A stretch of 5,244 bases of DNA, taken from a virus. Taxonomy: Duplodnaviria > Heunggongvirae > Uroviricota > Caudoviricetes. The notes under the pieces were generated by a model, which was not told the origin of the DNA, did not search any database, and saw only the letters and a program-made list of their open reading frames with translations. Made by a program: the position numbers and the translations under genes. Numbering within the stretch: position 1 is the stretch's first letter; each line of letters opens with the position of its first letter. Shown one piece after another: positions 1-5,244 of the stretch. The stretch is from the IMG/VR virus record IMGVR_UViG_2703718777_000003, positions 1 to 5,244 of that record; one strand, 5' to 3'.

Positions 1-144
1 CAGTACCAGCACCTGAATCCGCGATTATCCCATATACCTACTCGCTGATTGCCCCTCCGCACAGGGGGATTCACCATGCCAGTTTCTTTTAACAAACTCC
101 CCGCAAACCAGACAACAGTCAACCGCCTGAATTGTGAGACATTT

Positions 145-170
145 AAAAAAAAGGCCCGCAAAAGCGAGCC
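145..170 (-). terminator. Intrinsic terminator immediately downstream of the tRNA-like gene
   Basis: On the minus-strand RNA: 7-bp GC-rich stem (GGCUCGC/GCGGGCC, one G-U pair) with UUUU loop (plus 153-170), followed by an 8-U run (plus 145-152 is AAAAAAAA). On the plus strand the stem has a C-A mismatch and no T-run, so it is minus-specific. Confidence 0.6.
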
Positions 171-184
171 AGGGAAAATAAGTG

Positions 185-260
185 TGGCGCGTTGTACTGG
201 ATTCGAACCAGCGACCTGGCGATTATGCGTCGCTCGCTCTCACCACTGAGCTAAAGGGCC
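185..260 (-). tRNA. tRNA-Ile2/Met-like (anticodon CAU) gene, possibly a pseudogene: cloverleaf body intact, acceptor 3' strand non-complementary
   Basis: Reverse complement of 185-260 reads GGCCCTT-TA-GCTC-AGTGGTGA-GAGC-G-AGCGA-CGCATAA-TCGCC-AGGTC-GCTGG-TTCGAAT-CCAGT-ACAACGC-G-CCA. D-arm, anticodon arm and T-arm (GGTTCGAATCC) are canonical and the 5' two-thirds resembles E. coli ileX as I remember it. But the 5' acceptor strand GGCCCTT cannot pair with the 3' strand ACAACGC (2 of 7 pairs), and position 33 is G rather than the near-universal U. Encoded CCA is present. Confidence 0.55.
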
Positions 261-269
261 GGGAGCAGA

Positions 270-298
270 ATAATAACGGTCCGTAATTAATTCCGCAA
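270..298 (-). promoter_or_regulatory. Candidate sigma70 promoter for the tRNA-like gene
   Basis: Minus strand TTGCGG (298-293), 17-nt spacer, TATTAT (275-270); the -10 lies about 10 nt upstream of the tRNA 5' end at 260. The -35 is weak (3/6). Sequence-only prediction. Confidence 0.3.
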
Positions 299-322
299 TA
301 AAAAACCCGCTCAATGGCGGGT
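296..322 (-). terminator. Intrinsic terminator downstream of the ORF6N gene
   Basis: Minus-strand hairpin ACCCGC-CATTGA-GCGGGT (plus 305-322) followed by TTTTTTATT (plus 296-304). The plus strand lacks a T-run after the stem. Confidence 0.6.
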
Positions 323-418
323 TCTGGTAAAGTTCATGCGCTTGGTTCGCCTCGCGATACAGCTTTGCGAAGCATACAGGAATTGAAGCAGTTTATGTGC
401 AAAAATGCAAGAACTTTT

Positions 419-1000
419 TTAAAGCTGCATCAACCTTTCCACCAGTTTATCTCTGCGAACAACAAACCAACCATTGGCTCTCGCCAGTTCCAGCCATGAC
501 TCAAGGGAAATAACAATATCATCATCCCGTAACTGAATTGTGGAAACAGTGACACCGCCTCTCTGATAACAGAGAACTCGCGTGTCGTAACTTTTCTGGC
601 ATGAAACTGGCGCTGACGGATCCTTTTGTCTGAAATAGCAGTCTTCCAGCTTTTCGAACACATCCCACGCCTGATCGGTTTCCAGCATTTTGGCATGACG
701 GGCTGCTCCGCGTTCTGTCCAGAGGATGAGGGAGCGGGCTTTCGGGGAAATTTGTAACCCTCTTAAAGATGGTTGCAAATTTTGTGAGTAGTTTAAAGCT
801 ACCCGCAAATTTTTCAGGGCATCGCCAGCCACTTTGAAAAAATGCTTTCCTTCAATAAAGCGCTCAGCATTTCTGGCGTAGTTATTTTGAATGTTCTTAA
901 CTCCAGCACCGTACAACTGCGCCAAAAGTTCGGTGGTAATAACAGGAATCTGGTTATGGGTGATCGGGGAGAGAGTTTCAACAGAAATTTGAGTTGTCAT
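419..1000 (-). CDS. ORF6N-domain protein (phage antirepressor-like, DNA-binding N-terminal domain; C-terminal about 90 aa unassigned)
   Basis: 193-aa ORF with ATG at 1000-998 and SD GAGGG 7 nt upstream (AGAGGGCGTCATT-ATG); stop TAA at 421-419. The N-terminal region (ITTELLAQLYGAGVKNIQNNYARNAERFIEGKHFFKV ... ISPKARSLILWTERGAARHAKMLETDQAWDVFEKL) fits the ORF6N pattern (L-YG...N..RN..RF.EG..FF ... tErGa) from memory, not from a search. Confidence 0.8.
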   Translation of the reverse strand: MTTQISVETLSPITHNQIPVITTELLAQLYGAGVKNIQNNYARNAERFIEGKHFFKVAGDALKNLRVALNYSQNLQPSLRGLQISPKARSLILWTERGAARHAKMLETDQAWDVFEKLEDCYFRQKDPSAPVSCQKSYDTRVLCYQRGGVTVSTIQLRDDDIVISLESWLELARANGWFVVRRDKLVERLMQL

Positions 1001-1011
1001 AATGACGCCCT

Positions 1012-1116
1012 CTGGTGGTTTCTAAACCATCACCACCGTCAGGTTCCTAATCATCGGGTGGTGAGACGTACAGGGTTAGGAACTACCGGGAAACCAACCG
1101 GCGAGCTTTTCAGCTC
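1012..1116 (-). repeat. Repeat-rich structured leader: nested inverted repeats with pseudoknot-type topology plus a GAAA-tetraloop hairpin
   Basis: Plus-strand arms: TCACCACC 1030-1037 with GGTGGTGA 1057-1064; GTTCCTAA 1043-1050 with TTAGGAAC 1076-1083 (interleaved S1a-S2a-S1b-S2b); GGTGGTTT 1014-1021 with AAACCATCACC 1025-1035 abutting the SD; GAGCT-TTTC-AGCTC 1103-1116 (GAAA loop on the minus RNA). Confidence 0.5.
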
Positions 1117-1160
1117 CCCCATACGCCCCACCATAATTCAGATGTGCGCGTGCATACGAC

Positions 1161-1186
1161 AATAAAAAACACGCTCGCGGCGTGTG
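1161..1186 (-). terminator. tR'-like intrinsic terminator downstream of the Q-adjacent promoter
   Basis: Minus-strand RNA has a 6-bp GC-rich stem (ACACGC/GCGTGT, plus 1169-1185) with a 5-nt loop, followed by UUUUUUAUU (plus 1161-1169). It lies about 80 nt downstream of the predicted start site. Confidence 0.55.
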
Positions 1187-1247
1187 TCTGTCGCGGTCTC
1201 TATCCGGGGTTCCTAATCCCGACGCCAGATTTTGCTGGCGCGTGAGG

Positions 1248-1277
1248 AATATAGCCCCGGATAACAGATTGAGTCAA
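1248..1277 (-). promoter_or_regulatory. pR'-like late promoter; the -35 overlaps the Q stop codon
   Basis: Minus strand TTGACT (1277-1272), the same -35 hexamer I recall for lambda pR', then a 17-nt spacer to CTATAT or 18-nt to TATATT (1254-1248). The Q TGA stop (1276-1274) lies inside the -35. A short GC hairpin (CGCCAG/CTGGCG, 1222-1241) sits in the initial transcribed region. Confidence 0.5.
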
Positions 1278-1828
1278 CAGACAGTTTTTAAATACCCGGA
1301 AGAGAATGCATCACGCATCGGCAGATAGAGCATATATTCAGCAAGATTTAGCCATACATCTACCCGACTGCAGCACGTCCGAAAACACCACTCAGGGTGT
1401 GCATCATTTAGCAATTCAGCCATTTTGCGCTTACTCATCCCCCGCCCTTCATATCTTTGCCGGAGGATACAAATCAATCCTGGGTGTTCTGCCAGCACTT
1501 CACTAATCACCCGATCAATGCATAACGCCTCTGCATCAGTACAATGCACCAGCCAGCTTTTTTGCTTGCCGTTGATCATATCCCGCAAAAAAGCCTCAAG
1601 TTCAGGTTTGTCCAGACCTGCTTTTTTCATCCTCCGGAGCGCCTCATTAATTGCCGTTTTTGTTAGCTTTTTAGAGGTCAGCAACTGGTTAAACATATTT
1701 CCCGTCTTACCGCCGCCAATATACGACCAGCGCCCCCACATACGTAGTTTTCCCTGAATCCAGACACTTTCCAGCGTGGTGAGACGAAGGTGTTCTCCGC
1801 TTTTTCCTGTATTCGTTGGGTAAATCAT
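1274..1828 (-). CDS. Putative late-gene antitermination protein Q (lambdoid Q-like, 184 aa)
   Basis: ATG at 1828-1826 preceded by a strong SD (GGAGAAAGGAGGGATATTT-ATG). The start overlaps the upstream gene's stop as ATGA. The protein has a WGRW segment and C-terminal Cys cluster (EWCFRTCCSR) resembling Q21-type antiterminators from memory. Position after the DUF1364-like gene and directly before a promoter/terminator pair is the classic Q context. Confidence 0.65.
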   Translation of the reverse strand: MIYPTNTGKSGEHLRLTTLESVWIQGKLRMWGRWSYIGGGKTGNMFNQLLTSKKLTKTAINEALRRMKKAGLDKPELEAFLRDMINGKQKSWLVHCTDAEALCIDRVISEVLAEHPGLICILRQRYEGRGMSKRKMAELLNDAHPEWCFRTCCSRVDVWLNLAEYMLYLPMRDAFSSGYLKTVC

Positions 1829-2115
1829 AAATATCCCTCCTTTCTCCAGATTTCTTGTGTGCGAAAAACACCTTCTGCATGCATCAGGCGTAATTCTTCT
1901 TTGGTGTAATCGCCGGTTTTTACCCGCCCGTCGATTAAATCGTGGCACGAGCTACAGGCAATCGCTGCCTGCATATCGTGTGGCTTTATCGCTGTTCCGC
2001 ACGTTCCCGCCAGTCGGTAATGCGCCAGCACAGACGTTTCGGGATTGTGATTGCAGTAGCCAGGGATTCTGACCTGGCACATCTGGCCCCGCGCTGCTTT
2101 ACGTAAATCCACCAT
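1825..2115 (-). CDS. DUF1364-family protein (YbcO-like putative nuclease with Cys/His metal-binding motif)
   Basis: 96-aa ORF MVDLRKAARGQMCQVRIPGYCNHNPETSVLAHYRLAG...IACSSCHDLIDGR, closely matching my recollection of E. coli DLP12 YbcO. ATG at 2115-2113 with SD GGAG 8 nt upstream; overlaps the upstream stop (TAATG) and the downstream start (ATGA). Confidence 0.85.
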   Translation of the reverse strand: MVDLRKAARGQMCQVRIPGYCNHNPETSVLAHYRLAGTCGTAIKPHDMQAAIACSSCHDLIDGRVKTGDYTKEELRLMHAEGVFRTQEIWRKEGYL

Positions 2116-2714
2116 TACGCAAACTCCAGCAGCTGCGCGGCCACATTTTCGACTTCCTCCAAAGAGGAGAATTTACGGAACAGGATCCAGTTCCACAGCA
2201 CATTCAGTACAGATTTATAAACCTGCTGAAACTCGGTTTCGTCCATGTTCGCAAATGCGATAGATTTTGCCCTGCGCCCACGACTACCGTCCGGATAAAA
2301 ATGTTCGGTGTAAAATCCGGCCTGAATGGTTACCCATTCGCGAAAAGCGTCAAAGGACTTGAGTAAGGCCGTATCCCGGGTTCTGCAAGTCGTAACGGTG
2401 TTAAGGTATTGCTCTGCGGCATCACTCAGGGCTGGCGTATGTTCCCGACCTACTGATTCGCACAGGAAATCAACGAAACCGGACACCAGTTCTCGTTCGC
2501 GAGGCGTGATCGCCCCACCGTTCGGAGTCCAGTAATCGAATCCCAGTTGCAGGAGTTTGAAAAAACGCTTGTGGAACGCGTAGTTACGCACTCGCTTAAA
2601 GTCCGCGTGTATCCACTCACCTATTTTGATTTGATGCAAAAAATCGCAACTCTCCGGCGTCGCCGGGAGAAGTAATCCGGAAGAGGTTTGTTTGACCAGT
2701 TGTATATGCGCCAT
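2115..2714 (-). CDS. nin-region protein, probably DUF1367 family (199 aa)
   Basis: Long ORF with ATG at 2714-2712 and SD GGAG 9 nt upstream (GGAGACAGCA-ATG). The ORF-track start at 2726 is a TTG codon. Stop overlaps the next gene's start. Family name comes from the remembered DUF1367/DUF1364 pairing in lambdoid prophages, not from a search. Confidence 0.75.
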   Translation of the reverse strand: MAHIQLVKQTSSGLLLPATPESCDFLHQIKIGEWIHADFKRVRNYAFHKRFFKLLQLGFDYWTPNGGAITPRERELVSGFVDFLCESVGREHTPALSDAAEQYLNTVTTCRTRDTALLKSFDAFREWVTIQAGFYTEHFYPDGSRGRRAKSIAFANMDETEFQQVYKSVLNVLWNWILFRKFSSLEEVENVAAQLLEFA

Positions 2715-2773
2715 TGCTGTCTCCAATGGCGCTGTAGGTTGCCAGTTGTTCAGGCTGGCTTACGAATTATAAC

Positions 2774-2947
2774 TCATTCCCGAATCACCTTGAAACCGAG
2801 CCTTTCAAGATATTCAATGAATGCCTCGATAGATAAAATTACATGATTATCAGGGATTAACGTTGCGTAGATAACTTCCCCATTCTCAACGCGCACAGCA
2901 TAGAGGCCATTTTCACTAAAAATTTCACGCAATTCTTCGATTTTCAT
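2774..2947 (-). CDS. Small hypothetical protein (57 aa), not in the supplied ORF track
   Basis: Hand translation of the minus strand gives MKIEELREIFSENGLYAVRVENGEVIYATLIPDNHVILSIEAFIEYLERLGFKVIRE. ATG at 2947-2945 with SD GGAAGGA 8 nt upstream; TGA at 2776-2774. It sits about 75 nt downstream of a predicted promoter and 59 nt upstream of the DUF1367-like gene. Confidence 0.55.
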   Translation of the reverse strand: MKIEELREIFSENGLYAVRVENGEVIYATLIPDNHVILSIEAFIEYLERLGFKVIRE

Positions 2948-3028
2948 CAACAGAATCCTTCCAGATAAATAGCACTCCCCTGCTCGGGGTCCATCCCTCT
3001 TCTCCCTGCGCGCTACTTAAGTGCATCG

Positions 3029-3056
3029 ATTCTAGTCAGGCATACCCGCTTATCAA
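3029..3056 (-). promoter_or_regulatory. Candidate sigma70 promoter for the small ORF/DUF1367/DUF1364/Q operon
   Basis: Minus strand TTGATA (3056-3051), 16-nt spacer, TAGAAT (3034-3029), located just downstream of the bidirectional terminator. Sequence-only prediction. Confidence 0.4.
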
Positions 3057-3109
3057 CAAACGAAGGTCGGTTTAGTGGAGGAATCGGCTAAAACTTGATC
3101 TGTTAAAGT

Positions 3110-3136
3110 AAAAAACCCGCCGAAGCGGGTTTTTTG
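3110..3136. terminator. Bidirectional intrinsic terminator
   Basis: AAAAAACCCGC-CGAA-GCGGGTTTTTT: a perfect 6-bp stem with 4-nt loop, flanked by A6 on one side and T6 on the other, so a hairpin plus U-run is formed on either strand. Sits 5 nt after the nuclease gene stop. Confidence 0.7.
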
Positions 3137-3140
3137 TATA

Positions 3141-3626
3141 TTACATACTCTCAATGTCATTTTTTAGTGAGTGCTTGTGTAACTCCATGGAGTAATCAAC
3201 ATCACGAAGAGTTTTTTCAATCTGCTTGTTCCCAATAAAAGGTTTATCTTCAGGGTTACCCCAACAGCAATTCCCCTTGGGCCATCCATGTACTTTCCGT
3301 ACTCTTCCGTTAACAACGTGAAGTAATCCCCAGCCGGGTGGTAAATCCTCAATTGAAATAATTCCCGGCTCACTAATAAAGAATCGCCAGTCGCCCATTC
3401 CAAGAGACGGATTTTTACGAAAACGCTTTTTTCTATCTGCCAACAAGTCAGCACGAGAACATTTCGCCTCTATCAGGCATGATGCTGAATTTCTGAATCC
3501 CATAGCATCTGGCTGTTCTCCGGTACTGGTTACAGCTATAAAGCGGTCATGAAAACAAACCTTGAACCCGTTGCGCTTAAGGAACTTGTACGCAATCTGA
3601 CAGAGTTCGCGGTGTGTTAACGCCAT
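3141..3626 (-). CDS. PD-(D/E)xK nuclease-fold protein, Hjc-like (archaeal-type Holliday-junction-resolvase-like core) with a C-terminal extension of about 80 aa
   Basis: 161 aa from ATG 3626-3624 with SD AAGGAGAG (the ORF-track start at 3656 is TTG). Motif order HRELCQIAYKFLKRNGF ... QPDAMGF ... CLIEAKCS matches the E...PD...(E)xK catalytic core. Start lies 1 nt after the Ead/Ea22-like stop (TGA-T-ATG). Confidence 0.8.
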   Translation of the reverse strand: MALTHRELCQIAYKFLKRNGFKVCFHDRFIAVTSTGEQPDAMGFRNSASCLIEAKCSRADLLADRKKRFRKNPSLGMGDWRFFISEPGIISIEDLPPGWGLLHVVNGRVRKVHGWPKGNCCWGNPEDKPFIGNKQIEKTLRDVDYSMELHKHSLKNDIESM

Positions 3627-3627
3627 A

Positions 3628-4575
3628 TCACTCTCCTTTGATGCGAATGCCAGCAAGCCAGTTTCTTATGCCGATATATTCAGCGTTCCTGAAACCGCTT
3701 TTTACATATATAAATGGCAAGCGAAGATTGTGACCATTGACTGCCAGGTAGTCTTTACAACCCTGTTCGGTGAAACAGCAGGTAACGAATTCATCAATAT
3801 CTTTCACAGCAACGCGCCGCCATTTTTCTGGTGGCTCTCGAAAGTTTTCATGAAGTAGCTCGAGACGACGACTATGGCGTTTATTGGCTTCATTGCCATC
3901 TTCGTCAACCCAGACAATCCGGTCATGGTCATAATCAGCATCAACAACGATTTCGCGCTTTTGATACACACAAAACATGGGATCTGACGTTATTCGATTG
4001 TCCTGTGTTCGAATATTTTCACCGATGATGCCAAACGAATCTGGTGCAGATTTTGTCTGCATCTCTTCGATACGTTCAGCCATCGCAGCACACTCTTCAA
4101 AGTTGCTTAATGCTTTTCGCTCCCATTCGGCGCATTGTTTTTCCAGTTCTGCTATGCGCTTACTTCCATCCGCGATTACTCCCTCGTAATATTCACGCTG
4201 CTCGTTGAGTTTTGATTTTGCTGCTTCAAGCTCAACGCGCAGCTTCCCTACCGTAAGCGCAATATCCTCGTTCTCCTGGTCGCGGCGTTTGATGTATTGC
4301 TGGTTTCTTTCCCGTTCATCCAGAAGCGCCAGCGCAACATTTGGATTAAAGGCAGCAATAAATTCAGCGTTTGCATAAGCCTGAACATCTGTTTCAACCA
4401 GGCAGTTAACATGACATTCTGCAATTACGCCACCGGGTTCTCCTTTCCATTTTTGACAAACAAAAACTCCTGTTATATTCCCATGCTGATTGCCCGATGT
4501 ATGCCCTACGATGTAGCATCCTTTAGTTGCTTTCTCTGCTGCTTCACGCAGCGCCTGATAGTCAATCTCGCTCAT
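3628..4575 (-). CDS. Ead/Ea22-like family protein (conserved N-terminal domain, central coiled-coil, divergent C-terminal domain)
   Basis: 315-aa ORF. N-terminus MSEIDYQALREAAEKATKG... resembles Ead/Ea22-like prophage proteins from memory; the centre is heptad-like and charged (ELEAAKSKLNEQREYYEGVIADGSKRIAELEKQCAEWERKAL). ATG at 4575-4573 overlaps the upstream TGA as ATGA. Confidence 0.8.
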   Translation of the reverse strand: MSEIDYQALREAAEKATKGCYIVGHTSGNQHGNITGVFVCQKWKGEPGGVIAECHVNCLVETDVQAYANAEFIAAFNPNVALALLDERERNQQYIKRRDQENEDIALTVGKLRVELEAAKSKLNEQREYYEGVIADGSKRIAELEKQCAEWERKALSNFEECAAMAERIEEMQTKSAPDSFGIIGENIRTQDNRITSDPMFCVYQKREIVVDADYDHDRIVWVDEDGNEANKRHSRRLELLHENFREPPEKWRRVAVKDIDEFVTCCFTEQGCKDYLAVNGHNLRLPFIYVKSGFRNAEYIGIRNWLAGIRIKGE

Positions 4576-4748
4576 TCATCGCCCCACTCATCACAATATG
4601 CTTCGACCGCAGTTTTCCCTGCTTCATAATCATCACGCCATGCTTCAGCATCAGCGGCACTTCCACCGCGTAACTCTGCATAATCCATTAACAGTTCATG
4701 CCATTCTTCAAAACTGGCGTTATATTTAGTTGAACCAAAATCAGCCAT
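4572..4748 (-). CDS. Small hyperacidic hypothetical protein (58 aa)
   Basis: MADFGSTKYNASFEEWHELLMDYAELRGGSAADAEAWRDDYEAGKTAVEAYCDEWGDE, with ATG at 4748-4746 and a strong SD (GAGGAAGGA, 4 nt spacing). About 16 Asp/Glu against 4 Lys/Arg, and W/Y-rich. Overlaps the upstream gene's end by 8 nt and the downstream start by 4 nt. Confidence 0.7.
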   Translation of the reverse strand: MADFGSTKYNASFEEWHELLMDYAELRGGSAADAEAWRDDYEAGKTAVEAYCDEWGDE

Positions 4749-4923
4749 TTTGTCCTTCCTCTTCATCTTTTATTTCGTGGTATGAGTAATTGCAGTGGTT
4801 AAAGAAAATTTCTTTTGCTTCGTCATGAATTTCATCAGGTGTTGCGTCATCATCTACTTCGAATACATCCTCAAAATCTCCACCAGCTATTCCCGTTTCA
4901 ATAATTATTTTGAATTTTCGCAT
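4741..4923 (-). CDS. Small hyperacidic hypothetical protein (60 aa)
   Basis: MRKFKIIIETGIAGGDFEDVFEVDDDATPDEIHDEAKEIFFNHCNYSYHEIKDEEEGQNG, with ATG at 4923-4921. 18 Asp/Glu against 5 Lys/Arg. Its own SD is weak, but a short upstream ORF with a strong SD overlaps its start. Confidence 0.65.
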   Translation of the reverse strand: MRKFKIIIETGIAGGDFEDVFEVDDDATPDEIHDEAKEIFFNHCNYSYHEIKDEEEGQNG

Positions 4924-5016
4924 TTCACTACCGCCATTTCGAACGGCCTCCTGATGTTCTGAGGGTGCAGAAATCCCTCCGGTTAAGGATTAAATTTTTA
5001 ACAGTGCTAAATTTAA

Positions 5017-5244
5017 TTATTCAGTTCTTGATTTTGCCGCCCTGCGTATCCGCGCTTTCGCGTTACGCTCAATCTGAATTAGCTTTTCTATATTTTTCCG
5101 CCTTTCCTGTTCCTCCTGTCGCAATAGCCTTACGTCATCTGCCAGTCTGGTTTCTCTTTTCGCCACAGAGAGCATCCAGTCAAACGGCTCCACAACTGCA
5201 CCGCAGATTTTACAACGGACCTGACGCTCTTTTTCGTCAACCCG
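5017..5244 (-). CDS. Hypothetical protein, 5'-truncated by the window edge (CxxC motif, basic coiled-coil-like C-terminus)
   Basis: Open minus-strand frame from the window edge to TAA at 5019-5017: ...RVDEKERQVRCKICGAVVEPFDWMLSVAKRETRLADDVRLLRQEEQERRKNIEKLIQIERNAKARIRRAAKSRTE. No in-window start, so it is absent from the ORF track. Confidence 0.5.
   Translation of the reverse strand, partial: RVDEKERQVRCKICGAVVEPFDWMLSVAKRETRLADDVRLLRQEEQERRKNIEKLIQIERNAKARIRRAAKSRTE

Follow-up and report, generated by a model that had tools for sequence, protein, structure and literature searches.

A chimeric ileZ-argO tRNA-like gene in a lambdoid prophage, very probably a pseudogene formed by deletion within the ileZ-argN-argO cluster

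Results and Discussion

Genomic context of the locus

The window analyzed here, by which the whole stretch of 5,244 nucleotides is meant, comes from a lambdoid prophage and is read here on the minus strand. In that direction, the order comprises an Ea22-like gene, DUF1367, YbcO, a Q-like antiterminator (DUF1133/Phage_antitermQ; 1274-1948, minus strand), an isrK/C4 module, ORF6N, a terminator, a chimeric tRNA-like gene, a second terminator and an STnc100-family sRNA, the Q-like gene being located upstream of the chimera. Within the isrK/C4/c4-a1b1 RNA module (1054-1254, minus strand), Rfam matches were obtained to C4 antisense RNA (67 bits), isrK (69.4 bits) and the c4 a1/b1 target element (47.8 bits), and the adjoining ORF6N antirepressor-like ORF occupies 419-1000 on the same strand. 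Taken with ORF6N, the module looks like the c4-ant type of P1/P7 or the IsrK type of Gifsy-1, inserted between Q and the tRNA site, and it is absent from the otherwise homologous loci L003, L018 and L022. The STnc100-family sRNA is represented by its 5' part (1..108, minus strand; Rfam RF02076, 52.2 bits), which lies directly downstream of the old argO terminator and runs off the end of the window. In a 2026 STnc100/Pas preprint, STnc100 is linked to PasD prophage sRNAs. In the carrier genomes, the genes next downstream are DUF6645, holin, lysozyme and terminase, which is the usual place of the phage tRNA cluster. The locus lies between Q with its terminator and the late genes, and its flanks are homologous to those of loci L002, L003 and L004, as for the cluster itself; in place of three separate tRNA genes, a single fused remnant was found.

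Regarding the signals around this remnant, a promoter-like element (270..298, minus strand) can be read from the sequence as TTGCGG (298-293), a 17-nt spacer and TATTAT (275-270), ending 9 nt before G1 of the tRNA-like gene. The preliminary description had pointed to this element, which is visible in the sequence but was not called by the consensus promoter scan, its -35 hexamer matching at only 3 of 6 bases. The TATTAT hexamer is kept in all flank haplotypes, whether the deletion described below is present or absent. In the Stx2a phage Sp5, a promoter upstream of the phage tRNAs has been reported, and the corresponding position has a mapped primary transcription start (PMC7547250). Downstream of the gene, an intrinsic terminator (145..170, minus strand) consists of a hairpin at 170..153 followed by U8 at 152..145, with an energy of -13.8 kcal/mol and z = -4.0, which bears out the strong terminator seen earlier; the same element follows the intact argO in L002. 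Upstream of the gene, a further hairpin of the intrinsic-terminator kind followed by a U run (302..325, minus strand; -13.1 kcal/mol, z = -4.7) is present, as it is upstream of the intact ileZ in L003 and L004. The terminator scan did not list this hairpin. It sits where tR' is expected and would, by its position, correspond to tR'. A short RNA comparable to StxS, started at the late promoter and ended at the 302-325 terminator, might come from the 75-120 nt preceding this hairpin. The Rfam search of 145-300 gave no match to an sRNA family. The gene had been described as carrying its own promoter and terminator; both elements are present, but they and the upstream terminator are the inherited outer flanks of the old three-gene cluster and not an acquisition of the remnant.

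Layout and structure of the tRNA-like sequence

The tRNA-like sequence is 76 nt long and extends on the minus strand over window positions 260..185, inside the span 145-298 noted earlier. From 260 down to 185 it reads GGCCCTT-TA-GCTC-AGTGGTGA-GAGC-G-AGCGA-CGCATAA-TCGCC-AGGTC-GCTGG-TTCGAAT-CCAGT-ACAACGC-G-CCA. Its identification as a chimera (185..260, minus strand), here read as a tRNA pseudogene, derives from base-by-base comparison with the intact ileZ and argO of L003, together with a local Rfam match at 254..195. On the minus strand, the 5' acceptor strand GGCCCTT (260-254) is followed by the D arm GCTC/GAGC (251-236), the anticodon stem-loop AGCGA-CGCATAA-TCGCC (234-218) with the anticodon CAT, the variable loop AGGTC (217-213), the T arm GCTGG-TTCGAAT-CCAGT (212-196), the 3' acceptor strand ACAACGC (195-189), G73 (188) and CCA (187-185). 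The D, anticodon and T arms with their conserved loops are canonical, with an Rfam posterior probability of 1.00 over positions 7-64, and the sole non-standard pair within the arms, A27/C43, occurs in intact ileZ as well. As had been noticed, the acceptor strands do not match: only two of the seven pairs are possible (G1-C72 and T7-A66), compared with 7/7 in both parent genes. The unexpected G at position 33 was likewise confirmed. It lies at window position 228 (minus strand) in the anticodon loop and constitutes a second lesion, the corresponding base being T in every intact ileZ examined.

ARAGORN, one of the tRNA finders that had been proposed as a check, reported 0 tRNAs in the whole window and 3 in the intact cluster, and offered no alternative cloverleaf boundaries. 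Other boundaries were likewise sought in 22 carrier loci, where ARAGORN found none, and folding of the chimera with its flanks did not form an acceptor helix. The 5' GGCCC could pair only with the 3' arm GGGCC of the terminator, a pairing that the minimum-free-energy fold does not pick. The Rfam tRNA model (RF00005) matched the chimera locally, over model positions 7-64 only, at 37.3 bits, a score above the gathering score of 29; the full-length scores in the intact cluster were 72.5 for ileZ, 58.2 for argN and 70.1 bits for argO. The minimum free energy of the 76 nt was -24.6 kcal/mol, no better than that of shuffled sequences (z = -0.97), in comparison with -33.5 kcal/mol and z = -4.0 for ileZ. 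When set against a functional bacterial tRNA, therefore, the sequence possesses the arms and lacks the 7-bp acceptor stem, U33 and detection by ARAGORN. It also departs from phage ileZ when followed along the whole gene, since AAGGGCC and A73 are replaced by the 3' strand and discriminator of argO.

Parental genes, junction and deletion

Two intact loci, L003 (O55:H7 CB9615) and L002, were read as references. Their cluster contains three genes, ileZ (GGCCCTTTAGCTCAGTGGTGAGAGCGAGCGACTCATAATCGCCAGGTCGCTGGTTCAAATCCAGCAAGGGCCACCA), argN (anticodon TCG) and argO (GCGTTGTTAGCTCAGCCGGACAGAGCAATTGCCTTCTAAGCAATCGGTCACTGGTTCGAATCCAGTACAACGCGCCA; anticodon TCT), all of which are detected by ARAGORN; the names are those used in the phage records 933W (AF125520.1), Min27 and Stx2a_1447. 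Positions 1-55 of the chimera are those of ileZ (tRNA-Ile2, CAU) apart from T33G, while its last 27 nt are the 3' end of argO (tRNA-Arg UCU), 7 nt being common to both parental stretches. The segment certainly derived from ileZ (217..260, minus strand) covers tRNA positions 1-44, that is, the 5' acceptor strand, the D arm, the CAU anticodon arm and A44; it equals ileZ of L003 and L002 except at position 33 and is unlike argO at most positions. The argO-derived 3' end (185..204, minus strand) comprises the remaining T loop and stem, ACAACGC, G73 and CCA, and runs on into the downstream flank of argO. Between the two, CTGGTTC (205..211, minus strand), common to the T arms of ileZ and argO, is the likeliest crossover zone, G212 being of the ileZ type and G204 and T196 of the argO type. 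The outer bounds are given by window positions 217, the last certain ileZ base, and 196, the first certain argO base. Alignment to phage tRNA genes, the route suggested earlier for finding the breakpoint, thus places the crossover between 217 and 196 and most simply at 211-205.

The flanks lead to the same point. Window 1-216 shares 99.1% identity with the argO side of L002, window 197-420 shares 95.1% identity with the ileZ side of L003, and the flank alignments to the two cluster ends meet only in the T arm, at window 197-216. In intact clusters the T arms of ileZ and argO are 174-176 bp apart, and what is absent from the chimera locus is the 3' end of ileZ, all of argN and 50 nt of argO, 174-176 bp in total. 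When window 100-360 was compared by BLAST with 5426 complete E. coli genomes, matches were obtained in 3275, most of them partial or in two pieces over the annotation “tRNA-Ile | tRNA-Arg (x2)”; against intact clusters, the two pieces took up approximately 370 bp of record for 200 bp of query. The missing partner of ACAACGC is GCGTTGT, the 5' strand of argO, which has been deleted here. It had been proposed that a partner of the form GCGTTGT...ACAACGC might be present elsewhere in the host genome; the partner is instead the third gene of the same cluster. The chimeric junction suspected in the preliminary description is hence confirmed as a chimera, but not as the product of site-specific recombination with a host-genome partner, as the deletion of 174-176 bp is internal and the argO flank is intact. 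Another of its suggestions, that a phage tRNA belonging to the ileZ/argN/argO group beyond Q had decayed, was essentially right, as the locus is a remnant of that cluster downstream of a Q-like gene.

Several variants of the cluster were encountered. Strain M15 (match H190) has an argO variant with G49, which would lengthen the microhomology between ileZ and argO. In a prophage of the pig ETEC/O139 strain O139:H1 W13-16 (L026, 2468-2777), the cluster is Ile-Thr-Gly and the T loop of ileZ is TTCGAAT, which would also lengthen it. Rare variants of these two kinds (argO G49; ileZ TTCGAAT) could widen the common stretch to 12-15 nt. An ileZ with the TTCGAAT loop, giving a homology of 15 nt, was considered as a parent and is probably not the one, the single copy examined, that of L026, being situated in an Ile-Thr-Gly cluster. 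In L004 (O157:H7 F7508; 2890-2985, minus strand), ileZ is intact, argN is degenerate and not annotated as a tRNA, and argO is a variant with a different T arm. The members of the ileZ-argN-argO cluster decay independently in different prophages.

Distribution and alleles of the chimera

For the survey of genomes, a 43-nt junction query was built such that intact ileZ or argO could not seed a match. The chimera was found in 162 of 5426 complete E. coli genomes (3%), in every case on the chromosome and with at most two copies per genome, and the carriers are mostly STEC of O157, O121, O111, O145 and O45. With a 55-nt query including position 33, the identity was 100% in each of the 162 genomes. 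In IMG/VR, a scan for the exact pattern revealed 21 loci with the junction, G33 being present in 21/21, and two of these copies (L008 and L017) have, in addition, A in place of a D-loop G that corresponds by its position to G18. In 22 loci bearing the chimera, ARAGORN detected no tRNA at all. Among 50,697 phage records the junction occurred in none and the intact cluster in 279, and the exact-junction scan of one genome per GTDB species gave no match. Within the limited literature that could be searched, no published description of an ileZ-argO fusion was found.

The junction and G33 are completely linked. An intact ileZ with G33 was not matched at 99% identity or above among 3064 records, and a chimera with T33 was not seen among the top matches of the search, in the 162 genomes or in the 21 IMG/VR loci. 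The surroundings of the chimera are more variable than the chimera itself. Upstream flank haplotypes (A/B/C) and downstream ones (1/1'/2) are combined around it in at least four ways, and the gene architectures number at least three: next to the isrK-ORF6N module, immediately following a DUF1133 Q gene, and following a different Q gene and a DNA methyltransferase (O157:H7 TW14359). The carrier genomes listed contain 4-12 other loci that match this region.

Annotation of the chimera in public genomes

In RefSeq, PGAP calls the chimera a 71-nt “tRNA-Met” (255..185 in RM8352) with no pseudogene flag, and this label was found on every listed match across the 162 carrier genomes, with NZ_CP028110.1 1671112-1671182 and NC_013008.1 1752662-1752732 as examples. 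The call begins at tRNA position 6, positions 1-5 being left out, and consequently contains no acceptor stem. This looks like a systematic mis-annotation. Because RefSeq thereby records an ordinary tRNA-Met, the number of tRNA genes and any inference on codon supply are slightly off for the carrier prophages.

Proposed origin and fate

The evidence above argues strongly for a chimeric tRNA pseudogene created by short-homology deletion in an ileZ-argN-argO cluster, an explanation that we regard as very probable. The ancestor would have been the ileZ(CAU)-argN(UCG)-argO(UCU) cluster downstream of Q in lambdoid or Stx-type phages. In this cluster, the T arms of ileZ and argO would have provided the short direct repeats (CTGGTTC, or at most 12-15 nt in the rare variants) for a loss of approximately 175 bp, by which ileZ was deprived of its 3' acceptor strand, argN disappeared entirely and argO was cut back to its T arm. 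Slippage or short-homology recombination between direct repeats of 7-15 nt about 175 bp apart is the mechanism that we propose. With the beginning of ileZ thereby attached to the end of argO, GGCCCTT now faces ACAACGC and cannot pair. A further change, T33G, would have affected the anticodon loop.

A transcript of approximately 115 nt, extending from the old tRNA promoter to the old argO terminator, is probably still made. With its acceptor helix absent, such an RNA would be expected to undergo neither RNase P maturation nor TilS modification, charging or delivery to the ribosome. From its structure and from established tRNA biology, the chimera is almost certainly non-working as a tRNA, since RNase P, TilS, the aminoacyl-tRNA synthetase and EF-Tu would have no acceptor helix to recognize, the discriminator is wrong, and G has replaced U33. 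In particular, lysidine modification by TilS and charging by IleRS are expected, on established knowledge, to fail because the identity pairs of the acceptor stem are gone. Loss of the tRNAs would be tolerated in the carriers, buffered by the several other matching prophage tRNA loci that these genomes hold, so that the rare-codon tRNA cluster appears dispensable where several other copies of the locus are present.

A single origin of the chimeric allele is most likely, since every copy has both the junction and G33. The allele may subsequently have spread between co-resident lambdoid prophages by recombination, with crossovers in or next to the invariant tRNA sequence. Such spread into different flanks would need crossovers within identity stretches of roughly 30 nt, which is a point against it. 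The extra D-loop change in L008 and L017 fits continuing decay. The junction together with G33 provides a clean, datable marker allele, by which the exchange of segments between lambdoid prophages can be seen, apparently with crossing over at the invariant tRNA sequence.

Alternative explanations

Some observations stand against reading the locus as a pseudogene. Across flanks that have diverged, the 76 nt hardly vary at all. Purifying selection would be one reading of this, although the parental genes vary as little and the allele may simply be young. Both terminators and the promoter-like element have stayed intact, so that an RNA is probably made. Finally, Rfam, with a score above its gathering score, and PGAP still call a tRNA.

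In line with the third suggestion of the preliminary description, a tRNA-derived RNA with another role, the transcript might have been co-opted as a regulatory RNA, either as an Hfq-binding sRNA or sponge acting through the argO 3' trailer and its U-tailed hairpin or as a decoy for tRNA-binding or tRNA-cleaving proteins, and be kept by selection. Besides the intact signals, this reading would accord with the transcription start mapped at the homologous position in Sp5 (PMC7547250), with the identity of the sequence in 162 genomes and in viral contigs across different flanks, and with the surroundings, a late-region “moron” site rich in Hfq-bound sRNAs (STnc100/PasD and anti-sRNAs). Every one of these features is, however, inherited from the parental cluster and needs no new function. 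Furthermore, the fold is no better than shuffled (z = -0.97), 2 of the 21 IMG/VR copies are changed at a normally conserved D-loop position, and the allele is rare, being carried by 3% of genomes and absent from all phage records searched. Co-option in this general sense is consequently judged quite improbable. Its more specific form is very doubtful, namely that a tRNA-like body and the U-tailed hairpin of the argO trailer make up a stable transcript of about 115 nt, co-opted in STEC prophages with G33 kept for the new role. If true, co-option would explain the invariance of the chimera across prophage backgrounds; it is not needed for this invariance or for the retention of promoter and terminator, because recent origin and inheritance already explain both. 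The main value of the locus is one of annotation and bookkeeping, and a new biological question would arise only if the transcript were co-opted.

As to how the junction itself was formed, a tyrosine integrase acting at att-like sites in the tRNA T arms, or the scar of an element integrated at a tRNA 3' end, may also be considered. The crossover does fall in the symmetric T stem-loop, which is reportedly a classical integrase target in tRNA genes, and the common stretch of 7-15 nt is too short for efficient RecA-dependent recombination. Against this, a single cluster accounts for both halves and both flanks, no foreign sequence separates or adjoins them, neither an integrase nor a second copy of a tRNA 3' end is present in the window or among the neighboring genes of the carrier loci, and short direct repeats approximately 175 bp apart are typical substrates of slippage or short-homology deletion. 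Both sides of the junction being contiguous cluster sequence, the locus does not have the composition of an attachment-site scar, and we consider an integrase origin highly unlikely.

That the chimera is a working tRNA-Met or tRNA-Ile2 with unusual boundaries, or its mismatch an artefact of sequencing or assembly, has a negligible probability: the unflagged 71-nt PGAP call and the 37.3 bits against a gathering score of 29 speak for a tRNA, but that call starts at position 6 without the acceptor stem, of which only 2/7 pairs are possible, ARAGORN rejects the sequence, and G33 replaces a near-universal U33, while an artefact is ruled out by the identical junction with G33 in 162 complete, finished E. 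coli genomes and 21 IMG/VR viral contigs.

Comparison with known systems

As the product of a deletion, the ileZ-argO fusion belongs to a familiar class, that of tRNA pseudogenes and hybrids arising by deletion between neighboring tRNA genes. Tandem tRNA arrays undergo deletions and unequal crossovers between neighbors, for example the tyrT su3 duplication in E. coli. As there, recombination between similar, directly oriented tRNA sequences takes out what lies between them, and a single hybrid gene remains; unlike there, the genes involved are different isoacceptors that share only the T arm, and the result is a non-pairing chimera and no working tRNA. In comparison with the ileZ-argN-argO cluster of 933W, Min27 and Stx2a_1447, the site is the same, downstream of Q and its terminator and upstream of DUF6645 and the lysis and late genes, with the same flanks, whereas the chimera is one fused, non-pairing gene that is shorter by 174-176 bp, carries the extra T33G and is invisible to ARAGORN.

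The CAU anticodon of the ileZ-derived part is also that of the chromosomal ileX (tRNA-Ile2), and the early 933W record Y10775.2 labels the phage gene ileX. The CAU anticodon of ileX reads AUA after lysidine modification by TilS, which needs the pairs C4-G69 and C5-G68. Unlike ileX, the chimera has lost its acceptor helix, and its discriminator is G, from argO, not A. A further likeness is found in the glyW-cysT-leuZ operon, whose 3' external transcribed spacer, 3'ETS-leuZ, works as a sponge for sRNAs. Downstream of the chimera, too, the trailer of a tRNA operon has been kept, with its terminator hairpin and U tail; the likeness bears only on the speculative reading of co-option.

Mosaic structure of the window

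Contigs encoding the Ea22-like and ORF6N proteins of the window share parts of it and not the whole mosaic, and the chimera was present in 0 of the 6 Ea22-like loci scanned (L028-L033). No complete E. coli genome covers at least 80% of the 5244 bases at a single site; the highest coverage is 78%, in four pieces. Segments of the window occur separately in many STEC prophages.

Follow-up and report, generated by a model that had tools for sequence, protein, structure and literature searches.

The window analyzed in this study is a stretch of viral DNA of 5,244 nt, and all coordinates are counted on it (Table 1). Upstream of the gene of interest, here called ant, lie a DUF1367 gene, ybcO, and a gene for a DUF1133-type Q antiterminator, an order typical of the nin/Q region of lambdoid phages. 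The Q protein is assigned to DUF1133 by Pfam (E=2e-106) and to PHROG 753, 'anti-termination protein Q-like', and gives a weak match to Phage_antitermQ (26.5 bits). Against the Q21 structures, a PDB sequence search gave only a marginal similarity (E=0.018). Gene calls of 184 aa for Q were also obtained in the compared loci L004-L011. A first-pass annotation of this DNA had placed ant directly 3' of Q, which is correct; the interval between the two genes is 273 nt. The same annotation had interpreted ant as late cargo expressed from pR' under the control of Q, in what it took to be an unusual arrangement, and this part of its reading did not hold up.

Downstream of ant lie a short promoter/leader/terminator unit, a tRNA-like element and the beginning of a small RNA gene. 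The tRNA-like element is identical to the annotated tRNA-Met of RefSeq NZ_CP032811 (L001), but it is treated here as degenerate because ARAGORN found no tRNA in the window. A terminator at 170..153 (terminator scan) precedes the STnc100-family element. STnc100 also follows Q in loci L015, L019, and L023.

Table 1. Features around ant in the 5,244-nt window.
Feature	Position	Strand	Basis or description
Q antiterminator gene, DUF1133 type, 184 aa	1828..1274	minus	Pfam, PHROG
Cassette promoter (PisrK equivalent)	1277..1248	minus	-35 TTGACT 1277..1272, 18-bp spacer, -10 TATATT 1253..1248
IsrK-like sRNA, 78 nt	1241..1164	minus	Rfam isrK (RF01394), fold, terminator scan
C4-type antisense RNA (equivalent of Gifsy-1 STnc1160/orf45')	1138..1054	minus	Rfam C4, fold
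orf27 (MVGRMGELKSSPVGFPVVPNPVRLTTR), truncated E. coli form of Gifsy-1 orf45	1134..1051	minus	ORF list
Putative 10-codon mini-ORF	1054..1022	minus	Read from sequence; its ATG overlaps the orf27 TGA
Predicted target region on ant mRNA	1050..1008	minus	b2 UUAGGAAC 1050..1043, a2 GAAACCA 1022..1016, Shine-Dalgarno AGAGGG 1013..1008
ant gene, predicted 193-aa ORF6N/AnrP-type antirepressor	1000..419	minus	ORF call, Pfam, PHROG, AnrP alignment, AF2 model, BFVD
Probable late promoter/qut/tR' unit, positional equivalent of Gifsy-1 isrJ	410..297	minus	Alignments A1 and A3; fold
tRNA-like element, apparently degenerate	185..255	minus	Rfam tRNA 37.3 bits, model positions 7-64 only
STnc100-family sRNA, 5' part, cut by window end	1..108	minus	Rfam STnc100 52.2 bits, gathering 47

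The ant gene and its protein

The 193-aa ORF starts with ATG and is encoded on the minus strand, which the first-pass annotation had left unstated. An identical protein, named 'ORF6N domain-containing protein' at NCBI, occurs in more than 2,800 collection blocks and on more than 1,000 contigs, and because it is so widely on record the ORF is real far beyond chance. The ORF6N-type N-terminus that had been proposed was confirmed by a profile search: Pfam ORF6N (PF10543) matches aa 12-105, corresponding to profile positions 3-86 of 86, with E=4.1e-19 and 69.1 bits against a gathering cut-off of 27.8. The protein also matches PHROG 2379, 'anti-repressor', from end to end (E=1e-90). BLASTP aligned aa 1-190 with aa 1-184 of AnrP from the prophage Gifsy-1 at 54% identity (E=1e-67), C-terminal domain included. 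Both results support the earlier description of an antirepressor-like protein.

An unassigned C-terminal domain of about 90 aa had also been suggested. Residues 106-193 indeed have no Pfam match, but the conserved core of the family reaches to about aa 125 and the separable domain is only ∼55 aa long. The family alignment and an AlphaFold (AF2) model, built from 33 family members, define an N-terminal ORF6N module (KilA-N superfamily; aa ∼10-125), a linker (123-138), and a C-terminal domain (139-193). The model is of moderate confidence over aa 10-125 (pLDDT ∼70-89). For the C-terminal domain (139-192) a beta-hairpin and two helices were predicted, but weakly (pLDDT 57-68), and therefore no fold was assigned. 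Neither a PDB sequence search with the protein (best E=0.81) nor a Foldseek search of the model against the PDB (best E=0.76) returned anything. Among viral predicted structures (BFVD), the fold matches were KilA-N, antirepressor, and Bro proteins, which we attribute to the N-terminal module because of the confidence profile of the model.

Alignment with AnrP and other family members revealed an invariant core and a common C-terminal motif, GW.V..RD.L.E.L. The family is mosaic, with the core joined to two or three alleles of the C-terminal domain, and such variable alleles would fit partner specificity. The immunity region lies outside the window, but prophages with the identical ant protein encode a 139-aa repressor that consists of an HTH domain without a peptidase domain. 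It is a member of the small, non-cleavable GfoR/RacR/DicA class, inactivated by antirepressor binding; repressors of this class need antirepressors (PMC3121763). By analogy, the ant product would be an AnrP-type antirepressor, and repressor binding is proposed as its mode of action.

A different function is conceivable for the ORF6N module, a member of the KilA-N superfamily with predicted DNA-binding activity and with fold matches annotated as 'KilA-N DNA-binding domain'. The ant product could then be a sequence-specific regulator that acts directly on phage promoters instead of binding a repressor, and the Gifsy-1 study, which shows that AnrP raises antQ-operon mRNA and induces the phage but not how, would accommodate this. 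We regard it as unlikely, since all relatives with an annotation are named antirepressors, the non-cleavable repressors of such prophages depend on an antirepressor, and the variable C-terminal alleles fit partner specificity. In addition, the module layout is homologous to that of P1 immI, whose Ant is an anti-repressor of C1 according to the studies cited in PMC8201110.

RNA elements between Q and ant

The Q-ant interval opens with a near-consensus sigma-70 promoter (10/12 in the promoter scan, predicted start at G1241), and the stop codon of Q (TGA, 1276..1274) sits within its -35 hexamer. Three Rfam families were detected in the leader, all above their gathering thresholds: c4-a1b1 (RF03163) at 1254..1201, marginally so with 47.8 bits against 46.7, isrK (69.4 against 50), and C4 (RF01695; 67 against 45). 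The IsrK-like RNA is composed of a first hairpin, a second hairpin with box b1 UUAGGAAC (1216..1209) in its loop, box a1 GAGACC (1200..1195), and an intrinsic terminator (1185..1169 followed by a U-run). It is near-identical to the isrK of E. coli ED1a (S7 of PMC4825925). Because the intrinsic terminator separates a1 and b1 from C4, this copy of the boxes would be carried by a free sRNA, IsrK. The C4 RNA folds with a minimum free energy of -42.9 kcal/mol (z=-4.5), and none of 200 shuffled sequences was as stable. It has a long closing stem, a GAAA hairpin, a loop containing a' UUGGUUUC (1097..1090), and a single-stranded b' segment GUUCCUAA (1083..1076).

The remainder of the leader contains two small ORFs. 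orf27 matches the 27-aa ORF45 of E. coli ED1a, in which the orf45-type truncation is also found (S8 of PMC4825925), and the window leader and 27-aa ORF together are near-identical to the ED1a sequences of S7/S8. The orf27 stop codon (1053..1051) lies 50 nt before the ant ATG at position 1000, and the 10-codon mini-ORF ends 21 nt before it. Box a2 abuts the ant Shine-Dalgarno sequence AGAGGG, which is partly sequestered by a local hairpin in the predicted fold. Scanning for LexA boxes gave matches only inside the Ea22-like gene region and none close to the two promoters.

Co-variation of the a and b boxes

The boxes were analyzed in 76 distinct cassettes, taken from viral contigs and other loci. 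This set holds 23 different a' loops and 15 b' segments in 35 combinations. Almost all cassettes have matching boxes both upstream, in IsrK (a1, b1), and downstream, beside the ribosome-binding site (a2, b2). The longest cognate antisense match averages 7.7 nt for a'-a2, 7.05 nt for b'-b2, 6.9 nt for b'-b1, and 6.5 nt for a'-a1, compared to means of 4.1-4.5 nt between non-cognate box types. The boxes thus co-vary three ways, in the manner of P1-type a/b boxes. Box a1 of the window, GAGACC, would match a' in antisense only with the help of a G-U wobble (read from the sequence, unscored).

The accessible part of the window C4 is predicted to form a duplex of -32.4 kcal/mol with IsrK, and 2 of 500 shuffled sequences did as well. 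The predicted duplex between C4 and the leader is weaker (-22.9 kcal/mol; 37 of 500 shuffles as good). The stronger predicted pairing with IsrK, calculated on this single sequence, fits a role of IsrK as a competitor that frees the leader.

A divergent group of cassettes, 'CGTTACACTG', was considered as P1 and rejected, its members being other lambdoid or Stx phages. Because this group is not P1, our comparison with P1 rests on Rfam families and the literature.

A separate predicted promoter/leader/terminator unit follows ant

A second unit starts 9 nt past the ant stop codon. It displays a weak -35 element (TTGCAT, 410..405), a 17-bp spacer, a -10 element (TTCAAT, 387..382), and a second -10-like hexamer (TATGCT, 376..371), followed by a leader of ∼75 nt and a terminator hairpin at 324..304 with a U-run. 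The consensus promoter scan did not report this promoter. Bases 418..405 resemble a vestige of the 3' end of Q, and there is no terminator between ant and the unit. The first-pass annotation had ant bracketed by a structured leader and its own terminator. Both elements are present, but the terminator belongs to this separate unit.

The region after Q was compared in 27 species-representative loci with a DUF1133-type Q. Only in the three closest relatives is Q followed by the cassette. The other loci contain a conserved unit at +45-56 after Q, consisting of a -35 element (TTGATT/TTGCAA), a 17-bp spacer, a -10 element (TTCAAT/TTGAAT), a second -10-like hexamer ∼5 nt further on, a short leader, and a strong terminator. 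The window unit aligns with the DNA directly after Q in these cassette-less relatives (alignment A1) and also with isrJ and its promoter (alignment A3). In five E. coli phages the same block is overlapped by the annotated Q gene or comes after it, and phage vB_EcoS-666R9 is arranged as ybcO - Q - unit - orf - holin - endolysin - Rz.

The type of unit tracks the type of Q. Type A units accompany DUF1133 Qs of at least 72% identity, at +45-56 without the cassette and at +877-916 with it, whereas type B units accompany DUF1133 Qs of 56-64% identity; in the one exception, L025, a type A block accompanies a Q of 64% identity. The isrJ-type unit accompanies the unrelated PF06323 AntQ of Gifsy-1. Loci in which the cassette is linked to Q still have the Q-tracking block behind ant, as seen in 10 of 10 viral loci and in L004, L014, and L039. 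Rfam isrJ (RF01393) gave no match to the window at E<=1, compared to 92-102 bits for Gifsy-1-type contigs; the window unit resembles isrJ in position and architecture only, and the two align position for position. According to the literature on isrJ, the 5' end of this sRNA has been mapped, and a plasmid copy is expressed from the isrJ promoter itself. The 910-nt transcript of Gifsy-1 ends at the isrJ terminator.

The unit is probably the late promoter, qut site, and tR' cognate to Q, and the probable late promoter of DUF1133-type Q proteins would accordingly be found after the ant gene. Because the unit abuts Q where the cassette is missing, and because its type tracks the Q family, the most likely place of ant is between Q and pR', which puts it outside the late operon. 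The terminator 3' of ant would then be tR', as suggested by the comparative data.

Distribution and portability of the cassette

Placement of the cassette was counted in 103 viral-contig cassettes with both flanks. A DUF1133 Q precedes 10 of them, and these ten all have an AnrP-type C-terminal domain and a type A unit after ant. The remaining ∼90% are found elsewhere in phage genomes with other Ant types. The sequence common to the different contexts begins exactly at the -35 TTGAC, and wherever the cassette occurs, its promoter is conserved from the -35 element on (alignment A4). The nin region of VT2-Sakai, upstream of Q, contains the cassette together with a 58-aa ORF and a P22-Ant-like gene. 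The cassette therefore appears to be a portable, self-contained module that was inserted between Q and its late promoter, a view that forms part of the overall explanation graded below.

Full-length ant is present in 118 of 5,426 complete E. coli genomes. Partial matches were found in 882 complete E. coli genomes, mostly to the first ∼125 codons, which are common to other ant genes. The layout is also published for Gifsy-1 and its E. coli leader is given in S7/S8, so that the arrangement is not the exceptional one it had been taken for. It is highly improbable that ant and the cassette are decaying passengers of a cryptic prophage: annotations of O121, O157, and O111 STEC list the orthologue as a truncated pseudogene, the neighboring tRNA seems to be degenerate, and the window is a mosaic to which no complete genome matches over more than 78% coverage, but the window ORF is intact with a good Shine-Dalgarno sequence, its identical protein is on more than 1,000 contigs, all RNA boxes are still mutually complementary, and the promoter is near-consensus.

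Transcription of ant and the late operon

Experimental evidence is available for the homologous locus of Gifsy-1, which has the order antQ - isrK - orf45/STnc1160 - anrP (STM2616/SL2578) - isrJ (Hershko-Shalev et al. 2016, PMC4825925; the supplement contains the AnrP sequence and the E. coli ED1a leader, S7/S8). In uninduced Salmonella, the isrK promoter drives transcription of anrP, with 280 Miller units from reporter fusions compared to 3 without the promoter (PMC4825925). The long anrP mRNA is not translated unless IsrK is supplied in trans, which raised a translational fusion 139-fold (PMC4825925). A processed species of ∼80 nt (C4/STnc1160) was also seen in Gifsy-1. AnrP in turn raises antQ-operon mRNA and induces the Gifsy-1 prophage, the mechanism beyond that not being part of the paper (PMC4825925).

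These data bear on the proposal that ant is late-operon cargo. In that scheme pR' is the promoter that follows Q, its constitutive but terminated transcript is IsrK, comparable to lambda 6S or StxS, and Q antiterminates through the IsrK terminator into ant and the lysis genes. The promoter does start at the Q stop codon, the classic place of pR', a short terminated RNA comes after it, and ant is separated from the downstream unit by no terminator. A -10-like CAAAAT at +8..+13 of IsrK, read from the sequence, could in principle give sigma-dependent pausing, and Sy et al. 2020 describe IsrK as transcribed from an antitermination-regulated promoter (PMC7547250), contrary to the own-promoter reading. 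The original Gifsy-1 study never tested AntQ on the isrK promoter or terminator (PMC4825925). The same promoter and IsrK are nevertheless found away from any Q in ∼90% of cases, and in VT2-Sakai Q lies downstream of the cassette and is directly followed by tRNA and stx genes. The cassette follows two unrelated Q families, whereas loading sites of Q are Q-specific, and the separate block that tracks the Q type is kept after ant in each of the Q-linked loci named above. We consider late cargo unlikely.

Late control is not supported, because ant has its own promoter, as part of a portable cassette, and precedes the probable pR': the block found next to Q in vB_EcoS-666R9 and in relatives without the cassette is located downstream of ant. 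In the experimentally studied homologue, expression is independent of Q and control is translational, through IsrK. The suggested role of ant in induction and prophage cross-talk remains plausible, given that AnrP induces its prophage (PMC4825925) and that Gifsy antirepressors act in trans (PMC3121763). As the E. coli counterpart of AnrP, with its own promoter and an antisense switch, ant belongs to a known kind of prophage-induction module and is not an unusual late cargo gene.

Proposed mechanism

The explanation that we consider likely, taken as a whole, is that ant encodes an AnrP-type antirepressor on a C4-controlled module of the P1 immI kind, inserted between Q and the late promoter of Q. 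The sigma-70 promoter at 1277..1248 would fire in the lysogen, as shown for the Gifsy-1 homologue. Most transcripts would stop at the IsrK terminator and yield an sRNA of ∼78 nt with boxes a1 and b1. In read-through RNA, the C4 a' loop and b' segment would pair with a2 and b2, 5' of the ant Shine-Dalgarno sequence, and keep the long mRNA silent; the complementarity and co-variation of the boxes were computed for the window, and the silencing itself is taken from Gifsy-1. Excess IsrK, acting in trans, would pair with a' and b' through a1 and b1, free the leader, and allow ant to be translated, again as shown in Gifsy-1. The coupling to ant may work differently here, because the E. coli leader ORF has 27 aa and is accompanied by the 10-codon mini-ORF.

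Ant would then inactivate the small, non-cleavable GfoR/RacR-type repressor of the prophage and turn on the early operon, including Q. This last step is inferred from the induction of Gifsy-1 by AnrP and from the biochemistry of Gifsy antirepressors. Q would subsequently act at the 410..297 unit and switch on the lysis and late genes. The long ant transcript would end at the terminator of that unit, and ant would therefore be the last element before the late operon and not a member of it.

More tentatively, and with somewhat less than even confidence, we suggest that the cassette landed repeatedly, and with two or more unrelated families of Q, at the junction of Q and the late promoter, and that the short RNA after ant (IsrJ; 376..297 in the window), not IsrK, is the 6S/StxS-like pR'-tR' transcript, which departs from the later literature on IsrK. 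The comparative data lead us to hypothesize that the IsrJ-type unit is to be preferred over IsrK as the pR' leader. The analogy raises the possibility that IsrJ, a Salmonella sRNA linked to virulence, is itself a leader transcript from pR'.

If these proposals are true, the antirepressor would be the terminal gene of the early operon, and a positive-feedback commitment switch is possible, with Ant causing derepression, which in turn increases the read-through mRNA of ant. Co-resident prophages could then be gated independently by dozens of orthogonal a/b 'RNA immunity types'. The many orthogonal a/b specificities already suggest heteroimmunity between co-resident prophages at the RNA level. 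What looked like odd gene placement becomes an instance of a characterized prophage-induction switch. This switch is common in prophages of E. coli, Shigella, and Salmonella, including Shiga-toxin strains, in which induction affects toxin release and gene transfer.

Comparison with known systems

The closest known system is Gifsy-1. The two loci share gene order, element sizes, and the cassette promoter, and IsrK and C4 match Rfam in both. PisrK, IsrK, and an orf45/C4 leader precede ant in the window, and ant lies between Q and an sRNA-like unit; in both loci a short promoter/leader/terminator unit follows ∼10-45 nt after the antirepressor gene. Differences are found in Q (PF06323 in Gifsy-1, DUF1133-type in the window), in the downstream unit, which is of another sequence family and lacks an Rfam isrJ match in the window, in the a/b box specificity, and in the C-terminal domain, which is another allele (∼35% identical). 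In Gifsy-1, orf45 overlaps the anrP start, whereas orf27 stops 50 nt before ant; the overlap is missing from the window because the leader ORF is truncated. Without this overlap, the coupling model published for Gifsy-1 may not apply to the window.

The c4 - icd - ant operon of P1/P7 immI offers the second precedent. In P1 immI, C4 is released by RNase P processing, and control involves Rho-dependent polarity. C4 RNA and Icd control Ant, an anti-repressor of C1 (Citron & Schuster 1990, Riedel et al. 1993, both as cited in PMC8201110). The systems are alike in that a C4-fold RNA is produced from the same transcript as its target, a' and b' pair with a2 and b2 at the ribosome-binding region, a second a1/b1 copy lies upstream, the regulated product is an antirepressor, and the box sequence sets specificity. 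They differ in that immI belongs to a plasmid prophage and the window to a lambdoid one. Moreover, the window has an intrinsic terminator between a1/b1 and C4, its a2 abuts the ant Shine-Dalgarno sequence itself, and its leader shows only the 27-codon and 10-codon ORFs, apparently in place of an icd-like cell-division inhibitor, the immI leader ORF that has to be translated for ant to be expressed.

The ant genes of Stx phages (VT2-Sakai ant, the 933W group, and antA of phage 2851) are preceded by the same promoter/IsrK/C4 cassette (84-94% identity) and encode the same N-terminal ORF6N module, ∼79% identical over aa 1-125. They lie either in the nin region ahead of Q or close to the left end of the genome, however, and have other, P22-Ant-like C-terminal domains; the leader ORF of VT2-Sakai is 58 aa long. 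The antirepressors GfoA, GfhA, and GftA, together with Tum and AntC, share the proposed end point, which is the binding and inactivation of small, non-cleavable GfoR/RacR/DicA-type repressors, with potential for cross-talk (PMC3121763). Gifsy antirepressors act in trans on the repressors of other prophages (Lemire et al. 2011, PMC3121763). These proteins belong to unrelated families and are under transcriptional control by LexA, in contrast to the RNA control proposed for the window, where no LexA box lies near the cassette. Finally, stx-type late cargo downstream of pR'/tR' (PMC7547250) resembles ant in adjoining Q and in having tRNA genes and a short terminated RNA nearby, but ant has its own promoter and precedes the probable pR', and transcription of the homologue that has been studied does not require induced Q.

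Structure and distribution of the ant cassette

Both ends of the inserted cassette, which carries the ORF6N/AnrP-type antirepressor gene (ant) and its upstream RNAs, fall on promoter -35 hexamers (junctions at 1272-1277 and 405-424). At the junction with the antiterminator gene Q, the hexamer TTGACT contains the Q stop codon TGA, and at the opposite junction the hexamer TTGCAT begins 9 nt past the ant stop codon, inside a vestigial 3′ end of Q. Since both junctions are -35 hexamers, the sequence suggests that the cassette was inserted through recombination at a short TTGA/TTGC motif common to them.

Some prophages carry two ant cassettes together, namely L014 (2290-2476 and 5588-5768), L049 and L105. 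The a′ and b′ boxes of the antisense RNA were compared between paired cassettes in L049 and L105. Both boxes are unlike between the two copies in L049, and the b′ box is unlike in L105. These differences suggest that orthogonal RNA 'immunity types' occur together inside one genome.

In O121, O157 and O111 STEC strains (L001:6626-6976; NZ_CP032811 and 14 other STEC genomes), the ORF6N orthologue is annotated as a truncated pseudogene, and the RNA cassette upstream of it is still present. Two records, L003 (PP818812.1, 'Actinobacillus phage vB_Apl-pPE4') and L018 (a 'Candidatus Nanosynbacter' MAG contig), contain DNA (Q, cassette, ant) that matches E. coli prophage sequence at about 88-98% identity. 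Their host attribution or binning looks doubtful.

Other elements of the window

Additional sites are listed below.

Additional sequence features of the window
Feature	Position	Strand	Remark
STnc100-family sRNA, 5′ part	1-108	minus	interrupted by window end
Terminator	153-170	minus	near STnc100-family sRNA
tRNA-like sequence	185-255	minus	identical to sequence annotated tRNA-Met in RefSeq NZ_CP032811
Promoter-like site TTGATA-16-TAGAAT	3056..3029	minus	in intergenic region 2951-3140
LexA-box-like palindrome, perfect CTGT-N8-ACAG, CTGTTCGGTGAAACAG	3763-3778		within Ead/Ea22-like gene

The tRNA-like sequence was rejected by ARAGORN, its Rfam match is confined to model positions 7-64, and its acceptor-stem ends appear by eye to be non-complementary. 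Most likely this is a phage tRNA that has degenerated; it has a CAT anticodon and an ileZ-like position. STnc100 also lies a short way past Q in several relatives (L015, L019, L023), so it seems that the early part of the late operon regularly contains this sRNA. Several sRNA and leader families gave weak, sub-threshold matches at about 3107-3216, and region 2951-3140 possibly holds a further small structured RNA or terminator. The LexA-box-like palindrome may be a chance occurrence.

Comparison with IsrJ

The Salmonella sRNA IsrJ (L084:714-788, L057:405-479), which has been linked to SPI-1 invasion, matches the window's probable pR′/tR′ unit, 297-410 (minus strand), in position and shares its promoter architecture. 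In Gifsy-1, the 6S/StxS-like leader of the late promoter may be IsrJ, although a later paper (PMC7547250) assigned that role to IsrK rather than IsrJ.

Follow-up and report, generated by a model that had tools for sequence, protein, structure and literature searches.

We interpret positions 1277–1001 of the window (the whole 5,244-nucleotide stretch of Caudoviricetes DNA analysed here) as the regulatory region of a self-contained antirepressor cassette of the P1/P7 immI type, matching the isrK locus of Salmonella Gifsy-1. The cassette appears to be mobile, and in the window to sit as an insertion between a Q-like gene and the probable late unit of that Q at ~410–300; we give these two parts, taken jointly, a probability of roughly 80%. 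The element itself is already known, both through the Rfam families isrK, c4-a1b1 and C4 and through the studied Gifsy-1 isrK locus (PMC4825925) and P1/P7 immI; RefSeq annotation holds nothing at the cassette position. Of 5426 complete genomes, 1719 carry it, as do most of the Stx phage genomes searched. Since the cassette would decide whether the prophage antirepressor is made, it has a bearing on prophage induction in pathogenic E. coli.

Organisation of the control region

All features of the cassette and of the late unit lie on the minus strand of the window. Adjoining the cassette, and outside it, is the Q-like gene (1831–1274), which matches Pfam DUF1133 (E = 1e-106) and shows weak similarity to PF06530 (Phage_antitermQ, E = 3e-6). 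Its TGA stop codon (1276–1274) falls within the −35 hexamer TTGACT (1277–1272) of a promoter of the P_isrK type (1277–1248), in which an 18-nt spacer leads to the −10 hexamer TATATT (1253–1248) and a start at ~1241. With 10 of 12 consensus matches in the promoter scan, this near-consensus site is the sole promoter-like site in bases 1–2200. A 9-nt inverted repeat spans the promoter, formed by TATCCGGGG (1263–1255) and CCCCGGATA (1209–1201); both arms are nearly invariant, so covariation is uninformative there.

The transcript begins with an IsrK-type small RNA (1241–1164; Rfam isrK, RF01394, 69.4 bits against a threshold of 50), for which the scans found its own promoter and its own terminator. 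Overlapping it is a match to c4-a1b1 (RF03163; 1254–1201) that lies just over threshold (47.8 against 46.7 bits), a family known from gamma-proteobacteria and phages in general. Folding predicts two hairpins, of which hairpin 1 (1241–1222) carries the invariant loop CAAAAU and hairpin 2 (1221–1205) presents in its loop the segment b1, UUAGGAAC (1216–1209). This b1 is a third copy of UUAGGAAC that had gone unnoticed at first reading, and it lies ~25 nt upstream of the intrinsic terminator, a hairpin at 1185–1169 followed by a U-run, which ends the RNA ~77 nt past the start near 1241. Hfq binding and activation in trans would be expected of an RNA of the IsrK type.

Beyond the terminator lies a leader of 163 nt (1163–1001) made up of interleaved complementary segments. 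The earlier note, which had placed the Q-like stop inside the −35 hexamer, an intrinsic terminator ~80 nt past the start, and a ~160-nt leader packed with interleaved inverted repeats behind it, was right on all three counts. Within 1277–1001 there are four exact inverted repeats of at least 8 nt against 0.45 expected, a number matched by 1 of 1000 dinucleotide shuffles, and the full leader (257 nt) folds with z = −4.0. Most of the 163-nt leader is taken up by a C4-type antisense RNA (1138–1054), a full-length match to the Rfam model C4 (RF01695; 67 bits against a threshold of 45), so that isrK, c4-a1b1 and C4 all score above their curated thresholds and stand in the expected order. Alone, the C4 part folds to the family shape (−42.9 kcal/mol, z = −4.5). 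Its 17-bp closing stem (1133–1117 with 1075–1059) and its hairpin 1 (1116–1103) are drawn from both folding and covariation; hairpin 2 (1102–1085) holds in its loop the segment a′, UGGUUUC (1096–1090), and the segment b′, GUUCCUAA (1083–1076), is single-stranded.

The target part of the leader (1050–1001) contains b2, UUAGGAAC (1050–1043), of which b1 is an exact copy, then GGUGGUGA (1037–1030), a2, GAAACCA (1022–1016), and the Shine-Dalgarno sequence AGAGGG (1013–1008). Three helices join it to the C4 RNA, each an exact complement: b′ with b2 (1083–1076 with 1050–1043), a′ with a2 (1096–1090 with 1022–1016), and an alternative helix between the 3′ arm segment UCACCACC (1064–1057) and GGUGGUGA. 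The sequence families, their structures and the three-way complementarity are all present in the window. The minimum-energy fold of the 257-nt leader has b1 paired with b′ in cis and the 3′ arm of C4 paired with GGUGGUGA; it leaves the Shine-Dalgarno sequence weakly structured, which counts against a model of ribosome occlusion.

The gene that follows (1000–419) encodes an antirepressor-type protein of 193 aa with a Pfam ORF6N match (E = 4e-19), and shares 54% identity with Gifsy-1 AnrP/STM2616, the first 27 residues being identical. It would be the regulated cargo of the cassette. A short open reading frame of 27 codons (1134–1051) occupies the position of Gifsy-1 orf45, with an ATG at 1134, a second in-frame ATG at 1122, both conserved, and a TGA (1053–1051) that lies 50 nt ahead of the antirepressor ATG. 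Across homologues, this frame shifts and ranges from 14 to more than 45 codons, and just one class besides Gifsy-1 has it extend as far as the ant ATG. On account of this variation in length and frame, we rejected a conserved coding frame resembling orf45 or icd, and the sequence of the reading frame at the orf45 position indicates that it is probably not a conserved coding sequence. There is no icd at the antirepressor locus of the window, where the only upstream reading frame is the one of 27 codons.

Covariation and specificity classes

Covariation was assessed over 27 distinct homologues, with slid controls giving 34–44% paired positions. Both b1:b′ (8 bp) and b′:b2 were 100% paired, and in each of them 5 of 8 pairs had changed on both sides. 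The C4 closing stem and C4 hairpin 1 were likewise fully paired, with such two-sided changes in 5 of 17 and 5 of 5 pairs, respectively. The third C4 helix was 100% paired with none of its five pairs changed on both sides, and the alternative helix of UCACCACC with GGUGGUGA was 100% paired with 1 of 8 so changed. Covariance across homologous prophages had been proposed as a check on the repeat arms; their perfect pairing, with compensatory changes, establishes at the level of sequence that the arms are functional. The same note had one segment pairing either upstream or next to the Shine-Dalgarno sequence. Of this, the covarying repeat arms stand, whereas the GGUGGU/ACCACC pairing beside the Shine-Dalgarno sequence, although present in the window, was 83% paired across homologues with no compensatory changes, no better than the shuffle control.

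The segments b1 (UUAGGAAC), b′ (GUUCCUAA) and b2 (UUAGGAAC) vary jointly and fall into five b classes. Column counting gave only 69% pairing for a′:a2 because loop lengths differ, and it was replaced by a search, sequence by sequence, for the longest complement. By this measure a′, in the C4 loop, and a2, 3 nt from the antirepressor Shine-Dalgarno sequence, form five cognate classes, with matches of 6–8 nt against 3–5 nt for non-cognate pairs. The cognate partner was always the longest match, and its duplex energy ranked best in every row. In every class, a2 lies beside or overlaps the Shine-Dalgarno sequence. The loop CAAAAU of IsrK hairpin 1 is invariant across homologues and has no complementarity to a′, which varies, so the a1 segment expected from P1 is not found there.

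Probable insertion next to Q and a candidate displaced late unit

The earlier note took the promoter and terminator at 1277–1164 for the Q-dependent late unit; this part of its account was not supported, and the promoter at 1277–1248 is very probably not the Q-dependent late promoter. The cassette follows three unrelated families of Q genes, of the DUF1133, Q21 and Q82 types, as well as a 60-aa open reading frame, and TTGAC together with ATCCGGGGCTATATT of its promoter is kept in at least six upstream contexts. In ~200 Stx phage genomes the block lies in the nin region, and the homology to Stx phages begins at 1277, exactly at the −35 hexamer. In the one such context read in detail, VT2-Sakai, the cassette comes after ninE; the Q gene of this phage lies 2.5 kb further downstream, and a late promoter, a qut site and a terminator are annotated for it.

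All three Q families possess, moreover, a promoter-leader-terminator unit of their own kind, different in each, which stands directly after Q where there is no cassette and directly after ant where there is one; the families thus supply three independent replicates of the insertion. In the window, the antirepressor gene is likewise followed by a second promoter-terminator unit (~410–300), a candidate for the late unit that belongs with the DUF1133-type Q. Here TTGCAT (410–405), a 17-nt spacer and TTCAAT (387–382), with a −10-like TATGCT at 376–371, precede a leader of ~75 nt and a predicted terminator stem (321–317 with 310–306) with its U-run (305–300); the segment 375–298 folds with z = −2.2 into a terminator hairpin. 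The consensus scan called neither promoter nor terminator in this unit, so we infer its hexamers from synteny and folding. Among 80 loci without the cassette, 27 have this ~115-bp unit directly after the DUF1133 Q stop. It is likely to be the genuine late unit for Q proteins of the DUF1133 type, for which no target site has been characterised. Nearer the window's start, a tRNA-like Rfam match at 254–195 is a remnant outside the cassette finding, and ARAGORN called no tRNA in the window.

That 1277–1248 might still be a Q-dependent late promoter, with the 77-nt RNA corresponding to the 6S RNA of lambda and polymerase modified by Q reading on into the structured leader as a second layer of control, seems to us very improbable. 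The layout does resemble that of lambda pR′-6S RNA-tR′ and of the equivalent units of phages 21 and 82: the promoter comes immediately after the Q-like gene, with the stop codon within the −35 hexamer, a short terminated RNA follows, and there is a like junction after the Q82-type Q of Gifsy-1 and near the stop of Q21-type genes. The −10-like CAAAAT at +8 to +13, which has the key residues A2 and T6, could also be a sigma-dependent pause element; the same bases, however, form the loop of IsrK hairpin 1, which is conserved in the c4-a1b1 consensus. Different Q families recognise their own sites (10.1101/651190), yet three unrelated families are followed by one and the same promoter, leader and terminator. 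The spacer of the DUF1133 unit bears no similarity to that of the cassette promoter. While a promoter directly after Q with a terminator nearby is found at 1277–1164, this unit is specific to no Q family and occurs without an adjacent Q, family-specific units sitting elsewhere; in the window, Q-linked behaviour belongs to the 410–300 unit. In addition, the Gifsy-1 promoter, when carried on a plasmid, gives downstream transcription although Q is not induced (PMC4825925). Recognising the cassette guards against reading the promoter and terminator of IsrK as a late promoter.

Proposed mechanism and relation to known systems

We envision that the sigma-70 promoter of the cassette fires and that most transcripts end at the intrinsic terminator, giving the 77-nt IsrK-type small RNA, while some continue past it across the leader and on into the gene for the ORF6N antirepressor. 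The read-through RNA would hold the C4-type antisense RNA, which is probably released by processing. Pairing of a′ with a2, 3 nt from the Shine-Dalgarno sequence, and of b′ with b2, 30 nt further upstream, would block ribosome entry and keep the antirepressor silent. Because b1 is an exact copy of b2, IsrK could bind b′ competitively, either in cis or in trans, and so lift the block; in the unprocessed transcript, the GGUGGUGA segment could unzip the C4 closing stem. We propose translational repression, processing and the decoy role of IsrK by analogy with the P1/P7 work and the Gifsy-1 mutants. In P1, the mature c4 RNA is released from its precursor by RNase P. Where the earlier note saw either an RNA switch or a protein-binding platform on top of Q antitermination, the covariation bears out an RNA leader controlling the ORF6N gene, and an antisense-RNA system takes the place of the protein platform.

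The order of elements in P1/P7 immI is a1 b1, c4, a2 b2, icd and ant (Citron and Schuster 1990; summarised in PMC12197685). As in immI, the window has an antisense RNA and its target on one transcript, and two short recognition segments that match two sites before the antirepressor gene, with a further copy upstream. These segments set specificity in both cases, being the basis of P1/P7 heteroimmunity and forming five a and five b classes in the cassette. The two systems differ in that immI has icd, whereas in the window the target site is located at the ribosome binding site of the antirepressor itself; the a1/b1 part of the window has its own intrinsic terminator and is thus a separate small RNA, and its a1 does not follow a′. 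Moreover, P1/P7 immI belongs to a plasmid prophage, the cassette to a lambdoid prophage with an antirepressor of the ORF6N type.

Also close is the Gifsy-1 locus of Salmonella, ordered antQ-isrK-orf45(STnc1160)-anrP-isrJ (Hershko-Shalev et al. 2016, PMC4825925), where the same three Rfam matches stand in the same order between the Q gene and anrP. It shares with the window the Q stop within the −35 hexamer, IsrK with its terminator, the C4-like RNA, the ORF6N antirepressor and a second short promoter-terminator unit, and identity between the two across promoter and IsrK is 84% over 113 nt. The Gifsy-1 mutations G28A, G31A, C162U and C159U raise basal anrP translation, and IsrK mutants lose trans activation (PMC4825925); in the window, the critical G28 and G31 correspond to positions in b1, and the bases with which they pair, C162 and C159, to positions in b′. 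The same work detected STnc1160, a processed RNA of 80 nt (PMC4825925); the STnc100 literature, which we also considered, has no bearing on the cassette. The Gifsy-1 Q gene is of the Q82 type rather than DUF1133, its b is UUGGCGU in place of UUAGGAAC and its a′ CGGUGAU in place of UGGUUUC, its orf45 overlaps the ant start (AUGA) whereas the reading frame of the window falls short of it, and the RNA after ant is isrJ there and an unnamed leader in the window. We regard the P1 c4 and Salmonella IsrK literatures as accounts of one system.

The Gifsy-1 authors explained activation by alternative cis structures together with orf45 translation, and with no free antisense RNA, and in their work constitutive STnc1160 increased rather than decreased the growth arrest caused by IsrK (PMC4825925); both points count against the antisense model. 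Carried over unchanged, their model would have the middle of IsrK pair with the C4 region in an inactive cis structure, and IsrK in trans shift the leader to an active structure in which translation of the short open reading frame is coupled to that of the antirepressor. We consider this rather unlikely for the window. The minimum-energy leader fold, with b1:b′ in cis and the C4 3′ arm paired with GGUGGUGA, does resemble their published structure A (PMC4825925), and both orf45 ATGs (1134 and 1122) are conserved. However, with 27 codons and a stop 50 nt before the ant ATG, the AUGA coupling overlap is absent here, frame and length vary across homologues, and the covariation of a′ with a2 by the ant Shine-Dalgarno sequence has no role in their scheme. 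It is more doubtful again that the processed C4-like RNA acts as the CI RNA of P4 does, pairing with b1 and b2 on nascent RNA to cause premature transcription termination instead of a translational block. In layout, P4 CI RNA (seqA, seqC) is alike, a processed structured RNA with an immunity role between complementary sites upstream and downstream, an analogy drawn by the Gifsy-1 authors (PMC4825925). The target in P4 is its replication genes, whose transcription is ended prematurely. The position of b1, ~25 nt ahead of the terminator hairpin, would suit such control, and in P1 the binding of C4 is reported to cause Rho-dependent termination within icd. On the other hand, a2 covaries with a′ and lies beside or overlapping the Shine-Dalgarno sequence in every class, which points to ribosome occlusion, and Gifsy-1 IsrK raised a translational fusion 139-fold as opposed to 8-fold for a transcriptional fusion (PMC4825925). 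We retain the antisense switch at the antirepressor ribosome binding site, for which the covarying address segments offer ready designs of mutant and compensatory changes.

More speculatively, the a and b segments might form a combinatorial address code by which co-resident lambdoid prophages either insulate or cross-trigger their antirepressors, C4 serving as a trans-immunity factor and IsrK as a trans decoy that induces a neighbour of the same b class. Insertion between Q and its late promoter, for three Q families, might then have been selected because the cassette is read by early lytic transcription at that site and yet is insulated from the late genes. The scope for such a code is at least 5 × 5 classes, of which ten a/b combinations were seen, and a single E. 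coli genome can carry as many as six cassettes.

Layout and family membership of the antirepressor leader

Every gene of the window is carried by the minus strand, on which the elements of this region also lie. The Q-like gene (1831-1274; Pfam DUF1133, E = 1e-106, with weak similarity to Phage_antitermQ) ends in a TGA stop codon (1276-1274) that falls within the TTGACT hexamer (1277-1272) of a promoter-like site, TTGACT-18-TATATT (1277-1248). This site agrees with the consensus at 10 of 12 positions, and a promoter scan called no other in bases 1-2200. About 77 nt past a start near 1241, a terminator scan places an intrinsic terminator hairpin (1185-1169) followed by a U-run, and a 163-nt leader lies between this terminator and the ATG (at 1000) of an antirepressor-type ORF6N protein of 193 aa (Pfam). 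The interleaved repeats that the earlier note described in the leader are borne out, since they are exact complements and inverted repeats are more numerous than in shuffled sequence: UCACCACC (1064-1057) pairs with GGUGGUGA (1037-1030), GUUCCUAA (b', 1083-1076) with UUAGGAAC (b2, 1050-1043), and UGGUUUC (a', 1096-1090) with GAAACCA (a2, 1022-1016). Four exact inverted repeats of at least 8 nt were found against 0.45 expected, a number equalled by 1 of 1000 dinucleotide shuffles. An additional copy of UUAGGAAC (b1, 1216-1209) was absent from that note's list.

The region belongs to known families. Rfam matches to isrK (1241-1164; 69.4 bits, threshold 50), c4-a1b1 (1254-1201; 47.8 bits, threshold 46.7) and C4 antisense RNA (1138-1054; 67 bits, threshold 45) recur in the same order between the Q gene and the antirepressor gene of the Salmonella prophage Gifsy-1, whose AnrP is 54% identical to the antirepressor of the window, residues 1-27 being identical. 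This makes the region the E. coli equivalent of the Gifsy-1 antQ-isrK-orf45-anrP locus studied by Hershko-Shalev et al. (PMC4825925). It likewise falls into the C4 antisense family, which was originally recognised in phages P1 and P7; in their immI operon, c4 RNA pairs near the ribosome binding site and blocks antirepressor synthesis (PMC12197685). By score, structure and target-site logic the element is thus a member of known families and not new as a kind. Among 5426 complete E. coli genomes, 1719 carry the cassette (promoter, IsrK-type RNA, C4-type RNA and antirepressor gene), in as many as six copies each, and 248 phage records, the majority from Stx phages, contain it as well; RefSeq annotation is blank at its position. 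In phiSTEC1589-Stx1c (L001), two antirepressor-type genes stand in tandem, each with a C4-like RNA of its own ahead of it (4024-4206 and 5048-5138); Rfam scores the second RNA, upstream of a Rha protein gene, as sRNA-Xcc1. A stretch of PP818812.1 (Actinobacillus phage vB_Apl-pPE4) is 95% identical to the DUF1133 gene plus cassette promoter of the window, a surprising match in a phage of that host and perhaps owing to E. coli-derived sequence.

Covariation and proposed working of the switch

Covariation was assessed on 80 viral loci encoding antirepressor relatives plus Gifsy-1, from which 30 leaders (27 distinct) were aligned. Each proposed helix is 100% paired, compared with 34-44% for pairs slid by 1-3 columns, and the repeat arms of homologous prophages carry compensatory changes. 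Both sides have changed in 5 of 8 pairs between b1, in the IsrK hairpin-2 loop, and b', in the single-stranded C4 joint; in 5 of 8 pairs between b' and the leader site b2; in 5 of 17 pairs of the C4 closing stem; in all five of C4 hairpin 1; and in one of the eight between the C4 3' arm and GGUGGUGA. The three b copies co-vary in five classes (UUAGGAAC, UUGGAAC, UUGGCGU, UUAGCAC and UUGAGAC), and the one-base deletion that separates two of these is found in all three copies. Five matched classes are also seen for a', the C4 hairpin-2 loop, and a2, which lies just ahead of the antirepressor Shine-Dalgarno sequence and in one class overlaps it; cognate complements span 6-8 nt and non-cognate ones 3-5 nt. 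By summed duplex energy the cognate partner was best in 10 of 10 rows tested. Ten different combinations of a and b classes occur, and the two are therefore reshuffled independently of each other. A GGUGGU:ACCACC pairing beside the Shine-Dalgarno sequence, also proposed earlier, finds no support as a conserved helix, as it is 83% paired, shows no compensatory change and does no better than the shuffle control. The arms of the 9-nt inverted repeat TATCCGGGG (1255-1263)/CCCCGGATA (1201-1209; minus strand) enclose IsrK hairpins 1 and 2 together with the start site and the -10 hexamer. Because its upstream arm belongs to the promoter spacer, which is not transcribed, the repeat would matter only as a DNA site or in transcripts entering from the Q gene; both arms are nearly invariant, making covariation uninformative.

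The C4 part alone folds into the family shape (-42.9 kcal/mol, z = -4.5). In the minimum-energy structure of the whole leader (z = -4.0), b1 and b' form a helix in cis and the C4 3' arm is bound to GGUGGUGA, an arrangement resembling the inactive structure A of Gifsy-1 (PMC4825925). The parts, their structures and the three-way complementarity are observed; on the model of P1/P7 and Gifsy-1, we envision the following working. The promoter would yield mostly the 77-nt IsrK RNA, and read-through transcripts would contain the C4-type RNA, probably processed out; in Salmonella, an 80-nt species, STnc1160, was detected (PMC4825925). Binding of a' and b' to a2 and b2 would keep ribosomes off the antirepressor start, and b1 of IsrK, an exact mimic of b2, would compete for b' and relieve repression. 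In Gifsy-1, the mutations G28A, G31A, C162U and C159U all raised basal translation, and IsrK b1 mutants lost activation in trans (PMC4825925). We place G28A and G31A in b1 and C162U and C159U in b'; these phenotypes agree with b1 acting as a decoy for b'.

The element departs from the best-studied members in two features, namely icd/orf45 coupling and a matching a1. The icd gene of P1 has no equivalent in the window. The frame of Gifsy-1 orf45 is not conserved, although both ATGs (1134 and 1122) are kept; the ORF at this position has 27 codons, stopping 50 nt ahead of the antirepressor ATG; in homologues it spans 14 to over 45 codons, and its frame shifts from one to another. The Gifsy-1 authors likewise reported a conserved orf45 nucleotide sequence with varying amino-acid sequence (PMC4825925). 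Because this ORF is short and its frame and length vary, translational coupling through it is unlikely in the window, and the antirepressor ribosome binding site is probably itself the point of control. The P1 a1 element is unmatched here, the IsrK hairpin-1 loop CAAAAU being invariant and not tracking a'.

The cassette promoter and the probable late units of the Q families

The earlier note had read this region as a Q-dependent late promoter and terminator feeding a structured leader of the ORF6N gene, which would serve as an RNA switch or protein-binding platform. Family matches and covariation support an RNA switch on the ORF6N gene; the late-promoter layout does not hold, the evidence against it coming from a block boundary in Stx phages, the several upstream contexts of the promoter, and displaced family-specific units. 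The first T of TTGACT is the precise start of the homology block and the base at which the match begins in about 200 Stx phage genomes. In VT2-Sakai the cassette lies directly past ninE, 2.5 kb upstream of the Q gene of that phage, for which a separate late promoter, qut site and terminator are annotated. Across the viral loci, this promoter and leader are preceded by a DUF1133-type Q, a Q21/QuuD-type Q, the Q82-type Q of Gifsy-1, a 60-aa ORF, or no same-strand gene; these Q families are unrelated to one another, each with a recognition site of its own in DNA (10.1101/651190).

Each Q family owns a specific short unit, whose position varies according to whether the locus carries the cassette. 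Where the DUF1133 type lacks the cassette (27 of 80 loci), the Q stop immediately precedes TTGATT-17-TTCAAT, with a conserved leader and then a terminator behind it; in the window the antirepressor gene is directly followed by this unit of about 115 bp (~410-300, minus strand). For the Q82 type, the isrJ small RNA gene begins 26-35 nt past the Q stop without the cassette (loci L199-L243), and with it about 879 nt on, immediately downstream of anrP (33406-33480 in Gifsy-1, L082). The Q21 type without the cassette has a TTTACG...TATCAT...AAGAGTGGTT...terminator unit after Q, and with it TTTACG...TATCCT...AAGAGTGGTT...terminator right after the antirepressor gene (11 of 11 loci checked). Since unit position tracks the cassette in each family, the cassette is an insertion between Q and its probable late unit. 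The 410-300 unit may supply the late promoter and terminator of the uncharacterised DUF1133-type Q family; its hexamers were not called by the consensus scan, TTCAAT lacking the usual A at position 2, and we infer a candidate promoter from position and conservation. An Rfam scan of locus L139 found no match to this unit. IsrJ thus appears to be to the Q82-type late promoter what 6S RNA is to that of lambda, a short terminated leader. The combinatorial a/b classes, the lost coupled upstream ORF, the repeated insertion of the cassette between Q and late unit, and the implied role of IsrJ as leader RNA of the Q82-type late unit may interest specialists; none overturns current understanding.

Further features lie on either side. 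At 195-254 (minus strand), where Gifsy-1 and Stx phages have intact tRNA genes, is a tRNA-like remnant (Rfam tRNA, 37 bits; no ARAGORN call) with recognisable D, anticodon (CAU) and T arms and an unpaired acceptor stem. A match to the prophage small RNA family STnc100 (1-108, minus strand; 52 bits, threshold 47) is cut by the window end and preceded by a terminator (170-153) and a TTGACT (122-117); a 2026 preprint relates STnc100 to PasD small RNAs, found beside lambda-type Q genes. A GC-rich hairpin between an A-run and a T-run (3105-3135; aaaaaacccgccgaagcgggtttttt), with weak sub-threshold Rfam matches, resembles a bidirectional terminator placed between converging or neighbouring genes.

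Follow-up and report, generated by a model that had tools for sequence, protein, structure and literature searches.

This locus raises the question of why an 11-nt motif should be present three times around a terminator, just behind a Q-like antiterminator gene. The window analysed here is a stretch of 5,244 nucleotides (positions 1 to 5,244 of the IMG/VR record IMGVR_UViG_2703718777_000003, a Caudoviricetes virus). The original prediction reported exact copies of GGTTCCTAATC at positions 1042-1052 and 1208-1218 of the plus strand and a 9/11 inverted copy between them. We confirmed these copies, the inverted one being AGTTCCTAACC at 1074-1084 on the opposite strand with two mismatches. All features of the surrounding module were found on the minus strand (Table 1). 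The observation is real and already explained: the motif copies very probably serve as recognition sites in a known antisense-RNA switch of the C4/IsrK type, found in phage P1 and Salmonella Gifsy-1, by which a prophage anti-repressor gene is silenced.

Table 1. Features of the module and its surroundings. Arrows give positions in the 5' to 3' direction of the minus strand.
Feature	Position	Strand	Remarks
Q-like antiterminator gene	1274-1828	-	DUF1133 and weak Phage_antitermQ match; immediately upstream of the module
Module promoter	1248-1277	-	10/12 consensus matches; conservation starts at the -35 in all genomic contexts
-35 element TTGACT	1277→1272	-	Overlaps the Q stop codon; 18-nt spacer; -10 TATATT at 1253→1248
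Short terminated leader RNA, IsrK homologue (78 nt)	1164-1241	-	Carries a1 and b1
a1 (GAUUAGGAACC)	1208-1218	-	9-nt loop of leader hairpin 2; copy 3 of the original prediction
b1 (GAGACCG)	1194-1200	-	Single-stranded linker, 8 nt 3' of a1; position matches P1 b1
Intrinsic terminator of the short RNA	1164-1185	-	Stem 1185→1169 and U tract; 3' hairpin of the isrK model
C4-type antisense RNA (predicted)	1054-1138	-	Rfam C4 (RF01695), 67.0 bits against a threshold of 45; full-length match 1138→1054
orf45 remnant (27 codons)	1051-1134	-	Overlaps C4; two AUGs 12 nt apart
b' (UGGUUUC)	1090-1096	-	P3 hairpin loop of C4; corresponds to P1 b' loop UCACUAAC
a' (AGUUCCUAACC)	1074-1084	-	Unpaired junction from P3 to the 3' strand of the C4 P1 stem; inverted copy of the original prediction
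a2 (GAUUAGGAACC)	1042-1052	-	In the ant leader, 5 nt 3' of the predicted C4 end; copy 1 of the original prediction; equivalent to P1 a2
Alternative hairpin	1030-1064	-	UCACCACC (1064→1057) pairs with GGUGGUGA (1037→1030); a2 in the loop
b2 (GAAACCA)	1016-1022	-	Ends 3 nt 5' of the ant Shine-Dalgarno sequence GAGGG (1012→1008); equivalent to P1 b2
ant, ORF6N-domain protein (193 aa)	419-1000	-	Pfam ORF6N, 69 bits; homologue of Gifsy-1 anti-repressor AnrP
Candidate late unit pR'-tR' of the DUF1133 Q	~300-410	-	Read from sequence and homology; co-occurs with DUF1133 Q

Short leader RNA and C4-type antisense RNA

The Q-like gene provides the context of the RNA circuit and is not part of it. The first RNA of the module is a homologue of IsrK, matched over its full length by the Rfam model isrK (RF01394; 69.4 bits against a threshold of 50, 1241→1164). 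It has its own promoter and its own intrinsic terminator, the latter (1185→1164) being the element that had been described as tR'-like. With the transcription start set at 1241 by IsrK homology, the motif copy at 1218→1208 occupies +24 to +34 of the 78-nt terminated transcript and the other two copies lie downstream of the terminator, in agreement with the original placement. The predicted fold of the leader RNA comprises hairpin 1 (1241→1222), hairpin 2 with a1, a single-stranded linker with b1, and the terminator. The Rfam family c4-a1b1 (RF03163) passes its threshold marginally (47.8 bits against 46.7, 1254→1201); the PMC2864571 supplement describes it as a two-hairpin motif that holds a1, immediately 5' of b1. 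The a1 site is homologous to the annotated a1 site of phage P1, and b1 tracks the b' allele in other loci (UUACGGA, UCGAAAC, UUCAACCG and UUCACCG). Pairing in hairpin 1 is kept at 99.6%, and 3 of its pairs have both partners changed. Its loop, GCAAAAUC, was considered as a second C4 target and rejected, because it is invariant while b' changes and the true b1 lies 3' of a1.

Downstream of the terminator lies a C4-type RNA with a long outer stem enclosing two hairpins. Its score is close to that of P1 itself with the same model (68.8 bits), and all other alleles tested likewise gave isrK, C4 and c4-a1b1 scores above the thresholds. The mature C4 is predicted to span 1132→1057 (76 nt), judging from the mapped ends of the homologous 77-nt C4 RNA of P1. 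The sequence around its 5' end, UUAU/GGUGGGGCG (cleavage at the slash), is identical to the RNase P site of P1, and the 3' end (..CCACC) is also shared, so that excision of C4 with RNase P making the 5' end is predicted for this locus by analogy. The GGW cleavage motif, C4 processing by RNase P and occlusion of the ribosome-binding site are summarised in PMC5320573. All three C4 helices stay fully paired (100%) across the 32 sequences, and both partners have changed in 10 of the pairs. As a single sequence, the predicted mature RNA folds at -42.4 kcal/mol (z-score -5.7, 81% of the ensemble) with a' and b' unpaired; in the predicted folds of the module, the recognition sites would be accessible. 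The suggestion of an RNA element pairing across the terminator was essentially correct: the inverted copy corresponds to the unpaired a' segment of a C4-type antisense RNA that has the two direct copies as targets, one (a1) on the short leader RNA before the terminator, the other (a2) in the leader of ant.

The alternative hairpin downstream of C4 (Table 1) is 98.8% paired, and one of its pairs has both partners changed in 8 sequences. Its 5' arm, UCACCACC, is the 3' strand of the C4 P1 stem, and the hairpin competes with the C4 fold in the unprocessed transcript. The b2 site overlaps the Shine-Dalgarno sequence in other alleles (GUACGGAG). AnrP of Gifsy-1 is likewise an ORF6N protein and Gifsy-1 is induced by it (PMC4825925); by analogy, ant is probably the anti-repressor gene under the control of the RNA circuit. 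The orf45 of Gifsy-1 has 45 codons, ends on the anrP AUG and couples translation, whereas in the window an extra U in a' breaks the frame of the remnant, which ends 50 nt short of the ant AUG. In E. coli alleles orf45 has 14-36 codons and stops 21-90 nt before the ant AUG. The locus thus has the Q-like gene and the AnrP homologue of an IsrK locus, but the coupled orf45-anrP pair is not conserved, and translational coupling through orf45 was rejected as a conserved mechanism for the E. coli alleles.

Covariation of the recognition sites

In a comparison set of 32 distinct related prophage loci, both triads (a1/a'/a2 and b1/b'/b2) change together, over five a alleles and five b alleles. Of the 324 cells of the a1:a' helix, 100% are paired; 5 of its pairs have both partners changed, and none of 500 shuffles was as good; a':a2 is 99.6% paired, also with 5 pairs changed on both sides. 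In the allele of the window, all three a sites carry one extra base at once. Cognate a':a1 duplexes are predicted at -15.5 to -16.8 kcal/mol and cognate a':a2 duplexes at -8.8 to -10.3 kcal/mol, non-cognate pairs being weaker. The b', b1 and b2 sites covary as well, with cognate duplexes of -7.3 to -12.5 kcal/mol (b':b2, -7.3 to -10.7 kcal/mol) and non-cognate ones mostly of -2 to -6 kcal/mol. As for the positional conservation to which the original prediction had tied its motif, the positions are kept in homologous regions, whereas the sequence is not, changing in concert at all three sites.

The promoter and the late unit of the Q gene

The short transcript had been labelled as a pR'-tR' unit, which is probably wrong. 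Lambda-type pR'-tR' units (6S RNA; StxS in Stx phages) likewise have a constitutive promoter just downstream of Q and a short terminated transcript. However, the present module was found behind DUF1133, PF06530 and PF06323 Q genes, behind NinE and also behind an integrase, and its promoter is homologous from the -35 onward. Since this promoter recurs in modules located after three unrelated Q families as well as after NinE, it has no loading site specific to a given Q, and it is not a Q-specific promoter leading into lysis or late genes as in a pR'-tR' unit. The unit that tracks the DUF1133 Q is a different one, downstream of ant, with a candidate -35 of TTGCAT (410→405), a -10 of TTCAAT (387→382) and a CCCGC/GCGGG hairpin with U6 ending near 300; the promoter and terminator scan calls neither a promoter nor a terminator at 410→300. 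In vB_EcoS-666R9, which is without the module, the same unit directly abuts the DUF1133 Q gene, upstream of holin and endolysin genes. The 3' limit of the inserted module is set by this candidate late unit. A role as Q-dependent late promoter is thus unlikely for the promoter at 1277→1248; it is part of the module, and its counterparts are PisrK of Gifsy-1 and P1c4 (P51b) of phage P1.

Proposed mechanism and alternative explanations

It is highly probable that the motif copies are a1, a' and a2 of a C4-type immunity circuit that controls the ORF6N anti-repressor gene (1000→419). With the same confidence, we assign the circuit to the kind of phage P1/P7 immI, in the lambdoid form of Gifsy-1 IsrK, STnc1160(orf45) and AnrP. 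In such a circuit, the constitutive promoter (1277→1248) would start transcripts at about 1241, and the terminator (1185→1164) would stop most of them, giving the 78-nt RNA, in which a hairpin loop presents a1 and a single-stranded linker presents b1. Read-through transcripts would carry C4 and the ant leader, and a C4 RNA of about 76 nt would be cut out of them, with RNase P acting at the 5' end as in P1. Its unpaired a' (junction) and b' (P3 loop) would pair with a2 and b2 in the ant leader. Since b2 abuts the Shine-Dalgarno sequence, the ribosome would be kept off and no anti-repressor made, a silencing that would cover both the prophage itself and superinfecting phages of the same type. 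C4 may in this way repress the anti-repressor gene and confer immunity. The short RNA with a1 and b1 may compete for C4, or refold the read-through transcript via the a1:a' helix; when abundant, it would release ant translation and push the prophage towards induction. For P1, competition of a1 and b1 with a2 and b2 for C4 has already been proposed, as quoted in the PMC2864571 supplement. We infer the processing, the translational repression, the competitor role of the short RNA and the anti-repressor activity of the protein from experiments on P1 and Gifsy-1. Counting against the C4 circuit are the b':b1 pairing of the window, which uses two G-U pairs and reaches only -7.5 kcal/mol, the predicted leader folds, in which a2 and b2 are partly buried in local hairpins, and the narrow margin of the c4-a1b1 score.

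A possible though rather doubtful alternative is a purely mRNA-based refolding in cis and trans, following the IsrK model of Gifsy-1. There, a1 and a' with their flanks pair across the terminator and the mRNA is silent until the short RNA displaces the helix, so that the processed C4 RNA and the a2 and b2 sites would have no essential part. This is the account of the Gifsy-1 authors, who combined refolding of the read-through mRNA with coupling via orf45 and invoked no processed antisense RNA (PMC4825925). It is favoured by native gels and compensatory mutants in Gifsy-1, in which the IsrK mutations G28A and G31A (a1) and the compensatory C162U and C159U (a') coincide exactly with a1:a' pairs. 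These mutants, like the rise of anrP translation with IsrK in trans given below, count in favour of the C4 circuit as well. Refolding is further favoured by a long-range a1:a' helix in the minimum-free-energy fold of the 248-nt transcript as a whole, and by an advantage of 6-7 kcal/mol for a':a1 over a':a2 duplexes, present in each of the five alleles. However, refolding leaves unexplained both the covariation of a2/b2 with a'/b' and the location of b2 at the ant Shine-Dalgarno sequence; the orf45 coupling that it requires is not conserved, while the C4 fold is strongly conserved and a processed RNA (STnc1160) of about 80 nt arises from the Gifsy-1 read-through transcript in Salmonella (PMC4825925). 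Both IsrK and STnc1160 are highly expressed in lysogens. The refolding and C4 models are not mutually exclusive. Termination control of the P4 CI type, in which C4 pairs with nascent a1/b1 and alters stopping at the 1185→1169 terminator, would set read-through rather than translation, and we regard it as improbable. The b1 site lies only 8 nt upstream of the terminator stem and the analogy to P4 was raised by the Gifsy-1 authors (PMC4825925). IsrK supplied in trans raised a transcriptional fusion 8-fold, but anrP translation 139-fold (PMC4825925). Moreover, the folds show no evident alternative antiterminator pairing involving b1, and a2/b2 are again left unexplained. This mode of control also predicts that STnc1160 counteracts IsrK, whereas its constitutive co-expression strengthened IsrK toxicity in Gifsy-1 (PMC4825925), a result equally unexpected under a simple scheme of repression by C4 and its titration by IsrK.

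The original prediction also offered a DNA operator, bound by the ORF6N protein or Q; together with binding by the prophage repressor, we consider this very unlikely. Direct and inverted copies near a promoter do look operator-like, coordinated change would also be expected of co-evolving protein sites, and P1 has a C1 operator near its c4 promoters. Nevertheless, every copy lies in transcribed sequence downstream of the promoter, the inverted one in a single-stranded junction of a covariation-supported RNA and the direct ones in a hairpin loop or next to the ribosome-binding site. ORF6N domains 98% identical to that of the window are linked to a different motif allele (loci L068, L072 and L073, against the window and L075), which speaks against an ORF6N operator, and the range of genes behind which the module is found speaks against a Q operator. 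In locus L066 a G-U wobble takes the place of a Watson-Crick a1:a' pair, and the homologous sites have published compensatory mutants at the RNA level. Hardly any weight is left for chance repeats or a recombination scar, such as a target-site duplication flanking an inserted terminator. With up to two mismatches, the motif has 5 matches in the window against 1.07 expected, a number reached in 1 of 200 shuffles; one of the five (1017-1027), a weak fourth match, is really the separate b2 site. In simulations with 3000 equally long first-order Markov windows, 744 (25%) contained an exact 11-mer repeated in direct orientation within 200 nt, but only 45 (1.5%) had in addition an intervening inverted copy (at most two mismatches). 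The claim that the arrangement is unlikely by chance thus holds moderately for the sequence alone, and the comparison of related loci is decisive: the three sites change together over five alleles while their flanks stay constant. Because of this covariation chance was rejected, and the target-site duplication with it.

Comparison with known systems

Citron and Schuster reportedly described in 1990 the C4 antisense RNA of P1/P7 immI, with a1,b1, a',b' and a2,b2 sites controlling icd-ant. According to the curated P1 record, the order a1, b1, C4, a2, b2 is the same as in the window and the spacing nearly identical. P1 and the window also share the C4 fold (helices P1, P2 and P3) with a' in a junction and b' in the P3 loop, and a sigma-70 promoter just upstream of a two-hairpin leader. 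In both, a2 follows C4 by a few nucleotides and occupies the loop of a hairpin, readable in the P1 sequence too, for which the 3' strand of C4 is used again; b2 lies at a Shine-Dalgarno sequence. Unlike P1, the window has no icd, so that b2 abuts the Shine-Dalgarno sequence of ant itself; its anti-repressor is an ORF6N protein rather than the KilAC-domain Ant1/Ant2, and it has no C1 operator. A canonical intrinsic terminator between b1 and C4 frees a1-b1 as a separate small RNA in the window, whereas in P1 the scan calls no terminator there and no isrK match was found. Finally, the window belongs to a lambdoid prophage, with the module between Q and the late region, and P1 is a plasmid prophage. 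The sar RNA of P22 immI likewise restrains the anti-repressor gene of a temperate phage. As a genuine cis-antisense RNA it is made from the strand opposite to the ant leader, and its partners are the repressors Mnt and Arc, whereas the regulator in the window comes from the same strand and makes short loop-target contacts.

The layout of Gifsy-1 is directly homologous: a Q gene, the same promoter, IsrK, C4 (69 bits), an ORF6N anti-repressor gene, a short RNA unit and a tRNA, described as antQ, IsrK, orf45/STnc1160, anrP and IsrJ (Hershko-Shalev et al. 2016, PMC4825925). For the window, ARAGORN found no tRNA and Rfam gave a partial tRNA match. The Q of Gifsy-1 is of the PF06323 family as against DUF1133 here, and its alleles differ (a, UUGGCGUC; b, CGGUGAU). 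The Gifsy-1 paper likens the system to P4 CI; STnc1160 is not called C4 in it, and a2/b2 are not discussed (PMC4825925). In the satellite phage P4, immunity is likewise maintained by a small RNA, CI, which is released by processing from its operon's own leader and pairs with complementary targets on either side of itself, seqA and seqC (PMC4825925). CI acts by premature transcription termination and not by occlusion of a ribosome-binding site, and its class of target gene differs; no match to the P4 CI family was obtained in the window with Rfam.

Distribution and significance

At least 769 of 5426 complete E. coli genomes carry the module, O157 and O145 strains included. In none of the eight RefSeq records listed is there any annotation at the matched region. 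A regulator of prophage anti-repressors, and hence of induction, is easy to miss there. EHEC genomes have up to four modules each, and the UUGGAAC a allele occurs in the same genome as the allele of the window (loci L003 and L045). The 32 sequences hold at least five a and at least five b alleles in 14 combinations, and since the six sites are interleaved, an allele swap needs several crossovers within 8-20 nt. We tentatively raise the possibility, which at present seems less probable than not, that the a1-b1 short RNA and C4 (a'-b') form an allele-specific pair of sponge and antisense RNA with two freely reassorting recognition codes. If so, the codes would be a combinatorial barcode deciding which co-resident lambdoid prophages silence or cross-induce each other's anti-repressors, the window allele would have a specificity distinct from that of the UUGGAAC allele, and the separately described IsrK and C4 systems would be unified.

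No paper in the literature searched equates Salmonella IsrK/STnc1160 with the P1 a1b1 leader and C4 RNA, and the present comparison joins these two literatures. The motif itself represents no new regulatory principle; its copies are the recognition sites of an immunity RNA known from phages since 1990. Its site alleles are a natural series of compensatory variants for asking how little sequence sets the specificity of RNA immunity, and the allele of the window is a case for whether a single bulged base suffices.

RNA families and recognition sites of the module

All genes in this region lie on the minus strand, and an Rfam search of the window found three known RNA families on the same strand, all above their curated thresholds. 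The motif GGTTCCTAATC was present as originally noted, with exact copies at 1042-1052 and 1208-1218 of the plus strand and a 9/11 reverse-complement copy at 1074-1084. An exact 11-mer direct repeat no more than 200 nt apart occurred in 25% of 3000 simulated windows, and one with an inverted near-copy in between in 1.5%. The triple is rare, but the sequence by itself is only moderately surprising; it is the comparison of related loci that carries the case. If two mismatches or fewer are allowed, the window has five matches (1.07 expected). The fifth, a weak match at 1017-1027 (GGTTTCTAAAC), is a different site, namely b2 plus its flank. The b2 region of the window allele differs from an a site at two positions, and a' could pair there with one mismatch; this likeness, without counterpart in other alleles, is probably due to chance.

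Features of the window around the leader RNA-C4-ant module
Feature	Coordinates	Strand	Remarks
DUF1367	2714->2118	-	gene
YbcO nuclease	2115->1828	-	gene
Q-like antiterminator	1828->1274	-	DUF1133, 354 bits; weak Phage_antitermQ match
Promoter	1277->1248	-	TTGACT-18 nt-TATATT; between Q and ORF6N
c4-a1b1	1254->1201	-	Rfam, 47.8 (threshold 46.7)
isrK	1241->1164	-	Rfam, 69.4 bits (threshold 50)
a1 (assigned from layout)	1218->1208	-	a set
b1	1200->1194	-	GAGACCG; 8 nt 3' of a1
Intrinsic terminator	1185->1169	-	between Q and ORF6N
C4 antisense RNA	1138->1054	-	Rfam, 67 (threshold 45)
b'	1096->1090	-	UGGUUUC; b set
a' (assigned from layout)	1084->1074	-	a set
a2 (assigned from layout)	1052->1042	-	a set
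b2	1022->1016	-	GAAACCA; 3 nt 5' of ant Shine-Dalgarno GAGGG
ORF6N protein (ant)	1000->419	-	ATG at 1000
Candidate late unit	~410->300	-	~117 nt, just past ant stop; TTGCAT-17-TTCAAT promoter-like site, hairpin, U6
Terminator	170->153	-	near STnc100 part

Aligned to the isrK model, the copy at 1218->1208 occupies the second hairpin's loop. Aligned to C4, the inverted copy AGUUCCUAA is the stretch left unpaired where the second inner hairpin meets the 3' strand of the outer stem; the third copy lies 5 nt past the C4 end. The curated record of phage P1 annotates a1, b1, a 77-nt C4 RNA, a2 and b2, with icd and ant next in order. Read from the P1 sequence, the second leader hairpin has a1 (TTGACAG) in its loop, the junction of C4 is a' (CUGUCAA) and the P3 loop is b' (UCACUAAC); a2 starts 3 nt past C4 and b2 overlaps the icd Shine-Dalgarno sequence. 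Since the layout of the window is the same, the motif can be identified as its a set; a b set is present as well. The context of the P1 RNase P site (UUAU/GGUGGGGCG) is identical in the window, which predicts a mature C4 RNA from 1132 to 1057. Its predicted fold (-42.4 kcal/mol, z -5.7, 81% of the ensemble) leaves a' and b' unpaired, and that of the short leader RNA places a1 within a 9-nt loop and b1 within an unpaired linker.

The first leader hairpin (1222-1241, minus strand; 332-351 in L082) carries the loop GCAAAAUC, of which P1 (GCAAAUUC) and Pseudomonas c4-a1b1 members have almost identical versions, whereas the stem of the hairpin covaries. This loop was rejected as a C4 target, being invariant in 32 of 32 E. 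coli-type loci. A perfect 9-nt inverted repeat (TATCCGGGG / CCCCGGATA) at 1201-1209 and 1255-1263 has one arm in the untranscribed promoter spacer and the other just 3' of a1. The spacer beside the -10 element, TCCGGGGC, is conserved across all genomic contexts of the module, and repeat or spacer may be a DNA-level site.

Covariation among related loci

From 80 viral contigs with ORF6N relatives, 32 distinct upstream regions were aligned, and the architecture and covariation of the module are evident in them. Standard a1:a' pairing was found in 100% of 324 cells, with five of 11 pairs changed on both sides, and none of 500 shuffles was as good; a':a2 pairing reached 99.6%, with five of eight pairs so changed. 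The a alleles (a1/a2 strand) are UUAGGAAC in the window, UUGGAAC, UUGGCGUC, UUAGCACC and UUGAGACC, the window allele having one extra base relative to UUGGAAC in all three a sites. The b set, with alleles UGGUUUC, UGGUUGAU, CGGUGAU, UCCGUAC and GUUUCGA, covaries like the a set. Cognate duplexes of b' with b1 and b2 lie between -7.3 and -12.5 kcal/mol, against mostly -2 to -6 for non-cognate pairs; cognate a-set duplexes range from -15.5 to -16.8 (a':a1) and from -8.8 to -10.3 kcal/mol (a':a2). In the C4 helices pairing reaches 100%, 10 pairs being changed on both sides, and isrK, C4 and c4-a1b1 score above threshold in every allele tested. Altogether 14 combinations of a and b alleles are represented (L031, L047, L053, L064, L076 and others in the alignment).

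Sites of the two sets lie intermingled, six in all (a1 b1 .. b' a' .. a2 b2), yet their alleles are reshuffled; to swap one set, either three crossovers within 8-20 nt are required or parallel mutation has to recur. Two loci are recombinants with breakpoints directly at a2: in L061 (1516-1797) a1 and a' belong to the AGCAC allele but a2 is of GGAAC type, and unrelated sequence follows in place of ant, and L063 (1514-1792) keeps the matching a2 with a different downstream region. One genome (IMG 2693429524) has two modules (L003 and L045), with UUAGGAAC and UGGUUUC versus UUGGAAC and UGGUUGAU, a single anecdote on whether co-resident prophages avoid a common code.

Operator, late promoter and module context

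The motif had been suggested to be an operator-like site, possibly bound by the adjacent ORF6N protein. This idea fails because the copies are transcribed and occupy defined RNA-structural positions, because ORF6N domains 98% identical to that of the window are paired with another allele, and because the genes upstream of the module are unrelated to one another. The label pR'-tR' is likewise doubtful, as one promoter, homologous from -35 onward, stands behind unrelated genes: DUF1133 Q, PF06530 Q (L062), PF06323 Q of Salmonella prophage Gifsy-1 and NinE (L068). In L066 the module follows an integrase and the promoter is different.

The real late pR'-tR' unit is probably the ~410->300 element, which is found in every related locus with DUF1133 Q and in none of the others, and is placed where Gifsy-1 has IsrJ. 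A promoter/terminator scan of the window did not call it, and it is assigned on the basis of sequence and context. In phage vB_EcoS-666R9 (L083) this unit lies directly 3' of a DUF1133 Q (85% identical), followed by holin and endolysin; IsrK, C4 and ant are absent. The leader-C4-ant cassette thus seems to have been inserted between Q and its late promoter.

Comparison with Gifsy-1 and proposed mechanism

Gifsy-1 shares the layout of the window, with Q, isrK, C4 (69 bits), an ORF6N protein (AnrP), isrJ and tRNA-Arg. Its IsrK up-mutations G28A and G31A are compensated by C162U and C159U (PMC4825925), and in the Gifsy-1 sequence G28A/C162U and G31A/C159U map exactly onto a1:a' pairs (UUG28GCG31UC versus UAC159GCC162AA). 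IsrK in trans raises anrP translation 139-fold, and AnrP induces the prophage (PMC4825925). STnc1160, an RNA of ~80 nt, is processed from the read-through transcript (PMC4825925 and transcriptomics), and transcriptomics found IsrK and STnc1160 highly expressed in lysogens. The system was likened to P4 CI RNA, and C4 was not named (PMC4825925). From the Rfam matches it follows that IsrK and STnc1160 are equivalent to the P1 a1b1 leader and C4, a statement not found in the literature searched. In Gifsy-1, translation of orf45 is coupled to anrP, a feature that is not conserved: orf45 is shortened to 27 codons in the window and has 14 to 36 in E. coli alleles. In L064 and L035 an orf45-like frame over C4 runs stop-less and in frame into the ant start, the sole E. 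coli-type case resembling that coupling.

The most likely sequence of events would begin with constitutive transcription from the module promoter. The majority of transcripts would stop at 1164, giving a small RNA with a1 and b1, and read-through would give C4 plus the ant leader. Pairing of a' and b' with a2 and b2 would then block the ant ribosome-binding site. Release of ant would come from competition of the small RNA for C4, or from refolding of the long transcript via the a1:a' helix, which is present in its predicted full-length fold. Competition of a1 and b1 with a2 and b2 for C4 was proposed in the P1 work (quoted in PMC2864571). The stronger IsrK toxicity under extra STnc1160 in Gifsy-1 (PMC4825925) is at odds with a simple sponge model. 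We infer processing, repression and competition in the window from P1 and Gifsy-1.

Flanking sequence and distribution

A tRNA-like sequence at 195-254 of the minus strand (Rfam tRNA, 37.3 bits, model positions 7-64 only), in a window where ARAGORN found no tRNA, resembles a decayed version of the tRNA 3' of the anti-repressor in related prophages (tRNA-Arg in Gifsy-1). Positions 1-108 (minus strand) match the 5' portion of STnc100, a small RNA (52 bits), cut by the window end; in the related locus L031 (2869-3124) a full STnc100 (144 bits) is followed on the opposite strand by AgvB, the small RNA of EHEC prophages directed against GcvB. PP818812.1 (matches H1 and H51), labelled an Actinobacillus pleuropneumoniae phage, is 79-95% identical in nucleotides to the E. 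coli prophage region, which is unexpected for the stated host and may call label or host range into question.

At least 769 of 5426 complete E. coli genomes carry the 250-nt regulatory region, in up to four copies each; in the eight records listed, no feature is annotated at the match. The kind of system is already known, and the window adds to it a member with a recognition allele of its own.

Follow-up and report, generated by a model that had tools for sequence, protein, structure and literature searches.

Our analyses of two small adjoining phage genes, A and B, revealed that both are real, constrained genes that overlap one another, that the strong acidity of their products is family-wide, and that they are separable from each other and from the Ead/Ea22-like gene that follows them in the window (the whole 5,244-nt stretch of DNA that was analysed; Table 1). 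Both genes are ordinary cargo and were already catalogued as members of uncharacterised families. The useful result is that the constrained, acidic 58-aa protein B spans virulent Ackermannviridae, several types of prophage and hundreds of conjugative IncI2 plasmids. The explanation that we tentatively favour is that A and B may be acidic proteins, made early, that each occlude a basic surface of a host protein.

Table 1. Positions of the genes, overlaps and signals of the A–B region in the window
Feature	Position	Strand	Description	Basis
ORF A	4741-4923	minus	60-aa hyperacidic protein	ORF listing, composition, Pfam and PHROG matches
ORF B	4572-4748	minus	58-aa hyperacidic protein, phrog_519	ORF listing, composition, profile match
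Ead/Ea22-like gene	3628-4575	minus	315 aa; downstream of B	PF13935, E = 4.9e-45
A–B overlap	4741-4748	minus	8 nt, ATGGCTGA; A stop codon and B start codon	read from the sequence
Shine-Dalgarno-like GAGGAAGGA	4753-4761	minus	within the 3' end of A, 5 nt before the ATG of B	putative function
ATGA overlap	4572-4575	minus	B stop codon and start codon of the Ea22-like gene	read from the sequence
Non-coding leader of A	4924-5016	minus	AGGAGG at 4947-4952; potential GC hairpin with GAAA loop at about 4930-4945	

Two overlapping genes for acidic proteins

ORF A has 18 D/E residues against five K/R (net charge −13, pI 4.2, seven aromatic residues), and ORF B, in its 58-aa form, has a net charge of −12, a pI of 4.05 and nine aromatic residues, in agreement with a preliminary description of the pair as tandem, aromatic-rich ORFs of 60 and 58 aa with net charges near −12. 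That description had recognised neither product as belonging to a named family, which our profile comparisons overturned. A is a member of Pfam DUF7167 (PF23768; E = 3.5e-14, 53.1 bits versus a gathering cut-off of 24.4), covering positions 1–60 of the 60 in that profile, and it matches phrog_1997 (E = 1.4e-30); B matches phrog_519 along the whole protein (residues 1–58, E = 5.7e-21). A gene identical to A carries the RefSeq label "DUF7167 family protein", and phrog_519 takes in the Ackermannviridae copies of B that were found by tblastn. DUF7167 is an uncharacterised family that is named in no paper found by our literature search. PHROG 519 is an uncharacterised phage family of 261 sequences, whose Kuttervirus members were flagged as candidate anti-CRISPRs by a machine-learning tool (PMC9409062). 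The flag is weak evidence for a counter-defence role, and it was the only mention returned when the literature was searched for DUF7167, the protein accessions, the phrog identifiers, and exo-xis together with anti-defence.

The start sites of both genes could be assigned from their relatives. The longest reading frame of B is 64 aa (4572–4766), and the ATG at 4748 gives the 58-aa form, which is the one annotated in RefSeq (WP_000753052.1) and whose MADF start is conserved family-wide. An 87-aa, N-terminally extended form of A that some databases list was rejected because its extra stretch is closed in 155 of 158 loci; the 60-aa start is therefore the conserved one. Codon-position bias was looked for in the region upstream of A and was not found. 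A 10-codon mini-ORF across the start of A occurs in just 17 of the 158 loci and was treated as chance. The potential hairpin between the AGGAGG and the ATG of A was also rejected as a candidate element, its bases being paired in 88.6% of cases across alleles, a value not above the shuffle control, with no covariation above controls (z = 0.56 for the fold of the window allele). Within the coding regions, purifying selection is evident from pN/pS values of 0.089 across 45 alleles of A and 0.137 across 41 alleles of B, in each case with third-position bias.

Strong acidity is conserved in both families. With charges per residue of −0.217 and −0.207, A and B stand apart from the next most acidic product (−0.075) among the 46 annotated CDS of the matching prophage, and a random 59-mer drawn from the composition of that prophage's proteome reaches a net charge of −12 or below with a probability of 0.002. 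The median net charge of the B family is −10 (33 members, 29–78% identity), and its diverged members keep the acidic columns as well as six aromatic positions, while the A-like proteins of Klebsiella phages have net charges of −11 to −12. Small acidic uncharacterised proteins are common in phages, and composition alone therefore discriminates little.

AF2 modelling predicted a beta-beta-alpha-beta domain with a disordered acidic tail for A and a three-helix bundle, a generic fold, for B, both with moderate confidence (pLDDT 72 in each case). Mutual homology of A and B was rejected by sequence comparison. Pfam hmmscan at E ≤ 0.1 gave DUF7167 and a sub-threshold match to AnkX_ins for A and no family for B, and in the combined Pfam, NCBIfam and PADLOC scans DUF7167 was again the only match for A, with none for B. 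The PADLOC defence-protein models matched neither A, B nor four neighbouring proteins. Neither A, B nor their alignments turned up a significant relative in PDB sequence and profile searches, neither protein belongs to the Ocr, ArdA or KlcA Pfam families, and profile searches assigned neither to a characterised non-defence family. Among the fold neighbours listed for the two predicted structures there was no known DNA mimic, Ocr and ArdA being absent. An exhaustive search returned two long proteins (4322 and 768 aa) whose repeated short stretches were judged to be low-complexity matches. The "DUF5419" label on the B homolog of phage Mecenats66 was also rejected, since none of seven B homologs tested matched that family, the Mecenats66 copy included; the DUF5419 model was touched by one of 33 diverged B members, at E = 0.02.

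Distribution and gene neighbourhoods

About 32% of complete E. coli genomes carry the A–B pair, with A adjoining B in 158 of 159 close loci and an 8-nt overlap that is identical in all 157 measurable related loci. In the window the pair lies in a variable early accessory region between replication genes and a Q-like antiterminator, upstream of DUF1367, YbcO and the Q-like gene. The preliminary description had placed the pair in an early accessory operon, and this is supported; the operon is long, and a simple consensus scan of the A/B strand found no sigma-70-type promoter-like and no intrinsic-terminator-like site. An Rfam scan of the A/B region at the gathering threshold of each family gave no match. 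In the Stx phage ArgO145 the pair sits in the exo-xis region.

B is not specific to lambdoid phages. Copies of B that lack an accompanying A were counted in 196 GenBank phages, for the most part virulent Ackermannviridae, and on 554 plasmids, of which 516 are conjugative and mostly IncI2. B is always found within arrays of small early or accessory genes, where it recurs just after RecT/YqaJ/SSB modules or after replication genes and where Dam or MT-A70 methylase genes are also present. B follows YqaJ-RecT-SSB directly or nearly directly in Oligella and Proteus prophages, a gpA-like replication gene in a Scandinavium P2-like prophage, replication genes in E. coli and Pectobacterium, and the major head gene in Ackermannviridae, and it has SSB and RdgC genes nearby in a Halomonas prophage and in the Morganella phage Mecenats66.

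On an IncI2 plasmid, B has regulator, SPFH and NfeD genes beside it, and the DUF1187 gene that stands in the place of A upstream of B on IncI2 is unrelated to A. Counting from oriT on the presumed leading side, B comes at about the 25th ORF, assuming the likely direction of transfer; it lies 15 kb from oriT, past repA, at the head of an operon that enters the type IV secretion genes, and its position is no classic leading region. The first 30 ORFs of leading regions are enriched in anti-defence genes (PMC11541004), and the text-form supplementary files of that study that were searched contain neither the A and B accessions nor the DUF names.

Conversely, Klebsiella phages carry A but not B. 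The A-like genes of Klebsiella prophages have Ea22-like and TraR/Orf73-like genes as flanking neighbours, and virulent Guernseyvirinae also carry A-like genes. An A-like gene overlaps the start of an exonuclease gene in phage VLCpiS11a; a general link between A and exonucleases was rejected, as the arrangement is confined to one small lineage.

Possible roles of A and B

Several properties argue for the explanation that we tentatively favour, the blocking of a basic surface on a host protein. The genes are constrained and their acidity is an extreme outlier that is kept in diverged relatives, both products are predicted to form compact folded domains, and B is spread across mobile elements of differing lifestyles. 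The carriage of B by phages of both temperate and virulent type and by conjugative plasmids is in keeping with a role in aiding DNA on entry, and its place in small early or accessory arrays, together with its rank as about the 25th ORF from oriT on IncI2, points to the same explanation. Against it, there is no convincing likeness in sequence, profile or fold to a characterised inhibitor or DNA mimic. Under this explanation, A and B would be two unrelated small genes, independently mobile and fixed as an overlapping pair in E. coli lambdoid prophages, each with a small, folded and probably cytoplasmic product that is strongly negatively charged throughout its family. Direct binding of nucleic acid is very unlikely for proteins as acidic as A and B, and each may bind and block a positively charged, probably nucleic-acid-binding surface of a host or competitor protein. 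Potentially, A and B would thus be early competitive inhibitors, a class that includes the DNA-mimic proteins, and would aid an incoming mobile element via counter-defence, nuclease protection or host takeover, with RecBCD-type nucleases, type I restriction enzymes and RNA polymerase as candidate targets. Possible, but rather unlikely in our estimation, is that B represents a broad-host counter-defence family of 58-aa acidic three-helix proteins neutralising a DNA-binding host nuclease or restriction complex, with A as a second, independent inhibitor having a Gp2-like fold. The target of B would then be, for example, RecBCD or a type I restriction-modification enzyme, and members of the family would occur in prophages of the lambdoid and P2-like types, in virulent Ackermannviridae and on conjugative plasmids, among them the IncI2 plasmids that bear mcr-1.

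Alternatives that place the two proteins in other processes must be weighed against these data. The preliminary description was correct that the reading frames of A, B and the Ea22-like gene overlap, by 8 nt and then through an ATGA, and it took this to imply stoichiometric co-expression. An obligate complex of the three, with the mini-proteins as subunits or chaperones of Ea22, would account for those overlaps and for the near-constant adjacency of A and B (158 of 159 close loci), but it is highly improbable, and the fact that A, B and Ea22 occur apart from one another largely refutes it. The Ea22-like gene is coupled to B in the window and is not a constant partner, as it directly follows B in only about eight of 109 contexts. 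The alternative genes downstream of B all begin MSEI(N/D)YQ, and in most contexts an unrelated gene body stands behind the common MSEINYQ start. A −4 overlap joins B to the next gene, whichever that is, in about 100 of 109 distinct contexts, and tight overlaps are the norm among all neighbours in these arrays. In addition, B occurs without A and without Ea22 on plasmids and in Ackermannviridae, a P2-like prophage, and Proteus and Oligella prophages, and A is found without B. The neighbourhoods of B also raise the prospect that it is an accessory factor of phage recombination or replication, for instance one that partners or regulates SSB, RecT, RdgC or an exonuclease, rather than an inhibitor of host proteins. 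This would fit the YqaJ-RecT-SSB genes just ahead of B in Oligella and Proteus, SSB or RdgC near B in Halomonas and Mecenats66, the preceding gpA-like gene in Scandinavium and replication genes in E. coli and Pectobacterium, as well as the exonuclease gene overlapped by an A-like gene in VLCpiS11a. We regard it as unlikely, however, because the accessory region starts after the recombination/replication module, such that adjacency may be positional only, and because B follows the major head gene in Ackermannviridae, has regulator, SPFH and NfeD neighbours on IncI2, and the link of A to an exonuclease is limited to a single small lineage.

A role for A and B in modulating the lysis-lysogeny decision or transcription, as for the exo-xis proteins Orf60a, Orf61, Orf63, Orf73/TraR and Ea22, appears rather doubtful; A would in this case bind RNA polymerase as T7 Gp2 does or as is predicted for lambda Orf55. 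[quoted passage not shown] However, no similarity to the lambda exo-xis proteins was seen for either A or B: searches against eight lambda proteins by phmmer and blastp gave E > 0.3 throughout, hhalign found no relationship to Orf55, and homology to Orf55, Ea8.5, Orf61, Orf63, Orf60a, Orf73 and Xis was rejected. Virulent Ackermannviridae and conjugative plasmids carry B yet make no lysogeny decision, and A-like genes are present in virulent Guernseyvirinae. T7 Gp2 inhibits host RNA polymerase by binding the beta' jaw, for which two arginines near its third strand are required. The predicted fold of A weakly resembles those of Gp2 and T4 Dmd, and hhalign of the A profile with the verified Gp2 sequence placed beta1-beta2-alpha in register with 41% identity over 29 columns, but the alignment is not significant (P = 0.07, probability 0.8%). 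The Gp2-type arginines are absent from A, whose third strand in the model is the arginine-free YSYHEIKD, Pfam gave no match of A to a Gp2 family, and A is much more acidic than Gp2 (net −13 versus about −5, counted on the verified Gp2 sequence). Moreover, lambdoid phages depend on host RNA polymerase, and its full inhibition would therefore be harmful to them. It is decidedly unlikely that A, B or both mimic DNA in the manner of Ocr or ArdA and thereby inhibit type I restriction-modification enzymes. Their extreme and conserved acidity would suit such mimics, B is carried by phages and conjugative plasmids as are ArdA, KlcA and Ocr-type genes, and the incomplete gene table of one IncI2 plasmid has no ArdA/KlcA gene. 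Set against this, there was no anti-restriction Pfam match at E ≤ 0.1 and no PDB sequence relative, and neither Ocr nor ArdA was among the listed fold neighbours. Ocr and ArdA dimers have elongated surfaces with about 117–166 aa per subunit, and the A or B monomer (58–60 aa) is far shorter.

The interest of the pair lies in the distribution of B. Ackermannviridae are used in phage therapy, and IncI2 is a backbone spreading mcr-1 colistin resistance. Should B neutralise a nuclease or defence system of the host, very different mobile elements would share in it a small and easily testable establishment factor, and anti-defence catalogues would gain a new family; if it does not, A and B are two more small acidic uncharacterised proteins.

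Comparison with known proteins

The lambda exo-xis proteins (Orf60a, Orf63, Orf61, Orf73, Ea8.5 and Orf55) share the niche of A and B, being encoded by small early genes around ea22. The inhibitors Ocr, ArdA, phi29 p56, T7 Gp5.9 and lambda Gam have no sequence or profile similarity to A and B and are absent among their listed fold neighbours. A mimic of the Ocr, ArdA or KlcA type would be recognised by an elongated fold presenting acidic side chains at B-DNA-like spacing; the predicted structures are a compact beta-beta-alpha-beta domain for A and a bundle of three helices for B. The same five inhibitors are nevertheless like A and B in being small, strongly negatively charged and early-expressed, and in that phages or plasmids carry them. 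A likeness also exists in genomic position, as gp5.9, Gam and Abc2 adjoin recombination genes and B often adjoins genes for RecT, exonuclease and SSB.

Overlapping acidic reading frames and their junctions

The preliminary description of this stretch had reported two overlapping hyperacidic mini-proteins, an observation that our analyses confirmed in coordinates, charge and sequence constraint. The products of ORFs A and B have net charges of -13 and -12, pI values of 4.2 and 4.05, and seven and nine aromatic residues, respectively. Their charge per residue is -0.217 for A and -0.207 for B, the next most acidic of the 46 annotated proteins of a matching prophage being at -0.075, and a random 59-mer of that prophage's proteome composition reaches a net charge of -12 or lower with P = 0.002. 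Values of pN/pS were 0.089 for A (45 distinct DNA alleles) and 0.137 for B (41 distinct DNA alleles), with allelic variation in both favouring third codon positions.

The conserved start of A is the one giving 60 residues: 155 of 158 loci have a closed frame where some database entries show an 87-residue extended form, and the sequence upstream has no codon-position bias. For B, the 58-residue form is that annotated in RefSeq, with an MADF start that is a conserved feature of the family. The TGA of A and the ATG of B share 8 nt, ATGGCTGA, with a GAGGAAGGA motif 5 nt 5' of the B ATG, and the TGA of B overlaps the next ATG as ATGA. In the window the gene so overlapped is Ead/Ea22-like (PF13935, E 4.9e-45).

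Features of the window
Feature	Position	Strand	Detail
ORF A	4741-4923	minus	60 aa: MRKFKIIIETGIAGGDFEDVFEVDDDATPDEIHDEAKEIFFNHCNYSYHEIKDEEEGQNG
ORF B, longest frame	4572-4766	minus	64 aa
ORF B, 58-aa form	start ATG 4748	minus	MADFGSTKYNASFEEWHELLMDYAELRGGSAADAEAWRDDYEAGKTAVEAYCDEWGDE
Interval with AGGAGG 5' of A	4924-4952	minus	
First seven codons of post-B gene	4555-4575	minus	MSEI(N/D)YQ
Basic protein gene	3141-3656	minus	171 aa, pI 9.1
isrK/C4 interval	1054-1254	minus	isrK 1164-1241; C4 antisense RNA 1054-1138; its a1/b1 target 1201-1254 (Rfam)
ORF6N-domain antirepressor-like gene	419-1000	minus	
Window edge	1-254	minus	tRNA 195-254; partial STnc100 sRNA match 1-108 (Rfam)

A strong AGGAGG lies 23 nt 5' of the A ATG, a spacing too long for a normal Shine-Dalgarno sequence. 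The intervening bases could pair as a hairpin (CCGCCC-GAAA-GGGCGG in most alleles, weaker in that of the window) which, if formed, could draw the AGGAGG and the ATG together. Its stem is 88.6% paired among 15 alleles with one compensatory variant, a level not above shuffle controls. A simple consensus scan of the genes' strand over 4400-5244 showed neither a sigma-70-type promoter-like nor an intrinsic-terminator-like site, and in an Rfam scan no RNA family reached its gathering threshold in that interval.

Families, linkage and separate spread of A and B

The view that both proteins lack a named family did not hold: A belongs, over its full length, to Pfam DUF7167 and phrog_1997, and B falls in phrog_519, Pfam having no family for it. 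Sequence and profile searches of NCBIfam, PADLOC and the PDB returned nothing for either, and the two proteins are not related. Both are unrelated to lambda Orf55, Ea8.5, Orf61, Orf63, Orf60a, Orf73 and Xis, and all tests run placed neither in the Ocr, ArdA, KlcA, Gp2 or lambda exo-xis families. AlphaFold2 models of moderate confidence (pLDDT 72 each) predict that A is a beta-beta-alpha-beta domain bearing an acidic, disordered tail and that B is a three-helix bundle. An exhaustive profile search with B (E <= 0.001) recovered only 76 cluster representatives from 1.84 billion proteins, nearly all of them stand-alone proteins of 48-70 residues, and no family member is functionally named or genuinely fused to another domain. 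Net charge ranges from -4 to -15, with a median of -10, in 33 members that share 29-78% identity with the window protein; at least 70% of these have an acidic residue at each of 11 columns, and six positions are conserved as aromatic (F13, W16, W37, Y41, Y/W51 and W55). Klebsiella-phage A-like proteins still have net charges of -11 to -12.

A and B occur together in 158 of 159 close IMG/VR loci, with the identical 8-nt overlap in all 157 that were measurable. The acidity, coupling and accessory-region context described previously stood; the proposed stoichiometric trio with the Ea22-like gene did not, as an Ea22-like body follows B in only ~8 of 109 distinct contexts and A and B are separate in distant genomes. 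In ~90 of these contexts the gene 3' of B encodes a different protein, MSEINYQEGHETAGQAKPVAWRYRY..., the ATGA overlap being kept almost always and the MSEI(N/D)YQ start always. Post-B genes of the window and related loci share these seven codons and then diverge completely into Ea22-like bodies, a 119-171-residue 'EGHETAGQAKPVAWRYRY' protein and others, and BLAST matches in several phages stop at the same point. From sequence, the shared codons look like a conserved recombination joint for exchanging gene modules.

GenBank has 196 phages with B but no A, most of them virulent Ackermannviridae (such as Vi01, Det7, ECML-4 and Menlow), where it sits in a small-gene array 3' of the major head gene; B without A is also carried by 554 plasmids, 516 of them conjugative. 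Approximately 413 plasmids, 55-66 kb in every one listed, carry a copy ~85% identical. In the one examined in detail, the IncI2 plasmid pS2.14-2 with mcr-1 (locus L170, 1090-1474), the B homolog WP_000753050.1 is preceded, with the same 8-nt overlap, by a DUF1187 gene unrelated to A; the operon begins with a CaiF/GrlA-type regulator and continues after B with SPFH, NfeD and type IV secretion genes. A DUF1187 gene also adjoins xisR in the Rac-type prophage of E. coli strain 61_150228. Further copies without A occur in Serratia, a Thiotrichaceae MAG and Scandinavium, there after a P2 gpA-like replication gene. Neighbourhoods recur in distant members: YqaJ-RecT-x-SSB-B-DUF551 genes-xis-int in Oligella; RecT-YqaJ-SSB-(x)-B-small genes-Dam or MT-A70-Exc-Int in Proteus; a cI-like repressor and zeta toxin before B in Halomonas, with SSB and RdgC farther downstream; DnaT and lambda-P-like genes, small genes and then B in Pectobacterium; B two genes ahead of rdgC in Morganella phage Mecenats66; and B in a small-gene array next to a plasmid- or ICE-type topoisomerase in Sulfuricurvum. 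As an early accessory gene, B has therefore travelled widely, typically heading the accessory array that comes after a recombination or replication module.

Copies of A that lack B are found in Klebsiella prophages, where Ea22-like and TraR/Orf73-like genes flank them, and in the virulent Guernseyvirinae Klebsiella phage VLCpiS11a (locus L175, 2501-2671; 56 residues, net charge -11). In the latter A overlaps the start of a 454-residue exonuclease gene, with a Gp2.5-like SSB/annealing protein gene nearby, an arrangement reminiscent of T7 genes 5.9 and 6 and confined to a small lineage. The E. coli A-B pair is thus a lineage-specific linkage between two autonomous modules.

Prophage setting and prevalence

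Strain 61_150228 is identical over window bases 4400-5244 and carries the pair inside a Rac-type prophage at ttcA, in the order replication genes, several DUF genes, A-B, DUF1367, DUF1364 and a DUF1133 Q-like gene. Because of this order and the like genes downstream in the window (DUF1367, YbcO, DUF1133/antiterminator-Q), the window pair is placed in the nin-type accessory part of an early-right operon. Stx phage ArgO145 has this block on the early-left side, in its exo-xis region, where int flanks it on one side and the exonuclease and RecT genes on the other. At a coverage of at least 80%, 1,750 of 5,426 complete E. coli genomes contain the 352-nt pair, up to four times in one genome, and the pair is ordinary as prophage cargo.

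The basic protein gene, which shares 29 nt with the 3' end of the Ea22-like gene, is missing from the otherwise identical region of 61_150228; its product has strong phrog_9263 and phrog_631 matches, a weak match to a 'DNA repair protein' PHROG (E 0.003) and no Pfam match. Just downstream of the Q-like gene, the isrK/C4/a1-b1 elements directly upstream of the ORF6N gene look, by analogy, like a P1/P7-type c4-ant immunity module, comparable to IsrK and AnrP of Salmonella. After its Q-like gene, 61_150228 has tRNA-Ile and two tRNA-Arg genes, as in Stx-type prophages.

Possible mode of action

Proteins as acidic as A and B are very unlikely to bind nucleic acids. Both are small, constrained, cytoplasmic and folded in predicted models, and would be expressed with the early operons of elements that need to become established in a cell they have just entered. 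Of the readings considered, the best supported, which we hold tentatively, is that each may bind and occlude a basic surface, probably a nucleic-acid-binding one, on a protein of the host or a rival element. A lysogeny-specific role of B is disfavoured because it is present in virulent phages and plasmids. On the IncI2 plasmid B is the ~25th ORF from oriT, on the side inferred to enter first, and so falls within the first 30 ORFs, a zone enriched for anti-defence genes (PMC11541004); yet it lies beyond repA and heads an operon into type IV secretion genes, for which reason its position backs an anti-defence role only weakly. A search of that paper's text supplementary files for four accessions and DUF names gave no match. 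The sole published functional claim is a machine-learning prediction of phrog_519 as an anti-CRISPR (PMC9409062). The pair is a reasonable candidate for screening, chiefly because B has spread over different kinds of mobile element.

B is often close to genes for RecT, exonuclease and SSB, an arrangement reminiscent of gam-bet-exo, abc-erf and T7 5.9-6 that by analogy keeps in play a nuclease such as RecBCD as the target, or a recombination-accessory role for B. As occluders of basic surfaces, A and B would fall into the class to which DNA-mimic inhibitors belong, with a putative functional resemblance to small acidic inhibitors from mobile elements.
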